The position numbers were made by a program, and so were the translations under genes. Below the pieces are notes generated by a model. The model had not been told where the DNA came from. It did not search any database and worked only from the letters and a program-made list of their open reading frames with translations. A DNA stretch of 64,000 bases. Source: a bacterium (GTDB lineage Bacteria > Patescibacteriota > Minisyncoccia > Phycocordibacterales > UBA5272). Location of the stretch: NCBI GenBank assembly GCA_023267595.1, contig JAHFNB010000001.1:94590-158589 (forward strand), in the 5' to 3' direction. Shown here piece by piece: positions 1 to 64,000 of the stretch. The stretch's first letter is position 1. Each line of letters opens with the position of its first letter.

Positions 1-1068
1 AATATTACAATTACCGGCCAAGTTCTTCCTCTTGCTGATTTATATATTAATAAAGATGATGGACTTAATCCTCGTTATACATTTGATACATTTATAGTTG
101 GATCTTTTAATGAAGTTGCTTATGCATGTTCCCAAGCAGTAATTAATAACTTAGGTATTGTCTATAACCCTTTATTTGTATATGGAAATACTGGGCTTGG
201 AAAGACACATATGATGCAAGCAATTGGAAATACAGTAAAGAAAAAATATCCTGATAGAAAAGTGTTTTATACCTCGCTTGAGAAATTTTATATGGATTAT
301 GTAAATGCTACTAATTTAAATAAGATAAATAGTTTTAAAGAAAAATATCGTAAATATGACGTTTTTATTATGGATGATATTCAATTTATTAATGGAAAAG
401 AAAGAACTCAAGATGAATTATTTCATTTATTTAATTCTTTATATGAAATGAATAAACAAATTATCTTTTCTTCAGATAAACCACCTAATTTAATTACAGG
501 ACTTGAAGATAGATTACGTTCACGTTTTAATCAAGGAATGGTAGTTGATGTAAACATTCCTTCTTTTGAGTCTCGTCTTGCTATTTTACAATCAAAAACA
601 AAAGAATACAGAGAGAAAATACCTCTTGAAGTGTTAGAGCATGTAGCAGAAACAATACAAGGAAATATTCGTGAATTAGAGGGGGTTATGACTTCAATTT
701 TAGGTCATATTCAAATGAAACAACAAGCAATTACTCTTCTTGATGTAAAAAATCTCCTTAAAAATAGTGTTCGTGCTAAGAAAACTATCTCTATTCCAGA
801 AATAGTAAAATTAATTGCAGATTATTATCATATACCGGACGTATATATTTATAATAAAACTCGTAGAAAAGATGTTGTTAAACCTCGTCAAATTGTTATG
901 TATATATTACGAGAAGATTTTGATATTTCATATCCTATGATTGGTGATAGATTAGGTGGGAGAGATCATACTACTGTTATTCATTCATATGAGAAAATAA
1001 AAGGTATTTTAAAAGATAACCCTCAACTTTCTCGTGAAATAGAGGATATACGCGCAATGCTTGTATAA
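1..1068 (+). CDS. dnaA: Chromosomal replication initiator DnaA (5'-truncated by window edge)
   Basis: Frame 1 is open from nt 1. It translates to ...LNPRYTFDTFIVGSFNEVAYACSQAV...YNPLFVYGNTGLGKTHMMQAIGN (Walker A), then a DnaA C-terminal DNA-binding domain (RDHTTVIHSYEKI). Stop at 1068. Confidence 0.95.
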   Translation, partial: NITITGQVLPLADLYINKDDGLNPRYTFDTFIVGSFNEVAYACSQAVINNLGIVYNPLFVYGNTGLGKTHMMQAIGNTVKKKYPDRKVFYTSLEKFYMDYVNATNLNKINSFKEKYRKYDVFIMDDIQFINGKERTQDELFHLFNSLYEMNKQIIFSSDKPPNLITGLEDRLRSRFNQGMVVDVNIPSFESRLAILQSKTKEYREKIPLEVLEHVAETIQGNIRELEGVMTSILGHIQMKQQAITLLDVKNLLKNSVRAKKTISIPEIVKLIADYYHIPDVYIYNKTRRKDVVKPRQIVMYILREDFDISYPMIGDRLGGRDHTTVIHSYEKIKGILKDNPQLSREIEDIRAMLV

Positions 1069-1071
1069 GTA

Positions 1072-1174
1072 TGTGAATAACTTTGGGGATAAGTAAAGAA
1101 TATTGGTTGGAAAACAATGTTTTATAAATATAGATATTTAATTAAGGTTTAATATATGTTTATTTTTATACACA
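1072..1174. promoter_or_regulatory. Putative oriC element: DnaA-box-like 9-mers in the AT-rich dnaA-dnaN spacer
   Basis: TGTGAATAA (1072-1080), TGGGGATAA (1084-1092) and TTATACACA (1166-1174) are each one mismatch from TTATCCACA or its reverse complement. TTTCCACAA lies at about 1259. The spacer is very AT-rich and sits in the canonical dnaA-dnaN position. Confidence 0.5.
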
Positions 1175-1305
1175 TATAAAAAATTATTCCTTATGAATAA
1201 AGTAATTAGTAATTATATAAAAACTATATATTATAAGGTTTTTATATGTTTTTAACAGTTTCCACAATCCTATACGTATCATTATATTTTATATATACTA
1301 ATACT

Positions 1306-2397
1306 ATGAAATTCGAATGTAGAGGAAACGTTTTTATTAAAGCAGTTGGGCAAGTTGCTCGTGCTCGTAGTAAACAACAAACACAAAACTATTTACAAGA
1401 TATACATCTTACCTTAGAAACACACTTACTTACTCTTCGTGCAACTAATTTAGAACTTTTTTGTGAGAAAAGTATACCTGTAAAAGGTTTAACTAATGGA
1501 TCATGTTTATTACAAGGAGAAACACTTCTTCGTGTTATTTCTACATTACAATCACTTGATACTAATTTTATATGTGAAGTACATGAAGGAGTTTTTTCTA
1601 TTACTACAGAAAAAGGTATTATAGAAATAAAAACAAGTACTTATGAAGATTTTCCAACTTTACCACAACAAGGTGAAACATTAGGAGTACTTCCAAAAGA
1701 AGTACTTGTATCTCTTTTAAAAGATGTTTCTTTTTGTGCAGCGACCACAGAAATTAAACCAGAAATAGCATCATTATATCTCTACACAAAAGATAATCTT
1801 ATATATACAGTTGCAACAGACTCTTATCGTCTCGCAGAAAAAACAATACCAAATAATTACACTATTGAATTTTCTCTTTTAATTCCTCAAAAACATATAA
1901 CAGATATTATTCAAATTATTAGTGATGAAACAGAAGATTTAACACTATCATTATATGAAAGTATTTTATCTATAAGTTCCCCAAATACTACACTTTCTAT
2001 TCATACAATTACTGGACAATTTCCCGACTACAGACAACTTTTTCCAAAAGAATTTACAACAATAGTAACACTTTCAAAAGAAGAATTAAGTAAAACATTA
2101 ACTCTTACAACTTTTTTTAATGAACAATACTCACAAGTAGAATGTATTTTTACAAATTCACAAGCAACCCTTCATAGTAAAAACGAAGCAATAGGACAAG
2201 TAACACATACACTTTCTTGTAAAAAAGAAGGGGAAGATATAGAAGTAAAATACAATAATAAATATTTCTTAGAAGTATTACCACATCTAGAAGGTGATAG
2301 TATTATTTGCCGCTTTACAACACCACAAAAACCAATGTTTATACAAAGCACAAAAGATGTAACTTTTACATACTTACTTATGCCTCTTAATAGGTAA
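1306..2397 (+). CDS. dnaN: DNA polymerase III beta sliding clamp
   Basis: Directly downstream of dnaA. About 360 aa starting MKFECRGNVFIKAVGQVARA, with the three-domain clamp length and the typical MKF N-terminus. The ATG at 1306 is preferred over the upstream in-frame 1246. Confidence 0.85.
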   Translation: MKFECRGNVFIKAVGQVARARSKQQTQNYLQDIHLTLETHLLTLRATNLELFCEKSIPVKGLTNGSCLLQGETLLRVISTLQSLDTNFICEVHEGVFSITTEKGIIEIKTSTYEDFPTLPQQGETLGVLPKEVLVSLLKDVSFCAATTEIKPEIASLYLYTKDNLIYTVATDSYRLAEKTIPNNYTIEFSLLIPQKHITDIIQIISDETEDLTLSLYESILSISSPNTTLSIHTITGQFPDYRQLFPKEFTTIVTLSKEELSKTLTLTTFFNEQYSQVECIFTNSQATLHSKNEAIGQVTHTLSCKKEGEDIEVKYNNKYFLEVLPHLEGDSIICRFTTPQKPMFIQSTKDVTFTYLLMPLNR

Positions 2398-2401
2398 CAG
2401 T

Positions 2402-2635
2402 ATGGATAAAGGACTTTTTGGTAAATATATACACCATATTCAAAAACAAAAAAGTAATAAAGAAGATATTTGTATATATATTAAAGAAAAAACAGGAATA
2501 GAATTACAAGATAAAGAAATACAACTTACAAAAAAACAAATAACATTACATATATCATCTGTGCTTAAACAAAAACTTTTTCAAAATAATATAGAAAAGT
2601 TTCTACAAGAAAAAGGATATACCTTAAAAAGATAA
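2402..2635 (+). CDS. Small hypothetical protein (77 aa), possibly DUF721/DciA-like given position after dnaN
   Basis: ORF tightly following dnaN. The C-terminal ITLHISSVLKQKLFQNNIEKFLQEKGY resembles the DUF721 pattern. Weak. Confidence 0.35.
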   Translation: MDKGLFGKYIHHIQKQKSNKEDICIYIKEKTGIELQDKEIQLTKKQITLHISSVLKQKLFQNNIEKFLQEKGYTLKR

Positions 2636-4783
2636 AAGAGGTTGTTCTGTAGGAGGTTGTTCTATTGTTTGACCACAAGAGAGTGTGTGTTTGCTAAGCC
2701 AGTTTTGTAGTGCAGTTTCCCAAAGAGTATATTGAGAATCATTACTGGGATTACTAGGATAAGGGCCATCAGGATTATTTTTTATAACAGAATTAAGAAT
2801 AGTGTGTATTCCATTTTGATCACAATATATACCACGTAAAATTGGCTTAGATGATGTGTTTGGTAATGGATCAGGGAAATACTCAATAGAAGATGTTCCA
2901 ATAGCACTATCCATCGCTTTTCGCCAAATAGGAGCAAGTACAAGTCCCGCCACCTTTTTATCTATTGGTGTATTATCATTATTTCCTCCCCACATACCAA
3001 CGACCACAGAAGGGGTGTATCCAATAACCCAAACATCACGATAATCATTTGTAGTTCCAGTTTTATCTGCAACAGGACGTGATCCAAAATATAGAGGGGA
3101 ACTTACCCCGTAGGAAGGTATTTTTGCTGTATTATCAGATAAAACACTAGAAACAAGAGAGGTTACTGATTCAGGAAGAACTTCTTTTTCTTGTTGTGAA
3201 TATTTTTCTAATATTGTGTCATCATTATCACGAACTTCAAGTACTCCTTGTGGTTTATTGTAAACACCATTATTAGCAAATACACCGTAGGCATTTGTTA
3301 ACTCAAGTAACGTTACTTCACCACCACCCAAAACTAAAGATAAACCGTATCTATCAGGATCATTAATAGTAGAGAGTCCCATATTTTGTGCAAGTGTTAT
3401 TGCATTGTTAATACCTGTTAAATAAAGAAGTTTAACAGCAGGAACGTTAAGTGATTGTGCAAGTGCGTTACGAAGACTCACAGGTCCACGAAATAATCCA
3501 TCATAATTATCCGGCATGTAACAAACAGACTCCTTTACTCCTTTGTTTGGTTTTCCATATGCATCACATTGAGAACTAAATTGTGTTGGTACGTCAAATA
3601 AAACAGTTTCAGGGGTATACCCTAATGAAAATGCTGCAGCATAGACAATAGGTTTAAAAGAAGAACCTGGTTGTCGTGATGCTGTTGCAATATTATATTG
3701 ACCAGGAATTGCAGTATCAAAAAAATCTCGTGAGCCAACCATAGCAAGTATTTGTCCAGTACGGGGGTCTATTGCAACCGCAGCAGCATTTGTTGCTTTG
3801 TATCTTTTTTCATTCTCAAATGCACCTTGCTTTACAATTTCCTCTAATTGTTTTTGAAGGTTATAGTCAATTGTTGTTATAATTTTGAGTCCACCATTTT
3901 GTACCATATCATCACCATATTTTTGTTCTAAGTATTCACGTATATACATAACAAAATGAAGTGCTTTTCCACTATTTGAAACATCTCGTTCAAAAGAAAG
4001 ATTTTCTCCCTGCGCTTTATTCCTCTCCTCCTTGGTGATGTAACCAAGTTCATACATTCTTTGTAACACTAAGTTTTTTCTTTTTTCAAGTAAATCACGA
4101 TGTTTACCATACGGAGAATAATATGTTGGAGACTGAGGGAGTGCTGCAAGATATGCTGCCTCAGGAAGGGTAATATCTTTCGCATGTTTTCCAAAATATG
4201 CATTTGAGGCTTCTTCTACACCATAAAGAGTACCACCATATGGACTTTCATTGAGGTATATTTGTAAAATAGTATCTTTTGGAACCTCTCTATCTAGTTT
4301 TAAAGAAAGAATAATCTCTTTTATTTTTCGTGTAATAGTTTTATCGCGAGTAAGAAGTGCATTTTTTACAATTTGTTGATCTATAGTAGATCCACCTTGA
4401 GAAAAACCACCACTTATAATATTTGCAAGTAATGCACGTATAAACGAAGTTGGACGAAAACCATAATGTTCGTAGAAATGGGCATCTTCAATAGATATTG
4501 TTGCTTGTTGTATATAAATACTCATTTCAGAAAGTGGTATTTCGGTACGTTTTACGTTGTCATGAATGTTGTATAAAACAATCGTTCCTGTTCTATCATA
4601 GATTTTTGTAGAGTTAGCAACTGATCTGTTTTCAAAGTTATTAAAATCAGGAAGTTCTATAGTAGATATCCACGCAAAAAGAAAAGCAAAAATAACAACA
4701 CAAAAAGAGAGACCAAGCAAGATTAACTCACGAAAAAAATGTTTCTTTACCCTCGCTTTTTTATGAGACACAGAAAGTGACAT
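2624..4783 (-). CDS. ponA: Class A penicillin-binding protein (bifunctional glycosyltransferase/transpeptidase, PBP1A-like)
   Basis: N-terminal TM. GT51 motifs EDAHFYEHYGF and GGSTIDQQIVKN. Transpeptidase SSFKP (SxxK), SRN-like and KTGT motifs. 719 aa. Confidence 0.9.
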   Translation of the reverse strand: MSLSVSHKKARVKKHFFRELILLGLSFCVVIFAFLFAWISTIELPDFNNFENRSVANSTKIYDRTGTIVLYNIHDNVKRTEIPLSEMSIYIQQATISIEDAHFYEHYGFRPTSFIRALLANIISGGFSQGGSTIDQQIVKNALLTRDKTITRKIKEIILSLKLDREVPKDTILQIYLNESPYGGTLYGVEEASNAYFGKHAKDITLPEAAYLAALPQSPTYYSPYGKHRDLLEKRKNLVLQRMYELGYITKEERNKAQGENLSFERDVSNSGKALHFVMYIREYLEQKYGDDMVQNGGLKIITTIDYNLQKQLEEIVKQGAFENEKRYKATNAAAVAIDPRTGQILAMVGSRDFFDTAIPGQYNIATASRQPGSSFKPIVYAAAFSLGYTPETVLFDVPTQFSSQCDAYGKPNKGVKESVCYMPDNYDGLFRGPVSLRNALAQSLNVPAVKLLYLTGINNAITLAQNMGLSTINDPDRYGLSLVLGGGEVTLLELTNAYGVFANNGVYNKPQGVLEVRDNDDTILEKYSQQEKEVLPESVTSLVSSVLSDNTAKIPSYGVSSPLYFGSRPVADKTGTTNDYRDVWVIGYTPSVVVGMWGGNNDNTPIDKKVAGLVLAPIWRKAMDSAIGTSSIEYFPDPLPNTSSKPILRGIYCDQNGIHTILNSVIKNNPDGPYPSNPSNDSQYTLWETALQNWLSKHTLSCGQTIEQPPTEQPLLSF

Positions 4784-4838
4784 ATATTAAGTAATACTAC
4801 CATATTAAAAGCATAAATGAGGTGATTATGATAGTATT

Positions 4839-6038
4839 GTGTGTATGGATAAAGTTATTACAGATGAATCAAAAATTGAGGAACTACTTACTCGTGGTGT
4901 AGAAGAAGTTATTGTAAAAGATGAATTAAAACAGGCACTTTTGTCTGGGAAACAATTACGTATCAAATTAGGTGTAGACCCAACAGGAGGGAAAATACAC
5001 ATTGGTCGTGCAGTTCCTCTTCGTAAACTAAGAGAGTTTCAACGTCTCGGACACCAAATCGTTTTTATTGTTGGTGATTTTACTGCTCAAGTGGGGGATG
5101 CATCTGATAAAAGTGAAAAGCGCCCAATGCTTACACGGGCACAAATTGATGAAAATCTTAAAGATTATAAGAGTCAGATTTCTAAAATATTAGATATTAC
5201 AAAAACTGAGTTTGTTTATAATAATGATTGGCTCTCTAAATTAACTTTTGCAGAAATTGTGACACTAGCAGAGTGTTTTTCTGTACAACAAATGCTTGCG
5301 CGTCGTAATTTTAAAGAAAGATATGAACAAGGAAAAGAAATATCACTTCGTGAATTTTTATATCCAATAATGCAAGGATATGATTCTGTTGCGGTAAAAG
5401 CAGATGTAGAGATAGGTGGGTTTGATCAACTTTTTAATTTAAAAGCAGGAAGAATTATTCAGGAACATTATGGTATGCCGAAGCAAAGCATTGTAACTTT
5501 TACAATGCTTGAAGGAACAGATGGTAGAAAAATGTCTACATCTTGGGGGAATATCATTTCTATTGTTGATGAACCATTTGATATGTTTGGAAAAATAATG
5601 GCATTACATGATGATCTTATTATCAAATATTTTACATTGTGCACTGACGTTTCGCTAGAAGAGATAGAAGGATTTAAAAAAGAATTAGAAGGTGGAGCAA
5701 ATCCAAAAGATATAAAAATGAGATTAGCACTTGAAATTGTGACGCTGTACCATACAGAAAAAGACGCCTCTCTTGCAAAAAACTCTTGGATTGAAACTTT
5801 TTCAAAAGGTGGTGTCCCAGAAAAAGTGCCTGAAATAATAACTGAAGAAGGAAAAGAGATAGGAGATGTGGTTGTTGAAAATAATATTGTTGCATCAAAG
5901 ACTGCGTGGCGACGTCTAGTAGAGGATAAAGCAGTTGGAGACACAAATGGAAATATAGTTACTGATGTAAAAGAATTAGTTAAGAACGTGACTCTTAAAA
6001 TAGGAAAGAAGAGATTTGTAAAAATTATAGTGAAATAA
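4839..6038 (+). CDS. tyrS: Tyrosyl-tRNA synthetase
   Basis: GVDPTGGKIHIGRAVPLRKLREFQRLGHQIVFIVGDFTAQVGDAS aligns with the bacterial TyrRS HIGH region. YPIMQGYDS and KMSTS (KMSKS-like) are present. C-terminal S4-like segment ASKTAWRRLVEDKAV. Confidence 0.8.
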   Translation: MCMDKVITDESKIEELLTRGVEEVIVKDELKQALLSGKQLRIKLGVDPTGGKIHIGRAVPLRKLREFQRLGHQIVFIVGDFTAQVGDASDKSEKRPMLTRAQIDENLKDYKSQISKILDITKTEFVYNNDWLSKLTFAEIVTLAECFSVQQMLARRNFKERYEQGKEISLREFLYPIMQGYDSVAVKADVEIGGFDQLFNLKAGRIIQEHYGMPKQSIVTFTMLEGTDGRKMSTSWGNIISIVDEPFDMFGKIMALHDDLIIKYFTLCTDVSLEEIEGFKKELEGGANPKDIKMRLALEIVTLYHTEKDASLAKNSWIETFSKGGVPEKVPEIITEEGKEIGDVVVENNIVASKTAWRRLVEDKAVGDTNGNIVTDVKELVKNVTLKIGKKRFVKIIVK

Positions 6039-6048
6039 TCAGGTAAAG

Positions 6049-6075
6049 AAAAATGCACCGTGTGGTGCATTTTTC
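6049..6075. terminator. Rho-independent terminator hairpin after tyrS
   Basis: atgcacc-gtgt-ggtgcat stem followed by a T-run. Confidence 0.6.
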
Positions 6076-6076
6076 T

Positions 6077-6250
6077 TTACCAATAACCTTCATCATTTGC
6101 TCTAAAGGCTAAATCTATCTCATCCTCCTCCTCATCTTCTCCCGGAAATAGTACAATTTCTTCCTCTTCAATTATATCTCCCTCAAATAAAGCCTCGAGA
6201 GCATCTGGATTTACTTCACCCACATTTTTTGGTTCTTCTTCAATAAGCAT
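6077..6250 (-). CDS. Small acidic hypothetical protein (57 aa), below ORF-track cutoff
   Basis: The reverse strand translates MLIEEEPKNVGEVNPDALEALFEGDIIEEEEIVLFPGEDEEEDEIDLAFRANDEGYW*. It lies immediately downstream of ruvC on the same strand. Confidence 0.3.
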   Translation of the reverse strand: MLIEEEPKNVGEVNPDALEALFEGDIIEEEEIVLFPGEDEEEDEIDLAFRANDEGYW

Positions 6251-6323
6251 ACAAAGTTTATACCGTTAATGTATGCAAAGATACCATCTTACGTAAAACT
6301 GTGCAAGTCAATTTGTGGAAAGG

Positions 6324-6821
6324 CTAGTTTAAGGCTTTCATACCACGTGAAGCAGAGTGGGTAAGCGCGATTGCTATTGCATCTAGTTCATCATCAATTA
6401 AGCCGTTTTGTACCTGTTTTGTAAGTATTTTTGGAACCATATGTGCAATATCTTCCTTGGTTGCTTTACCATGACCCGCAATGGCCAGTTTTATTTGAGG
6501 TGGAGAATATTCATGAATAAAAATGCCATGTGATTGTGCAATGTAAATACAAACCCCACGGACTTCCGCGACAGTAATAATAGTTTTTTGATTAGTGGTA
6601 AAAAAAATTGTTTCAATTGCTAGTTCTTTTGGTTTGTACTTTGTAATAATTTTCTCTAGATGTTTACCTATTGTTTGTAAACGAACTTCGAAGGATTCTT
6701 TTTTTGATGTTTCAATGCAAGTAGAAAATACAAGAGTTTCTTTATCTCTCTCTTTATCCAAAACACATATCCCTAATCTTCCAAATCCAGGGTCTATACC
6801 TAAAATACGAACAGTGCTCAT
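6324..6821 (-). CDS. ruvC: Holliday junction resolvase RuvC
   Basis: MSTVRILGIDPGFGRLGICVLD..., acidic catalytic residues, about 165 aa. Confidence 0.9.
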   Translation of the reverse strand: MSTVRILGIDPGFGRLGICVLDKERDKETLVFSTCIETSKKESFEVRLQTIGKHLEKIITKYKPKELAIETIFFTTNQKTIITVAEVRGVCIYIAQSHGIFIHEYSPPQIKLAIAGHGKATKEDIAHMVPKILTKQVQNGLIDDELDAIAIALTHSASRGMKALN

Positions 6822-6822
6822 A

Positions 6823-7806
6823 CTATTTTTTAAATCGCGTTACTGCTTTTTCTGTAGCCTTTCTTCCACGAGGAGTTCTCTCCAGCATTCCTATTTGTAA
6901 GAGATAGGGTTCAGTTACATCCTCGATAGTTGCCTCTTCTTCTCCAGTTGCAGCAGCAAGTGTGTTTAATCCAACAGGTCCACCATTAAATGTGTTTACA
7001 AGAGCATCGAGTACCATTCGTTCTGCAACACCTAACCCAAACTCATCAATTTCAAGAAGTGTCAAAGAGGTATCAACAACATCTTTATCAATGATTGCTT
7101 TGTGTACCTGTGCATAGTCACGTGCACGTTTTAAATAGTAGTTTGCAATACGTGGTGTAAATCGTGAACGTTTTGCTATTTCAAGCGCAGCATCATGTGG
7201 AACTTTGGTACCTAATGTCTGAGCACTTCTTTTTACAATGGTTGCAATTTCATCCTCTGTATAATAAGAAAGACGATATACTCCACCTGAGAATCGTGAA
7301 CGAAGCGGGGATGATAAAAGCGATATACGTGTCGTTGCACCTATCAATGTAAAAGGAGGTAAATCTAATTGTATGGTACGAGCAGAGGGACCTTTACCAA
7401 TAATAATATCTAACTTACCAGATTCCATAGCAGGATAGAGTACTTCCTCGATCATTTTATTTAATCTATGTATTTCATCTATGAAAAGAATATCTCCTGG
7501 GGCGAGATTAGTGAGTATCGCGGCTAAATCTCCTACTTTTGCGATTGCAGGACCACTCGATAATTTTAAATTGGCATTTAATTCTTTTGCAATTAAATGT
7601 GCAAGTGTGGTTTTACCAAGTCCAGGTGGACCGTACAAAAGAATATGTTCTGGAGGGGTATTTCGTTCCCGTGCAGCAGTCAAAAGTATGTGAAGATTTT
7701 TCTTTATAGTCTCTTGTCCTATATAATCATCAAATTTTTCTGGACGAAGTGTACTATCCAAGTGTCTTGTTTCTTCTATTTCTATTGGAATATCATGTGG
7801 TGTCAT
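6823..7806 (-). CDS. ruvB: Holliday junction branch-migration helicase RuvB
   Basis: LLYGPPGLGKTTLAHLIAKEL Walker A, AAA+ sensor motifs and a winged-helix C-terminus. ATG at 7806 is chosen. The track ORF extends to a GTG at 7872. Confidence 0.88.
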   Translation of the reverse strand: MTPHDIPIEIEETRHLDSTLRPEKFDDYIGQETIKKNLHILLTAARERNTPPEHILLYGPPGLGKTTLAHLIAKELNANLKLSSGPAIAKVGDLAAILTNLAPGDILFIDEIHRLNKMIEEVLYPAMESGKLDIIIGKGPSARTIQLDLPPFTLIGATTRISLLSSPLRSRFSGGVYRLSYYTEDEIATIVKRSAQTLGTKVPHDAALEIAKRSRFTPRIANYYLKRARDYAQVHKAIIDKDVVDTSLTLLEIDEFGLGVAERMVLDALVNTFNGGPVGLNTLAAATGEEEATIEDVTEPYLLQIGMLERTPRGRKATEKAVTRFKK

Positions 7807-8091
7807 ATAAAGGAGGGGAATGGGTCTGATTTGACAAAAGTTTTTTATGTGATATAATCTATACAGAGACACTCATTGTAGTGTTTCATTTTTGTCAGAA
7901 CCTATAGATCTCTAAACAATCGGGAATTTATTTCTCACTTTCTATATTCAAAGGACGGTCTGGTGCACCTCGTGTGCTACTGTGCCTATCCTTATGGAGG
8001 AATGTTCTTCACCAAGGGGTTGCTTAGAGATCTATCGGCTCAGATAAATTTCCTTAAAATGAACACAAGAAATTGTGTTCATTTTTTGTTT

Positions 8092-9792
8092 TTATTCACT
8101 ATAAAGATCAACTACACGGGAAACTTCATCAAAAGAAGTAATTCCCTCTAACACTTTGAGTATAGCATCCTCACGAAGAGAGGGGATTCCCTGATTTTGT
8201 GCCGCCGCACGTATTTCTCGTTCGCTCGGATTGGTAATTAATATCTTTTCAATATCTGCATTCATACTAATTGCTTCAAATATTCCAATACGATTATCAT
8301 ACCCTGTCATACTACAATGATCACACCCAACTGGTTTATAAAGTTTATATGAGGTATCTGGTAGGTGTCCTAACATAGAATCTTCTTTTCCTGATGTTTT
8401 CATAGCACCCAAAATATTGGTAATGGTACGTGATTCTTTTTCATTTGAAATATATTCTTCCTTGCATTGATTACATAGTGTTCGTACCAGTCGTTGTGCA
8501 AGTGCAAGTGATAATGCGCTTGCAATTACTTTTGGATTGACCCCAAGATCAATTAATCTGGGGATGGTTCCTGCTGCGTTATTAGTGTGAAGCGTAGAGA
8601 ATACCAAGTGGCCTGTGAGTGCGGCATTAATCGCAACTTTTGCTGTATCTTCATCACGTATTTCCCCAACCATAATAATATCTGGATCTTGGCGTAGTGC
8701 TGCCCGAAGTCCTGATAAAAATGTATAACCTTTTTCTTCTTCAACTTGTGTTTGTGTGATTCCTTCTAAATGATATTCAACAGGATCTTCGATGGTAATT
8801 ATTTTTACCTCTTTGTTATATACCTTATGTAAAAATGCGTAGAGTGTCGTTGTCTTTCCGCTACCTGTTGGACCAGTGGTTAGGATAACGCCATTTGGTT
8901 TACTAATTGCGTAGTCAATTAGTTCACGAAGTTTTGCAGGGAAAGCAATGTTATCAAGGTTAGATACTGAGTGACGTGGATCTAATAATCGCATTACAAA
9001 ACTCTCCCCATAATTTCCAGGAATTACAGAGACACGCACTTCCACCTCTACCGCACCTAAATCAATACTAAATCGTCCATCTTGTGCATTTGCACTCGTT
9101 GAGAGTTTTAATCCTGCGAGTAATTTCAATCGACTTGTAATATTTTTCAGTGCATTAAAATCAAAAAATGAAATATCATTCAACACACCATTTAAACGAT
9201 AACGCAGACGCACTGTTCCTTCTTCTGGTTCTATGTGAATATCACTTGCATCAAACTTGAGTGCACCTGCCATTATCATTTCAATAAGTCGTGTTGTTTT
9301 GTAGAGAACTTGAGAATTGATCAGTGCATCAAATTGTGTTTTCAATTCTTCGATAGAATTGAAACTCGCCATGAGTGTCTTCATCTTTTCTTCGGTTAAC
9401 TCGAGCATTCCACTTTCTACTTTATTTGATTGATTTAAATCTGCATATCGAGAAAGGACATGTTCTAATGATGCATGTGAACAAAGAAATAATAGTAATT
9501 CACTTCCACGTGTTTCAAGTGGACGAAGTAGTTCTTCTAGTTTTTGATTGTTAGGAGATAATGTTGCAATATACAGTTTTCTCCCTACAACTTTAAAAGG
9601 GACCAGTCCTGCTGCTCGCGCTTCTTCTTCTTTTATCATTTGCATTGCGTCTGGTTCAGGTGCAATACCACGCAAGTCAATATAAGGGAGTCCATATTTA
9701 TCAGAAAGAACTTTTACCAGTTCTTCTTCTTCATCTTTACGAAGGTCGGCAAGCGCATGATTTTGTACTGCCTCATCAAAGGTAATTGTCAT
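8092..9792 (-). CDS. pilB: Type IV pilus / type II secretion assembly ATPase (GspE/PilB family)
   Basis: N-terminal GspII_E_N-like domain. Walker A TGPTGSGKTTTLYAFL. Asp and His boxes. Tetracysteine CNQC...CDHC motif. Confidence 0.85.
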   Translation of the reverse strand: MTITFDEAVQNHALADLRKDEEEELVKVLSDKYGLPYIDLRGIAPEPDAMQMIKEEEARAAGLVPFKVVGRKLYIATLSPNNQKLEELLRPLETRGSELLLFLCSHASLEHVLSRYADLNQSNKVESGMLELTEEKMKTLMASFNSIEELKTQFDALINSQVLYKTTRLIEMIMAGALKFDASDIHIEPEEGTVRLRYRLNGVLNDISFFDFNALKNITSRLKLLAGLKLSTSANAQDGRFSIDLGAVEVEVRVSVIPGNYGESFVMRLLDPRHSVSNLDNIAFPAKLRELIDYAISKPNGVILTTGPTGSGKTTTLYAFLHKVYNKEVKIITIEDPVEYHLEGITQTQVEEEKGYTFLSGLRAALRQDPDIIMVGEIRDEDTAKVAINAALTGHLVFSTLHTNNAAGTIPRLIDLGVNPKVIASALSLALAQRLVRTLCNQCKEEYISNEKESRTITNILGAMKTSGKEDSMLGHLPDTSYKLYKPVGCDHCSMTGYDNRIGIFEAISMNADIEKILITNPSEREIRAAAQNQGIPSLREDAILKVLEGITSFDEVSRVVDLYSE

Positions 9793-9807
9793 GTAAACAA
9801 GTATATA

Positions 9808-9832
9808 GGGACTAGGGACTAGGGACTAGGGG
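9808..9832. repeat. Tandem heptamer (GGGACTA) x3.5 in the pilB upstream/divergent promoter region
   Basis: gggactagggactagggactagggg read directly. Confidence 0.8.
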
Positions 9833-9990
9833 ATACACGAGAAAGTATAGAGATAATCATATAAAATCCCTGTATTTACAAGGATTTTTTGCTTGACAAA
9901 TAATTAAAATCATGTATACTGTATTCATACTTTACAAGAGGGCTATCCTGCTCTCTACCAAAGACAGATCTTTCAAAAAAGGAGACCATC

Positions 9991-10821
9991 ATGGTCACGA
10001 AAATCGCGAAGTTTTTTACGACAACGTTGTTCACACTCCTCGGAGTGTGTGGAATGACTAGTGCGGGCGCGCAAGTGGTTCAGGGAGGCACTTGCGCCTA
10101 CCAGAACCCGGGTTACGGGCGTCCAGCAGTGTGGGTATGCCCTCAATCGGCATACAACAATCAACAAATTGTCGGTGTTGCTCCGCAAGGGGTTAGCATC
10201 GGCCAACCAGGTTTTGTGAATGGTCAACCGTGCACGTGGCGTGATCGGGCTGCAAGTGCAGGGGTGGGGGCAGTCATCGCAAACCTGGGAGCCTACGCAA
10301 TCAATCGTTTCTCAGGGCGCGGAGTAATTGACCGCACCGGTGCTGGCATTGTCGGAGGTATTGCAGGCGGAACTCTGTTCTGTGATCCCAATATCGTCAA
10401 TGATGGCCAAAGAATTGTTGTTGCTCCGCAAGGTGGTGCACCATACGGAAACGTTGGTGGTAGTATCACAAGTGGAGGAACCTCCATTGGTGGACCCATC
10501 ACTGTCCCCGGCAAATGCGACTTCGGTAATAACGTCGTTGCGTACACCTACGAAGGTCAGACTGGATGCGATAAACTCGCATCCACAATGACCAAAACGG
10601 TAAGCGGCGGAACGAGTTCGATGACGATGCCATCATCCTACACTGTGCAAGCGACAAAAGTGTTGTCTGAAGATGATCGCGACACATGCCGACTCCGTGT
10701 AAACGGAGTCTCGGTTGCAGAAATCAAACTTCCTCAATCTGTAAAGAAGGAAGAATCCAAAACGATTTGCGATGAGTGGCAAGTCCGCGAAGCCCGTTCA
10801 CGCGGACTCACTCGCCAGTAA
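9991..10821 (+). CDS. Secreted Cys-rich glycine-zipper protein (hypothetical), compositionally foreign
   Basis: GGAG RBS upstream. Signal peptide MVTKIAKFFTTTLFTLLGVCGMTSAGA. Glycine-zipper stretch AGVGAVIANLGAYAINRFSGRGVIDRTGAGIVGGIAGG. At least 8 Cys. Visibly GC-rich relative to flanks. Confidence 0.6.
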   Translation: MVTKIAKFFTTTLFTLLGVCGMTSAGAQVVQGGTCAYQNPGYGRPAVWVCPQSAYNNQQIVGVAPQGVSIGQPGFVNGQPCTWRDRAASAGVGAVIANLGAYAINRFSGRGVIDRTGAGIVGGIAGGTLFCDPNIVNDGQRIVVAPQGGAPYGNVGGSITSGGTSIGGPITVPGKCDFGNNVVAYTYEGQTGCDKLASTMTKTVSGGTSSMTMPSSYTVQATKVLSEDDRDTCRLRVNGVSVAEIKLPQSVKKEESKTICDEWQVREARSRGLTRQ

Positions 10822-10837
10822 AAAATCATCAACTTTT

Positions 10838-10864
10838 GACCCTCCTTGAGAGGGTCTTTTTTAT
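10838..10864. terminator. Rho-independent terminator
   Basis: gaccctc-ctt-gagggtc followed by tttttt. Confidence 0.6.
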
Positions 10865-10986
10865 TGTATAAATCATTGGGCGAACACATTGACTTTTCTA
10901 TATTTTTACTGTATAATAATAAATAGAGGTTGATTAGAAAATTGTTTCTAATCACTAACCAATTCACAAATCTGGACTGGAGGTAT

Positions 10987-11616
10987 ATGATGCTATCCCA
11001 ACGTCAAAAAGATTTTGCCATCATGATGCTTAAGTTGTTGGTTCTGTTGATTCTCATAGGTTTAGTTCTCACTTATTGGTCAGACAACAGTGATCTTAAT
11101 AAAAAAAATGAGATCCTGAAAGCAGATCTTCAAAAAGAAAAAAAGCAGAGCGCAGATCTCGTTGCAGAAAAAAAATATCTCGAGGAGAAGTTGAACAAAA
11201 AACTCGAGATGCCAGTCACACAGGCATGCACCATCAATGACGAAATGAAAAAACTTGTTGCAGATAGTTGTACTGCAAAAAAGCAGGCTCAAGCACCAGC
11301 CTCTGTTGCGCGGAAAAGAGCGGTTTCGATATCGAGGGTCGGGGAAGAAGAACGGATCAAACAAGCCCTTGATCTTGCGAGGTTGAGAGCAGAAGCACAT
11401 AGGGAAGTTGTGCTTGTGAATCCGACACCCTCACGGTCTACTGTAAAAGTTGTACAAGATCACTGTATTTTTCGGGTAGATGGGAGAATCGTCGCTGAAA
11501 AGTTTGTCCCTGAAGGGCAAGGAGCAAGTCAGTGCCCGATCTGGAGGGAAGCAGAAAGAGAAGAAAGAAAATTAAAACAAAAAGACCTGATTTGGGACAA
11601 GAAGTATCCGTCCTGA
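10987..11616 (+). CDS. Membrane-anchored coiled-coil protein (hypothetical)
   Basis: GGAGG RBS at 10979-10983, then ATG at 10987. N-terminal TM FAIMMLKLLVLLILIGLVLTYW. Lys/Glu-rich coiled coil. Cys-containing C-terminal domain. Moderately GC-rich. Confidence 0.55.
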   Translation: MMLSQRQKDFAIMMLKLLVLLILIGLVLTYWSDNSDLNKKNEILKADLQKEKKQSADLVAEKKYLEEKLNKKLEMPVTQACTINDEMKKLVADSCTAKKQAQAPASVARKRAVSISRVGEEERIKQALDLARLRAEAHREVVLVNPTPSRSTVKVVQDHCIFRVDGRIVAEKFVPEGQGASQCPIWREAEREERKLKQKDLIWDKKYPS

Positions 11617-11635
11617 AGAAGATTAAGTATATTTT

Positions 11636-11667
11636 GTGCCACCTCTAGAGGTGGCACTTAGTTTTTA
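11636..11667. terminator. Rho-independent terminator (10-bp perfect stem)
   Basis: gtgccacctc-ta-gaggtggcac followed by ttagttttt. Confidence 0.65.
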
Positions 11668-11751
11668 CCTTTAATGTTAAAACATTGACAAAACTTTATA
11701 AAACATATATAATGTTATTACGTTATTAAACGCACCCATATTTTACATTTT

Positions 11752-13656
11752 ATGAAAAAAATAATCTTAGCGACAAGTGTAGTATTTTCGCTAGTTTTCC
11801 AAGGGGGGTTCGTTTCTGCTCAATCTACGTTTGATTATAATTATGATTCAGGCACTACCTATGACTATAATTACGGTTCAAGTAATACATACGATTATAA
11901 CTACGGTTCAGGGAATACGTATGACTATAATTATGCCTCAGGCAATACGTATGATTATAACTATACTGCTCCACAAACAGGCACTACCTATGACTATAAT
12001 TACGGTGTAACTCTACAAACAGGTACAACATACGATTATAATTATTCTTCTGTGTTAGGTGGATCTGGTATAACATCTCCTTCGTACACATACACTCCTG
12101 GATATACATATACATCTCCAACAACATATGGTTCATCATACAGTTATCCAACAGTTGGAAATACTTCATACGGTGGAACTAGTTACGGAGGCATTAACTA
12201 TGGATATTCAAATTACGGATACTCTGCACCATCTGTAAGTTGGACAGGATATAACTATGGTTCTACATATGTAGCACCTCCAGTTACTACAACAATTCAA
12301 ACAATACAATGTTGGAATGGAACAGTGATTCCAAATACACAAACATGTCCTGCACAACCGACAACACCAACACAATGTTCGTATCTTTCTGATTCATATA
12401 CAACACGTTTCGATAATAATTATCCAACATGTACAAAACTTTGTTCTAATGGAACAACTATAGCAGGGAATCAACTTTGTCCTTCTACAGTAGTACAACC
12501 ACCAATCTATACTCCACCAACAATTAACTATCAAACATGTTGGGACGGATCTGTGATTCCTACAACATCAGTTTGTTCTTCACAGTACAAGGTGTGTGCT
12601 AATGGAACAAGTATTCCAATTTACCAAACATGTTATTACGGTAATACTTATGTTCCGTATGTGCCCCCACAAACAACAAAGTTCAACAGTGTTATAACAA
12701 GTATCGCAACACAAGTAACTATGAATAGTGGACGTTGTAACGGAATCGGACTCATCGCAAATAACGCGCAGTCAACAGGATGGTTTGAATACGGTGAAAC
12801 TGCATCTCTTGGTCGCACAACTGCGTCATCTGCAATCGGAAATTCATCATCTGCTCCATTTTCAAATCTTCTTTCAAATCTTAAAGCAAATACAAAATAT
12901 TACTGTCGCGCAGTTATGCAAAATCAGTACGGTATTGTAAAGGGTGATATTGTTTCTTTCACAACAAAGAGTAAGAGTGTTACGTATGTAAAACCAGTTA
13001 CAACAACGATAAAGACCGTTGTAAAACCAGTAGTAAAGAAAACAGAAATCATTTGTATTGATGGAAGTATTGTTTCAGTAGGAAGTCAATCATCTGCAAC
13101 ACTTATCAATAAAGGAGAGAAGTTGGTTGCTCTTCAAATGGTAAAGACAAATGGCTCACTCTCTGCAGGGAACTCAGTATCATATAACTTGTCATACAAG
13201 AATCTTTCAGACTCTCGTCTTACAGGTGTTGTTATTAAAGTAACTATTCCTCAAGAAATAACTAATGTGTCATCAAGTGTAGGAAATTATGACGAAGCAT
13301 CACACATGCTTACTCTTAATCAAGACACTATTGATGCATATACAGAAGGTGTAATTACATGGACTGGTAAAGTTGTAAAAGATGCACCAGTAGGAAAATC
13401 AATTGTTACAACTGCGTATGTTGTATATACCGTACCTGGAACATCAGTTCAAGATGAAGTAACTGCATATGTTGTTGGATCTATTATTCCTGCAACGACA
13501 ACTACTGTAGATACTGGAGCAAAGAATGTTATAGGAGCAAGCGAACGAGGATTCCTTCCAAACTCTCTCGTGGAATGGTTAGCCCTTATTGCAATCTTCT
13601 TTATTATCTATATCTTGGGTCGCAGTATTTATAGTTCCTATAAAGAGGAAAGATAA
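11752..13656 (+). CDS. Large repetitive cell-surface protein (Tyr/Ser/Thr-rich; DUF11-like beta-sandwich region; C-terminal membrane anchor)
   Basis: Signal peptide MKKIILATSVVFSLVFQGGFVSAQS. Eight or more copies of a T-YDYNY-GSGN decapeptide. Four C-x-N/D-G-T/S-x-I-P...C motifs. C-terminal LPNSL plus hydrophobic helix plus a basic tail. Confidence 0.75.
   Translation: MKKIILATSVVFSLVFQGGFVSAQSTFDYNYDSGTTYDYNYGSSNTYDYNYGSGNTYDYNYASGNTYDYNYTAPQTGTTYDYNYGVTLQTGTTYDYNYSSVLGGSGITSPSYTYTPGYTYTSPTTYGSSYSYPTVGNTSYGGTSYGGINYGYSNYGYSAPSVSWTGYNYGSTYVAPPVTTTIQTIQCWNGTVIPNTQTCPAQPTTPTQCSYLSDSYTTRFDNNYPTCTKLCSNGTTIAGNQLCPSTVVQPPIYTPPTINYQTCWDGSVIPTTSVCSSQYKVCANGTSIPIYQTCYYGNTYVPYVPPQTTKFNSVITSIATQVTMNSGRCNGIGLIANNAQSTGWFEYGETASLGRTTASSAIGNSSSAPFSNLLSNLKANTKYYCRAVMQNQYGIVKGDIVSFTTKSKSVTYVKPVTTTIKTVVKPVVKKTEIICIDGSIVSVGSQSSATLINKGEKLVALQMVKTNGSLSAGNSVSYNLSYKNLSDSRLTGVVIKVTIPQEITNVSSSVGNYDEASHMLTLNQDTIDAYTEGVITWTGKVVKDAPVGKSIVTTAYVVYTVPGTSVQDEVTAYVVGSIIPATTTTVDTGAKNVIGASERGFLPNSLVEWLALIAIFFIIYILGRSIYSSYKEER
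11830..12046 (+). repeat. Approx. 30-bp in-frame tandem repeats encoding TYDYNYGSGN units
   Basis: The motif acntatgantataantayggttcagg/naatac is repeated about 7-8 times. Confidence 0.8.
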
Positions 13657-13696
13657 GTAGCCTACACATGCCTTATGTGAGCAACGTGAAATAGAA

Positions 13697-13729
13697 GAAA
13701 GCCGTCCCGAAGGGACGGCTTTCTTCTAT
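13697..13729. terminator. Rho-independent terminator (12-bp stem)
   Basis: gaaagccgtccc-gaa-gggacggctttc followed by ttctat. Confidence 0.65.
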
Positions 13730-13743
13730 GGTATTATGGACGC

Positions 13744-14193
13744 ATGAGAGAGACCTGTTTAGTACACAAAGAGGATATAGAGGGGCTTGCTTTTAAAGTT
13801 TCTGAGATAGTAACAAAAGATAGTTCATCTCGTGCAAAGGTTATTCTCCTTGAAGGGGATTTGGGTGCTGGTAAAACTACCTTTACCAAAGCATTAGCCC
13901 ATGTTCTTGGTATTGAAAAAGATACCGTGCATAGTCCAACCTTTATTTTGAAAAAAGAATATAATGCAGAGCATATGATTTTCAAAAAACTTATTCATGT
14001 TGATGCATACCGTTTTACGCATCCAAGTGAAGCAAAGGTACTTCGTCTTGAAGAAGATTTAAAAAATCCAGACAATATAGTTGTTGTTGAATGGCCTTCA
14101 AAAATGAATTATATAAAGTCAGATATAGAATTAGAGTTTACAGTTGTAGACGATGATACTCGTGAGGTAACTATTTCATATGGTAAAGAGTAA
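13744..14193 (+). CDS. tsaE: tRNA threonylcarbamoyladenosine biosynthesis protein TsaE (YjeE)
   Basis: LLEGDLGAGKTTFTKALAHVLG P-loop. About 150 aa. Overlaps the start of polA. Confidence 0.8.
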   Translation: MRETCLVHKEDIEGLAFKVSEIVTKDSSSRAKVILLEGDLGAGKTTFTKALAHVLGIEKDTVHSPTFILKKEYNAEHMIFKKLIHVDAYRFTHPSEAKVLRLEEDLKNPDNIVVVEWPSKMNYIKSDIELEFTVVDDDTREVTISYGKE

Positions 14194-16522
14194 ATTAAAA
14201 ACAGTAGTATTGTTGGATGCTCACGCGATACTCCATCGTGGATATCATGCAATGGGTGGATTTGCGACCCATGACGGTAGACCAACAGGAGCGCTGTATG
14301 GTTTTGTGACTATGGTGCTTAAAATATATGAAGAAATAAAACCAGATTATATTGCAGCATGTTATGACTTACCAAAACCAACCTTTCGTCATACAAGTTA
14401 CGATGGTTATAAAGCAGGACGTGCAAAAACAGAAGATTCTCTCATTGAACAAATAAAAGAATCATATAAGTTATGTGAGGCACTTGCTATACCTGTATAT
14501 ACATGTGAAGGATTTGAGGCAGATGACTTACTTGGAACAATAGCAGAGCAGGTAAAGAAAGATAAAAAGTTTCGCGTTGTGATTGCAAGTGGGGATATGG
14601 ATACATTACAACTTGTCGATAAGGAATGTGTTACAGTATTTACCTTGAAAAAAGGAAATGAAGGAGTTTTTTATACAGAGAAAAGAGTAATTGAACGATT
14701 TGGTTTTGGTCCAGAACATATCCCTGATTACAAAGGTCTTGCAGGAGATAGTTCTGATAATATTATTGGTATTTCAGGGATTGGGGATAAGACTGCTACA
14801 GAACTTATCAAAAAATACGGCACCATAGAGAAGATGTATAAAGTGGTAAAGAAAAATCCACAAACACTCATTGACGATGGATTCAAGGAGCGCATGGTAA
14901 AACTTATAGAAGAAGGGGAAGAAGAAGCACTTTTTTCAAAGACACTTGCAACTATCAGGCGTGATGCTCCTGTGATCTATGAACATCCAAATAAAGAATG
15001 GCTAGAAAGTATTGAAGTTGAAAAATATCAAAAGATGTGCGATCTCTATGAGTTTCGTTCATTACGAAACAGGTTACACCTTATGCGTGGAGATGATGTG
15101 AAGAAAGAAGTGGAAACAGAAGAAGAAATAACAAAAGATGAATTGGAAGAATTGCGTGTGATGGTACATTTACTTCACAGTGAAATGACCAATGCTTCGT
15201 TAGTAGATATTCAAAATATTTCTGGTCATAAAAAAGTAAAGGACATACGCACTTTTTTAATAGAAGAATTAAAAAAGCATGATCTCTGGAAACTATTTGA
15301 AACGGTAGAGCAGCCACTTATGCCGCTTGTTAAAGAAATGGAGACAAACGGTATTGTTCTTGATGTGAAAAATCTTAAAAAGTTAAGTGATGAATTACAC
15401 ACTCGCGTGAAAGAACTTGAAAAGAAGATTTATAAATCCTCAGGTGTTGAGTTTAATATTGCATCCCCAAAACAATTAGGAGAAGTATTGTATGAAAAAT
15501 TAAATCTTGGTACAAAAATCAGAAAAACAAAGACAGGACAAAAAAGTACAAATGTAACAGAACTTGAGAAGATGAAAGGTGAGCATGAGATAATTGCATA
15601 TATTTTGGAATATCGTGAACTCACAAAATTGCTCTCGACATATATTGATTCATTACCTGTATATGTAAAAGATGACGGAAGAATACATGCTCACTTTATA
15701 CAAACAGGAGCAGGAACAGGGAGGTTTAGTTGCGAAGACCCAAATTTACAAAATCTTCCAATAAAAAGTGAATTAGGGCAAAAAGTAAGGAAGGCATTTA
15801 TTGCAGATAAAGGAAAAGTACTTTTATCGTGTGACTATGCACAAATCGACTTGCGCGCAGCAGCCATTTTATCAGGGGATGAAAACTTGGTAGAGATTTT
15901 CAAAAAAGGAATTGATGTACACACAGGAACTGCAGCACGAGTGTTTGGTGTGAAGGAAGAAAAAGTAACTCCCGAAATGCGTCGCAAAGCAAAGGCTATC
16001 AATTTTGGTATCTTGTACGGCATGGGAGTGACCTCTCTTAAAGAGGGAATGGGGGTTGAACGAAAGGAGGCTCAAGAGTTTTATGATCAATATAAAATGA
16101 CATTTACTCGTCTTATGGAATATCTTGAAGAGGTAAAAGCATTTGCATGGAAACATGGGTATACAGAAACATTACTCGGTCGTAGACGAGAAGTTCCTCT
16201 TTTGAAAAGCCCTCTCCCTTTTTTACGTGCACAAGGGGAACGTATTGCGATCAATGCTCCTATTCAAGGGACGTCTGCAGATATTTTGAAACTTGCAATG
16301 ATAGATGCTCACGAATATATAGTAAAAAATAAGTTAGAAGATAAAGTTAAATTGTTGATGCAAATTCACGATGAACTTGTATTTGAAATGGATGAAACTA
16401 TATCTGAAGATGTTGCAGATGGATTGGTGGAAGTTCTTGAACATGTATTATCAAAAAGAAAATTAGCAACTCTTCCACTCGTTGCGTCTCGGTCACTTGG
16501 TAAGAATTTACAAGCACTATGA
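14180..16522 (+). CDS. polA: DNA polymerase I
   Basis: N-terminal 5'-3' exonuclease domain (LLDAHAILHRGYHAM). Polymerase motif A DYAQIDLRAAAILSGD. Motif B RRKAKAINFGILYGMG. Motif C QIHDELVFE. Confidence 0.9.
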   Translation: MVKSKLKTVVLLDAHAILHRGYHAMGGFATHDGRPTGALYGFVTMVLKIYEEIKPDYIAACYDLPKPTFRHTSYDGYKAGRAKTEDSLIEQIKESYKLCEALAIPVYTCEGFEADDLLGTIAEQVKKDKKFRVVIASGDMDTLQLVDKECVTVFTLKKGNEGVFYTEKRVIERFGFGPEHIPDYKGLAGDSSDNIIGISGIGDKTATELIKKYGTIEKMYKVVKKNPQTLIDDGFKERMVKLIEEGEEEALFSKTLATIRRDAPVIYEHPNKEWLESIEVEKYQKMCDLYEFRSLRNRLHLMRGDDVKKEVETEEEITKDELEELRVMVHLLHSEMTNASLVDIQNISGHKKVKDIRTFLIEELKKHDLWKLFETVEQPLMPLVKEMETNGIVLDVKNLKKLSDELHTRVKELEKKIYKSSGVEFNIASPKQLGEVLYEKLNLGTKIRKTKTGQKSTNVTELEKMKGEHEIIAYILEYRELTKLLSTYIDSLPVYVKDDGRIHAHFIQTGAGTGRFSCEDPNLQNLPIKSELGQKVRKAFIADKGKVLLSCDYAQIDLRAAAILSGDENLVEIFKKGIDVHTGTAARVFGVKEEKVTPEMRRKAKAINFGILYGMGVTSLKEGMGVERKEAQEFYDQYKMTFTRLMEYLEEVKAFAWKHGYTETLLGRRREVPLLKSPLPFLRAQGERIAINAPIQGTSADILKLAMIDAHEYIVKNKLEDKVKLLMQIHDELVFEMDETISEDVADGLVEVLEHVLSKRKLATLPLVASRSLGKNLQAL

Positions 16523-17148
16523 TATATACCATAGTAGGAACAGATATAGATAAAAGAGAAGTTGCCCTTGCTGCTTGTGCAAAAATGGGAGAGGTGACAA
16601 ATCATATTTATAGTGAACACATTGCATTACTCGAACCACTTATCTCTGCAACAAGTTTATTTGGTGATAAGGTAATAGCACATATCATTCAGGTGATGGA
16701 TGTAGCCTCATCTCGTGATGAACTTATACGATTACTTGGAGAGATGAAGGAGTCAAAGAATATTTTTATTATTGATGAACCATTTGCAGATGTAAATCGT
16801 GTGAAGCGATTAGAAAAGTATTCAGAAAAAGTTTTTGATGCTCGTCTTGAAAAAGAAAAAGGAGTTGATGTATTTATGCTATGTACTTTATTTGCTCGTC
16901 GTGACAAAAAAGGGGTATGGGTAGAATGGATGCATGTGAGAGACAAAGAATCACCTGAAGCAATTCATGGCGCATTATGGTGGAAGTTTTCGACTATGTG
17001 GCAAGACGTGAGAGCAGGTAAACCGAGTAAGTTTACATTACAAGAATGTGAATCAATTGGACGACAATTAGTCACTTCAAGCATAGAAGCACATCGTGGA
17101 AATAAAGATTTGAAAGTGGAACTAGAAGCAATATTGCTTAGTATTTAG
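16519..17148 (+). CDS. Hypothetical protein, possibly short DNA polymerase III delta (HolA)-like
   Basis: Follows polA with a 4-nt overlap. The N-terminal region LLEPLISATSLFGDKVIAHI resembles HolA. Weak. Confidence 0.4.
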   Translation: MIYTIVGTDIDKREVALAACAKMGEVTNHIYSEHIALLEPLISATSLFGDKVIAHIIQVMDVASSRDELIRLLGEMKESKNIFIIDEPFADVNRVKRLEKYSEKVFDARLEKEKGVDVFMLCTLFARRDKKGVWVEWMHVRDKESPEAIHGALWWKFSTMWQDVRAGKPSKFTLQECESIGRQLVTSSIEAHRGNKDLKVELEAILLSI

Positions 17149-17211
17149 TTCATTACTATACAGTGAAAATACTGGAAAGATACACCTTAATCTGCTAGTA
17201 TGTAGCAACGC

Positions 17212-17284
17212 GTCCCTATAGCTCAGTTGGTAGAGCAGCTGCCTTTTAAGCAGACGGTCGTAGGTTCAATCCCTACTGGGGGCA
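17212..17284 (+). tRNA. tRNA-Lys (anticodon TTT)
   Basis: Cloverleaf is GTCCCTA/TGGGGGC acceptor (2 G.U), GCTC..GAGC D-arm, loop CTTTTAA, GTAGG-TTCAATC-CCTAC T-arm. G27.A43 mismatch. CCA not encoded. Confidence 0.75.
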
Positions 17285-17532
17285 CAAATTATTTCGGTAA
17301 ACTTTCTTTTCCAAATGATTGTAATTCACCTTGTTGGTTTAAGCCAATATATGGTTTTGATCTATCGTCGCGAAGTGGCCCACCAGTTAAATACCAAAGA
17401 ATCCAAATTATCCAAAAGCCAACAAAGATTTTTAAGAGAGTTCCCATGAGAATAGTATATAGTTACTAGTCACTTGTTACTAGTCAGGTATTCATCTGTA
17501 TTTTCTATTAATCAATAACTATAAACTAGTAA

Positions 17533-18435
17533 CTATCTTTGGCACTTGGGGCAGAAGTGAGCAGATCGTCCACCAATTTTTAATTTTTTGATGATACCAA
17601 TACATCCTTTGGTTTTGCATTTTTGTCCTGTACGTAAATACACATTATGTTTTTTTTGGAATTTACCACGAACTCCATCTATATTTCTGTAATCACTCAT
17701 ACTGTCTCCACCGAAATCAATTCCACTCGATAAAACTTTTTTCATAGATTTATACAATAAAGAAATCTCATCTTTCTTTAAACTTTTTGATGTTCGTGTT
17801 GGTTTAATATGTGTAAGATGTAGCATTTCATCTGAATAAATATTTCCAATGCCTGCGATGATAGTTTGATCCATTAACACTGTCTTTATGGCGCGCGTTT
17901 TTGATAGTAGTATTCTTTCTTTAAAATTATTTTCGGTAAAGTCTCTCTCGAGCGGTTCTGGTCCAAGGTGAGATAATTTTTCTGTATGAATAGTAGATGT
18001 TTTTTGCACTAATATAGTTCCGAATTTTCGTGAATCACAAAAGGCTAACTGGTTCCCGTTGGATAGTGTAAACACAACATGAATAAAACGATTATAAGGA
18101 TCATTCAGTGGTCCTTTTGTATTTTTTGGTTTCCATTTTCCATTTTCTAATTTCCATGTACCAACCATGAGATGCCCAGTCATTTTCATATGAATAATCA
18201 TCGTGAAACCATTTTCCAAATGAATCAGAATATATTTTGCGCGACGCGTAACAGAAAGTACTTTTTGGTTTAAGGTATATTTTTTAAAATAGGAAAAGTA
18301 TGCCTTATCTTTAATAGTATTTTTTGCTAAGGTAGATGTAGACCACATATCACACCAGATATCTGTAATGGTAAGTTTTGGTAATACTTTTGCAAGTCCA
18401 GTGACCGTTGTGTGTACTTCAGGGAGTTCCGGCAT
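17533..18435 (-). CDS. mutM: Formamidopyrimidine-DNA glycosylase (Fpg/MutM)
   Basis: MPELPEVHT N-terminus with the catalytic Pro2. C-terminal zinc finger C..C...CPKCQR. The internal ATG at 18435 is preferred. Confidence 0.85.
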   Translation of the reverse strand: MPELPEVHTTVTGLAKVLPKLTITDIWCDMWSTSTLAKNTIKDKAYFSYFKKYTLNQKVLSVTRRAKYILIHLENGFTMIIHMKMTGHLMVGTWKLENGKWKPKNTKGPLNDPYNRFIHVVFTLSNGNQLAFCDSRKFGTILVQKTSTIHTEKLSHLGPEPLERDFTENNFKERILLSKTRAIKTVLMDQTIIAGIGNIYSDEMLHLTHIKPTRTSKSLKKDEISLLYKSMKKVLSSGIDFGGDSMSDYRNIDGVRGKFQKKHNVYLRTGQKCKTKGCIGIIKKLKIGGRSAHFCPKCQR

Positions 18436-18485
18436 ATAGAAAGTAGGGTATAGGAAAATGGGCAAATATACAAATAAAAAGAAAA

Positions 18486-19214
18486 ATGATAGGGTTGTAT
18501 CTAGAAAGGTGGCTATTGTTACCTTGTTCCATTAATGGGGGAATCATGAACACAACTCTTTTGAAAAAAGTTGTTCAACATCCGCTTAGGTTTTACGACA
18601 TTCCACTTACGGTTCAATGGCTGGTCCATTGGTCATCAAAGGCTTTCGAAAACTTCTTAGGAAGTGATATACGAAGCGACATTCTTGAGGCAATACAAAA
18701 CGGGGGAGACGGAAAAGTTGATTTGACCCACTTTTCTCCCAATGTGAGGGAATATCCTCCAGGAGATGTTACCTACAATCAAGGTCTTGAGTTTTTGAAA
18801 AGTGTTCCTCAAAATGAATACCATGAAAAATTCATGTGTGCACTTACTCATTGGTCAAAGTCTGTGTACTGGTGGGAAAGACAATACGAGGGTCTTTCGT
18901 GGGAACAACGTGATGCATGGCGTATAGAAATGGGGCTTAAACCGATTAACCCTACGTGTTCTGTTGGAACTGTTACTGTTGTTTTTAAGCGAGTAGGGCA
19001 CGGTAAGTTCCACTTTCCAGAAGGGTATCGGTTTGCAACCGAACATGAAATCCCAAATAATCTCCAAAAAGATTTGCCATGCTTGGTACGAATTAACGGA
19101 GAGTGGCAATACATTGAACGTAACCATGAAGGAATGCTTAAGTTCATAGGTATTAGAGATTGGATTACGTATTTCCATAAGAATGTTTTCTTTGCCCTTA
19201 TTGTAAAAGAATAA
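18486..19214 (+). CDS. Hypothetical protein (no recognisable domain), GC-richer than flanks
   Basis: 242-aa ORF. An alternative start is MNTTLLKK at 18546. Trp/His-rich. Composition differs from its neighbours. Confidence 0.5.
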   Translation: MIGLYLERWLLLPCSINGGIMNTTLLKKVVQHPLRFYDIPLTVQWLVHWSSKAFENFLGSDIRSDILEAIQNGGDGKVDLTHFSPNVREYPPGDVTYNQGLEFLKSVPQNEYHEKFMCALTHWSKSVYWWERQYEGLSWEQRDAWRIEMGLKPINPTCSVGTVTVVFKRVGHGKFHFPEGYRFATEHEIPNNLQKDLPCLVRINGEWQYIERNHEGMLKFIGIRDWITYFHKNVFFALIVKE

Positions 19215-19344
19215 GAAGATGGGTATTACTGCCGCGATTATGTCGCGGCTTTATCTTTTACATATAGCGACACACAGATTTGAATATGCTAGGATATCGG
19301 CAGAAGTTTCATTAATTTGAGTAAATCACTCGAAGGAGATTACC

Positions 19345-19701
19345 ATGCCAAGTAGGGCACAAAGAAGGAAAATAAGAAAAGCCAGTATTCTTCGCCGTAT
19401 ACGTGAACACTATGACGATCCTCATCGTACAACGAAAGGATCTCAAAGTATTCCTCATTCCACACTGCAAAAACGAGAACCTTTGATCCTTAGGGAAAGT
19501 ATTCTCAAACTTGCAGATATGTCTCGCGACCGATTAGAACAGAAGTATTTGTCTATTCTTCATGGGGCGGGGATTCACGAAGTGAAGGATCTCGTTACAA
19601 AAACAGAAGCACGTCTTCTTGAAATAAAAGGGATAGGCCCCGCAACAGTGAAAAAGATTAAAGAGGCACTCAACGCCTACGGAGTATCTCTTACCTCTTG
19701 A
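19345..19701 (+). CDS. Small basic protein with C-terminal helix-hairpin-helix (RNA polymerase alpha-CTD-like)
   Basis: Arg/Lys-rich N-terminus MPSRAQRRKIRKASILRRIREH. C-terminal HhH-like LLEIKGIGPATVKKIKEAL. GC-richer. Confidence 0.5.
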   Translation: MPSRAQRRKIRKASILRRIREHYDDPHRTTKGSQSIPHSTLQKREPLILRESILKLADMSRDRLEQKYLSILHGAGIHEVKDLVTKTEARLLEIKGIGPATVKKIKEALNAYGVSLTS

Positions 19702-19715
19702 TTGGTTTTTTCTCA

Positions 19716-19745
19716 AAAAGGCTGCGCTACGCGCGGCCTTTTGTA
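19716..19745. terminator. Bidirectional terminator hairpin between the HhH protein and the Mur ligase
   Basis: aaaaaggctgcgc-tac-gcgcggcctttt. Confidence 0.55.
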
Positions 19746-21011
19746 TTATTTTGTTGTTATCTTCTTTATTTCTTCTCGTGCAACTGTTGCATCATCCCAC
19801 GTTTCTTTTGCTCCATTTTTACCCATAATGTATGGGTCAGTTCCTTTTCCTGTAATAAGAACAACGTCACCCTTTTTTGCAATAGATAATGCATAGGCAA
19901 TTGCTTCTCTGCGATTGAGTATTATGTTTGGTGTATGTTGTGTGATGCCACCTGCAACTTCATGAATTATTTTCATCGGATCTTCATCATACGGATCTTC
20001 ATTAGTAACTATAATTTCATCACAGTATTCGTCTGCTATTTTCCCAAGTATTGGTCGTTTCCAAGAATCACGCCCGCCACCAGTAGAACCAAGCACTGCA
20101 ATTTTCCTCGAATCTTTAAATGTTTCGTATAGTTTTCGTAAACTGTCATCTGTATGAGCATAATCAACTATTACAGTAAAATCTTGTCCCTCATCTATTT
20201 TTTCAACACGACCACGAATAAGCGAAAGAGACTCTATTCCTTTTTTTGCATCATCTATGGATATTCCAACTTCTTCCGCAAAATGAAGGGCCGCAAGAGC
20301 ATTTGAAATATTAAATTTCCCAGGGAGAGGAATACTGATTTTCTCTCCTTTCCATTCTATAGTGCTTTCTTGTTCTGTTTCGGAGAGTATGTGTACATCT
20401 TTAAGTGAATATCCAATATTTTTTTCTATTGGATAAATGAGGAATGAGGGTGCATGTTCGTTGTCGATGTTTGCAATTGCAAGACGTACTTCTTTTTTGC
20501 TTTTGGCTAATTGTTTAACGAGGCGCAATTTTGCTTGTTTGTATTTTGCAAATGAACCATGAGACTCTATATGTTCTGGAGAAAGGTTGGTAAAGATGAG
20601 TGCATCCATATGTATACCTTTATGACGAAAAAATCGAGCACCCTCAGAAGTCATTTCTATAATTGCATACTCACACTCTGCATCTACTGCATCACGCAAA
20701 AACTTCTGTGTGAAAAATCTTCCCGGCATTGTCATTTTGTAAAGATTTGGACGAGACATATCCCCAATCTTGAAACGTATAGTGGATAATATCGCAGTTT
20801 TTTTACCGGATGCTTCTAATACTGCATTTACAAATTCTACCGTTGATGATTTTCCTTTTGTACCAGTAACACCAATAACAAAAATATGACGTGATGGATT
20901 TTTATAGAGAATAGTTCCTGTTGTGGCAAGCACAAAATGATATGCCGGTTGAAAAAAGTTGTAGACTTTCTTAGGTATTATTTTCTCTACTGTTCTAAGG
21001 ATATGTTCCAT
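19746..21011 (-). CDS. murE: Mur ligase family protein (MurE-like UDP-MurNAc-tripeptide synthetase; lacks typical N-terminal domain)
   Basis: VIGVTGTKGKSST P-loop. Mur ligase middle and C-terminal domains. DYAHTDDSL matches the MurE-type DNPR-like region. Confidence 0.75.
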   Translation of the reverse strand: MEHILRTVEKIIPKKVYNFFQPAYHFVLATTGTILYKNPSRHIFVIGVTGTKGKSSTVEFVNAVLEASGKKTAILSTIRFKIGDMSRPNLYKMTMPGRFFTQKFLRDAVDAECEYAIIEMTSEGARFFRHKGIHMDALIFTNLSPEHIESHGSFAKYKQAKLRLVKQLAKSKKEVRLAIANIDNEHAPSFLIYPIEKNIGYSLKDVHILSETEQESTIEWKGEKISIPLPGKFNISNALAALHFAEEVGISIDDAKKGIESLSLIRGRVEKIDEGQDFTVIVDYAHTDDSLRKLYETFKDSRKIAVLGSTGGGRDSWKRPILGKIADEYCDEIIVTNEDPYDEDPMKIIHEVAGGITQHTPNIILNRREAIAYALSIAKKGDVVLITGKGTDPYIMGKNGAKETWDDATVAREEIKKITTK

Positions 21012-21012
21012 A

Positions 21013-21573
21013 TTATTTTAATTGAGAAAGTGCTTCTTTGATTAAGGTGCTTGTAGATTTGTTTTCTGTTTTTAATTTTTGTAGTACATCATGTATTTCT
21101 TTTGATGAATAGCCGAGTGTTTCAAGAGCAAGACGCACTTCGTATGTTGTATCTGTTTCTTTTGTTCCAACGAGATGGGATAGTTTTCCTCGTAATTCTA
21201 AGATTATTTTTTCAGATGTCTTTTTACCAACACCAGGAGTGTGTGACAGGGCACTAGCATCTTCACGTTCTACCGCGTCTGCAATAGAAGCAGGGGAATG
21301 AACGGAGAGCATGGCAAGTGCAGATTTTGGTCCAATCCCAGATACGCCAATTAATTTTTCAAACAAAAAAAGATTTAGTTCATCTTTAAAACCAAAAAGT
21401 GTAAGTTGGTCTTCACGTACATGAGTGTATATATAGAGTGAAACTTCCTCTTTCGGTATTAATGATACCAAAAGAGGAAGTGGAGCATGTACTTTATAGC
21501 CAACACCAGAGACATCCAGTATACAGTGGTGTTCATTTGAAGAGAGTATAGTACCTCGAAGAAATCCAATCAT
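21013..21573 (-). CDS. ruvA: Holliday junction DNA helicase RuvA
   Basis: MIGFLRGTILSSNEHHCILDVSGVGYKVHAPLP OB-fold. HhH repeats (GIGPKSALA). About 186 aa. Confidence 0.85.
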   Translation of the reverse strand: MIGFLRGTILSSNEHHCILDVSGVGYKVHAPLPLLVSLIPKEEVSLYIYTHVREDQLTLFGFKDELNLFLFEKLIGVSGIGPKSALAMLSVHSPASIADAVEREDASALSHTPGVGKKTSEKIILELRGKLSHLVGTKETDTTYEVRLALETLGYSSKEIHDVLQKLKTENKSTSTLIKEALSQLK

Positions 21574-21654
21574 AGAGGCAGTATATCATGGTGGTATATA
21601 GGGTTTTCTTGAATAAAAATGATAATTGTGGTAGAGTATGTCTACAAAAAACAT

Positions 21655-21921
21655 ATGGCTATAACACGAGGCGCAAAAAAAGCATTACGAGTAAGTGATC
21701 GCAGACGAGTTGTGAATGATGTTCGACGTCGTACACTTAAGGAAACTGTAAAAACAGTTCGCAAAGATATTGTTGCAAAAGATGTAAAAGCAATAAAAAC
21801 TGACCTCGCCCTTGCATATAAGGCACTTGATAAAGCAGCAAAAACCGGTGTCATCAAAAAGGGAACTGCTTCTCGAAGAAAAGCACGACTTGCCAAAGCA
21901 GTAGCAAAGATGGGCAAGTAA
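21655..21921 (+). CDS. rpsT: 30S ribosomal protein S20
   Basis: MAITRGAKKALRVSDRRRVVNDVRRRTLKETVK...AKAVAKMGK, a basic alpha-helical protein. Confidence 0.9.
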   Translation: MAITRGAKKALRVSDRRRVVNDVRRRTLKETVKTVRKDIVAKDVKAIKTDLALAYKALDKAAKTGVIKKGTASRRKARLAKAVAKMGK

Positions 21922-21928
21922 TATAATC

Positions 21929-21958
21929 AAAAACCACCTCTCGGTGGTTTTTGAATTT
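21929..21958. terminator. Rho-independent terminator after rpsT
   Basis: aaaccacc-tctc-ggtggttt followed by ttgaatttt. Confidence 0.65.
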
Positions 21959-22123
21959 TAGGCAGGAATTGGTTAAAAAATCAATTCATCGGCAGGATAT
22001 CTTCCTCAGTAATTATTTGTCGTCACAAATAATTCTTCGGACGGGCTCGTGGTTTTTCTTGCTAGAAAAACATCACTCCGCCTTTCGATTTCTGCATGAA
22101 AAGTGCGCAGGCACTTTTCTCTC

Positions 22124-22174
22124 GAGCACAAAATACAAAAGACCCCATTAAAGGGTCTTTTGTATTTTGTGCTC
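22124..22174. terminator. Very long perfect hairpin (22-bp stem) abutting and overlapping the 3' end of the minus-strand tRNA-Arg
   Basis: gagcacaaaatacaaaagaccc-cattaaa-gggtcttttgtattttgtgctc. The arms are exact reverse complements. Confidence 0.7.
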
Positions 22175-22241
22175 TCGGCAGGAATCGAACCTGCATCGCA
22201 AGTACCGCAAACTTGAATTCTATCCATTGAACTACGAGAGC
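22170..22241 (-). tRNA. tRNA-Arg (anticodon GCG)
   Basis: Reverse complement: GCTCTCG-TA-GTTC-AATGGATA-GAAT-T-CAAGT-TTGCGGT-ACTTG-CGAT-GCAGG-TTCGATT-CCTGC-CGAGAGC-A. The anticodon loop gives GCG with G37. Confidence 0.7.
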
Positions 22242-22344
22242 ATTGTGGATTTGATACTACACTATTTTTTATCTTTTTACCAGATTATTATTCATTTTTT
22301 AATATGAAATCGCCGTGCGGTTGCCCGCACGGCGATGTGAATCC

Positions 22345-22917
22345 TTACAATTTTCCTTTTGCCCGACGACTCGCGACGTATGCTTGAAATTTTGCACGTT
22401 TGCCGAGTATATCGATGATTGGCATGAGGATAGTGAGAATGATGTCGTTTTTGATTTCCGAGAGTCTCGGTATTCCACCAAAACCTTTCGGTGTATGGTG
22501 CATGACATTTTTTCTTCCATCTCGCCAACATATCCAACGGATACGAAGGTAATGCAGTCTGGTCGAGACGAGATGAATTTCCTTCACATGATTCTCTTTC
22601 GCATATTTGAATATCGCGTCGAGTTGTGTGAAGGTATCGATGCCCTCGCGGAGAAGTATGTAGTCCTCTCCTTCCGTGAAGGCATATTTTTCCAAAACGA
22701 TTCGGTACTGCTCAATTTCTGGAAGAGATGAATCTGCATGTTGAAAACCACTTGCAGTCAGAAGTCTAACTACAAGGTTGTTATCGTACTTTGCGGTTGT
22801 ATACAGGCGGATTGCGTACCGAAGTGCGCAGTACCAGTCCTGATCCTCTAGGTAACCAAGACGACCTTCAGGCCATGCGGATTTCGCAAGCGGGACAACA
22901 AGATAGTCAATATTCAA
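22345..22917 (-). CDS. DUF218/YdcF-like protein, GC-richer than flanks
   Basis: LVVPLAKSAW...RYAIRLYTTAKYDNNLVVRLLTASG...IHLVSTRLHYLRI pattern, consistent with DUF218. Confidence 0.55.
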   Translation of the reverse strand: MNIDYLVVPLAKSAWPEGRLGYLEDQDWYCALRYAIRLYTTAKYDNNLVVRLLTASGFQHADSSLPEIEQYRIVLEKYAFTEGEDYILLREGIDTFTQLDAIFKYAKENHVKEIHLVSTRLHYLRIRWICWRDGRKNVMHHTPKGFGGIPRLSEIKNDIILTILMPIIDILGKRAKFQAYVASRRAKGKL

Positions 22918-23028
22918 GGTACACCTCCACTATTTGTGATTTATTTAAAACTATAATATATTTTTGTATTTGTCAATATTTTTCTCTTCTGAAAGAATTT
23001 AAAACTCCCTTTCGTATATAATGAAATA

Positions 23029-23595
23029 GTGTCCACTATATCTCTGCTCACAGATGAAGAACTTGCCGGTTTAAGTGTTTCAGACACTACGTATTTTGGC
23101 GAACTTATACGGCGGTATGGCACTATTCTCATGCGTTATACCATGAGACGTTCTCATGCGAGTAAAGAGGATGCAGAAGATATCGTACAAAATAGTTTTA
23201 TAAAAATGTATCGTAATATTAATGATTTTGATACTAGCCTCTCATTTTCTTCATGGGCATATCGTATTTGTCATAATGAAATGATTGATTGGTATCGTAA
23301 AAAGAAAAGTCGACCACAACTCTATATATCTCATACTGATGAAAATATTTTTGACTCTATTGCAAGTGATATCAATATAGAAAAAGATATACTTGATAGA
23401 GAAATTAAAAAAGAAATAGAGACTATTGTGCAAACACTAGATCCAAAATACCAAGAAATTATCTCGCTTCGTTTTTTTGAAGATAAAAATTATGAGGAGA
23501 TTGCAGATATTTTAGAAATACCTGCAGGGACAGTTGCTATACGACTATCTCGTGCAAAGAAATTACTCAAAGAAAAGTTAGAACATTTTTCATAA
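23029..23595 (+). CDS. ECF-type RNA polymerase sigma-70 family factor
   Basis: Region 2 DIVQNSFIKMYRNINDFD...SWAYRICHNEMIDWYRKKK. Region 4 HTH YEEIADILEIPAGTVAIRLSRAKKLLKEKL. Confidence 0.8.
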   Translation: MSTISLLTDEELAGLSVSDTTYFGELIRRYGTILMRYTMRRSHASKEDAEDIVQNSFIKMYRNINDFDTSLSFSSWAYRICHNEMIDWYRKKKSRPQLYISHTDENIFDSIASDINIEKDILDREIKKEIETIVQTLDPKYQEIISLRFFEDKNYEEIADILEIPAGTVAIRLSRAKKLLKEKLEHFS

Positions 23596-23600
23596 CTCGT

Positions 23601-24395
23601 ATGAATACACTCACACCACAATCCATCTTGGATAAGATAAAGAAAGAAGAGATTAAGCCAAAAGCAAAATGGCGTCTTGCTTTTGAGCATACTCTTCTTT
23701 GGATACCAGGAGTTGTTGTAACCACTATTGGAGCAATCGCAGTTGCAGGAACACTTTACTCACTATCTCATTCAGGTTGGGAATATCGTGAGTTTACGCA
23801 CGATTCATTGTTTACATTTATTATCGATGCTTTTCCATTGTTATGGCTTCTCTCTTTTGTATTATTCTCATCTCTTATAGTACAAGCCCTTCGTACAACC
23901 CATGCAGGATATAAACTTTCTCTTAAAAGAATATTATTCGGAAGTATTATTGTCAGTATCATTATAGGGTGGGGGATATATATTGCGGATGATACATATA
24001 AAGCAGATAGTTTTATACGGTTTTCTGTACATGAGCGAGAAAAAGTATTATGGGATATGCCATCCGAAGGTCGTTTAGTTGGAATTGTTGAAGCAGTAGA
24101 ACCATCATATGTAACTATGCGGGATGAAGAAGGAGAACTGTGGAATGTTACTATGCCATCCCTTAGTACTACAACATTTCCATTTATTGTTATTGGAGAC
24201 CCTATACGTGTCATTGGAACAACTACAGAAGAAAATACTTTTACTGCATGCTTAGTATTTCCATGGGAAATAGGTGGAGTGCATCCTCCTTTACCAGTAT
24301 TAAAGAATATAAAGAAATATTCTCCTATAAAGATGACACCAGACTGTAAAGTAATACTTGAAACATTGAAACATTTTCCACGTGAAAGAAAATAA
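23601..24395 (+). CDS. Membrane protein, probable anti-sigma factor partner of the ECF sigma
   Basis: Begins 5 nt after the sigma stop. Two TM segments. Assigned by context. Confidence 0.45.
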   Translation: MNTLTPQSILDKIKKEEIKPKAKWRLAFEHTLLWIPGVVVTTIGAIAVAGTLYSLSHSGWEYREFTHDSLFTFIIDAFPLLWLLSFVLFSSLIVQALRTTHAGYKLSLKRILFGSIIVSIIIGWGIYIADDTYKADSFIRFSVHEREKVLWDMPSEGRLVGIVEAVEPSYVTMRDEEGELWNVTMPSLSTTTFPFIVIGDPIRVIGTTTEENTFTACLVFPWEIGGVHPPLPVLKNIKKYSPIKMTPDCKVILETLKHFPRERK

Positions 24396-24484
24396 ATAAT
24401 GTGTTCGTACTAGAGAGTGTGCGGGTATGGAGACGTCTGTATACCGACATAGAAATTAACTCTTAACACTCTATACAAATTATT

Positions 24485-25048
24485 ATGAAAACAAAACGAG
24501 CACATTATCTTGCACTCACACTTGCTTCGATTGGAGCAGTAGGAGCATTCGCATCTGTAAGTGCTGCTTCTATCGCAACAGGTACTCCGACAGAGGTTCG
24601 TGATCAAGTGCATACTGCAATAAAGCAAGCATTTACTGCGGATGACTATCAAGCATATCTTGCTATCACGAAAGATCATTCATCAAAGATGCCAGTTTTA
24701 ACTGAAACACAGTTCCACGCAATGGTACAAGCACAAAAGTTACGTGCATCAGGGGACATAGCAGGAGCAAAGAAAATTCTCGATGAGATAGGTATCAAAC
24801 CACCACCACATATGGAAGGGATGAAAGGTGAACATAAAGAGGGCTCTATGAAGCATCTTACTGATGCTCAAAAAGCAACTCTTGCACAAGCAAAGACACT
24901 TTTTGAAGCAGGAAATAAAACAGAAGCACAAGCACTTCTTGTTGCATCTGGAATAAAAATGCCAGAACACAAGAAGCATGACGGCTCAAAACTTACAGGA
25001 ATGAAAAACTGGTTTAAGAAGACAACCTCAACTACTACAACTCAATAA
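24485..25048 (+). CDS. Secreted hypothetical protein
   Basis: Signal peptide MKTKRAHYLALTLASIGAVGAFASVSAAS. Ala/Lys-rich helical repeats. Confidence 0.5.
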   Translation: MKTKRAHYLALTLASIGAVGAFASVSAASIATGTPTEVRDQVHTAIKQAFTADDYQAYLAITKDHSSKMPVLTETQFHAMVQAQKLRASGDIAGAKKILDEIGIKPPPHMEGMKGEHKEGSMKHLTDAQKATLAQAKTLFEAGNKTEAQALLVASGIKMPEHKKHDGSKLTGMKNWFKKTTSTTTTQ

Positions 25049-25088
25049 AGAATAGACTTCTCTCTCAAAGAAAAACAAGGGTGTACCC

Positions 25089-25562
25089 TTGTTTTTCTTT
25101 TTGGCGTATACTTTATGTATTAGTATTTTAATTTATATATCTATGTCACCAATAAATATAACTGCAGTTTTGGTAGCAGCATTGGCATGTTTTATAATCG
25201 GGTTTTTAATGCATGGGCCATTATTTGGAAAATTGTGGATGAGGCTTGCAGATGTTCATCCTACGGGAAAGGAGAAGTTTTCAGATATGTATGGACAAAT
25301 GTTTTGGAATTATGTAGCAAATGTTGTGACGGCATTTGTTATGGCAGGAATCTTCTGGTTAGTATTTTCTTCCCCATATATGGGAGAAATGAGTGCATAC
25401 AGGGGAGCCATTTGTGGATTCTGGTTATGGCTTGGATTTATCGTAACATCAACGTCTATGGAAGTAATCTGGATGAAACGATCTTTTAAGTACTGGCTAT
25501 TTGAAGTAGTGAGTTCACTACTTGGTATGCTTGCAATGGGCGCGATTATCGCAGGGTGGTAG
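25089..25562 (+). CDS. Polytopic membrane protein (DUF1761-like)
   Basis: Four predicted TM helices. Trp-rich motifs GPLFGKLWMRL and ICGFWLWLGF. Confidence 0.45.
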   Translation: MFFFLAYTLCISILIYISMSPINITAVLVAALACFIIGFLMHGPLFGKLWMRLADVHPTGKEKFSDMYGQMFWNYVANVVTAFVMAGIFWLVFSSPYMGEMSAYRGAICGFWLWLGFIVTSTSMEVIWMKRSFKYWLFEVVSSLLGMLAMGAIIAGW

Positions 25563-25584
25563 AGAGAAGTGGTATACTGGATGA

Positions 25585-26043
25585 GTGCCTGAGAATTATA
25601 TAAGAAAACCAAATACGAAGTGCTCTCTATGTGGAGAATTAATTTATCGAAGACCTTCTGAAATAGAAAAATTACAAGGTCGTGTATTTTGTAGCGCATC
25701 TTGTTATGGTATTTCTTGTCGAAAGGAAATACCATGTCTTGTATGTGGAACATTGATGCTATCTGGTTTGAATAAAAAAACATGTAGTAGAAGTTGTGCA
25801 AATAAACATAGGACAGGGATACAATATAAACTTAATCGTCCAAAAGATAAGGTGATGACCTTAAGAAGGATTAAAATTAGATTGTTAGAATTAAGAGGGT
25901 TAAAATGTGAAAGATGTAGTTATAGTAAGAGCGAGGTTCTGCAAGTTCATCATAAGAATAGAAATAGGAATGATAATAGTATTAAAAATTTAGAGTTGAT
26001 TTGTCCAAATTGTCATTATGAAGAACACTATTTAAAAACTTAG
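25585..26043 (+). CDS. HNH endonuclease
   Basis: C-terminal HNH motif LQVHHKNRNRNDNSIKNLELICPNCH. N-terminal Cys clusters. Confidence 0.7.
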   Translation: MPENYIRKPNTKCSLCGELIYRRPSEIEKLQGRVFCSASCYGISCRKEIPCLVCGTLMLSGLNKKTCSRSCANKHRTGIQYKLNRPKDKVMTLRRIKIRLLELRGLKCERCSYSKSEVLQVHHKNRNRNDNSIKNLELICPNCHYEEHYLKT

Positions 26044-26081
26044 TAAAGTGTGATATAGTATTGCAACAATCAAATATAAAG

Positions 26082-26169
26082 GGAGGAGTGGCAGAGTTGG
26101 TCTATCGCACTTGTCTTGAAAACAAGAGTCTGAGTAATCGGACCGTGAGTTCGAATCTCACCTCCTCCG
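26082..26169 (+). tRNA. tRNA-Ser (anticodon TGA), CCA encoded (to 26172)
   Basis: GGAGGAG/CTCCTCC acceptor. CTTGT-CTTGAAA-ACAAG anticodon arm. Long variable arm. GTGAG-TTCGAAT-CTCAC T-arm. Confidence 0.8.
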
Positions 26170-26175
26170 CCAAAT

Positions 26176-26210
26176 ATAAAAATATACAGGTAAGACCTGT
26201 ATATTTTTAT
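26176..26210. terminator. Terminator hairpin after tRNA-Ser
   Basis: aaaaatatacagg-taaga-cctgtatattttt. Confidence 0.6.
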
Positions 26211-26236
26211 ATTTCATTTTCTGATAAACTAATTTC

Positions 26237-26698
26237 ATGAAATATCTTGGAATTGATTTTGGATCAAAGAAGGTTGGTTTTGCACAGTCAGATGATGAAG
26301 GAAAAATGGCTTTTCCTCTTATGATTTCTCCAAATGATAAAAATCTTATGAAAGATACCTTGGAACTCATTCGGGCACTTACCATTTCTACGGTTGTCAT
26401 AGGGGAAAGTGTAGATAATAAAGGAAAACCAAATGCAATTGCAAAAGAGGCGAGAAAGTTTGGTACGGAAATAGAAAATGCAATTGATGTAAAAGTAGTC
26501 TTTGAAAAAGAATGGTATTCGACAGTAGAGGCTCGTAAACAACCAGGGCAAGAGGATAATCATGAAGTTGATGACCAAGCCGCAGCAATAGTTCTCCAAA
26601 GATATTTAGATAAAACAAATGGACCATCGACATATGAAGAAGTATTACCTGATGACGACGAGAGTGATATCAATGATACAGAAGAAGAATCTTGGTAG
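26237..26698 (+). CDS. ruvX: Putative pre-16S rRNA nuclease / Holliday junction resolvase-like YqgF (RuvX)
   Basis: MKYLGIDFGSKKVGFAQSD...VVIGESVDNKG. Acidic C-terminal tail. Confidence 0.75.
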   Translation: MKYLGIDFGSKKVGFAQSDDEGKMAFPLMISPNDKNLMKDTLELIRALTISTVVIGESVDNKGKPNAIAKEARKFGTEIENAIDVKVVFEKEWYSTVEARKQPGQEDNHEVDDQAAAIVLQRYLDKTNGPSTYEEVLPDDDESDINDTEEESW

Positions 26699-26760
26699 GA
26701 TAATACAGTCAATAAACTATAGATATTAGACAACAGAAAAATACAAGATACAATACATAC

Positions 26761-27117
26761 ATGGATGAACCAGAACATAACGTAGGAAAAATCTATGCAA
26801 CAATTGATGACTTTCAAAAAATCGAAATGAAAGTTGGCACTGTATTATCTGTGGATATAGTAGAAGGAGCAGACAAACTGTATAAACTGATGGTAGATTT
26901 AGGTGAAGAAAAACCACGTCAGATACTCTCTGGTATTCGTGAATATGTACAACCAGAAGATATGCTAGGTAAGCAATTTCCTTTTGTGACTAATCTTGCG
27001 CCACGCGTACTTCGTGGATTAGAATCACAAGGAATGATTCTTGCTGCAAGTGATGAGAATGGTCTTGCACTTTTTAATCCTTCACAAAAGATTGCTAATG
27101 GGTCATCACTTCGCTAG
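26761..27117 (+). CDS. csaA: tRNA-binding domain protein (CsaA/Trbp111-like, MetRS C-terminal-like)
   Basis: KVGTVLSVDIVEGADKLYKLMVDLGEEKPRQILSGIREYV...GMILAASDENG OB-fold. Confidence 0.75.
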   Translation: MDEPEHNVGKIYATIDDFQKIEMKVGTVLSVDIVEGADKLYKLMVDLGEEKPRQILSGIREYVQPEDMLGKQFPFVTNLAPRVLRGLESQGMILAASDENGLALFNPSQKIANGSSLR

Positions 27118-27120
27118 TGT

Positions 27121-27708
27121 ATGTTAGAAAAATTAGTCACATGGGTAGAAAAATGGGTAGGGCATCATCATGCACATAAAGCATTAGCAGTAGTTGCGTT
27201 TGTCGAGTCATCATTCTTTCCGATTCCTCCTTTTGTGCTTGTGGTTGCGATGCTTATTCATGAAAAGAAACCATCATGGATAAAAATTGCTATGGTGGGA
27301 ATGATTTCGTCAGTCGCAGGAGGAGTATTTGGGTATTTTATAGGAAAGTTTTTATATGGATACATTGGCGCTCCACTTGTTGCTTTTTATGGATTAACAA
27401 ATCAAGTAGCACACTTGGGGCAAGTATTTAAAGATCATGTTTTTATAACTATACTCCTTGCATCTCTTTCACCACTTCCATATAAAGTATTTACATTATC
27501 TGCTGGATTGTTTTCTGTAAATCTTTTTTCTTTTATTCTCGCGTCATTAGTTGGACGAAGTATACGATTCTTAGTTGTTGCGTATCTCGCAGATAGATAT
27601 GGTATTCGTGCAAAGAAATTTATGTTGGAACAACAGAAAGTAACAATCATGACAACACTTGTTATTTGTATTGTGGCGATCTTATATTTTGTATCCACTA
27701 TCAACTAA
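27121..27708 (+). CDS. DedA/YqaA-family membrane protein
   Basis: AVVAFVESSFFPIPPFVLVVAM motif. Multi-TM. Confidence 0.6.
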   Translation: MLEKLVTWVEKWVGHHHAHKALAVVAFVESSFFPIPPFVLVVAMLIHEKKPSWIKIAMVGMISSVAGGVFGYFIGKFLYGYIGAPLVAFYGLTNQVAHLGQVFKDHVFITILLASLSPLPYKVFTLSAGLFSVNLFSFILASLVGRSIRFLVVAYLADRYGIRAKKFMLEQQKVTIMTTLVICIVAILYFVSTIN

Positions 27709-27733
27709 TCTCTATAAACTATAAACTATCCTC

Positions 27734-27967
27734 ATGACACATCACATTTGTATAGAAGATGATTACGTAACGTTTGATGGCGAAATGATTCCGCTAGGAA
27801 AACGTATGATTGAAAAAGAAAATACAAAGGTTATTAATGAAATATTAGATACTATTGTTCATAAAATAGGTCGTGACGAGGTACGTGTATGTGGAACGGG
27901 GGATGCAAGAAGAATGTTAGGAAGAAAGTTAGAAGATAGACTACAAAGAGAGGTAAAGTATGAATAG
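27734..27967 (+). CDS. Hypothetical small protein (77 aa)
   Basis: ORF only. Confidence 0.3.
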   Translation: MTHHICIEDDYVTFDGEMIPLGKRMIEKENTKVINEILDTIVHKIGRDEVRVCGTGDARRMLGRKLEDRLQREVKYE

Positions 27968-27969
27968 TA

Positions 27970-28797
27970 TTACTGTAGTGTAATTTTTTTCACATTAATT
28001 TTTTTACCAAAAAACATACTACCAAGAGTCTGAAAGTTTTCTGTTAAATCTGTAGAATAAAAGAGTAGACTGCTTTTCTTACTAAGAGTTTGTTCAAGAG
28101 ATGAGTGATTATGTAGATATAGTTTTAATTTTTTTGGAACGGTACGTGCCTCAGAAATAATTGCAACATCTTTTCCAAGAATCTTTTTTATTTTACTTTC
28201 TAATAGTCCATAATGAGTACATCCCAAAATAAGGGTGTCGATATGTTTCTTTTGTAGAGGTTGTAAATATTCTCGTAAAATAATATCAGTTGCTTTGTGG
28301 TATTTCTCTCCTGCTTCGACAATGGGTACAAGAAGGGGACATGCTTGTTCATAGACACGTATAGACGTATCTCGTTTGTGTATTTCTTTTGTAAATGCAC
28401 AGGAACGAACAGTACTTGCCGTTGCAATAATTCCTACTTTTTTATTTATTGTTTTCTCTAGAGCACTTTCTACTGCAGGAATAAGAACACCAAGAACTTT
28501 TTTATGTGGATATTTTTTTGGTATATAATTTTTTTGTATTTTACGTAAGGCTTCTGCAGAGGCGGTATTGCAAGCAATAATAATTAGTTCACAATTTTTT
28601 GCAAATAAAAAGTCTATTGCTTGCTTGGTGAACTCATAGATGATTTCTTGTGAACGTGTGCCATATGGAGTGCGTGCAGTATCACCGAGGTATAGGTAAT
28701 CGTACTCTCCATTTTCTTGTATGATGCCTCGTAGTATATCCAAGCCACCAAACCCAGAATCAAAGACTCCTATTTTTTTAGTTCTTTGGATCTTCAT
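27970..28797 (-). CDS. murI: Glutamate racemase
   Basis: IGVFDSGFGGLDIL, IIACNTASAEAL and LGCTHYGLL (catalytic Cys motifs). The internal ATG at 28797 is preferred. Confidence 0.85.
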   Translation of the reverse strand: MKIQRTKKIGVFDSGFGGLDILRGIIQENGEYDYLYLGDTARTPYGTRSQEIIYEFTKQAIDFLFAKNCELIIIACNTASAEALRKIQKNYIPKKYPHKKVLGVLIPAVESALEKTINKKVGIIATASTVRSCAFTKEIHKRDTSIRVYEQACPLLVPIVEAGEKYHKATDIILREYLQPLQKKHIDTLILGCTHYGLLESKIKKILGKDVAIISEARTVPKKLKLYLHNHSSLEQTLSKKSSLLFYSTDLTENFQTLGSMFFGKKINVKKITLQ

Positions 28798-28895
28798 ATG
28801 TATGATAATAGCATGTCGATTGGCAGGAAGTTCGGTCACAAAGTCTATTTTGGTTACAAAATATAAGACTTCGCGACCCCTATTCGATTCCTGAC

Positions 28896-28917
28896 AAAAG
28901 CCAAGCAGTTGGCTTTT
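28896..28917. terminator. Hairpin terminator downstream of minus-strand tRNA-Arg(TCT)
   Basis: aaaagccaa-gcag-ttggctttt. Confidence 0.55.
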
Positions 28918-28947
28918 TCCTCAATCACAAATGCTTCGCTTATTTTG

Positions 28948-29019
28948 TGCCCTCGGCAGGAATCGAACCTGCAATAACGGCTTAGAAGTCCGCAGTTATA
29001 TCCATTTAACTACAAGGGC
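28948..29019 (-). tRNA. tRNA-Arg (anticodon TCT)
   Basis: Reverse complement: GCCCTTG-TA-GTTA-AATGGATA-TAAC-T-GCGGA-CTTCTAA-GCCGT-TATT-GCAGG-TTCGATT-CCTGC-CGAGGGC-A. The T-arm is identical to that of tRNA-Arg(GCG). One A31/G39 mismatch. Confidence 0.7.
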
Positions 29020-29078
29020 ATGAATATAGAACATACTAGCAAAAAAATGAAAAATATTGTAGTATTTACCTTACATTC

Positions 29079-29151
29079 GGGCGATTAGCTCAGTTGGTAG
29101 AGCAGCGCATTTACACTGCGAAGGTCGGGGGTTCGAATCCCTCATCGCCCA
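29079..29151 (+). tRNA. tRNA-Val (anticodon TAC)
   Basis: GGGCGAT-TA-GCTC-AGTTGGTA-GAGC-A-GCGCA-TTTACAC-TGCGA-AGGTC-GGGGG-TTCGAAT-CCCTC-ATCGCCC-A. Confidence 0.8.
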
Positions 29152-29198
29152 CAGATATAGAAAAATTCGCGAAAGTTTTTTGTTACTATACATATTTT

Positions 29199-29927
29199 AT
29201 GAAACTTCCAATTCTTTTTGAAAATGTACATGCAGTAGCAGTAGATAAACCTGTGGGTATTATGGTGCATCCTGATGAACGAGGTGATGAGTACACTATC
29301 TCAGATTGGATGAAAGAACATTATGAAGTTAAAGGTGTAGGGGACGTTGGTCGTGAAGGAATAGTGCATAGACTAGATAGAAATACTACAGGAGTACTTA
29401 TGCTTGCAAAAGATAAGATCGCATACACAACATTTAAAAAACAATTTGCAGATCACACAACACGAAAAGTATATCGTGCAATCGTTGAAGGAAATATTAA
29501 ACATGATACAGGTATGATCTCATTACCTATTGCACGTGCGCGTAGTGATTTTCGTAAACGTACAGTAGTAGATATGTTTTCAAAAGATAATCGTGGTGAA
29601 GAACGAGAAGCCATAACACGTTATAAAGTCCTTGCACGATCAACGACAGACGATGGGAAAAATTATTCGTATGTAGAAGTATATCCATTAACTGGTCGCA
29701 CACATCAAATACGTGCGCATTTTAGAGGGATACGACATCCAATTGTTGGTGATGATTTATATGGTTCAGTATCTGGTCGTAATGTTGCTCCACGTTCTAT
29801 GCTTCATGCGTATTCTCTTACTATACAAATACCTAAAGAAAATGAAGGAAAAGAAGAAAAAACTATCGTCTCAGATATTCCAAAGGACATGCAAGAGTCC
29901 CTTGCGAAACTCGGTTTTTCATGTTAA
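29199..29927 (+). CDS. RluA-family pseudouridine synthase
   Basis: HRLDRNTTGVLMLAKDK catalytic motif. The track ORF start at 29094 overlaps tRNA-Val, so ATG 29199 (MKLPILFENVHAVAVDKPVG) is used. Confidence 0.8.
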   Translation: MKLPILFENVHAVAVDKPVGIMVHPDERGDEYTISDWMKEHYEVKGVGDVGREGIVHRLDRNTTGVLMLAKDKIAYTTFKKQFADHTTRKVYRAIVEGNIKHDTGMISLPIARARSDFRKRTVVDMFSKDNRGEEREAITRYKVLARSTTDDGKNYSYVEVYPLTGRTHQIRAHFRGIRHPIVGDDLYGSVSGRNVAPRSMLHAYSLTIQIPKENEGKEEKTIVSDIPKDMQESLAKLGFSC

Positions 29928-29933
29928 GATTCC

Positions 29934-30368
29934 ATGACTATGAAGACAACTATTAAGTTAACTCCAGTTGATATTGCGTCTCGAAAAGCCCTTGATTTTT
30001 CAACAGGCGATGTTGTGTGCGTGTGGAACAAGATCAAAGAATCTGATGGAAAAACTCGTCTTCAAGCATTTGAAGGAATGGTACTTGCCCGTAAGCACGG
30101 TACAGAAATAGGGGCTACGTTTACTGTTCGTAAAGTTGCCTCAGGTGTAGGTGTAGAACGCGTATTTCCACTTTTTTCAGTTACTATTGATAAAATTGAA
30201 CTCGTTCGTCGTGCTCGTACTCGTCGCAGTAAACTTTACTATGTGCGTGATAAGGCGCTTCGTGATGTGCGTCGTAAGTTAAAGGCAGATACTCGTGTTG
30301 TAAAGAAAGGAAGTACAACAACTATGGAAGCAGTTGTAGAAGAAGAACCAAGTGAAGTTGTAGCATAA
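29934..30368 (+). CDS. rplS: 50S ribosomal protein L19
   Basis: DVVCVWNKIKESDGKTRLQAFEGMVLARKHGTEIGATFTVRKVASGVGVERVFPLFS. C-terminal extension. Confidence 0.9.
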   Translation: MTMKTTIKLTPVDIASRKALDFSTGDVVCVWNKIKESDGKTRLQAFEGMVLARKHGTEIGATFTVRKVASGVGVERVFPLFSVTIDKIELVRRARTRRSKLYYVRDKALRDVRRKLKADTRVVKKGSTTTMEAVVEEEPSEVVA

Positions 30369-30370
30369 TT

Positions 30371-30400
30371 AAAATCTCGACCAACGGTCGAGATTTTAAT
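30371..30400. terminator. Rho-independent terminator after rplS
   Basis: aaaatctcgacc-aac-ggtcgagatttt. Confidence 0.7.
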
Positions 30401-30449
30401 TTACCTACTTTCATGTTAGTATTTCATTACTTCTCGAAAGAGAAAATAT

Positions 30450-30511
30450 GCCCAGGTGGCGAAATTGGCAAAGAAAATATTTGCGTACGTCGTACGTCTA
30501 CCAATTTCGCC
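30450..30511 (+). pseudogene. tRNA-Leu-derived fragment: direct copy of tRNA nt 1-19 plus inverted copy of nt 10-29, forming an 11-bp hairpin
   Basis: 30450-30468 gcccaggtggcgaaattgg is identical to the start of tRNA-Leu at 30559. 30492-30511 is the reverse complement of ggcgaaattggtagacgtac. Confidence 0.6.
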
Positions 30512-30558
30512 GTTAAGGTGTAATATGTTTAGAGTTCAAGAAAGATGGTGTGTAATAT

Positions 30559-30642
30559 GCCCAGGTGGCGAAATTGGTAGACGTACTACCTTGAGGTGGT
30601 AGCGCTGGCAACAGCATGGAGGTTCAAGTCCTCTCCTGGGCA
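30559..30642 (+). tRNA. tRNA-Leu (anticodon GAG), long variable arm
   Basis: GCCCAGG/CCTGGGC acceptor. CTACC-TTGAGGT-GGTAG anticodon arm. 16-nt variable arm. GGAGG-TTCAAGT-CCTCT T-arm. Confidence 0.85.
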
Positions 30643-30694
30643 CATACATAAATTAAAAACAGACATAATTATGTCTGTTTTTAATTTATGTATG
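30643..30694. repeat. 52-nt perfect palindrome (26-bp arms), putative terminator immediately after tRNA-Leu
   Basis: catacataaattaaaaacagacataa|ttatgtctgtttttaatttatgtatg. The arms are exact reverse complements. Confidence 0.8.
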
Positions 30695-30757
30695 TCTTCA
30701 AAAAAAGTACGATATATGGTAGAGTAAAAGCCTAATTCAGAAATGAATTATGAATAT

Positions 30758-30833
30758 GGTGCCTATAGTGTAATGGTTAGCACGCGGGCTTGTGGAGCCC
30801 TCAGTTCGAGTTCGAATCTCGATAGGCACACCA
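30758..30833 (+). tRNA. tRNA-His (anticodon GTG) with encoded G-1 and CCA
   Basis: G-GTGCCTA...CGGGC-TTGTGGA-GCCCT...TCGAG-TTCGAAT-CTCGA-TAGGCAC-A-CCA. Confidence 0.8.
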
Positions 30834-30883
30834 AACGAAAGTTGGATAAGGCATATGAATTTTCAAACTGATATACTACATGT

Positions 30884-31297
30884 ATGGAAGTAGGAACTTT
30901 TGCATTTATTCAAGATCAAGAAAAAAGAATATTGATGGTCAAGGATGTGACACGTCAGCAACTTTGGACATTACCAGGTGGGGGAGTGGATTTTAAAGAA
31001 TTAGTGCCTGATGCACTTATAAGAGAAGTAAAAGAAGAAACATCTTTAGATATTAACGTCGGTGGATTATTAGGAATATTTAGTCAACAGAAAACTCCAG
31101 GAATTGTTATTTTGTTTTCTGTAAAAGTTATAGGAGGAATACTTTCACCAAATGAGACAGAAACTAGTACGTGTGAATATTTTACAATAGAACAATTAAG
31201 TAAGATGAAGGAAGAAATAAAACCAGCGCAGTGGAGCATGATACATCAAGTTAATTCCAGTAAAGTATTTCCGATTTTTAATAGTTTCTCAGTTTAA
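30884..31297 (+). CDS. NUDIX hydrolase
   Basis: Nudix box GGGVDFKELVPDALIREVKEETSL. Confidence 0.75.
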   Translation: MEVGTFAFIQDQEKRILMVKDVTRQQLWTLPGGGVDFKELVPDALIREVKEETSLDINVGGLLGIFSQQKTPGIVILFSVKVIGGILSPNETETSTCEYFTIEQLSKMKEEIKPAQWSMIHQVNSSKVFPIFNSFSV

Positions 31298-31372
31298 GGA
31301 ATATAGTTCTAATGCTATCTATGAAAGTAAATCATGTAGAATTTTTTGGAACTGATATACTTGTATTAGTCT

Positions 31373-31777
31373 ATGAACACGTATAATTGGTACTCACAAC
31401 TTATTAAACCATCGTGGTCACCACCTTCGTGGCTTTTTGGTCCAGTATGGACGTTTCTGTATATCATTATTGCATTTTCATTCGGAACAGTTTTTTATAA
31501 AGTCATTACTAGAGAAATCTCGTGGGTAATTGCATTACCATTTGTCCTTAACCTTATTTTCAACTTTGCATTTACACCAATTCAATTTGGATTGAAAAAT
31601 AATATACTCGCAGCAATTGATATAGTACTCGTTCTAGGGACCCTTGTATGGGCGTTATATTCTCTCTGGCATGCTTTGCCTGATCTCCGTTGGGCGGTCT
31701 ATGCTAACATCCCGTATCTTTTGTGGGTAATATTTGCAACATGTCTTCAACTTACTATTATGTACCTCAATCGTTAG
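31373..31777 (+). CDS. tspO: TspO/MBR (tryptophan-rich sensory protein) family membrane protein
   Basis: LIKPSWSPPSWLFGPVWTFLYIIIAFSFG matches the TspO signature. Short, at 134 aa. Confidence 0.7.
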   Translation: MNTYNWYSQLIKPSWSPPSWLFGPVWTFLYIIIAFSFGTVFYKVITREISWVIALPFVLNLIFNFAFTPIQFGLKNNILAAIDIVLVLGTLVWALYSLWHALPDLRWAVYANIPYLLWVIFATCLQLTIMYLNR

Positions 31778-31795
31778 TTATTTTAATGTAACTTG

Positions 31796-32029
31796 TTAAT
31801 TTTTTGGAAGAAAAGATTCAAAGTATTCACTCATACCAAAATATCCTAAGACGTGTACGAGGATAGTAATAACTATCGTTGCAACGATAGTTGCTCCAAC
31901 AAATGTTCCTACACCGCTCACTATTCCACGTAGGAAGGTAAATCTGTAAGAGTTTAATCTCTCTAAGAGGACTAATAACTTTGCCACGTTATCATTTAAA
32001 GATTCTGTAGTATCTGGTACATCTTTCAT
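31796..32029 (-). CDS. Small membrane protein (hypothetical)
   Basis: Two hydrophobic helices. ORF only. Confidence 0.35.
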   Translation of the reverse strand: MKDVPDTTESLNDNVAKLLVLLERLNSYRFTFLRGIVSGVGTFVGATIVATIVITILVHVLGYFGMSEYFESFLPKN

Positions 32030-32093
32030 ATAGTTTACAGTCTAGCATCTCTTGACTGATATACTGCCTCTAATACTATGCAAACAATAAAAA

Positions 32094-32927
32094 ATGAAAA
32101 AACTTTCTATTTTTATCATACTACTTTCTGTTAGCCTAGTTTGTATCTACATTGTTTTTGTTTCCAAAAATAATGTAGAACAGATTCCAGAAGAGAAAAG
32201 TAAGATACAGTTATCTGTTAAAACTTCATGGCAGATTCAGTTACAAGGTATTTTCGGTAAAGATAGAGATTCTAATCTCTACATAGTGGATCTCTTTGAT
32301 GTGAGTACTACAACAGTACATTCTCTTAAGAGTCGTGGTAAAGTTGTTATTTGTTATTTTTCTGCAGGGACTGGAGAAGATTGGCGTACAGATTATTGGA
32401 AATTTAAAGAAAAAGATATGGGTAAAAAACTTACAGATTGGCCAGGAGAAAGATGGCTAGATACAAAATCTCTACATGTTAGAGAAATAATGGTATCTCG
32501 ACTCGATATCGCAAAAGATAAAGGATGTGATGGTGTAGATCCTGATAACATAGATGCTTATAGTAATGATAATGGTATCTTACTTACAGCGGATACTCAA
32601 ATTAAGTACAATATATTCCTTTCGGAGGAGGCACACAAAAGAGGATTACTTATTGGTTTGAAAAATGATGTCTCACAAATTAAGTATCTGGTTTCATATT
32701 TTGATTTTGCAACTAATGAACAATGTTTTAAATTTAGTGAGTGTGAGGGGTATAGTATTTTCACATCACATAATAAACCAGTATTTGACATCGAATACGA
32801 TACTGTGTATAGTAATAATATTCATGGAAGGCGTGATGATCTTTGTCGATTAGCAGACACGATGAATATAAGGACAATTATTTCATCCAAAGAATTAGAC
32901 GGAAGATTTATATATTCATGTGATTAA
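32094..32927 (+). CDS. Putative glycoside hydrolase family 114-like (endo-alpha-1,4-polygalactosaminidase-like) secreted/anchored protein
   Basis: N-terminal TM/signal. VVICYFSAGTGEDWRTDYW...WPGERWLDTKS...GCDGVDPDNIDAY pattern typical of GH114/DUF297 TIM-barrels. Confidence 0.55.
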   Translation: MKKLSIFIILLSVSLVCIYIVFVSKNNVEQIPEEKSKIQLSVKTSWQIQLQGIFGKDRDSNLYIVDLFDVSTTTVHSLKSRGKVVICYFSAGTGEDWRTDYWKFKEKDMGKKLTDWPGERWLDTKSLHVREIMVSRLDIAKDKGCDGVDPDNIDAYSNDNGILLTADTQIKYNIFLSEEAHKRGLLIGLKNDVSQIKYLVSYFDFATNEQCFKFSECEGYSIFTSHNKPVFDIEYDTVYSNNIHGRRDDLCRLADTMNIRTIISSKELDGRFIYSCD

Positions 32928-33002
32928 GAAGAACTTTATATTATGAAAGATAAGTATTAGATTTTTCGTAACAGTCTATATACCAGTAACACACACAACA
33001 TT

Positions 33003-33620
33003 ATGAACTACAATACAATTGCATCACAGGAATCAATAGAAAAGACAATACAAGCACTTAATGAGCATGGTATAGAAGGACTCTTTGTGCAGACAAAAGA
33101 AGAAGCATTAGAGAAAATAAAGACACTTATTCCACAAGGTGTTTCAGTGATGAATGGATCTTCTCGCACTCTTGAACAAATTGGATTTATTGAATATTTA
33201 AAATCTGGGACACATGGTTGGAATAATCTTCATGAAACAATCTTTAAAGAACAAGATCCTATAAAACAAGCAGAACTTCGTAAGCAATCAGTTATTTCAG
33301 ATGTATATCTAGGAAGTGTACATGCTATAAGTGAGGAAGGAGAAGTAGTAATTGCATCTGCTTCAGGAAGTCAGTTACCACATATTGTATTTACATCACA
33401 ACATGTTATTTTTGTTGTTGGAACACAAAAAATTACACCTACATTAGAAGAGGCTATCACTCGATTAAAAGAGTATGTATTTCCGCTAGAAGATAAGCGT
33501 GCAAAAGATGTGGGATATGGTGGAAGTGCGATTTCAAAAATAGTAATTATTAACAGTGAGCCAAAGAAAATGGGAAGAAAAGTACAAGTAATCTTTGTCA
33601 ATGAAGAATTAGGATTTTAA
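33003..33620 (+). CDS. LUD-domain (DUF162, LutC-like) protein
   Basis: About 205 aa. Pattern consistent with the LUD domain. Moderate. Confidence 0.5.
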   Translation: MNYNTIASQESIEKTIQALNEHGIEGLFVQTKEEALEKIKTLIPQGVSVMNGSSRTLEQIGFIEYLKSGTHGWNNLHETIFKEQDPIKQAELRKQSVISDVYLGSVHAISEEGEVVIASASGSQLPHIVFTSQHVIFVVGTQKITPTLEEAITRLKEYVFPLEDKRAKDVGYGGSAISKIVIINSEPKKMGRKVQVIFVNEELGF

Positions 33621-33653
33621 GGATAGATTCCTCATATTGCTATACTCTCTGGT

Positions 33654-34262
33654 ATGCATCTTAGAGATACGTATAATCTGATAGCAGAGGAATGGCATAA
33701 AGATCATCAGACGGATGATTGGTGGTTAGAAGGAACCGATACATTCATTTCTCTTTTACAACAAGGAGATACCGTACTTGATGTTGGATGTGGTGGAGGA
33801 ACAAAGAGTAAGTATCTTTTAGAGCATGGATTGCGTGTCACTGGTATAGATTTTTCTGAAAAATTACTTGAAATTGCTAGGAAAGAAAATAAAGACGGCG
33901 AGTTTATACTTATGGATATGTATGATGTTAAAGATTTACATACAACATTTAATGGTATTTTTGCACAAGCATCATTACTTCATATTCCCAAAAAAGATTT
34001 TACAACAATTGTCTCTTTACTCGTATCACAGTTACAGCAAGATGGTTTACTTTATATAGCAGTGAAAATTTCTTCAGGAAAAAATACTCAAGAAGAAATC
34101 AAAGAAGAAAATAAATATGGCCACACATATACACGGTTCTTCTCATATTATTCTATGGATGAACTTATTGATGCGTATAAAAAATCTGGATTAGAAGTTG
34201 TATATACAAGTAGTAATCAAACAGGGAATAAAGAATGGCTACAAATCATAGGAAGAAAGTAG
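33654..34262 (+). CDS. Class I SAM-dependent methyltransferase
   Basis: Motif I VLDVGCGGGTKSKYL. Post-I acidic residue GIDFSE. Confidence 0.75.
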   Translation: MHLRDTYNLIAEEWHKDHQTDDWWLEGTDTFISLLQQGDTVLDVGCGGGTKSKYLLEHGLRVTGIDFSEKLLEIARKENKDGEFILMDMYDVKDLHTTFNGIFAQASLLHIPKKDFTTIVSLLVSQLQQDGLLYIAVKISSGKNTQEEIKEENKYGHTYTRFFSYYSMDELIDAYKKSGLEVVYTSSNQTGNKEWLQIIGRK

Positions 34263-34298
34263 GTTTTATCTCCCTTTGTAAGATGTTAGAATAGATCC

Positions 34299-34769
34299 AT
34301 GAATACAAAACATATTATTATTATCGTTGGTGCCATAGTTGTTATTGGTCTTTTGGGAATTATAGGCTCTAGTATCTATAAAAAATATACATATATAACG
34401 CCTAGTGAATTTGGAACAAGTACTCCTATTACCACGAAAACTGAAGGTATTTTACAAGGCTCAGTAACTGTTGGTCCAGTATGTACAAAAGAAATCAAAG
34501 AAAAATACCCAACGTTCTCATGTTTGCCAACTCCTGAGATGTATGCAGCAGCACATGTTTTGGTATATATGCCAGATAAAAAGACATTAGTAAAAACAAT
34601 TATTCCTGATGGGCAAGGAAAGTTCAGTATTGCTCTTCCAGAAGGTGAATATTTTATAGACATGATTCATCAACGAATGGGTGGAACAAAAGGAGTACCA
34701 ACAACAGTGACCATTGTTCATGCAAAACCTGTAACACTTAAACTGGATGTAGATACAGGGTTACGATAG
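34299..34769 (+). CDS. Membrane-anchored hypothetical protein
   Basis: N-terminal TM IIIIVGAIVVIGLLGIIGSSI, followed by a beta-rich domain. Confidence 0.45.
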   Translation: MNTKHIIIIVGAIVVIGLLGIIGSSIYKKYTYITPSEFGTSTPITTKTEGILQGSVTVGPVCTKEIKEKYPTFSCLPTPEMYAAAHVLVYMPDKKTLVKTIIPDGQGKFSIALPEGEYFIDMIHQRMGGTKGVPTTVTIVHAKPVTLKLDVDTGLR

Positions 34770-34772
34770 AGT

Positions 34773-35219
34773 ATGTCATCACAAGAAGTAATTTTCTTCT
34801 ACGAACATGAGTATTATATGTTTTCTAACTTCTCTTCATTTGCTCTAGAGTGGAAAGGAAACGTATGGATGACGAGTGAACATGTCTATCATTCTGAACG
34901 ATTTGATAATGAAGAAATAAAAGAAAAAATAAGGAATATGCGTTCAGCGCACGAAGTATTCAGATTTGCTCAAGATAATAAATATCTCCAAATAAGCAAT
35001 TGGAATGAAATAAAGGTGGAGATTATGAAAGAAATTGTACGAGAAAAAATTGTTCAACATCCATATGTGAAAAAGAAATTGCTAGAGTCTGGCAGTAGAG
35101 AACTGATTGAAGATTCACCTCATGATGATTTCTGGGGATGGGGGAAAAATAAAGATGGAAAAAATCAGTTAGGAAAGATTTGGATGGAATTACGAGAAGA
35201 AATAAAAAAGACTACATGA
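34773..35219 (+). CDS. NADAR-domain protein (YbiA/DUF1768-like)
   Basis: FFYEHEYYMFSNFS...WMTSEHVYHSERF...DDFWGWG matches NADAR family hallmarks. Confidence 0.7.
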   Translation: MSSQEVIFFYEHEYYMFSNFSSFALEWKGNVWMTSEHVYHSERFDNEEIKEKIRNMRSAHEVFRFAQDNKYLQISNWNEIKVEIMKEIVREKIVQHPYVKKKLLESGSRELIEDSPHDDFWGWGKNKDGKNQLGKIWMELREEIKKTT

Positions 35220-35812
35220 AGCATATAAAAATTGGTGTAGATATGGATGAAGTATTGTGTGAACTTTTTCTTAGTCTGACTGACCGTTTCAATACCATTA
35301 ATGGTACATTTCATAATGTGCGTGATATACAACATTATGATTTAGAAAAATTGTATGGATGTACAAAAGAAGAATTAGGAGGGCTTCTGCGAGAGTTTTT
35401 TATCAGTAAAGACCATACAACCATGGTCCCGATTGTTGGAGCATTAGAAGGTATTGAAAAAATTAAAGACTTTGATCTTATTATTATAAGTGCAAGACCA
35501 GAACATACCAGAAATAAAACAGAGGAGTGGCTACATAAACATTTTCCAAATATATTTTCAGATATTCATTTAATTGGCGACCCAAGTGGACTAGGAGGCA
35601 TGGCTTTATCAAAAGGAGAATTTGCAAAAGAACTAGGTATACAAGTTTTTATAGAAGATTCATTAACAAATGCAAAAAATATAGCATCGTACGGTATCCC
35701 AGTTCTCCTTCTTGATAGAACGTGGAATCAAGGGGAGTTACCACCCCTTGTTACACGAGCATTTTCTTGGGAAGAAGCAGTATCTTTTATACAGAAAATG
35801 TTTAGAAAGTAG
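35216..35812 (+). CDS. HAD-superfamily 5'(3')-deoxyribonucleotidase-like protein
   Basis: Begins MKHIKIGVDMDEVLCELF (DxDxV/T motif). Overlaps the NADAR stop by 4 nt (ATGA). Confidence 0.65.
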   Translation: MKHIKIGVDMDEVLCELFLSLTDRFNTINGTFHNVRDIQHYDLEKLYGCTKEELGGLLREFFISKDHTTMVPIVGALEGIEKIKDFDLIIISARPEHTRNKTEEWLHKHFPNIFSDIHLIGDPSGLGGMALSKGEFAKELGIQVFIEDSLTNAKNIASYGIPVLLLDRTWNQGELPPLVTRAFSWEEAVSFIQKMFRK

Positions 35813-35827
35813 TGGTATACTTTTCTT

Positions 35828-36232
35828 ATGAGTGAAACTTCTGCATTCCCACGTGTGCATATGGATATGTATCCAAAACTTGTAAAAGAAGGAGTATTTA
35901 TTTTTGATGATGAAGTATGGAGTACACAAAAACGTATTGCACGTATTTACGGACGAAGTATTCCAACAGTAAATGATCATTTAAAGAAGATTTATAAAGA
36001 AAAAGAATTAATAAAAGCAGGGTCTGAACGAGTACTCGTTATTACACAACAAGAAGGAAAGAAAAAAGTTTCTCGTAACATTTATGTGTACAACACGGAT
36101 GTTGTCATTGCTATTGGATTTCGTGTAAAAGGGGAATGGGGAAAACAGTTTCGTATTTGGGCACGTGAAGTAGTACGAGCAAGTTATGATCCAAAGGAAC
36201 AAATCCGTCATCTAACGGGGAGGAAAAACTAA
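35828..36232 (+). CDS. RhuM-family (virulence protein RhuM-like) N-terminal fragment
   Basis: VLVITQQEGKKKVSRNIYVYNTDVVIAIGFRVKGEWGKQFRIWAREVV matches the RhuM core. Only 134 aa, against about 330 for full-length RhuM. Confidence 0.55.
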   Translation: MSETSAFPRVHMDMYPKLVKEGVFIFDDEVWSTQKRIARIYGRSIPTVNDHLKKIYKEKELIKAGSERVLVITQQEGKKKVSRNIYVYNTDVVIAIGFRVKGEWGKQFRIWAREVVRASYDPKEQIRHLTGRKN

Positions 36233-37791
36233 GTGAGGTGGTCGTGGAGATACTGTGTAGTTACAGATAATTTCTTGTTAGGGTTAAAAATCATATGAGG
36301 GTCCCATGCACTTTTTATTCTCATAAAGAGTTCACGCATAGATTCATTGTAAACGTATGAAAGGTATGGAGTACGAGCAAGACCTTCTCCACCTACTGCA
36401 CTAATACCGCCTCTATGTTTTTTTACGCACGAAAAAATAGTTTCATTGTAGACACGGATGTCATCACTTAAGGTGGAAGATTTTTTATCAAAAAGTGTGA
36501 TGATACGTATATGTCCACTCCCTGCATTTCCTGTGATGGTATATAATCTGCCAGAATGTGATAAGTATGTATCTAATTCATTAAGTACAACTCCATAATG
36601 ATGAAGTGGAACAATAATACCATCTCCTGTTGTTATAGGGATGTGAGTACCACCAGTGTATGCATCACACAAAGATACACAAAAAGAGAGTGTCGCAATA
36701 TGTTCACTATAGAGTGTGTCATCACGATGTGTAATAAGTTCTTCTTTGATAGGAAGTGCACGGATAAATGTGCGTACTTTTGAATGTACTTTTTCTTTGT
36801 CTGTATCACGATGTGTTATAAGGAGTGTGTAAGGTGTATCAATAGATATAGGAATAAGTCCTGCGTGGTATTTGTTTGCTAGATCTTTGAATGTTGAGTC
36901 ATATAAAAATATATGTTCGGCATTGTGATGTCGCGCTATTTCAAGACAAGAAGTAAGTAATGATGTATCAGTAACAGGAATCAATGTTGTAACAGAATGT
37001 TCTTTGTAAGGGGACAAACGTAGTGTAACTGAAGTGATAATGCCAAGTGTCCCTTCAGAGCCAACGAGTTCATCAAGAAGTTGTCTAGGGCCAATAGTTG
37101 TATTCCATAGGCTATATCCCGTAGCGTCATCTGCCATTTCTGGTTTTGCAGCGCGAAGTATTGGACCGCCTTCGGTAAGAATTGGAAAGACGGCTTGATA
37201 AATACCTAGTAGTCGTCCACTTGGGGTTATGCCATCTGCTATTCTGTGTTCTTCCCCAGTATCAACAACAACAGTGAGTGCTTCTACCCATTCACGTATT
37301 GTTCCATGATGAAATGACGAAGGTGTAGCACTTTTTGTTGCAAGTAAACCACCAAGAGTTGCCAGTTCATCATCGTGAGTAAGAGCAGGAACATCAACGT
37401 GCCAACCATGTAATTTTTCACGTAATGTTTTAATAGAAACTCCTGCATCGACGGTAATAGTATGTTCCATCATGTTGATTTGCCGAATATGCGTGAAGTA
37501 CCGTGTCAAATCAATAATAATTCCTTCACCTAATGATCCACCATTTCGAGATGTGCCACCACCTCGAACAGTAATAGGCATTCGGTATTCTCGTGCAAAT
37601 GAGACGATATATTTAATATCGGTGGCATTTTTAGGGTACAGTATTGCTTGTGGATATACACGATAAGGTGAACCATCTGTACTGTAATCAGTTATTGCTC
37701 TTCCTGTACAGTCAATATCTCCAGTAAGTAATTGGGCAAGATCTGCAAAAAGCGGTGGAACTCCAGAGAGAATACTAGATACCGTTCGCAT
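36229..37791 (-). CDS. FAD-binding (PCMH-type) oxidoreductase, GlcD/D-lactate dehydrogenase-like
   Basis: FAD_binding_4-like N-terminal region (RGGGTSRNGGSLGEG). 520 aa. Confidence 0.75.
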   Translation of the reverse strand: MRTVSSILSGVPPLFADLAQLLTGDIDCTGRAITDYSTDGSPYRVYPQAILYPKNATDIKYIVSFAREYRMPITVRGGGTSRNGGSLGEGIIIDLTRYFTHIRQINMMEHTITVDAGVSIKTLREKLHGWHVDVPALTHDDELATLGGLLATKSATPSSFHHGTIREWVEALTVVVDTGEEHRIADGITPSGRLLGIYQAVFPILTEGGPILRAAKPEMADDATGYSLWNTTIGPRQLLDELVGSEGTLGIITSVTLRLSPYKEHSVTTLIPVTDTSLLTSCLEIARHHNAEHIFLYDSTFKDLANKYHAGLIPISIDTPYTLLITHRDTDKEKVHSKVRTFIRALPIKEELITHRDDTLYSEHIATLSFCVSLCDAYTGGTHIPITTGDGIIVPLHHYGVVLNELDTYLSHSGRLYTITGNAGSGHIRIITLFDKKSSTLSDDIRVYNETIFSCVKKHRGGISAVGGEGLARTPYLSYVYNESMRELFMRIKSAWDPHMIFNPNKKLSVTTQYLHDHLT

Positions 37792-38099
37792 AAATGCTTT
37801 TACCGTTTTGGTAGATTAGAAAAATAACTACTGAAAGAGCAATAAGGACGCACACAGAAAGAATAATAGTACGAATAGCAGGGTACACATTTGTATCGGT
37901 ATGATATGAATTCCTACTCTTATTTTCTTCTGTAGTTTCTGTTATGTTAATTTCAGGTTGTGTGTCCATAGGTATGTATAGTATAGCGTGATTTTATCGT
38001 TTATATTGTGCGGTTCTATCCACAGTAAAATGAATCTTAAACTGCGCTATACTAGGGACACACAATAGTAACTTATTAACTTATTTATTTACGAATTTT

Positions 38100-40127
38100 A
38101 TGAAACTACTCGCATCTGTTTTTAATCGACTTTATCAGTATGCAACAATATGTATTGTTATCGGGTCTCCTCTGTTTTTTATCCCTGGGACACCATTTAC
38201 TCCAGAAGCAACATATTTCATAACGATGACGTTATTAATTGCACTTGCACTTGTTTCTTACGTTATTTCTGCAAGTATTACCAAGTCATGGCATAGTGTT
38301 TCCAAACTTGAATTCCTATCATATTTCGCATTTGTGATAGCCCTTGTTCTTTCTGTTATATTTGCACAGGATCCACGTCTAGCATTCTTTGGAGATTTAT
38401 TTACTCCATTTTCTGCTGCATCACTCATGTCATTGCCTGCAGTTATGTATCTTGTACGTACTCTCCCTGAAGGAACACGCCAAAAACTTAAGTATATTAT
38501 TGTCGTTATCTTAGGTGTTTCTGCGTTTGTATTTGTAACAGCACTTATGTTTACTGGAAAAATAATAGGAGTAACAAGTCAACTCTTCTCAGGATTTACA
38601 AGTACTCTTTCTTTCGGTGCTTACATTGGACTTTTTGTGATAGCATGTTTCTTTTTTGTACGTAAGATTGAAGTTTCAAAGAAATATAAAGTGGCTATTC
38701 TTACAACTGCAATTCTATTTTCTGCTTGGATAGTTTCACTCTCATCTCAAAATGATGTACGTCCAAATATGGCAAGTACATTCTTTGTCGGTAAGAATGT
38801 ACTCATGCATGATGGAGTATTTGGTATTGGCGCAGGAAATTTTAGTCGAGCATGGCAGTTGTATCGTCCACAAAGTGTTGTCGCGTCACAATATTTTGGG
38901 TATGACTTCAATCAAGGGTCAGATACAGTGACAACATTTTTTGTAACGATTGGAATACTTGGTGTTCTTGCATTTCTAGCACTTGTACTCTCTGCACTGT
39001 ATAGTACCTACCTTAGTTATCGTCAATCAACACGTGGTACGCATGAACATGCAATACTAGGGTTTCTCACACTCATTCTTGTGTACCTATCATTAGTTGC
39101 ATGGACTATACCGCTTTCATTTGCGATGCTTGTCGTATGGATGGTAATCTCTGGTCTTGGTCTGGCAAAAGCACGATTAACTGAATTTCATCCAAGTAAG
39201 AAACTTGCGATACTCATGGTTCCTCTGGCCATTGCACTTCTTGTTAATGGGTATGTAGTTATACAAAAAGTACGAGCCTATACGGTATTTGCAAAAGCAG
39301 CAGCATTAACAAAACCAGAAGAAGCAATACCACTTTTTGCAAAAGCAAATGCCTTGTATCGTTTCGACGGGTTCTATCGTGCACAAGTTGAATATACTAT
39401 TGCTGCAAATCGTGCACTTGTTTCAAATACTACATTAAGTCAAGATGAATTAAAGAGTAAGTACATTATGTATGCATCATCATCAATTGATTCAGGATTA
39501 TCTGCAGTTGCTGCTAATCGTAACAATTATCAAAATTATGTTTCACTTGGACGAGCATATGAACTTATTATTCCATTCAATAAAGATGAAGGGTATAATC
39601 CTGCAAAAAAAGCATATGAAGAAGCAGTAAAATTATATCCAGAAAATCCTTATCTTTATGTAATGCTTGCACGTCTTGAAGCATCAGTTGGTTCAAAAGA
39701 GGGAGTTCGTACACAGTTAACAGAAGCATTGAAAAAGAAACAGAATTTTGCGGATGCACTGTATCTTATGAGTCAACTTGAAGCATCTGATAATCAAGTA
39801 GATGAGGCATTAAACTATGCAATCGAAGCAGTGAAGAATGCACCAAATGACCCATTAACGTATATTCAAGCAGGACTTCTCTATTATGGTAAGAAAGATT
39901 ATCAAAATGCAGTAAGTGCGCTTAATACTGCACTTGAAAAAGATCCAAATAATGCAAATGTTGCATATTTCCTCGCATTATCACTTCGTGATGGTGGGCG
40001 ACCAGATCTTGCAAAACAAATCGCAGATGAATTACTTAAACGAAATCCTGATAATGAAGATTTAAAGACATTTATTAAATCTCTTGAACCAGTAGCAAAC
40101 GACACAACAAAGAAAGGTAAAAAATAA
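38100..40127 (+). CDS. O-antigen ligase (Wzy_C)-like polytopic membrane protein fused to C-terminal TPR repeats
   Basis: At least 10 TM helices. HDGVFGIGAGNFSRAW is Wzy_C-like. C-terminal TPR-like repeats (AYELIIPFNKDEGYNPAKKAYEEAVKLYPENPY...). Confidence 0.65.
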   Translation: MKLLASVFNRLYQYATICIVIGSPLFFIPGTPFTPEATYFITMTLLIALALVSYVISASITKSWHSVSKLEFLSYFAFVIALVLSVIFAQDPRLAFFGDLFTPFSAASLMSLPAVMYLVRTLPEGTRQKLKYIIVVILGVSAFVFVTALMFTGKIIGVTSQLFSGFTSTLSFGAYIGLFVIACFFFVRKIEVSKKYKVAILTTAILFSAWIVSLSSQNDVRPNMASTFFVGKNVLMHDGVFGIGAGNFSRAWQLYRPQSVVASQYFGYDFNQGSDTVTTFFVTIGILGVLAFLALVLSALYSTYLSYRQSTRGTHEHAILGFLTLILVYLSLVAWTIPLSFAMLVVWMVISGLGLAKARLTEFHPSKKLAILMVPLAIALLVNGYVVIQKVRAYTVFAKAAALTKPEEAIPLFAKANALYRFDGFYRAQVEYTIAANRALVSNTTLSQDELKSKYIMYASSSIDSGLSAVAANRNNYQNYVSLGRAYELIIPFNKDEGYNPAKKAYEEAVKLYPENPYLYVMLARLEASVGSKEGVRTQLTEALKKKQNFADALYLMSQLEASDNQVDEALNYAIEAVKNAPNDPLTYIQAGLLYYGKKDYQNAVSALNTALEKDPNNANVAYFLALSLRDGGRPDLAKQIADELLKRNPDNEDLKTFIKSLEPVANDTTKKGKK

Positions 40128-40837
40128 TGACCATACATGAGATACAAAGTACATTAGATACACTTCGTGCACGTCACCCTTATTTGGATGAAGCATTACT
40201 AAGTACCCTTCTTTCCTCTGGTGGTTGGGATGAACAATCTATACGTGAAGCAATAACACTCTTTCGAAGTGGTAAAGAACGTACAGATACATTACTTCCA
40301 GAAATGGCAGATACACACCATATGCTTACGGAGCATAATGATAGTACACAACCATTTGTAGAAATCCCACAAGAAAAAGAAATTATACAAGAGGTGGTAC
40401 CAGAAGTGGTTAAGATCTCAGAAGAAATACCAGAAGAGACTATTATTTCAGAAGTAGTAGAACCAGAAATGCCACATGTGATTGAACAACAAGAACCAGA
40501 AGTCCCGCAAGTGGAACCTCAGTCACTTATTGTTGAAGAACTACCGAATATACCCAAAGTACAAGGAGAACCTCCACATAATTTACCGGTGCGACCATTT
40601 GAAAGTACTCCACATGTCTGGCCTTTTTCTCGATATAAAGATGTATTTTATGGAGAAGTAATGCCAAAACTCTCAGTGCCAGAACATGTGGAAGCAGAAA
40701 AACAAAAAGTAGAGCACATTCATGTGGAACCAGTACCTCTTACCAAGAAAGATGAGAAATTAATAGTACTTGCAAGTACTATGCTACTGATTATCATACT
40801 ATTGTTAGTCTATATGTATAGTAATGGTCGTTTATAG
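40127..40837 (+). CDS. Hypothetical acidic Glu/Pro/Val-repeat protein with C-terminal TM anchor
   Basis: EVVPEVVKISEEIPEETIISEVVEPEMPHVIEQQEPEVPQVEPQ low-complexity region. C-terminal LIVLASTMLLIIILLLVYMY. Confidence 0.5.
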   Translation: MTIHEIQSTLDTLRARHPYLDEALLSTLLSSGGWDEQSIREAITLFRSGKERTDTLLPEMADTHHMLTEHNDSTQPFVEIPQEKEIIQEVVPEVVKISEEIPEETIISEVVEPEMPHVIEQQEPEVPQVEPQSLIVEELPNIPKVQGEPPHNLPVRPFESTPHVWPFSRYKDVFYGEVMPKLSVPEHVEAEKQKVEHIHVEPVPLTKKDEKLIVLASTMLLIIILLLVYMYSNGRL

Positions 40838-40888
40838 TAACAAAATCAGACTTGTTTATATTTAGTAAGTAAGGTAAAGTTTATATAT

Positions 40889-41686
40889 ATGGAACCAAAT
40901 CAAAATCAAACAGGAAATTATAAAAAATATATGTGGATGTCAGGGACGCTCACCCTTGTATGTATTGCTTTTGCAGCATTTGCAATGGGGCTTACCGACA
41001 TTAAGTCATGGAAGCATCCGACAGGACAAGTCGCATCTATCACCGTTAGTGGAGAAGGTGAAGTAACGGCATTACCAGATATCGCAACAATTACCGTAAC
41101 AATACGAGAAGAGGGAAAAACAGTTCCTGAAGTACAAAAATTAGTAGAAAAGAAAGTAAGTGATGCTCTTGCATCTATCGCATCACTTGCAATTGATAAA
41201 AAAGATATTAAAACACTTTCATATACAGTAAATCCAAAGTATGAAACACAAACGATCTATTGTATTACAGTTCCTTGTCCACAAGGGAAGACAAAAATAG
41301 TTGGGTATGAGGCTAGTGAAACAATACAAATTAAAGTTCGCAAAATTGAGTTCGCAGGAGATGTTCTTGGAATGTTAGGATCTGCAAATATTACTGAAAT
41401 ATCAGGACCAGATTTTACTGTTGATGATATAGAAAAAGTAAAAGACGAGGCAAAGGGAAAAGCAATAGCAGAAGCAAAAGTACGGGCAAAAGCAACAGCA
41501 AAATCCCTTGGTGTCTCATTAGGAAGTATTATTCAATACAGTGAAGATAACGGTGGTTATTATCCAACTATGTATTCATATGGATTAGGTGGTGCAATGA
41601 AAGCAGAAAGTTTAGATAGAGTCACTATTCCACAAGGGGAGAATGTTATAAAGTCTCGTGTGACGATTACCTACTCTTTGGATTGA
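40889..41686 (+). CDS. SIMPL-domain (DUF541) protein
   Basis: N-terminal TM, then ITVSGEGEVTALPDIATITVTIREEGKTV, which is typical of SIMPL. Confidence 0.7.
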   Translation: MEPNQNQTGNYKKYMWMSGTLTLVCIAFAAFAMGLTDIKSWKHPTGQVASITVSGEGEVTALPDIATITVTIREEGKTVPEVQKLVEKKVSDALASIASLAIDKKDIKTLSYTVNPKYETQTIYCITVPCPQGKTKIVGYEASETIQIKVRKIEFAGDVLGMLGSANITEISGPDFTVDDIEKVKDEAKGKAIAEAKVRAKATAKSLGVSLGSIIQYSEDNGGYYPTMYSYGLGGAMKAESLDRVTIPQGENVIKSRVTITYSLD

Positions 41687-41839
41687 GTTCTTTCTAGAAA
41701 CAACTTAGCAACAAGGGAAATAAAAGAGCAACATCAATTGATGTTGCTCTTTTATTGACAATACGTAGAGACTCTAGTATAATAGATATATCAATGCCCT
41801 CGGGGGCGTTTTTTAGAATAAACCAAACATATAGTATTT

Positions 41840-42022
41840 ATGAACCTCATTCAATATCTTAAGGAAACACAAGCAGAACTTAAAGAAGTTACATTTCCTA
41901 CTACATCACAAACAGTTATCTATACTGTTGCCGTAGTTCTTATCTCGGTTGTTGTTGCAGTAGTACTCGGCGGACTAGATCTTTCACTTCGTGAAGGACT
42001 CACTCGATTACTTGCTCGTTAA
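41840..42022 (+). CDS. secE: Preprotein translocase subunit SecE
   Basis: 60 aa. YLKETQAELKEVTFPT plus a single TM. Sits upstream of nusG. Confidence 0.8.
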   Translation: MNLIQYLKETQAELKEVTFPTTSQTVIYTVAVVLISVVVAVVLGGLDLSLREGLTRLLAR

Positions 42023-42045
42023 TTTACTCACTTAATTTTATTTTT

Positions 42046-42591
42046 ATGGCAAAACAGGAATTTACCGGAGAACGTCATTGGTATGCGATTCATACCTATA
42101 GTGGATATGAAAATGCGGTACAACGTAATTTAAAACAGCGTATAGAATCTCTCGGCATGGAGAATAAGATTTTTGCCGTTGTTGTACCACTTGAAAAGAA
42201 GATTAAAGTAAAAGGGACAAAGCGTGTTGAAGTAGAAGAAAAGATTTACCCTGGGTATGTTCTTGTAGATATGATTGTGGATGATAATAGTTGGTATGTT
42301 GTTCGTAACACTCCTCGTGTTACTGGTTTCGTGGGGGCAGGGACAACTCCAGTGCCACTTACACAAGCAGAAATTGATTTTCTTTTCAGTCGTATGAATA
42401 CTGGTGAAGTAGAACATGATATTAGTATCGCAGTTGGTGAATTAGTAGCAATTACTGATGGACCATTTAAGGATTTTGAAGGAAAAGTAGGAGAAGTAGA
42501 TAAGCAACGTGGAAAGTTAAAAGTGCTTGTAAATATGTTTGGAAGAGAGACTCCAGTTGAACTTGATTTCTTGCAAATCAAGAAAATTTAA
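42046..42591 (+). CDS. nusG: Transcription termination/antitermination factor NusG
   Basis: NGN domain (WYAIHTYSGYENAV). KOW (KVLVNMFGRETPVELDFLQI). Confidence 0.9.
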   Translation: MAKQEFTGERHWYAIHTYSGYENAVQRNLKQRIESLGMENKIFAVVVPLEKKIKVKGTKRVEVEEKIYPGYVLVDMIVDDNSWYVVRNTPRVTGFVGAGTTPVPLTQAEIDFLFSRMNTGEVEHDISIAVGELVAITDGPFKDFEGKVGEVDKQRGKLKVLVNMFGRETPVELDFLQIKKI

Positions 42592-42620
42592 GGTATAGTA
42601 GGCAAACTTATAAAACATTT

Positions 42621-43034
42621 ATGGCAGGCAAAAAAGTCACAAAATACGTAAAAGTTCAAATTGAAGCAGGTCGCGCTACTCCTGCTCCTCCACTTGGTCC
42701 TGCACTTGGTCAGGCTGGTGTTCAGATCGGGGACTTCGTTAATAAGTTCAATGCAGCCACAAAAGATATGCAAGGACGTCTTTCAGTAAAGATTTATGTT
42801 TATGAAGATAGAACATATGATTTTGTTATCAAGACTCCAACAGCATCATCACTACTTTGGAAGTTATCAGGTCTTGCAAAAGGGGATTCAAAGAACGGGG
42901 CAGGAACAATTTCAAAAGATAAAGTTCGTGAAATTGCTACTATGAAATTAAAAGATCTTACTGCTCATACTGTTGAACAAGGGATGAAGATTATCGAAGG
43001 ATCTGCACGCTCTGCAGGAATCAAGGTGGTATAA
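42621..43034 (+). CDS. rplK: 50S ribosomal protein L11
   Basis: VKVQIEAGRATPAPPLGPALGQAGVQIGDFVNKFN. Confidence 0.92.
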   Translation: MAGKKVTKYVKVQIEAGRATPAPPLGPALGQAGVQIGDFVNKFNAATKDMQGRLSVKIYVYEDRTYDFVIKTPTASSLLWKLSGLAKGDSKNGAGTISKDKVREIATMKLKDLTAHTVEQGMKIIEGSARSAGIKVV

Positions 43035-43120
43035 ACTAATTAAAAATACTCGCATTCGCGAGTATTTTTAATTTATGATAGGGTAATAGGTGAATGTTCT
43101 AATAATTTTGGAGAAATCCT

Positions 43121-44239
43121 GTGAATAACACTATCGGTGTTTTTAGTCAGAATGATTTAAAGAAGATGGTTGAAAATCGTCGCTTAGTACCATGTGAGGG
43201 ATTTTCTCCCGAACATATTGGTACGGCATCCGTTGATTTGACTTCGACTGGAGAAGCATATCAACTTCGCCGGTTATTTCAACCAAGTCAAATCAAGAGT
43301 GAATCTATTCGCGATCTACTTCCTTTTATGGACCCTGAATCGAAACCCCTTGGGTCTACGCTTGAAGTTGGAAGCACAACAATAACCAAAGCAAGTCTCG
43401 AACCAAACTTTCCGCCGGGTATTTACGGATATCTGAATGCAAAATCAAGTTCTGGTAGGAATTTTCTTTTTGCAAGATCACTTGCAGATGGTCAGAACAT
43501 GTTTGATTCTGCAGATCGCCGTGAAAGGGGGTATTCCGGAGAATTATGGATCGTTATTCAACCATTAGCCTTTCCAGTTATTCTTACCAATAAGGAAAGG
43601 TATGATCAGTTGCGAGTATTTAATGGTGATACGCGATTCAAACAACAAGATCTTGATAATCTTTTGCTCAATCACGATCTTTTGTATCGTAGGGAAACTC
43701 AAGAACCATACAAACACGGTGACCTATCACTGTTTACCCACGATGGTTCCATTCTTTGTACGCTTTATGCACCTGCTCGTGAACTCATTGGGTATCGTTG
43801 TAAAAAAAATACGCCACCGGTTGATCTTACAAGGAGAGATATTGATCCCAGAGATTATTTTGAGCCGGTGTATGCCGAGGAAAAAATAGTCGATGGTAAG
43901 AAAATAAGTTTCGTTAAGGTTGAAGGGGGTTACTATTACCTTCTTTCTACAAACGAAATGATTAAAGTTCCAGAGACACACACTGCAGAATTGGTAGCGC
44001 TTGATACACGGCTTGGGTTTTTCTTTAGTCATTTTGCAGGATTTTTCGATAACGGATTTTTCGGGACCGCAACACTCGAGATTTATTCTCCGTTTACGAT
44101 TTGGCTTCGGCATAAACAACCGGTTGCACGATTTGTTTTTGAAAAACTTCGCTCGGAAGCACCGTCGTATGGTGAAAAAGGGACGTATCAGTCACAGATT
44201 GAAACACAACTCCCTAAGCAATTTCTTCCGTGGGAATGA
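43121..44239 (+). CDS. dcd: 2'-deoxycytidine 5'-triphosphate deaminase (long-form DCD family)
   Basis: GTG start with GGAG RBS. The N-terminal region resembles dCTP deaminase. 372 aa. GC-rich. Confidence 0.6.
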   Translation: MNNTIGVFSQNDLKKMVENRRLVPCEGFSPEHIGTASVDLTSTGEAYQLRRLFQPSQIKSESIRDLLPFMDPESKPLGSTLEVGSTTITKASLEPNFPPGIYGYLNAKSSSGRNFLFARSLADGQNMFDSADRRERGYSGELWIVIQPLAFPVILTNKERYDQLRVFNGDTRFKQQDLDNLLLNHDLLYRRETQEPYKHGDLSLFTHDGSILCTLYAPARELIGYRCKKNTPPVDLTRRDIDPRDYFEPVYAEEKIVDGKKISFVKVEGGYYYLLSTNEMIKVPETHTAELVALDTRLGFFFSHFAGFFDNGFFGTATLEIYSPFTIWLRHKQPVARFVFEKLRSEAPSYGEKGTYQSQIETQLPKQFLPWE

Positions 44240-44289
44240 TTATAGGCAGGACCTCAAGAGTCCTGTTTTCTTTTTGGTATAATGAACAT

Positions 44290-44709
44290 ATGAAATTATT
44301 TGTTAAAAAAATGCGTGATGATGCGAGACTGCCGACACGTGCGCATCACGATGATGCAGGTATTGATTTGTATTCATGTGGTAATCATATTGTTCATCCA
44401 CAACAGACACTTATGATTCCAATTGGAATTGCACTTGAAATAGAAGAAGGTTATGTTGGTTTAATTTGGGATAAATCAAGTATTGGATCAAAAAGTATAA
44501 AAACATTAGGTGGTGTGATAGATGCAGGGTATCGGGGAGAATTAAAAGTAATGGTGCATAATTTAAGTAATGAATCCTACACATTTGAACATGGTCATAA
44601 AGTAGCACAGATAGTAATTCAAAAAGTAGAATTTCCAGACATAGTTGATACAAAAGAATTATCGGATTCAAAACGAGGAACAGGAGGATTTGGAAGTACG
44701 GGGAAATAA
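44290..44709 (+). CDS. dut: dUTP diphosphatase (dUTPase)
   Basis: dUTPase motifs AGIDLYS, GLIWDKSSIG, GVIDAGYRGE and RGTGGFGSTG. Confidence 0.85.
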   Translation: MKLFVKKMRDDARLPTRAHHDDAGIDLYSCGNHIVHPQQTLMIPIGIALEIEEGYVGLIWDKSSIGSKSIKTLGGVIDAGYRGELKVMVHNLSNESYTFEHGHKVAQIVIQKVEFPDIVDTKELSDSKRGTGGFGSTGK

Positions 44710-44742
44710 AAAAGAGGCCATAATGCTTGTAGCCTCTTTTTG
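44708..44742. terminator. Bidirectional terminator between dut and the thyX-like gene
   Basis: aaaagaggc-cataatgcttgta-gcctctttt. Confidence 0.6.
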
Positions 44743-44752
44743 AAGTATCGAA

Positions 44753-45793
44753 CTATTCCTCAAATGCGAGGATGAAATCTACGAGAGCCTCATCACCACG
44801 ACAACCAATAAGCAGTTCCTCTCGTGAGATGAGTTTTGTGAAGTCATCTTCTGAAGGGAGTGTTTTTCGGTATTGTGTCCACACTTCGGAATAGTTACCA
44901 TTACTTCCAATAGGATCACTTTCTTCACGTGGGCGTGCTGGGTGTTCGAATGGGGACATATGGCCACTTGCTTGCAAATCGTTCGCCAGACTAACATCCT
45001 TGTCAAGTGCACGAATACCATCATGAGTTAGATAACTGGTCCGTGCACATTTTCCAGAAGAGGCTCTGGCCAAAACTAACTGGTCTTTTTCTTCTGCCTT
45101 GTCTTCTTCTCGAATGTATGGGAGATGCCATTCTCCTTTAGAAAGTTTTATAGGAGAACTGTTCATCATTGCACGTGCAATTGCAATACCGAAGTCTTGT
45201 GCTTCTGGTTGAGCCTTTGCACTCGGGCGGAGACCGAAAAAATTTCTCCAGTACGACGAAGTCACAATGACGACGTGAAAGGCGTATGTTTCCAAAACAC
45301 GATTTGCATGCTGCTTATGGAGTCCTTGGTCTTGAGATGAAAAAAACTGACCCATACCATATTTTTTTACCATCTCTTCAAGTTCTGCACAGAGTTTCTC
45401 TGCGGCCGGATTTTTTTTTGAATCCTTCAGGATCTGATCATATCCGCCGACGAGGAACATTGCTTGAATCACAGCAATATCTCTTCCGGTTAACCAGTTG
45501 GCAACTGCTTTTTTCTTGTCATTATCGGAAAGTTCCAGTTCAGCCTGCATCCCTGCCTTGTTCACTCCGAAGGAGTGAGGAATATAGGGATTTTTCAAGA
45601 CAGAAAGCAAACGTTTCCAGACAGGAATTGCACGCGAACTCGCAGAATTTCTTGCGAATTTTCTGTGTGTATTGAATTCGGCAAGATAGGGCCGAGGAAA
45701 TTCGACCTCGACAGAAGTCAAGCGAGATCTTTTATAGGAACTGTCGCAGATGATGCGAGCAGAGGCTTTCCCTTCAGTGTGAAGTTCTTGCAT
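44753..45793 (-). CDS. thyX: Flavin-dependent thymidylate synthase ThyX-like protein (atypical motif order)
   Basis: THRKFARNSASSRAI approximates RHRxxSxNxxSxRY. AQPEAQDFGIAIARAMM approximates AQxEIRxxA. A HMSPFEH motif occurs near the C-terminus rather than the N-terminus. ATG at 45793 has an AGGAG RBS. The track ORF starts at TTG 45808. Confidence 0.55.
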   Translation of the reverse strand: MQELHTEGKASARIICDSSYKRSRLTSVEVEFPRPYLAEFNTHRKFARNSASSRAIPVWKRLLSVLKNPYIPHSFGVNKAGMQAELELSDNDKKKAVANWLTGRDIAVIQAMFLVGGYDQILKDSKKNPAAEKLCAELEEMVKKYGMGQFFSSQDQGLHKQHANRVLETYAFHVVIVTSSYWRNFFGLRPSAKAQPEAQDFGIAIARAMMNSSPIKLSKGEWHLPYIREEDKAEEKDQLVLARASSGKCARTSYLTHDGIRALDKDVSLANDLQASGHMSPFEHPARPREESDPIGSNGNYSEVWTQYRKTLPSEDDFTKLISREELLIGCRGDEALVDFILAFEE

Positions 45794-45952
45794 GATTACT
45801 CCTAACAATTGGTTATTAAAAGGACTGTAGTATTAGAAACAACTTCTCAAACTCTACATGAAAACATAATGATAAGCAAATCTTGTCAAAAGTTACTTTT
45901 ATTTGTATTTGTAGTACGATATCTTGTGTAGAAGTTCATTCAATTAAGGGGA

Positions 45953-46540
45953 ATGATCATGTCCGCAAGACTTGCACCGTTTATTGTTTTTTGTGGAATT
46001 GATGGTTGTGGAAAGACATCAGCCATCAAAGCAGTAGGGGAGAAATTTCCCACGGTAGATACTACACGAGAACCAGGAGGTACTCCTCTTGCAGAAAATA
46101 TCCGCAACTTACTCTTATCAGAAAAAGGAGGGATACTTTCTCCTTTAGAGCAAATGCACCTTTTCTTTGCGGGGCGTCACATTCATATTCATGAAAGGAT
46201 TCTTCCAAAAAGAAAGAGTGGCATTCCAGTAGTTTCTGATCGTTTTGATGGAAGTACATTCGCTTTTCAACGTTGCCTTAGTTTGGTTGCAGAGAAAATA
46301 GAAATTAACCAACCACTGTACGAAGAATTTTTCCGTTTGCGTGAACAAGTAGTACATCATTGTGAACCTTCTCTTTATATCTATTTAGAAGTTGATCCGG
46401 TAATTGGAATGAGAAGGCGCGCTTTTGCACGTGAACAAGAACTTAATCATTTTGATTTGGCGAATATCGAAGAACAAAAACGCCGAGCAGTTTCGTACCG
46501 TACCTTTTTTAAACATATACGTACGCGGGGTATCTCGTGA
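45953..46540 (+). CDS. tmk: Thymidylate kinase
   Basis: FIVFCGIDGCGKTSAIKAV P-loop. TREPGGTPLAENIR. Confidence 0.75.
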   Translation: MIMSARLAPFIVFCGIDGCGKTSAIKAVGEKFPTVDTTREPGGTPLAENIRNLLLSEKGGILSPLEQMHLFFAGRHIHIHERILPKRKSGIPVVSDRFDGSTFAFQRCLSLVAEKIEINQPLYEEFFRLREQVVHHCEPSLYIYLEVDPVIGMRRRAFAREQELNHFDLANIEEQKRRAVSYRTFFKHIRTRGIS

Positions 46541-46640
46541 GTTGTTTCTATAGATGCAAACAGAAGTAAGGAACTTGTTTTTTCAGATGTTCTTACTACT
46601 GTTGATGAAGAGTTAAGAAACGTCTAGCACTCTTCCAACA

Positions 46641-46670
46641 AAAAGCCGTCACAAAGCGGCTTTTCTTTTT
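46641..46670. terminator. Rho-independent terminator
   Basis: aaaagccg-tcacaaag-cggctttt followed by cttttt. Confidence 0.55.
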
Positions 46671-46700
46671 ATTCATTCATAAATAAGGTAGTATAGAGGG

Positions 46701-48425
46701 ATGAATAAAGGTAGTCTTTCTGAGAGGTTAAGAGGAATTGTTATAGAAGGCCTCTTATCTATTGGTATTAAGGACGCACAAGAGATTTCTTTTTCTCTTG
46801 ATCAACCAGAAGATGTTGTACATGGTGAATACGCAACAAATGTTGCACTTGTTGTTGCAAAAACATTACAAATATCTCCACGTGAATGTGCAGAAAAGTT
46901 AATCACATATATTGAACACAATAAAGGTGAGATAATTTCGCGTGTAGAAATCGCGGGAGTTGGATTCATCAATTTTTTTGTAACAGAGTCTGCAAAAAAA
47001 GAACACATAGAATATGTGGCACACAATGAAGTACAACTCTCTATACTATCTGGTAAAACAGTTATTTGTGAATATACGGATCCAAATCCTTTTAAACTTT
47101 TCCATATCGGTCATACCGTTTCAAATACAGTTGGTGAATCATTGTCACGCATCTATGAAATAGTCGGTGCAAAGGTTATACGTGTATGTTATCAGGGAGA
47201 CATAGGTATGCATGTTGCGACAACTATGTGGGGGATAGAACATATGGGAGAAACTGTAGATGATAGTGCATCTCTTCGTGATAAAGTAACGTATCTTGGA
47301 AAAGGATATGCGTATGGTACACAACAATTAGAAGAGAATCCTTTGATTAAAGAAGAAATACAAACCATCAACAAACATCTCTTTGAAGGAAAAGAACATG
47401 AGATGTACGAGAAAGGAAAGAAGTGGAGTTTAGATTATTTTCAAACTGTTTATGAAAAGTTAGGAACTGCATTTGACTATTTCATTATGGAAAGTGAAGT
47501 TGGAGACAAAGGAAAACAAATTGTTATTGAAAATACACCAAAAGTTTTCGAACAAAGTGATGGCGCATATGTATACAAAGGTGAAAAGGTAGGATTACAT
47601 ACTCGTGTGTTTATTAATTCACAAGGGTTTCCAACCTATGAAGCAAAAGAATTAGGTAACTGTGCACGTAAAGAAGAATTGGTGCCGAATACCGATATTT
47701 CTGTTGTGGTAACTGCACATGAGGTGGACGAATATTTTAAAGTGATACAATCTGCACTTAAAGAAATTAATGAAGTACAAGCACAAAAATTAGTTCATAT
47801 TTCTCACGGAATGTTACGTCTCCCAGAAGGGAAGATGTCGTCACGCACAGGGAATATTATTTCTGCCGAAGATTTACTTGATGAAGTGAAAGAAAGAATA
47901 CAAGATAGATTAGAAAAAAGTGACTTGCCTGCCGGCGAGGCAGGTGCAGACAGTAAAGAACAACTTGCAAATGATATTGCAGTTGGATCAATTAAGTTTT
48001 CAATACTTCGTCAAGCAATTGGTCGCGATATTATTTTTGATATCGATAAATCCATTTCATTTGAAGGAGATTCAGGTCCATATTTACAATATACCCATGC
48101 ACGTATAGTTCAGTTATTAAAAAAAGCAGAAGATTTGGGAATAGCAGGAGCCTATCATAATGATGTTAACGAAGTAGTTCTTTCACGTAAACTGTTAATC
48201 TTTAAAGATGTATTACAAAAAGTTTATGATGATAAAGGTCCACACCATATGGTGAGTTATCTTATTTCACTTGCTCACGAGTTTAATTCTTTATATGGAA
48301 GACAGATTATCGTACATAAAGAAGATCCACACAGTCCTCATTATGTAGTACTTGCATCTGCGGTTGGAAATATTTTGAAGCAAGGACTCTACCTTCTAGG
48401 TATCGTTGCTCCAGATAAGATGTAA
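46701..48425 (+). CDS. argS: Arginyl-tRNA synthetase
   Basis: N-terminal Arg-tRNA-synt_N-like domain. HIGH region PNPFKLFHIGHTVSNTVGESL. C-terminal DALR anticodon-binding-like domain. Confidence 0.88.
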   Translation: MNKGSLSERLRGIVIEGLLSIGIKDAQEISFSLDQPEDVVHGEYATNVALVVAKTLQISPRECAEKLITYIEHNKGEIISRVEIAGVGFINFFVTESAKKEHIEYVAHNEVQLSILSGKTVICEYTDPNPFKLFHIGHTVSNTVGESLSRIYEIVGAKVIRVCYQGDIGMHVATTMWGIEHMGETVDDSASLRDKVTYLGKGYAYGTQQLEENPLIKEEIQTINKHLFEGKEHEMYEKGKKWSLDYFQTVYEKLGTAFDYFIMESEVGDKGKQIVIENTPKVFEQSDGAYVYKGEKVGLHTRVFINSQGFPTYEAKELGNCARKEELVPNTDISVVVTAHEVDEYFKVIQSALKEINEVQAQKLVHISHGMLRLPEGKMSSRTGNIISAEDLLDEVKERIQDRLEKSDLPAGEAGADSKEQLANDIAVGSIKFSILRQAIGRDIIFDIDKSISFEGDSGPYLQYTHARIVQLLKKAEDLGIAGAYHNDVNEVVLSRKLLIFKDVLQKVYDDKGPHHMVSYLISLAHEFNSLYGRQIIVHKEDPHSPHYVVLASAVGNILKQGLYLLGIVAPDKM

Positions 48426-48462
48426 TCTAGAATAGCATCTCTATTTTTGCTATAGTAGATAA

Positions 48463-51400
48463 ATGTCAGAGTCTAAGAATGTACCAAAGAGTATCAATGA
48501 AAAAGAGTTAGAAACACTTGCTTTTTGGCAGGAACATACAATATTTGAAAAGTCAGTAGAGACTCCTGCAGGTGATGTACCAAAAGGTAGTTTTTCTTTT
48601 TATGATGGTCCTCCATTTGCAACAGGGCTTCCTCATCATGGAACACTTATGGCAGGTACGGTAAAGGATATTATTCCGCGATATCAAACAATGAAAGGAA
48701 ATAGTGTTCGTCGTAAGTGGGGGTGGGATTGTCATGGTCTTCCAATAGAAAATCTAATTGAGAAGAAATTAGGATTAAAGAGTAAAAAAGATATTGAAGA
48801 CTTGGGTATTGCTACGTTTAATAAACATGCACAAGACAGTGTTCTTCAGTATGAATCAGAATGGAAAGAAATAATTCCTCGATCTGGAAGATTTGTCGAT
48901 ATGGATCATGATTATAAAACAATGGATGCAACATATACCGAGAGTGTATGGTGGGCATGGAAAACATTATACGAAAAAGGACTTGCCTACGAAGGATATA
49001 AAATGATGCATATTTGTCCACGTTGTGAGACCACACTTGCACAATCAGAAGTAGGAATGAACTACGAAGATGTTACTGATTTATCAGTAACTGCAAAGTT
49101 TGAACTTACTGATGAACCACAGACATTTGTTCTTGCATGGACAACAACACCGTGGACTCTTCCGGGGAATACGGCACTTGCTCTTTCACAAGATGCAGAG
49201 TACCTAAAAATAAGAGTAGGTGGAATGGAAGGAATGTATATTCTCGCGAAAGAAAGAATTGCTGATGTTCTTCAAGAAAAAAATTATGAAGTTATAGATA
49301 CGTTTAAGGGTTCGAAACTTATTGGTAAGTCATATAAACCAGTATTTCCATATTTTATTAATACAGAGATTGATAATAAAGAAAATATTTGGAAAATATG
49401 GCATGCAGATTTTATTACCCTAGATACAGGGACAGGTATTGCACACGAGGCACCCGCATTTGGTGCAGATGACATGGAACTCGCAAAGCAACATTCTATT
49501 CCTGTGATCAAGCATGTGCTTATGGATGGAACATTTACACACGATGTTACTGATTTTGTTGGCATGAAGGTAAAAAAAGTCGGAGATACGCAATCTGCTG
49601 ATATTGAAATCATTAAATATCTCGCACACAGTGGATCCTTATTTGAAAAACATAAAATAGTTCATTCCTATCCACTGTGTTGGCGATGTAAAACACCACT
49701 TCTTAATTATGCAACGTCGAGTTGGTTCATTGATGTGCCAAAAATGAAACCAACATTATTATCTGAGAATCAAAAAATAGGTTGGACTCCAGAACATATT
49801 CGTGATGGTAGATTTGGTAAATGGCTAGAAGGGGCACGTGAATGGGCAGTATCTCGTACTCGTTACTGGGGAGCGCCACTTCCTGTATGGAAAAATAAAG
49901 ATGGTGAATTGCTCGTTATCGGTTCTCTTAAAGAACTTGCAGAAAAAAATAAACAAAAAGTAAAGAATATATACTTTGTAATGCGTCATGGAGAAGCAGA
50001 GAGTAATGTAAAAGGTATTATTGATAGTAGTGGAGACACGACTAATGGGCTTACAGAAAAAGGCAAAGAACAAGTACGTACAGAAATAAAAAATCTTTCT
50101 CAGAAAATTGATCTTATTATCTCGTCTCCATTTTTACGTGCACAAGAAACAGCAGAGATTGTACGACAAGAATTGGGAGATGTTCAAATTATAGTTGATG
50201 AGAGATTGAAAGAGTTTCAATTAGGTATTTTCGACAAAAAACCAATAGAAGAATATTATAAAGTATTTTCCTCAATCACCTTAGATACGGTAATTACAGG
50301 AGGTGAAACTCATCGTGATATGTTCACACGTGCAATGTCAGTATGGAATGATTTGGAAAAGAAATATGAAGGAAAAAATATTCTGATAGTAACACATGGT
50401 GGTCCAGCATGGATGTTAACTGTCGGTACATCACTGATCACTGATGAAGCAATTAATGAATCAATGAAACATCTTGGTACTGGAAATTGGGTTCCAAATG
50501 CAAAGATTATCCCTCTAGAACCCCTCATTGTTCCACGAGATGAGACTGGAAACATAAATCTTCATCGTCCATACATTGATGAAGTAGAACTAGAAGTTGA
50601 TGGTGTTACATATACAAGAATTCCTGATGTGTTTGATTGTTGGTATGAGTCAGGTGCTATGCCATTTGCATCTCTTCATTATCCATTTGAAAATAAAGAT
50701 ATTTTCGATAAAAATTATCCAGCAGATTTTATTGCGGAAAGTATGGATCAAACACGAGGATGGTTTTATTCACTTATAAACTTAGGGGTAGGGCTATTTG
50801 ATAAAGCACCGTACAAACACGTTATTGTAAATGGGCTTATCAATGCAGCAGATGGGAAAAAGATTAGTAAAAGTTTAAATAACTATACTGATCCATTAGA
50901 ATTAATTGCAAAGTATGGAGCAGATGCATTTCGTCTTTACCTCATGTCTAGTTCTGTAGTAAAAGGAGAAAGTGTTAATTTTAAAGATGAGGATCTCGAT
51001 GGTGTTTACAAACGTTGTATTCTTAGACTAGAGAATGTTATGTCTCTCTACGAAATGAATAAACCAGAATCTGTGATACCACTATCTTCTTCAGATCATA
51101 TTCTTGATATGTGGATTATAAGTAGGCTTCATGAAGTTATTCAAGAGGCAACGCATGGATTTGATACGTATATGCTCGATGATGCAGTACGACCGTTTGA
51201 TCAGTTTATTGATGATGTTTCTGTTTGGTATATACGACGTTCACGTGAACGATTAAAAGGGGACTCTGGAGAAGAAGATCAAAGGATGGCCTACGGGACT
51301 CTCACTTACATATTACAAACGTTTGCAAAGACTATTGCACCAGTTATGCCATTTATTGCAGAGCGTCTTTACAAGCAATCAGGAGGAGAAAAAGAGTCTG

Positions 51401-51903
51401 TTCATCTCGAAAAATGGCCAAGTATAGGAGAGATTCATGAAGGTATACTTGCGGAAATGAAAATGGTTCGTGATGTAGTTTCACTTGGACTCATGAAGCG
51501 AACAGAAGTAAAGATAAATGTGAAACAACCGCTACTTTCTATTATGCTTAAACAAGATATTAATCCTAAGTATTTTGACGTTATCAAAGATGAATTGAAT
51601 GTAAAAAATGTTTTTATTCACGCCTCACAATCAGATGAAGTTAAACTTGATACCACAATAACTGAAGCATTACAAAAAGAGGGAGATATTCGCAAACTTA
51701 TTCGTGCTATACAAGATGCACGAAAAGAAAAAGGATTATTGCCACAAGATAGTATTGTGTTAACCTTATCTTCTGTTAGTGGTCTTGGGAATATTTCATT
51801 ACTTATTGCTACATGTAAAATCTCTGAAACAAGAGAAGATGCAAGTATTAAAGATAATTCGGTAGAATTATCTTCTGGAATTATATATTTTTCTATTGTC
51901 TAA
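48463..51903 (+). CDS. ileS: Isoleucyl-tRNA synthetase with an embedded histidine-phosphatase (PGAM-like) domain
   Basis: IleRS signatures PFATGLPHHGT, WTTTPWTLPGN and KISKS. The residue 502-687 segment carries RHGEAESN, SPFLRAQET and IVTHGG phosphatase motifs, in-frame. Confidence 0.85.
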   Translation: MSESKNVPKSINEKELETLAFWQEHTIFEKSVETPAGDVPKGSFSFYDGPPFATGLPHHGTLMAGTVKDIIPRYQTMKGNSVRRKWGWDCHGLPIENLIEKKLGLKSKKDIEDLGIATFNKHAQDSVLQYESEWKEIIPRSGRFVDMDHDYKTMDATYTESVWWAWKTLYEKGLAYEGYKMMHICPRCETTLAQSEVGMNYEDVTDLSVTAKFELTDEPQTFVLAWTTTPWTLPGNTALALSQDAEYLKIRVGGMEGMYILAKERIADVLQEKNYEVIDTFKGSKLIGKSYKPVFPYFINTEIDNKENIWKIWHADFITLDTGTGIAHEAPAFGADDMELAKQHSIPVIKHVLMDGTFTHDVTDFVGMKVKKVGDTQSADIEIIKYLAHSGSLFEKHKIVHSYPLCWRCKTPLLNYATSSWFIDVPKMKPTLLSENQKIGWTPEHIRDGRFGKWLEGAREWAVSRTRYWGAPLPVWKNKDGELLVIGSLKELAEKNKQKVKNIYFVMRHGEAESNVKGIIDSSGDTTNGLTEKGKEQVRTEIKNLSQKIDLIISSPFLRAQETAEIVRQELGDVQIIVDERLKEFQLGIFDKKPIEEYYKVFSSITLDTVITGGETHRDMFTRAMSVWNDLEKKYEGKNILIVTHGGPAWMLTVGTSLITDEAINESMKHLGTGNWVPNAKIIPLEPLIVPRDETGNINLHRPYIDEVELEVDGVTYTRIPDVFDCWYESGAMPFASLHYPFENKDIFDKNYPADFIAESMDQTRGWFYSLINLGVGLFDKAPYKHVIVNGLINAADGKKISKSLNNYTDPLELIAKYGADAFRLYLMSSSVVKGESVNFKDEDLDGVYKRCILRLENVMSLYEMNKPESVIPLSSSDHILDMWIISRLHEVIQEATHGFDTYMLDDAVRPFDQFIDDVSVWYIRRSRERLKGDSGEEDQRMAYGTLTYILQTFAKTIAPVMPFIAERLYKQSGGEKESVHLEKWPSIGEIHEGILAEMKMVRDVVSLGLMKRTEVKINVKQPLLSIMLKQDINPKYFDVIKDELNVKNVFIHASQSDEVKLDTTITEALQKEGDIRKLIRAIQDARKEKGLLPQDSIVLTLSSVSGLGNISLLIATCKISETREDASIKDNSVELSSGIIYFSIV

Positions 51904-51929
51904 TATCTAATGTCTATTATCTGCTCAGT

Positions 51930-52484
51930 ATGGCCATAGAGAAATATACAACCAAATGCATAGTTCTCGATTCATATCCAAATGGTGAACATGATAGGGT
52001 CTATAAATTATTTACACGGGAGTTTGGATTAATTATGGCACATGCAAAAAGTATTCGTAAATTAGAAAGTAAATTACGTGCGCATGTCCTTCCGCGATCA
52101 TTATCTCTTGTAACACTTGTTCTTGGAAAGGAAGTATGGAGATTGGTTGGTGCAGAGGAACAAAGAGGAATACATAGTAATATTCATGAAGTGACACAGT
52201 TACTCAATCGCTTTATTCGTGGAGAAGGGGAACACAAGGCACTTTATGATAGAGTTATTACTCTTATGATGAGTTCATCGTCATATGACGTACAAAAATT
52301 ACGATTACTTGCATACTACATTATTTTGACAGAATTAGGGTATGCAGATGTAAAAGTTATTGGTGCACAGTCGATGAAAGAGTATCTTGCATGGAATATG
52401 GATGATATATATTTGCATATGCTTTTACATGAAACAAAAGTAAAGTCTCATGTTCATGCAGTATTACAAGAAATGCAACTCTAG
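51930..52484 (+). CDS. Hypothetical protein, possibly short RecO-like
   Basis: N-terminal pattern KCIVLDSYPNGEHDRVYKLFTREFGLIMAHAKSIRKLESKLRAHVLP resembles the RecO OB-fold. Weak. Confidence 0.4.
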   Translation: MAIEKYTTKCIVLDSYPNGEHDRVYKLFTREFGLIMAHAKSIRKLESKLRAHVLPRSLSLVTLVLGKEVWRLVGAEEQRGIHSNIHEVTQLLNRFIRGEGEHKALYDRVITLMMSSSSYDVQKLRLLAYYIILTELGYADVKVIGAQSMKEYLAWNMDDIYLHMLLHETKVKSHVHAVLQEMQL

Positions 52485-52507
52485 TTTCCTGCTATACTTA
52501 GGAATAC

Positions 52508-54376
52508 ATGGAGATACCAAACAATGAAGAAAGCGCATTAGATAGTATTGAGCACGAATTATATGATCCAAAGAAGAAAATGGATGATGTAATGATGCAT
52601 CGTGTTCGTGATGCAAGAAGTGTTGATTTACCAACATCATGGGGAGAGATAAATCCTATTATTACAGAAGCGCATGATTCAAAAACACTTTCGTTTGGTG
52701 CAAAAATACTTATCGGATCATGCATACTACTTCTCCTTTCTCTTTCATTTACAGCATGGCGTGTGCTTTCATCTCGTAATGTTGTTTCTGCGGCCAATAT
52801 CGACATGTCGACAGAAATTGTCCCATATATTGAAGGTGGTCAAGATACACCTTTTACGGTGACATTACAAAATAGAAATGGATCTGCCCTCCAAGAAGCA
52901 TCGCTTACTTTATTGTATAAACAAGGTAATGGTACTCAAGATGAACAAGAGAAAATTACCGAGAAACGAGACTTAGGAACAATTGGTGTTAATGAATATA
53001 AGAAACAAGATTTTAAAGTTATTGTATATGGTGGTGAATCAGAAGCACGAGATCTTACGGTAAAACTAGAATACAAAGTTGCAGGATCAAATGCAGTTTT
53101 TAATAAAATTGTTACAACATCTGTTGTACTTAAAACACCACCACTTTCTGTTCATATCGAAGGTCCATCACTACTGTCTATTGGTCAAACAGGAGAGTTT
53201 ATTATTTCTGTAAAAAATAATGCGGCTACATCATCATTACCGAGTGCTCTTCAAGTTATTTTACCTACTAATTTTACCGTTGAGAGTACAGATCCAAAAC
53301 CAAGTTCTCGTGGCCAAGTTTGGAATGTTCCATCACTTGATCAAGGCGAAACAAAAACGTTTACCATCACAGGTGCAATTACTGGGTCTCAAGGTGAGAC
53401 GAGCACCATAAAAGCCCTTGTTGGTTCTCAGGGTGGGCTAATTGCAAGCATTGGTGTTGTATATTCATCTCAGACATATGATATACAATTACGTTCTTCA
53501 CCACTTATGCTCTCATTAGGACTTGAAACGGATAGAGGAAACGTCGAGACATTACGTTATGGTGATAAAACACTTGTAACCGTAACGTATGCAAATAGTA
53601 GTGACCAACCGATTCGTGATGTCTCTCTTGTATTAAAGATACAAGGTGATGCGCCGTTACTTAAACAAGTAGATCCTGATGCAGGATATTATGATTCGCG
53701 TGCTCAGAGTATTACGTGGAATAAATCAATAATATCTAATTTGGCAAATCTTACACCACACGCACAAGGATCATTCCGAGTTGTTATTCCTGTGGTGAGT
53801 AAGGGAATAAATTCTCCTGCTATTAATCTGTCACTTTCTGGTAATGGAACTGTACAGGATAAAAATGATGTGACAACAATGCTTTCAAAATCATGGATAG
53901 TACAAGGTACTGCAACATTAAGTGGACAAACGACATATAAAAACTCTCCTTTCCAAAATACTGGACCTGTACCACCACAACCAAATGTAGATACTACGTA
54001 CACAACACACATTGTTGTATCTGCGCAGAACGCACTTGTAAATAGCCGCGTATCATTTATTTTACCTGCGTATGTGACATGGAAAAATGTAACATCAAAT
54101 ACTACATCTATTAGTTATGATGCAGGGACTCGTACTGTAACATGGGATATTGGTTCTATAGGAGCAGGGAAAACAGTAATGGCAGATATTAATCTTTCAG
54201 TTCGTCCATCACAAAGTCATGTCGGGCAATCACCATCTATTACTTCGGGAATAGTACTCGATGCAGATGAAGAAGTAGCAAGAACTCATATTCGCACCAC
54301 TATCTCTCCACTTACAACGATCCTTGTAGGAGAAAATTGGCCAGTTGATCCATCACGTGTTGTAGATAGTCAATAA
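52508..54376 (+). CDS. Large membrane-anchored surface protein with repeated beta-sandwich (DUF11/CARDB-like) modules
   Basis: TM at about aa 55-80. Long Ser/Thr/Asn/Val-rich extracellular region with repeated 'TVT...N.S...L' modules. Confidence 0.6.
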   Translation: MEIPNNEESALDSIEHELYDPKKKMDDVMMHRVRDARSVDLPTSWGEINPIITEAHDSKTLSFGAKILIGSCILLLLSLSFTAWRVLSSRNVVSAANIDMSTEIVPYIEGGQDTPFTVTLQNRNGSALQEASLTLLYKQGNGTQDEQEKITEKRDLGTIGVNEYKKQDFKVIVYGGESEARDLTVKLEYKVAGSNAVFNKIVTTSVVLKTPPLSVHIEGPSLLSIGQTGEFIISVKNNAATSSLPSALQVILPTNFTVESTDPKPSSRGQVWNVPSLDQGETKTFTITGAITGSQGETSTIKALVGSQGGLIASIGVVYSSQTYDIQLRSSPLMLSLGLETDRGNVETLRYGDKTLVTVTYANSSDQPIRDVSLVLKIQGDAPLLKQVDPDAGYYDSRAQSITWNKSIISNLANLTPHAQGSFRVVIPVVSKGINSPAINLSLSGNGTVQDKNDVTTMLSKSWIVQGTATLSGQTTYKNSPFQNTGPVPPQPNVDTTYTTHIVVSAQNALVNSRVSFILPAYVTWKNVTSNTTSISYDAGTRTVTWDIGSIGAGKTVMADINLSVRPSQSHVGQSPSITSGIVLDADEEVARTHIRTTISPLTTILVGENWPVDPSRVVDSQ

Positions 54377-54430
54377 ACTTTATCCATATACTTCTAGCAG
54401 GCTTGCTATATTTTATGGTAGGATACATGT

Positions 54431-55477
54431 ATGAAAGAAAGTATACGTATTACGATTGCGTCAAGCACTATTGTTAAGTTTCTCTGTTGGGTAACCATTT
54501 TTGCAGGACTTTTTTATGTAAGTGATTTTGTAATTGCACTCTTTGTTGCTGTTGTCTTGGCTTCTACTATTGAGATCCCAGTTCGTACCATGATGAAGTG
54601 GGGGCTATCACGTGGTATAGCAGTAACACTTTTATTTCTATCTATTGTTGCAGTAATAGTAGTAGTTTTCCTTATATTTATTCCGCCACTTGCAGATGAC
54701 ATTGCACGATTTATTAAAACACTTCCACAAATTCTAGACTCAGTTCGTATTTTTGGAAGTGATATGGGATTTAAGGATTTATCTGTAATAGTACAAGATA
54801 TTTCACGAGATATTTCAAAAGGGGAGATACTAACCATATTAAAGAATGCATTTCTTGGAACAAGTGGAGTATTTGCAACAACATCTCTCTTCTTAGGTGG
54901 TGTTGTAAATGTGGTGCTTACTTTTGTACTTGCATTTTATCTGGCTCTTGAAGATCGTGGGGTTCAAAAGTTTTTGAGACTACTTGTTCCTAAGACACAT
55001 GAAGCATATGTTGAAGATCTGTGGAATCGTGCACAGAAGAAAATCGGACTTTGGATGCAGGGACAGTTTCTGCTATCACTTTTAATTGCGCTTCTTGTGT
55101 ATATTCCTAATCTTATTTTGAATATGCCATATGCAGCACTTCTCGCCATCTTGGCATTTATAGGTGAATTTATTCCTATGGTTGGTCTTACTCTTGCAAT
55201 GGTTCCTGCTTTCTTCCTTGCGTGGACTCATGGAGGTGTTCAACTTCTCGGTATAGTTGCACTTATTTATTTCATAATTTCACAACTTGAAAGTCATGTT
55301 ATTTACCCACGTATTATGAGTAAAATGGTAGGCGTTCCATCGGTTGTTGTTATCATTGCTATTATCATAGGAGCAAAGTTAGCAGGTATTTGGGGGGTTT
55401 TACTTGCGGTGCCACTTGCATCTATCTTTATGGAACTTGCAAGTGATTTAGAAAAAAGGAAATTACATGAAGGGTAA
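54431..55477 (+). CDS. AI-2E (UPF0118/PerM) family transporter
   Basis: About 8 TM helices. Topology and length are typical of the AI-2E family. Moderate. Confidence 0.55.
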   Translation: MKESIRITIASSTIVKFLCWVTIFAGLFYVSDFVIALFVAVVLASTIEIPVRTMMKWGLSRGIAVTLLFLSIVAVIVVVFLIFIPPLADDIARFIKTLPQILDSVRIFGSDMGFKDLSVIVQDISRDISKGEILTILKNAFLGTSGVFATTSLFLGGVVNVVLTFVLAFYLALEDRGVQKFLRLLVPKTHEAYVEDLWNRAQKKIGLWMQGQFLLSLLIALLVYIPNLILNMPYAALLAILAFIGEFIPMVGLTLAMVPAFFLAWTHGGVQLLGIVALIYFIISQLESHVIYPRIMSKMVGVPSVVVIIAIIIGAKLAGIWGVLLAVPLASIFMELASDLEKRKLHEG

Positions 55478-56903
55478 TAAGCATCTCATTACGACTGCAA
55501 TTGCATATGGCAATGCTTCACCACATATTGGTCATGCATTTGAGTTTGTAACTGCCGATACTTTATCACGCTTCCATAGACTTATAGGTGGGGATGTGTA
55601 TTTTATTACAGGAATGGATGAACATGGGCAAAAGATCGAGCGAAAAGCAAAAGAGCAAAATATCCCTGTTCAAGAATTTGTAGATATATATGCAAAAAGT
55701 TTTATAGATCTAGATGCAAAACTTTCTGTCGTATATGATTTTTTTGTTCGTACAAGTGATAAAGCAAAACATTATCAAGGTGCTCAACATTTATGGAAAA
55801 AGTTAGTTGATGCAAAGACTATTGAAAAACGTTCATATAAGGCACTCTATTGTGTTGGATGTGAAGAGTTCAAAACTGAAAAAGATTTAAATGAAAAAGG
55901 GGAGTGCCCACTTCATCTCGTTAAACCAGAAATTGTAGAAGAAGAAAATTATTTTTTTACATTGTCACAATTCACAGATAAAATTAAAGAAAAGATTTCA
56001 TCGGATGAATTAAAGATCTATCCAGAAAGTAGAAAAAATGAAATTATGGCGCTTCTTGAACGGGGACTTGGAGATGTCTCTTTTTCTCGACCAAAGAGTA
56101 AGGTGACGTGGGGGATACCAGTACCCGAAGATGATACACAAGTCATGTATGTGTGGTGTGACGCCCTTTCAAATTATCTTACAGCAATTGGGTATGGAAC
56201 TGAACATTTTGATAAAGATTTATGGGTAAATACGACACATATAATTGGAAAAGATATCTTACGTTTCCACGCAGCCATATGGCCTGCTATGTTACTTGCC
56301 GCAGATCTTCCATTGCCAAAAAGAATTTTGGTGCACGGGTTTATTACGTCCCATGGTCAGAAAATGAGTAAGACACTTGGGAATGTTATCGATCCGCAAG
56401 AACTTTTACAGATGTTTGATAGTCCTGCAGGGGAGTTAGCAGGGGAAGCACTTCGTTTTATCTTACTTCATGAAGTGCCAAGTTTTGAAGATGGAGATGT
56501 AACCATGGAAACTATTCGTGCCTCATACACTGCACATCTTGCAAACGGAATCGGAAATCTGACGAGTAGAATTATGAAGATGGCGATATCTAATGCAGTT
56601 AGAAGTAAGATGTCAGATGTTAGAAGTAAAATACAAATACAAGAATATGATACAAATGGATCCTTAAAAAAAGTTATGAGTGAAATGAGACTACTCGATG
56701 AGTACATAGCAACTAATGAACCATTTAAAGTAATAAAAGTAGACATGGAGAGAGGAAAAGAGATGATAGTATATTGTCTTGTGAGACTAGAACAAATTGT
56801 AGAAGATCTGTCTATTTTCATGCCAAAGACATCTGCAAAAATTTTAGAATGTATCCGAGAAAATAAAATGCCAGAAAAACCATTGTTTGGTAGACTTGCT
56901 TAG
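55467..56903 (+). CDS. metG: Methionyl-tRNA synthetase
   Basis: HIGH region AIAYGNASPHIGHAFEFV. Zn knuckle CVGCEEF...CPLH. KMSKTLGNVIDP. Confidence 0.9.
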   Translation: MKGNKHLITTAIAYGNASPHIGHAFEFVTADTLSRFHRLIGGDVYFITGMDEHGQKIERKAKEQNIPVQEFVDIYAKSFIDLDAKLSVVYDFFVRTSDKAKHYQGAQHLWKKLVDAKTIEKRSYKALYCVGCEEFKTEKDLNEKGECPLHLVKPEIVEEENYFFTLSQFTDKIKEKISSDELKIYPESRKNEIMALLERGLGDVSFSRPKSKVTWGIPVPEDDTQVMYVWCDALSNYLTAIGYGTEHFDKDLWVNTTHIIGKDILRFHAAIWPAMLLAADLPLPKRILVHGFITSHGQKMSKTLGNVIDPQELLQMFDSPAGELAGEALRFILLHEVPSFEDGDVTMETIRASYTAHLANGIGNLTSRIMKMAISNAVRSKMSDVRSKIQIQEYDTNGSLKKVMSEMRLLDEYIATNEPFKVIKVDMERGKEMIVYCLVRLEQIVEDLSIFMPKTSAKILECIRENKMPEKPLFGRLA

Positions 56904-56906
56904 TAT

Positions 56907-57719
56907 ATGCAATACGCATTTTTTGATATCCATTCACATCTTCACGATAAAGCATTTGATGAAGATAGAGAAACTATTATTGCTGATATGAAATCTCGTA
57001 GTATCGGTACTATTACTATCGGTACTGATATGAAAGAAAGTAGGGAGGCGATTTTACTTTCTGAAAAGCATGAACATATTTTTGCAACAGTCGGTATACA
57101 TCCTGCAGATAATATTTATGAAGTATGGGATGAAACAGCCTTTGAAACATTAGCACGACATGAAAAAGTTGTAGGAATAGGGGAATGTGGATTAGATTAT
57201 TTTCGCTTGAAAGAAAATATTGCAGGGGATAATGATAGCGAGAAAGAAAGACAAAAAGATTTTTTCAAAAAACAAATTGAAATTGCAGTGAAAGTAAATA
57301 AACCGCTTATGTTACATGGTAGACCAAGTAAAGGAACACAGAATGCATATGAAGATATGCTAGATATCTTAGAAGATGCGAAGAAAAAACATGGGGAAAA
57401 ACTACTAGGAAATGCTCACTTTTTTGCAGGGGACACAGAAATCGCAAAACGATTTTTAGATATTGGATTTACTATGAGTTTCTCTGGGGTTATTACTTTT
57501 GCAAAAGAGTATGATGATGTGGTTAGGTTTATCCCACTTTCTATGATGCATGGAGAGACGGATAGTCCGTATGCAACACCGAGCCCCTTTCGAGGTCAGA
57601 AAAATACACCACTTTTTGTACAAGAAATAGTTGCACGCATTGCAGTACTACGTGAAGAGGGGATGGAAGAAGTGCGTATGCAATTAGTAGAGAATGCAAA
57701 AAAGATGTTTAATGTTTGA
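56907..57719 (+). CDS. tatD: TatD-family metal-dependent DNase/hydrolase
   Basis: FFDIHSHL. GECGLDYF. TIM-barrel metal-binding His/Glu/Asp pattern. Confidence 0.85.
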   Translation: MQYAFFDIHSHLHDKAFDEDRETIIADMKSRSIGTITIGTDMKESREAILLSEKHEHIFATVGIHPADNIYEVWDETAFETLARHEKVVGIGECGLDYFRLKENIAGDNDSEKERQKDFFKKQIEIAVKVNKPLMLHGRPSKGTQNAYEDMLDILEDAKKKHGEKLLGNAHFFAGDTEIAKRFLDIGFTMSFSGVITFAKEYDDVVRFIPLSMMHGETDSPYATPSPFRGQKNTPLFVQEIVARIAVLREEGMEEVRMQLVENAKKMFNV

Positions 57720-57800
57720 CATTAATCATTTAAAATGGTATAAAGTTATAAGATAATTAAGTCGTATTTTCCAATGTCCTTCTAGAGATAGGAGAGGAGA

Positions 57801-58175
57801 ATGTACATCGAAAAAGAAATCGGACCAACAAGAATTTGTTGTTTTGATGCAGTTCTTGCCGAGATAGAGAAAGTAGACGCCGATTTTCCTTGCCATATTG
57901 CCACATTTCTTGGTGATCAAGGAAAGAAGCCTTTCGTTTTTGGTAAAGACGACGAGGTACTCCCACTCCTTTCGCCGGCGAAAGGAAAAGAAGTTTTCTG
58001 TATTTTCATCGGGATTGATGATACCCCAATGAGACTGTATGCTCTTTTCGTGGAGCCGAAAGAATTGGACGTCTCGCAAATATCGACGGCAATCATTGTC
58101 GAAGCATTCTCTGACGAGATGTTCGAAGACTTTCCACCGACGTACAGAATCAGGGAGTCATTTTTCCCCGATTAA
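57801..58175 (+). CDS. Hypothetical protein (124 aa), GC-richer than flanks
   Basis: GGAGAGGAGA RBS before the ATG. Followed by a terminator hairpin. The antisense track ORF 57726-58079 is judged spurious. Confidence 0.5.
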   Translation: MYIEKEIGPTRICCFDAVLAEIEKVDADFPCHIATFLGDQGKKPFVFGKDDEVLPLLSPAKGKEVFCIFIGIDDTPMRLYALFVEPKELDVSQISTAIIVEAFSDEMFEDFPPTYRIRESFFPD

Positions 58176-58193
58176 AATGGAATCGTAACATCA

Positions 58194-58224
58194 AAGGGCG
58201 ACCGCAAGGTCGCTCTTTTCTTTT
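58194..58224. terminator. Rho-independent terminator
   Basis: gggcgacc-gcaa-ggtcgctc followed by ttttctttt. Confidence 0.6.
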
Positions 58225-58252
58225 GTCTTATTTTGTGGTAAAGTGTGCTTCT

Positions 58253-58774
58253 ATGACTGAAAATAATGAAACCATAGTAGATAGTCGTGTATACGAAGTA
58301 TCTTTTATCTTTGATAATAAGATCGACGAAAATACGGCGCTTGAGAAAGCCAACGCCATCAAGCAATCTATTGCTACTCTAGGGGGTAGCTTCATTTCAG
58401 AAGAAGTTCCGTACATGCGTGAACTTGCCTATGAAATGATTCGCGTTGTTAATAATGTGAACGTTCGTTTTAATGAAGGATATTTCGGGTGGATAAAATT
58501 CGAAATGGAAGGAAGTAATGTAAAAGAACTTGAAAAAGGTCTTAAATTAGATGAGCAAATAGTTCGTTTCCTCGTCGTAAAGACAGTGCGTGAAAACACC
58601 GTGTTTACAAAGCGTGCACCAGTTATCAAAGCAGAATCACTCGTTAACAATGAAGACGATACGATGATTGACACAACTGCACTTGATGCAACATCTGAGT
58701 TACCACTAGATGTAATACCAGAACTTCCACTAGAAGATGTAAAGGAAGTGTCTGCTAGCATAGTGAAAGAATAA
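58253..58774 (+). CDS. rpsF: 30S ribosomal protein S6 (with C-terminal acidic extension)
   Basis: YEVSFIFDNKIDENTALEKANAIKQSI...GGSFISEEVPYMRELAYEM...GYFGWIKFE. Confidence 0.8.
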   Translation: MTENNETIVDSRVYEVSFIFDNKIDENTALEKANAIKQSIATLGGSFISEEVPYMRELAYEMIRVVNNVNVRFNEGYFGWIKFEMEGSNVKELEKGLKLDEQIVRFLVVKTVRENTVFTKRAPVIKAESLVNNEDDTMIDTTALDATSELPLDVIPELPLEDVKEVSASIVKE

Positions 58775-58793
58775 GGATTATACTTATCAGTAT

Positions 58794-59246
58794 ATGTATC
58801 TCAATAAAGTATATTTGTACGGAAACCTTACTCGCGACCCAGAAATGAAGTCACTTCCTACGGGAAACAAAGTAACAACATTTTCTCTTGCTACTAATCG
58901 TGTATACAAAGATCAAGCAGGTAACAAAAAAGAGCAAGTAGAGTTCCACAATATTGTGGTATTCGGTCGTCAAGCAGAGACGAGTGCTCAGTACCTTAAA
59001 AAAGGACAAGGTGTGATGATTGAAGGACGTATTCAAACACGTTCATGGGATGATAAAACTACTGGAGAGAAAAAGTATCGTACAGAAATTGTGGCAGATG
59101 CAGTTCAATTTGGTCCAAAGTCAGGTGGTAGTACAGGGGATTTCTCTACTCCACAAGAATCATCCCCAAAGCCTTCGACAGTTCCTGATCTAGATACTAT
59201 TGATTATGGGGATTCAAATATAAATGTTGATGATATACCATTCTAA
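58794..59246 (+). CDS. ssb: Single-stranded DNA-binding protein
   Basis: OB-fold NKVYLYGNLTRDPEMKSL...FHNIVVFGRQAE. Acidic C-terminal tail ending DDIPF. Confidence 0.9.
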   Translation: MYLNKVYLYGNLTRDPEMKSLPTGNKVTTFSLATNRVYKDQAGNKKEQVEFHNIVVFGRQAETSAQYLKKGQGVMIEGRIQTRSWDDKTTGEKKYRTEIVADAVQFGPKSGGSTGDFSTPQESSPKPSTVPDLDTIDYGDSNINVDDIPF

Positions 59247-59258
59247 AATTAAACAACC

Positions 59259-59462
59259 ATGAAAAAACAAGATTACTTTAACCAAAATAATATTAAGTTT
59301 ATCGACTACAAGGATACAGAAATTCTCGTGAAGTTTTTGAATCCTCATGCTCGTATTCTTAATCGTAGAAAAACTGGCCTTACTGCAAAGAATCAACGTA
59401 CACTTGCAAATGCTATCAAGCGTGCGAGATTTATGGGACTTCTTCCATACGTAAGTCATTAA
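59259..59462 (+). CDS. rpsR: 30S ribosomal protein S18
   Basis: IDYKDTEILVKFLNPHARILNRRKTGLTAKNQRTLANAIKRARFMGLLPY. Confidence 0.88.
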   Translation: MKKQDYFNQNNIKFIDYKDTEILVKFLNPHARILNRRKTGLTAKNQRTLANAIKRARFMGLLPYVSH

Positions 59463-59470
59463 TTATAAAG

Positions 59471-59510
59471 AAAAAAGCATGGGTTTGCCTTTGGCAAACC
59501 CATGCTTTTT
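59471..59510. terminator. Rho-independent terminator (18-bp stem)
   Basis: aaaaagcatgggtttgcc-ttt-ggcaaacccatgctttttt. Confidence 0.7.
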
Positions 59511-59551
59511 TGTTAGTATGGTATTTATTATTTACTAACTAGGTAAAAACT

Positions 59552-60169
59552 ATGTCACAACCATCACATCCAAAAAAAGATCAAACATTTGTCATTATAA
59601 AACCAGATGGTGTACAACGCTCTTTGGTAGGAGAAGTTATTAAACGCTTTGAACGTGTAGGACTTAAATTGGTGGCAATGAAATTAGTAGTTCCTACAGA
59701 AGATCAATGTTGGACCCACTATAAAAAAGATGATGAATGGTTCATTCGAAAAGGGACAGGTATTATGGAGAATAAAAAGAAATTGGGAATGGTTGTCGAT
59801 AAAGAACCAATTGAATATGGTAAAGATATTATTCGTGCAATTGTAAACTACATGACTGCAGGACCGGTGGTGTGTATGGTATGGGAAGGTAACCAATCAG
59901 TTGCAGTTGTTAAAAAATTAGTTGGAGGTACTGAACCTACAACATCAGATGTAGGAACAATACGCGGAGATTTTACTATTGATTCTTATTATTTGTGTGA
60001 TGTTGATGATTCACGAGGAATGAGGAATCTTATTCATTGTACAGATGGTGATCAAGCAGAAGCAAAACGTGAAATTGATATTTGGTTTAAACCAGAAGAA
60101 CTTATATCATATCGTCTTGTTCAAGAAGAAATACTCTATGATGTAAATCTTGACGGTATTTTAGAATAA
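59552..60169 (+). CDS. ndk: Nucleoside diphosphate kinase
   Basis: TFVIIKPDGVQRSLVGEVIKRFERVGLKLVAMK. NLIHCTDG (active-site His). Longer than typical, at 205 aa. Confidence 0.85.
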   Translation: MSQPSHPKKDQTFVIIKPDGVQRSLVGEVIKRFERVGLKLVAMKLVVPTEDQCWTHYKKDDEWFIRKGTGIMENKKKLGMVVDKEPIEYGKDIIRAIVNYMTAGPVVCMVWEGNQSVAVVKKLVGGTEPTTSDVGTIRGDFTIDSYYLCDVDDSRGMRNLIHCTDGDQAEAKREIDIWFKPEELISYRLVQEEILYDVNLDGILE

Positions 60170-60206
60170 CTTTACTTTTTTCATACCAAGAATATAATAA
60201 TGGTAG

Positions 60207-60411
60207 GGTGCTTAGGTATTTTTCTGGATAATACATCTTCGGGTAATGGAATATTGCTATGTGGCCGAGGTCATATACGTTTCCTACCCACCTGACATAA
60301 AACATCAGGAAGATGTCCTGAGCCCCTAGAAAAAAATCCCTCCCAAGAGGGATTTTTTTCTAGGGGCTAGAGGACAAGGAAGAGAAAATCCGCCAAAATG
60401 GCGGATTTTCT
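60207..60411 (+). ncRNA. Candidate structured small RNA / complex terminator region (unclassified)
   Basis: TATAAT-like -10 at about 60195. ggtagg...cctacc long-range pairing. acatc-aggaa-gatgt hairpin. 24-bp-stem hairpin 60321-60368. 11-bp-stem hairpin 60384-60410. No CDS. Confidence 0.3.
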
Positions 60412-60428
60412 CATGATATACTTTCTAT

Positions 60429-60785
60429 ATGAAAAATATCTTTATATCTGGACTATATCTCCTTATACTTTTTTGTTTGTCTAAGTATGTTTTTGAACCA
60501 AGTTATTTATACTATGAATTGTGGTGGCTTGATATCCCTATGCATATTCTAGGAGGATTTGGTGTTGCTTCATTTGTAAGTGCTATTCTTTCGTATAGAG
60601 GTATTACCATTTCATTTGGAAAATTATGTTTGGCTTACTTTGCTATTGCCCTTGTTTGGGAATCATGGGAATACTACATGGAAGTTACGTCATACATAGA
60701 CTGGGAAGGATGGTTAGATACAGCAAAAGATGTTATTGATGGATTTATTGGAGTAAGTGCTGCATATCTTTTCATACGAAAGTAG
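60429..60785 (+). CDS. Hypothetical membrane protein (3-4 TM)
   Basis: Hydrophobic ORF with Trp-rich loops. No family recognised. Confidence 0.45.
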   Translation: MKNIFISGLYLLILFCLSKYVFEPSYLYYELWWLDIPMHILGGFGVASFVSAILSYRGITISFGKLCLAYFAIALVWESWEYYMEVTSYIDWEGWLDTAKDVIDGFIGVSAAYLFIRK

Positions 60786-60825
60786 CATGTCGTTATTTCG
60801 TATAACTTTTGCAGGAGGTGCACAA

Positions 60826-62160
60826 ATGCCAACAGGATCAAACTTTCTGGTTGAATTTGGTGGCAAAAAAATTCTCATTGATTGTGGGTTAATTCAAGGA
60901 GAAAAATATGCACTCCCAAGTAATCGTGAACCATTTCCTTACGATACGAAAAGTATTGATGCATTATTTGTTACGCACGGTCACTTGGATCATGTAGGGA
61001 GAATCCCGAGACTTGTTCGAGATGGATTTAAAGGGGAGATTATTAGTACAGAACCAACACGTGAAATTGCAGAACTCATCATGCTTGATTCTATGGGATT
61101 ACTTGGTAAAGAAGCCGCACATGATAATTCTGAACCTTTGTATGAAGAAAAAGATGTTTTTCAGGCACTTCATTTATGGAATACAACATTACTGTATGAA
61201 AAGCCGCATACTTTTACAACACATGATGGTGATGCAACAATTACACTCCATGATGCAGGACATATCTTAGGAGCAGCAATTATTGAAATAGCCTATAAAG
61301 GTAAAAAATTAGTTTTTACGGGAGATCTCGGGAATACACCATCACCACTTATGCGTGATACGACATTACTGCATGATATAGATTATCTTGTTATGGAAAG
61401 TGTTTATGGTGATAGAAATCACAAAGATAAAGATAAACGTCTAGAACTTTTACAAGAAGCAGTAACGTCCACTATTGCACAAGGTGGCACAGTGCTTATC
61501 CCTGCATTTTCTATTGAACGTACACAAGAAATGTTGCTCGCATTTAATGAACTTGTTGAAGGGAATAAGTTACCAAATGTTCCTATATATCTTGATTCAC
61601 CACTCGGTATTAATATTACAAAAGTTTATAAAAAATATGACAGTTGGTTTAATGATGAAACAGAAAAGAGGATTAAAAGTGGAGATGATATTTTTTCATT
61701 TAAAGGTCTCATTCAAACACCTTCACCAGAAGAGAGTAAAGGAATTAATAAAGATGATGGTCCAAAAATTATTATTGCAGGGAGTGGTATGTCAAATGGT
61801 GGGCGTATTACACATCATGAAATAAAATATTTACCAGATGCAAAAAGTACTATTGTAATAGTAGGATACCAAGCAATAAATACTCCAGGGAGAAAAATTG
61901 TTGACGAAGCAAAAGAATTATTTATTAATGGTCAAGAAGTTAAAGTAAATGCACGTATTGTAAATATTCATGGATTCTCTGCACATAAAGATTCTGATAA
62001 TTTGGTAAAGTTTGTTGAATCAACTGCTTCTACTCTTAAAAAGGTAATTGTAGTACTTGGTGAACCAAAGAGTGCATATTATCTCGGTCAAAAAATACAT
62101 GAAGTGTATCAACTTCCAGTTATTGTTCCAGAAAAAGGAGATGTGATAGAACTAGATTAG
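60826..62160 (+). CDS. Metallo-beta-lactamase / beta-CASP family ribonuclease (RNase J-like)
   Basis: ILIDCGLIQGE...ALFVTHGHLDHVGRIP (HxHxDH). beta-CASP-like middle region. The ATG at 60826 (MPTGSNFLVEFGG) is preferred. Confidence 0.75.
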   Translation: MPTGSNFLVEFGGKKILIDCGLIQGEKYALPSNREPFPYDTKSIDALFVTHGHLDHVGRIPRLVRDGFKGEIISTEPTREIAELIMLDSMGLLGKEAAHDNSEPLYEEKDVFQALHLWNTTLLYEKPHTFTTHDGDATITLHDAGHILGAAIIEIAYKGKKLVFTGDLGNTPSPLMRDTTLLHDIDYLVMESVYGDRNHKDKDKRLELLQEAVTSTIAQGGTVLIPAFSIERTQEMLLAFNELVEGNKLPNVPIYLDSPLGINITKVYKKYDSWFNDETEKRIKSGDDIFSFKGLIQTPSPEESKGINKDDGPKIIIAGSGMSNGGRITHHEIKYLPDAKSTIVIVGYQAINTPGRKIVDEAKELFINGQEVKVNARIVNIHGFSAHKDSDNLVKFVESTASTLKKVIVVLGEPKSAYYLGQKIHEVYQLPVIVPEKGDVIELD

Positions 62161-62219
62161 TTCACGCGCCTCTTTGTATCCACTGCTAACTGTAAACTGT
62201 CTACTGTATACTGTATTTT

Positions 62220-62795
62220 ATGAAAGCAGAACGAATTACGATAAGTGTTTCAGGTGCTGCAGAAATTGCACATTGTGGTCCATCTGTTATACCGCTTGCA
62301 AAAGAAATAGGGCGTGAAATTGCACGACAAGGTGCACAGATAATCACTGGAGCAACGAGTGGATTTCCTATGTATGCTGCAGAAGGGGCAAAAGAAGCAG
62401 GGGGATATTCATTCGGTATTTCTCCTGCTGCCAGTAAAAAGGAACATGTAGAAGTGTACCGTTTACCTCTTAAAGCATTAGATACTGTGATTTATACAGG
62501 CTTTGGTTTTCCAGGGCGAGATTTAATGCTTGTACGGTCCTCAGATGCGGTTATTATTGGTTGTGGGCGTATTGGTACCATTCATGAGTTTACTGTTGCG
62601 TGGGAGGCAAATATGCCCTTAGGAGTCTTGCAAGGGGAATGGGCAACTGATGAGGTTATTCAGAATATTATAAAGAATGGAGAACGTGAGAATCCAAATG
62701 TTATCTTTGAAAAAGACCCAAAAGTTTTAGTAGAAAAGTTAATTGCGATGGCAAAATTAAAAGATGAAGATGGCAGTAGAGAAATCAGGCTATAG
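62220..62795 (+). CDS. TIGR00725/LOG-like (SLOG) Rossmann-fold protein, GC-richer than flanks
   Basis: ITISVSGAAE...QIITGATSGFPMYAAEGAKEAGGYSFGISP pattern typical of the TIGR00725/LOG family. Confidence 0.55.
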   Translation: MKAERITISVSGAAEIAHCGPSVIPLAKEIGREIARQGAQIITGATSGFPMYAAEGAKEAGGYSFGISPAASKKEHVEVYRLPLKALDTVIYTGFGFPGRDLMLVRSSDAVIIGCGRIGTIHEFTVAWEANMPLGVLQGEWATDEVIQNIIKNGERENPNVIFEKDPKVLVEKLIAMAKLKDEDGSREIRL

Positions 62796-62870
62796 TATTG
62801 ACTATACCTACTTTAAGTGTTACAATATAGTAAGGTTGATTTCTTAATTTTTTGCAACAAGGAGTTTCTC

Positions 62871-63155
62871 ATGACTTTCCAAATTGCAGTTTTTTCTGTC
62901 GTTATGATTTTAATTGGTATTGCACTGAGCAAACCAATTAAAGCAAAATGGGGGGTAGTAGTATTTTCCCTTATTGTAGGGATTGTTGTATGTGGTGTGT
63001 ATCTCTACCATTTTAAACAACCTGAGAAAATTGCTTTTATCGATTCATTGGTATTGGTAATTACCATTATCGTCTATCGGTTTTACCTTTCAGACCTTTT
63101 TGCTGCTATTCGACAAAATAAAGAAGAAGAAACAGAGCAAGAAAACAAAAAATAA
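62871..63155 (+). CDS. Small membrane protein (hypothetical)
   Basis: AAGGAG RBS then ATG 62871. Two TM helices. Lys/Glu tail. Confidence 0.4.
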   Translation: MTFQIAVFSVVMILIGIALSKPIKAKWGVVVFSLIVGIVVCGVYLYHFKQPEKIAFIDSLVLVITIIVYRFYLSDLFAAIRQNKEEETEQENKK

Positions 63156-63204
63156 AAAGAAAGAAATAAAAAAGCCCCGAATACTTACGGGGCTTTTTAT
63201 ATTG

Positions 63205-63549
63205 TTACTTCACTTGTTCTAGGATTCGAGTAAATGTTTCTGGATTTTCACTAGCCATTTCAGAAAGCATCTTACGATTGATAATTATTCCTTTCTTGGT
63301 TAATTTATCAATGAATACACTGTACGTAATTCCATGTGCTCGTAATGCTGCACTTAGTCGTGTTGTAAATAGACGACGCATATCAGTTTTTTTGTCTTTT
63401 CTATGTGCAAATGCATAGGCTCCTGCTTTTCGAAGTGCTACCTTTGCTTCGATTTCTTTTTTACTACGACCAAAACGATATCCTTTTGCTTGTGCTAGGA
63501 CATTGCGACGATGCTTCATTGCAATTTTTGATCTTTTTACGCGTGCCAT
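63205..63549 (-). CDS. rplT: 50S ribosomal protein L20
   Basis: MARVKRSKIAMKHRRNVLAQAKGYRFGRSK... Confidence 0.9.
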   Translation of the reverse strand: MARVKRSKIAMKHRRNVLAQAKGYRFGRSKKEIEAKVALRKAGAYAFAHRKDKKTDMRRLFTTRLSAALRAHGITYSVFIDKLTKKGIIINRKMLSEMASENPETFTRILEQVK

Positions 63550-63564
63550 ATATTTGGATGATAA

Positions 63565-63789
63565 TTACTTAGTTGTAGGTGATACGAAAACCTTCTTTGT
63601 TTTCATAAGTCCTGGAAGGAAACGAGATTTTTCTTTTCCAGTCATAACAAATTCTGCGCCACGCTTACCAGTTAGTTGCTTTCGGCGAGAAGTCTTTGCG
63701 TTAAAGTGGTTGAGTCCTGGTTTACGACCAATGATTTTACCATTTTTTGTTACCCTAAGACGCTTTAAGAATGATTTGTTTGTCTTCAT
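63565..63789 (-). CDS. rpmI: 50S ribosomal protein L35
   Basis: Basic 74-aa protein MKTNKSFLKRLRVTKNGKIIGRKPGLNHFNAKTSRRKQL, immediately upstream of rplT. Confidence 0.8.
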   Translation of the reverse strand: MKTNKSFLKRLRVTKNGKIIGRKPGLNHFNAKTSRRKQLTGKRGAEFVMTGKEKSRFLPGLMKTKKVFVSPTTK

Positions 63790-63925
63790 ACGTTTTCGTA
63801 TCCTTTAAAGATGTTGTGCTATTCTAGCACAAAGAAAGGTATTTATCAATACTTATAAGACATGGTTTGACATACCTATTTTAGGGTGTAGAGTTGTTAC
63901 AGACCAATCTTTTTTGAGGTGTTAT

Positions 63926-64000
63926 ATGGATAAGCAGAAAGAGCAATATTATCTCCCTTCTTTTCAACTCGACGCGTACCTCGACCGATGTCTTGGTGTA
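63926..64000 (+). CDS. 5' end of an unidentified CDS running off the window
   Basis: GAGGTG RBS then ATG 63926. MDKQKEQYYLPSFQLDAYLDRCLGV... No stop within the window. Confidence 0.3.
   Translation, partial: MDKQKEQYYLPSFQLDAYLDRCLGV

What the first reader, a model, noticed from the sequence alone, without database searches (positions are those of the whole stretch)
49966..50523. Isoleucyl-tRNA synthetase carrying an in-frame histidine-phosphatase (PGAM-like) domain inside the catalytic core
The 1146-aa ileS ORF has unambiguous IleRS hallmarks: PFATGLPHHGT, WTTTPWTLPGN and KISKS.

Residues about 502-687 read as a complete histidine-phosphatase / phosphoglycerate-mutase-like domain. The motifs are FVMRHGEAESN (the RHG catalytic His plus Asn), SSPFLRAQETA and ILIVTHGGPAWML (the second catalytic His).

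The segment sits between ordinary IleRS sequence, ...PVWKNKDGELLVIGSLKELAEK on one side and LIVPRDETGNINLHRPYIDEV... on the other. It has no stop or frame change. I am not aware of a described IleRS, or of any class I aaRS, carrying this phosphatase fold.

It could hydrolyse a phospho-intermediate such as a misactivated aminoacyl-adenylate, Ap4A or ppGpp, or an inhibitor. It could equally be a lineage-specific moonlighting insertion.
Basis: partly seen in the sequence, partly recalled or inferred. Interest (0 to 1): 0.85.

Follow-up and report, generated by a model that had tools for sequence, protein, structure and literature searches.

The report
Phosphatase domain inserted inside IleRS
The isoleucyl-tRNA synthetase of this candidate-phyla-radiation bacterium carries a complete, apparently active histidine-phosphatase domain in one of its surface loops; related bacteria encode the same phosphatase as a separate gene just upstream of ileS, so the two enzymes probably work together, though on what substrate is unknown.

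Summary
ORF 48463-51903 (+, 1146 aa) is a type-2 IleRS (TIGR00392, 820 bits). A 9-residue loop of canonical IleRS is replaced here by about 203 residues (aa 494-696) that form a His_Phos_1 domain (E 1.8e-32; AF2 pLDDT 83-98).

It is not an artefact. The same gene sits on three independent contigs. All 120 best full-length homologs share the architecture, as do 50 species-representative Patescibacteria genomes. The catalytic set R508/H509/N515/R559/E584/H645 is nearly invariant, although the insert evolves faster than the IleRS body (46% vs 71% identity).

New findings:
- In relatives with insert-free IleRS, a free ~189-aa phosphatase of the same subfamily lies directly upstream of ileS (7 of 8 look-ups). 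It sits in the same argS-ileS-recO block as the window, sometimes overlapping the ileS start.
- Free and inserted states were mutually exclusive in the loci examined.
- Other lineages carry extra copies at other IleRS sites, in ValRS, and fused to Sua5/YrdC and a QueC-like enzyme.

The substrate is unknown; inorganic pyrophosphate (PPi) or an adenine nucleotide is my best guess. I found no paper describing this. It is a new variant of known kinds, common in public data but unremarked.

The parts
46701..48425 (+). argS (arginyl-tRNA synthetase, 574 aa). It is the upstream member of the conserved block argS-[HP]-ileS-recO-CLIPPER-like. Only 37 nt separate it from ileS, so this genome has no free phosphatase gene here.
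   Evidence: ORF. Pfam Arg_tRNA_synt_N/tRNA-synt_1d/DALR_1 on the identical locus L001. Synteny.
48463..51903 (+). ileS::His_Phos, the whole 1146-aa ORF: a type-2 isoleucyl-tRNA synthetase with an inserted phosphatase domain.
   Evidence: AF2 model pLDDT 87.9, pTM 0.80. Best structural match is P. megaterium IleRS2 8C8V, TM 0.80.
48463..49941 (+). IleRS N-terminal part (aa 1-493): first half of the Rossmann fold with the HIGH motif (HHGT, aa 58-61, nt 48634-48645), the CP1 editing domain (WTTTPWTLPGN at aa 226-236, GTGIAHEAPAFG at about aa 323-334), and the start of the second half up to ...PVWKNKDGELLVIGSLKELA.
   Evidence: The editing motifs are invariant in 120+ homologs.
49942..50550 (+). 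The insertion proper (aa 494-696, about 203 residues) replacing a 9-residue loop of canonical type-2 IleRS. Insert-free CPR orthologs have 8-11 residues here.
   Evidence: HMMER alignment to 8C8U. Empty-site versus filled-site alignment with L085-L094 IleRS.
49975..50421 (+). His_Phos_1 (PF00300) core match, aa 505-653. Catalytic codons: R508-H509 (49984-49989), N515 (50005-50007), R559 (50137-50139), E584 (50212-50214), H645 (50395-50397).
   Evidence: E 6.5e-31 and 1.8e-32. Residues nearly invariant in 136 sequences. Pattern RHNREEH in 135 of 168 domain copies examined, at all sites. Domain-only AF2 model pLDDT 92.7. Foldseek hits to PhoE, PspA, CobC and HFP at E about 1e-12.
50551..51903 (+). 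IleRS C-terminal part (aa 697-1146): NLHRPYID..., DVFDCWYESG, the KMSKS loop (KISKS, aa 800-804, nt 50860-50874), the anticodon-binding helical domain and the C-terminal DUF5915 region.
51930..52484 (+). recO-like gene (184 aa, RecO_N only), a conserved downstream neighbour of ileS in both the inserted and the free-HP arrangements.
52508..54376 (+). CLIPPER-like 622-aa protein, the next conserved member of the syntenic block.

Best explanation
The gene encodes a bifunctional polypeptide with two parts. One is a working type-2 IleRS with its synthetic site, CP1 editing domain and anticodon-binding domain intact. The other is a catalytically competent, PhoE/CobC/PspA-like branch-1 histidine phosphatase, rigidly inserted in a surface loop of the Zn-knuckle subdomain of the catalytic domain.

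The phosphatase is the in-cis form of a ~189-aa phosphatase that sister Patescibacteria encode as a separate gene directly upstream of ileS, often translationally coupled to it, in the same argS-ileS-recO block. In the window's lineage that neighbour was captured into the ileS reading frame.

Shown:
- domain identities and insertion boundaries;
- intact catalytic residues under purifying selection;
- wide conservation;
- free and inserted states are alternatives within one syntenic block;
- repeated association of this phosphatase subfamily with adenylate-forming enzymes (IleRS at three or more sites, ValRS, Sua5/YrdC, a QueC-like PP-loop enzyme).

Inferred:
- The phosphatase serves the synthetase. 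It uses H509 as nucleophile and E584 as acid to remove a terminal phosphoryl group from a small ligand or by-product of the adenylation reaction.
- My best guess for that substrate is inorganic pyrophosphate (which would make amino-acid activation irreversible) or an adenine nucleotide.

Rough sub-probabilities:
- active phosphohydrolase: 0.9
- functionally coupled to the synthetase rather than merely co-encoded: 0.55
- substrate is PPi or an adenine nucleotide: 0.3
- substrate is PPi specifically: 0.2
For: Identity and integrity:
- establish the two domains and their folds.
- R508, H509, N515, R559, E584, G614/E615, R623 and H645 are at least 90% conserved in 136 sequences. The full catalytic pattern is kept in copies at every insertion site.
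- The insert is 46% identical across the close clade against 71% for the IleRS body. It is freer to drift, yet the active site is held.
- The linkers have pLDDT 89-95, which suggests a fixed orientation.

Not an artefact:
- Three independent contigs carry the gene.
- All 120 best homologs share the architecture.
- 50 species-representative genomes have full coverage of the junction query.

Functional link:
- All 8 free-standing homologs I looked up lie next to a class Ia synthetase gene: 7 directly upstream of an insert-free ileS (4-nt overlap in L091, 1-nt gap in L085, 3-nt gap in L092) and 1 near a leuS.
- None of the 50 insert-bearing loci has a free copy between argS and ileS.
- The insert-free orthologs have an 8-11-residue loop at the site, and their free HP is 35-41% identical to the window's insert.

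Other partners:
- second IleRS sites B and C, and tandem copies;
- ValRS, in P0169 and P0262;
- Sua5/YrdC, sharing the same 'SGN.YF.MRH' junction;
- a QueC-like PP-loop ATPase.

All of these partners convert ATP to an acyl-adenylate plus PPi (established enzymology). One histidine-phosphatase-superfamily enzyme (EhHAPp49, branch 2) was reported to hydrolyse PPi (PMC7926622).
Against: - No substrate could be assigned. The nearest solved structures are equally distant small-molecule phosphatases with very different substrates (19-27% identity). All NCBIfam equivalog cutoffs are missed.
- If PPi removal were the purpose, every aaRS should benefit. Yet among the 150 closest representatives only IleRS (about 74 aaRS representatives) and ValRS (2) carry the domain.
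- Extra copies occur at site C, a loop leading into the anticodon-binding domain. This argues against a need for precise placement next to the synthetic site.
- Inserted copies have lost a loop motif (S-x-W-P-E, aa 521-525) that is over 89% conserved in the free proteins, and they changed Q562 to E. Free and inserted forms may therefore not do exactly the same thing.
- The PPi precedent comes from branch 2 of the superfamily, not branch 1.
- The geometry between H509 and the IleRS active site could not be measured because model coordinates are not exposed.
- Whether these genomes lack a canonical pyrophosphatase could not be checked. Only 64 kb was available, and no PPase turned up among the ten window ORFs I scanned.
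Confidence: 0.5

Rival explanations
1. Operon-neighbour capture without mechanistic coupling. The domain is an ordinary housekeeping small-molecule phosphatase (for example of a sugar phosphate, phospho-amino acid, nucleotide or cofactor intermediate). It happened to lie next to ileS and was fused into a permissive loop. IleRS is only a carrier that guarantees expression.
For: - The structural and sequence neighbours are metabolic phosphatases.
- The free protein is a complete stand-alone enzyme, abundant in Patescibacteria.
- Domain charge is neutral.
- Extra copies occur at loops far apart in the sequence, including one near the anticodon-binding domain.
- The N- and C-terminal strands of the domain are adjacent in the model, which makes it easy to insert into loops.
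- Physical proximity of the donor gene to ileS would favour repeated capture.
Against: - Independent fusions exist to four different adenylate-forming enzymes, only one of which is its usual neighbour.
- The HP-ileS adjacency is tight and widely retained, with overlapping stop and start codons.
- The architecture persists across a very large clade with a conserved active site.
Confidence: 0.3
2. A macromolecular phosphatase. The domain removes a phosphate or pyrophosphate from the 3' end of tRNA(Ile), for example damage or toxin-installed groups that block charging. Alternatively it dephosphorylates the synthetase itself after attack by a HipA-type kinase toxin. Some histidine-phosphatase-superfamily members, such as PGAM5, Sts-1 and SixA, are protein phosphatases (own knowledge).
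For: - The association is with tRNA-handling class Ia enzymes (IleRS, ValRS, and one free copy near LeuRS).
- All partners belong to tRNA biology.
- The linkers are rigid.
- SixA is among the weak NCBIfam matches (46.9 bits against a cutoff of 74.5).
Against: - Sua5/YrdC and QueC do not bind tRNA (established enzymology).
- The domains are not basic: net charge is about 0, and -5 for the window copy.
- The closest structures are small-molecule enzymes.
- No toxin kinase or toxSAS gene was seen next to the locus. One ParE/RHH pair in L086 is unrelated.
Confidence: 0.1
3. A non-catalytic structural or regulatory module. The fold is kept only as a ligand sensor or as a scaffold that replaces the Zn knuckle. 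The window's clade has lost the four knuckle cysteines.
For: - The window clade lacks the CxxC...CxC cysteines that flank the site in other CPR IleRS.
- The insert evolves faster than the IleRS body.
- The W-P-E loop motif of the free form is lost in inserted copies.
Against: - Every catalytic residue is at least 90% conserved across hundreds of divergent copies. That is not expected for a pseudo-enzyme.
- Many insert-bearing IleRS still keep the Zn cysteines.
Confidence: 0.07
4. An artefact or selfish element: a chimeric assembly, a frameshifted pair of genes, an intein or another mobile insertion.
For: None found. It was considered only because domain-in-domain architectures in MAGs can come from misassembly.
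Against: - The ORF is uninterrupted.
- The same sequence sits on three contigs.
- The architecture is conserved at 27-77% identity in hundreds of genomes.
- Composition is uniform.
- There are no flanking repeats.
- There are no intein splice motifs. Sequence inspection shows a histidine-phosphatase domain from end to end.
Confidence: 0.01

Closest known systems
Type-2 (eukaryote-like, mupirocin-resistant type) bacterial IleRS, e.g. Priestia megaterium IleRS2 (PDB 8C8U/8C8V) and Thermus thermophilus IleRS (1ILE)
   Same: The whole synthetase body matches: phmmer E 2e-203 and Foldseek TM 0.80. It has HIGH and KMSKS motifs, the CP1 editing domain, the anticodon-binding domain and the C-terminal tRNA-binding region.
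   Different: The 9-residue loop at 476-484 of 8C8U is replaced by a 203-residue phosphatase domain. The fourth HIGH position is Thr (HHGT). The Zn-knuckle cysteines around the site are absent in the window's clade.
Free-standing ~189-aa Patescibacteria histidine phosphatase encoded directly upstream of ileS (e.g. P0267, P0348, P0369; sources call it 'broad specificity phosphatase PhoE' or 'histidine phosphatase family protein')
   Same: It belongs to the same subfamily: 35-41% identity to the window insert over the whole domain. The core residues are the same. The chromosomal neighbourhood argS-...-ileS-recO is the same.
   Different: It is a separate polypeptide. It carries a conserved S-x-W-P-E loop and Q562, which the inserted copies have lost or changed. 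As a family it is more uniform than the inserted copies (Kimura distance 0.81 vs 1.36). Its function is uncharacterised.
PhoE (YhfR) of Geobacillus stearothermophilus (1EBB/1H2E), with PspA phosphoserine phosphatase (4IJ5), CobC alpha-ribazole phosphatase (6NRU/6E4B) and the riboflavin-pathway HFP (9MMH)
   Same: Short 'phosphatase-type' branch-1 fold, catalytic R-H-N-R-E-H constellation and similar size. Best sequence hit E 7e-10. Best fold hits E about 1e-12, TM 0.71-0.80.
   Different: Only 19-27% identity, and all NCBIfam equivalog cutoffs are missed. None of these is inserted in another enzyme. Their substrates differ from one another, so no substrate can be transferred.
IleRS with an added N-acetyltransferase domain (NCBIfam NF040702 'ileS_w_GNAT')
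   Same: It is a precedent for an IleRS that carries an extra enzymatic domain and is recognised by a curated model.
   Different: The added domain and the lineage are different. The window protein scores 296 bits against a cutoff of 1999. No comparable curated model exists for the phosphatase-bearing form.
Bifunctional RNase H / acid phosphatase of actinobacteria (NCBIfam NF005567, Rv2228c type)
   Same: A branch-1 histidine phosphatase fused to a nucleic-acid enzyme. The window insert matches its phosphatase half (71 bits).
   Different: That fusion is end-to-end, not an insertion. The partner and lineage differ, and the score is below the cutoff (326).
Pyrophosphatase fused to PPi-releasing adenylyl-transferases (e.g. 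ATP sulfurylase-APS kinase-pyrophosphatase fusions of some eukaryotes; recalled from my own knowledge, not checked here)
   Same: It is an analogy for the favoured mechanism: a PPi-producing activation enzyme covalently joined to an enzyme that removes PPi.
   Different: Those fusions use family-I pyrophosphatase domains, not a histidine phosphatase. PPi hydrolysis by the window domain is untested.

Membership tests
Isoleucyl-tRNA synthetase (TIGR00392 ileS; class Ia) | Whole-protein score above the curated equivalog cutoff | tested here: met
   820.4 bits against a cutoff of 621.4, in two stretches split by the insert.
Isoleucyl-tRNA synthetase (TIGR00392 ileS; class Ia) | Class I signature motifs HIGH and KMSKS | tested here: met
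   HHGT at aa 58-61 and KISKS at aa 800-804. The first His, the Gly and K-x-S-K-S are invariant in homologs. The fourth HIGH position is H in 85, T in 19 and S in 16 of 120 sequences.
Isoleucyl-tRNA synthetase (TIGR00392 ileS; class Ia) | CP1 editing domain with its Thr-rich and GTG..H..P motifs | tested here: met
   WTTTPWTLPGN and TGIAHEAPAFG are invariant or nearly so in about 121 sequences.
Isoleucyl-tRNA synthetase (TIGR00392 ileS; class Ia) | Overall fold, including the anticodon-binding and C-terminal domains | tested here: met
   AF2 pLDDT 87.9. Foldseek to 8C8V E 2.5e-81, TM 0.80. Pfam Anticodon_1 and DUF5915.
Isoleucyl-tRNA synthetase (TIGR00392 ileS; class Ia) | Aminoacylation of tRNA(Ile) and editing of valine | not testable with these tools
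   Requires biochemistry.
Mupirocin-resistance IleRS MupA / MupB (NF000257, NF000258) | Score above the exception-model cutoff | tested here: not met
   670 and 664 bits against a cutoff of 1900. It is related as a type-2 IleRS but is not a member.
Histidine phosphatase superfamily, branch 1 (Pfam PF00300 His_Phos_1) | Profile match above the gathering score | tested here: met
   108-113 bits against a cutoff of 21.7, E 6.5e-31 and 1.8e-32.
Histidine phosphatase superfamily, branch 1 (Pfam PF00300 His_Phos_1) | Catalytic constellation: RHG nucleophile His, Asn, second Arg, acid Glu, second His | tested here: met
   R508, H509, N515, R559, E584 and H645 are present and at least 90% conserved.
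Histidine phosphatase superfamily, branch 1 (Pfam PF00300 His_Phos_1) | Alpha/beta/alpha fold of the family | tested here: met
   Domain model pLDDT 92.7. Foldseek hits to PhoE, PspA, CobC, HFP, TIGAR and dPGM, E 2e-12 to 1e-10, TM 0.7-0.8.
Histidine phosphatase superfamily, branch 1 (Pfam PF00300 His_Phos_1) | Phosphohydrolase activity through a phospho-histidine intermediate | not testable with these tools
   Requires an enzyme assay.
Cofactor-dependent phosphoglycerate mutase (dPGM; NF038349, TIGR01258 and related) | Score above the equivalog or subfamily cutoff | tested here: not met
85 bits against 225 (NF038349) and 26 against 82 (TIGR01258).
Alpha-ribazole phosphatase CobC (TIGR03162), phosphoserine phosphatase PspA (NF045917), SixA (TIGR00249) | Score above the equivalog cutoff | tested here: not met
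   83.6 against 162.9, 46.6 against 350, and 46.9 against 74.5.
IleRS with N-acetyltransferase domain (NF040702) | Score above the cutoff and presence of a GNAT domain | tested here: not met
   296 bits against 1999, and no GNAT Pfam hit.
Intein or other mobile in-frame insertion | Splice-junction residues, a homing-endonuclease or Hint fold, or flanking repeats | tested here: not met
   The whole insert is accounted for by His_Phos_1. Only two short matches consistent with chance were found. The insertion is ancient and vertically conserved.

The most novel reading that the evidence does not exclude
The inserted domain is a dedicated, synthetase-bound pyrophosphatase or adenine-nucleotide phosphohydrolase. 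It keeps amino-acid activation irreversible at the proofreading class Ia synthetases (IleRS, and occasionally ValRS) and at other adenylate-forming tRNA-pathway enzymes (Sua5, QueC-like) in Patescibacteria. That would be a previously unrecognised accessory activity of aminoacyl-tRNA synthetases, present either as a translationally coupled partner gene or as an internal domain.
Probability: 0.2. Interest if true: 0.85.

Novelty: new variant of a known kind. Interest (0 to 1): 0.62.

Why it matters
Bacterial aminoacyl-tRNA synthetases rarely acquire extra catalytic domains. Here an essential synthetase carries a second, apparently active enzyme inside its catalytic domain, and it does so across a large part of the candidate phyla radiation. 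The same phosphatase is a translationally coupled upstream gene in sister lineages.

Three lines of evidence together make a strong, directly testable case that a phosphatase activity is needed alongside isoleucine activation in these reduced-genome bacteria:
- fusion to the synthetase;
- conserved gene neighbourhood;
- repeated independent fusions to other adenylate-forming enzymes.

Finding the substrate could reveal how these organisms drive or protect tRNA charging, for instance by removing PPi, by clearing a phosphorylated nucleotide inhibitor, or by repairing the tRNA end. It also gives a clean natural example of a neighbouring gene becoming an internal domain. If the phosphatase proves unrelated to translation, the case is still a useful warning that 'Rosetta-stone' fusions can arise from mere adjacency.

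Tried and rejected
- **Chimeric assembly or frameshift:** rejected.
- **Mobile element or intein:** rejected.
- **Split genes or an alternative genetic code** as the reason for the short (283-450 aa) first-round hits: rejected. They are fragments from short contigs or carry local frameshifts, and the full-length search returned 1138-1214-aa proteins.
- **Assignment to a characterised phosphatase subfamily** (dPGM, CobC, PspA, SixA, GpmB, PhoE): all below cutoffs, and the fold search gives no preference.
- **RNA-binding signature by charge:** none.
- **Single versus multiple origin of the inserted copies:** the distance and NJ analysis is saturated and unresolved.
- **Context of a non-CPR stand-alone homolog (P0029):** uninformative.
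- **Independent confirmation of ValRS-HP in JGI metagenome contigs:** only two distant partial matches. A second ValRS-like representative, P0262, was found locally.
- **AFDB search** to see how UniProt annotates such proteins: the library was unavailable.
- **Measuring the distance between H509 and the IleRS active site:** impossible, because model coordinates are not exposed.
- **Looking for a canonical pyrophosphatase:** none among the ten window ORFs I scanned, and the papers found say nothing useful. Absence from the genome cannot be claimed from 64 kb.
- **Literature:** 7 full-text searches found no description of a synthetase with a histidine-phosphatase domain.
set aside on mechanistic grounds, since neither has a terminal phosphoryl group.
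Full report
**1. What is in the sequence**

ORF 48463-51903 (+) encodes 1146 aa with no stop or frame change.

Pfam finds four things: tRNA-synt_1 split in two (E 4e-125), His_Phos_1 at aa 505-653 (E 6.5e-31), Anticodon_1 and DUF5915. The excised segment 49966-50523 alone gives His_Phos_1 at E 1.8e-32. NCBIfam TIGR00392 (ileS) scores 820 bits against a cutoff of 621.

The closest solved structures are type-2 IleRS: P. megaterium IleRS2 8C8U/8C8V, yeast IleRS and T. thermophilus 1ILE. In the HMMER alignment to 8C8U, query 493 pairs with 475 and query 697 with 485. A 9-residue loop is therefore replaced by about 203 residues, aa 494-696 or nt 49942-50550.

The site lies in the middle of the small Zn-knuckle subdomain of the second Rossmann half, between ...PxW-(CxxC)-x-VIGS..EL... 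and ...LHRPYID-x-(CxC).... That is a peripheral loop, not the catalytic centre.

**2. It is real and conserved**

- GC content is uniform across the insert, and there are no flanking repeats.
- The identical protein is encoded on three independently assembled contigs with the same neighbours.
- A database search with the full protein returned 8000 IleRS-like hits. The 120 best (63-77% identity, 1138-1214 aa, plus one 100% match held by NCBI and ENA) all carry PF00133 plus PF00300.
It gave 257 confirmed matches, of which 80 were kept.
- Among those 80, 50 loci cover the whole junction query. They come from MAGs labelled Paceibacterota, Nomura-, Zambryski-, Sungii-, Colwell-, Wolfe-, Yanofsky- and Falkowbacteria, Parcubacteria and 'Saccharibacteria'.
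- The non-CPR IleRS among the 80 match only the last ~35-50 residues, so they have no insert.
- Sources name these proteins only 'isoleucyl-tRNA synthetase' or 'class I tRNA ligase family protein'.

**3. Both halves look functional**

In 136 aligned sequences the editing motifs (WTTTPWTLPGN, TGxAHxAPAFG), K-x-S-K-S and the first His and Gly of HIGH are invariant.

In the insert, R508, H509, G510, N515, R559, T563, E584, G588, G614, E615, R623, H645 and G646 are at least 90% conserved. Meanwhile the insert as a whole is only 46% identical across the close clade, against 71% for the IleRS body. That is purifying selection focused on the active site.

AlphaFold2 gives pLDDT 87.9 and pTM 0.80 for the whole protein. 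The insert scores 83-98 and the two linkers 89-95, which suggests a fixed rather than floppy attachment. The domain alone gives pLDDT 92.7.

Its structural neighbours are short 'phosphatase-type' branch-1 enzymes: riboflavin-pathway HFP 9MMH, PspA 4IJ5/6, CobC 6E4B/6NRU, PhoE 1H2E, Rv2419c and TIGAR. All sit at E about 1e-12 and 19-27% identity. By sequence the best solved relative is PhoE at E 7e-10.

Every NCBIfam equivalog cutoff (dPGM, CobC, PspA, SixA, GpmB) is missed. The family is certain; the substrate is not.

**4. The wider family of this phosphatase**

An exhaustive phmmer search of the insert against 1.84 billion cluster representatives gave 11,372 hits at E<=1e-3 and 1,123 at E<=1e-10. 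I classified the best 150 with the window's own IleRS halves.

- About 90 domain copies sit at the same site as ours (site A).
- Some IleRS carry a second copy elsewhere:
  - Site B lies in the HYPFEN...YPADF loop, aa 739-753 of our protein (P0170, P0212, P0182, P0312).
  - Site C lies in the loop before the anticodon-binding helices, aa about 860-876 (P0170, P0198, P0212, P0274).
  - Tandem copies occur at site A (P0266, P0310).
- These multi-insert proteins are true IleRS, scoring 761-857 bits on TIGR00392.
- Two representatives are ValRS-like. P0169 has four copies, one at the position homologous to site A directly after ...RIPVWY. P0262 is the other.
- P0017 and P0020 are Sua5/YrdC proteins with the phosphatase at the C-terminus, joined by the same 'SGN.YF.MRH' linker seen in IleRS.
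- P0292 is a QueC-like PP-loop ATPase with the phosphatase at its C-terminus.
- All copies at all sites keep the catalytic pattern R-H-N-R-E-E-H.
- The extra copies are deeply diverged and are not each other's nearest relatives, so they are old.

**5. The key context result**

A profile search seeded with the non-IleRS fusions returned a large, fairly uniform family of free-standing 184-205-aa phosphatases. They come from Patescibacteria (Portnoy-, Pace- and Staskawiczbacteria, Minisyncoccales) and are 40-47% identical to the fused domains.

I looked up eight of them on long contigs.

- Seven lie directly upstream of an insert-free ileS (923-982 aa). Six of those sit in the block argS-HP-(0-3 small genes)-ileS-recO-CLIPPER-like-class II aaRS.
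- The HP stop codon and ileS start are 1 nt apart in L085, overlap by 4 nt in L091 and are 3 nt apart in L092. That is typical of translational coupling.
- The eighth (L093) lies one gene upstream of a LeuRS that itself carries an inserted serine-hydrolase domain.

The window has the same block (argS 46701-48425, ileS::HP, recO 51930-52484, CLIPPER-like 52508-54376). Only 37 nt separate argS from ileS, and the six-frame translation of the 64 kb contains no other phosphatase of this family.

Across the 50 insert-bearing species loci, none has a free copy between argS and ileS. One (L050) has an extra copy downstream.

Aligning the insert-free IleRS of the free-HP genomes with ours shows an 8-11-residue 'empty site' exactly where ours is filled. 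Identity outside the insert is 32-49%. Their free phosphatases are 35-41% identical to our insert over the whole domain.

The simplest reading is that a neighbouring, co-translated gene was captured into a loop of ileS. Non-CPR IleRS lack the insert, so the free state is probably ancestral (inference). Distance analysis cannot say whether capture at site A happened once or several times.

**6. How it most likely works**

Shown:
- There are two intact enzymes in one chain.
- The phosphatase is tied to ileS by fusion, by gene order and by the mutual exclusivity of the two states.
- The same subfamily has repeatedly joined enzymes that turn ATP into an acyl-adenylate plus PPi (IleRS, ValRS, Sua5/YrdC, a QueC-like enzyme).

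Inferred: the phosphatase serves these enzymes by removing a terminal phosphoryl group from something they all see.

Established knowledge of the family (a phospho-histidine intermediate on the RHG histidine, with the leaving group protonated by the Glu) requires a terminal phosphate. It allows PPi, AMP/ADP/ATP, 3'-phosphorylated nucleotides such as ppGpp or (p)ppApp, and a 3'-phosphorylated tRNA end.

The ligands common to all partners are ATP, AMP and PPi. Sua5 and QueC do not bind tRNA, and the domains are not basic. I therefore favour PPi or an adenine nucleotide, with PPi removal making activation irreversible. That would matter most for proofreading synthetases. A branch-2 member of the superfamily has been reported to hydrolyse PPi (PMC7926622).

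The weaknesses are real:
- No other aaRS types carry the domain.
- Extra copies sit far from the active site in the sequence.
- Inserted copies have lost an S-x-W-P-E loop and changed Q562 to E relative to the free proteins. This could mean a changed substrate. It could also mean that a docking motif became unnecessary once the domain was covalently attached.
- I could neither measure the geometry nor check whole genomes for ppa.

The main rival is therefore capture of a housekeeping phosphatase that is simply co-encoded with ileS.

**7. Comparison with what is known, and novelty**

The synthetase is a member of IleRS, type 2. The insert is a member of His_Phos_1 branch 1, but of no characterised subfamily. 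'PGAM-like' holds for the fold only.

Two precedents exist for the general idea: NCBIfam's 'ileS_w_GNAT' model, and the actinobacterial RNase H/acid phosphatase fusion. Neither is the same thing.

Seven full-text searches found no paper mentioning a synthetase with a histidine-phosphatase domain. The library does not cover all journals, so absence is not proof.

The proteins themselves are abundant in public databases and carry automatic Pfam hits. The architecture is therefore 'seen but not remarked', and I class it as a new variant of known kinds. The new contributions here are:
- the exact boundaries of the insertion;
- evidence that it is the rule in a large Patescibacteria clade;
- the free-gene versus inserted-domain alternation within one syntenic block;
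- the additional insertion sites and partner enzymes.

**8. Verdict**

- Observation: confirmed.
- Interpretation: partly supported.
- Interest: 0.62. It would surprise a synthetase specialist and is directly testable, but both parts are known folds, the substrate is unknown, and the architecture is common in existing data.

Noticed in passing
L093:7550-10585: A Patescibacteria LeuRS (PF13603 editing domain, 189 bits) carries an inserted serine-hydrolase / alpha-beta-hydrolase domain (PF06821, E 2.8e-22) at aa 383-566, just after the editing domain. A free phosphatase of the family studied here lies one gene upstream. This is another class Ia synthetase with an inserted hydrolase.
   Followed up: partly
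proteins P0169 and P0262 (cluster representatives, no locus): These are ValRS-like proteins carrying the same phosphatase. P0169 has four copies, one directly after ...RIPVWY, the position homologous to the IleRS insertion site. Both are truncated at the C-terminus. A metagenome scan found no further examples.
   Followed up: partly
L003:619-1758 (P0017); also P0020 and P0292: Sua5/YrdC (t6A pathway) proteins have this phosphatase at the C-terminus, joined by the same 'SGN.YF.MRH' linker as in IleRS. P0292 is a QueC-like PP-loop ATPase (SGGFDT motif, Cys cluster) with the phosphatase at its C-terminus.
   Followed up: partly
window 48634-48645 (aa 58-61): The HIGH signature reads HHGT. Among 120 close homologs the fourth position is H in 85, T in 19 and S in 16, so loss of the last His is a recurrent variant in this clade.
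   Followed up: partly
window 49885-49941 and 50572-50625 (about aa 475-493 and 704-721): The window's IleRS and its close clade lack the four cysteines (CxxC ... CxC) of the Zn knuckle that flanks the insertion site. Insert-free CPR orthologs and many other insert-bearing IleRS keep them.
   Followed up: partly
window 50023-50037 (aa 521-525) and 50146-50148 (aa 562): Free-standing phosphatases have a strongly conserved S-x-W-P-E loop (89-95%) and Q562 (100%). Inserted copies have lost the loop motif (W in 2%) and mostly have E562. This may mark a substrate change, or a docking motif made redundant by covalent insertion.
   Followed up: no
L086:7652-8819: Between the free phosphatase and ileS in this genome sit an RHH/ParE-type toxin-antitoxin pair and a 208-aa HD_3 (HD-domain phosphohydrolase) gene. 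L088 and L094 have unannotated 208-aa genes nearby that gave no Pfam or NCBIfam hit.
   Followed up: partly
L050:9237-9713: This is the only insert-bearing locus of 50 with an additional phosphatase copy within 6 kb. It lies downstream of ileS where recO is usually found.
   Followed up: no
window 51930-52484: The recO-like gene is short (184 aa, RecO_N only), as in several related loci. Other relatives have a 228-251-aa form that includes RecO_C.
   Followed up: no
window 11752-13656: A 634-aa ORF with no Pfam match at E<=1e-5.
   Followed up: no
window 55467-56903: A compact MetRS (478 aa). Together with argS and ileS, that makes three class I synthetase genes within 10 kb. A thymidylate kinase gene (45953-46540) lies just upstream of argS.
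   Followed up: no
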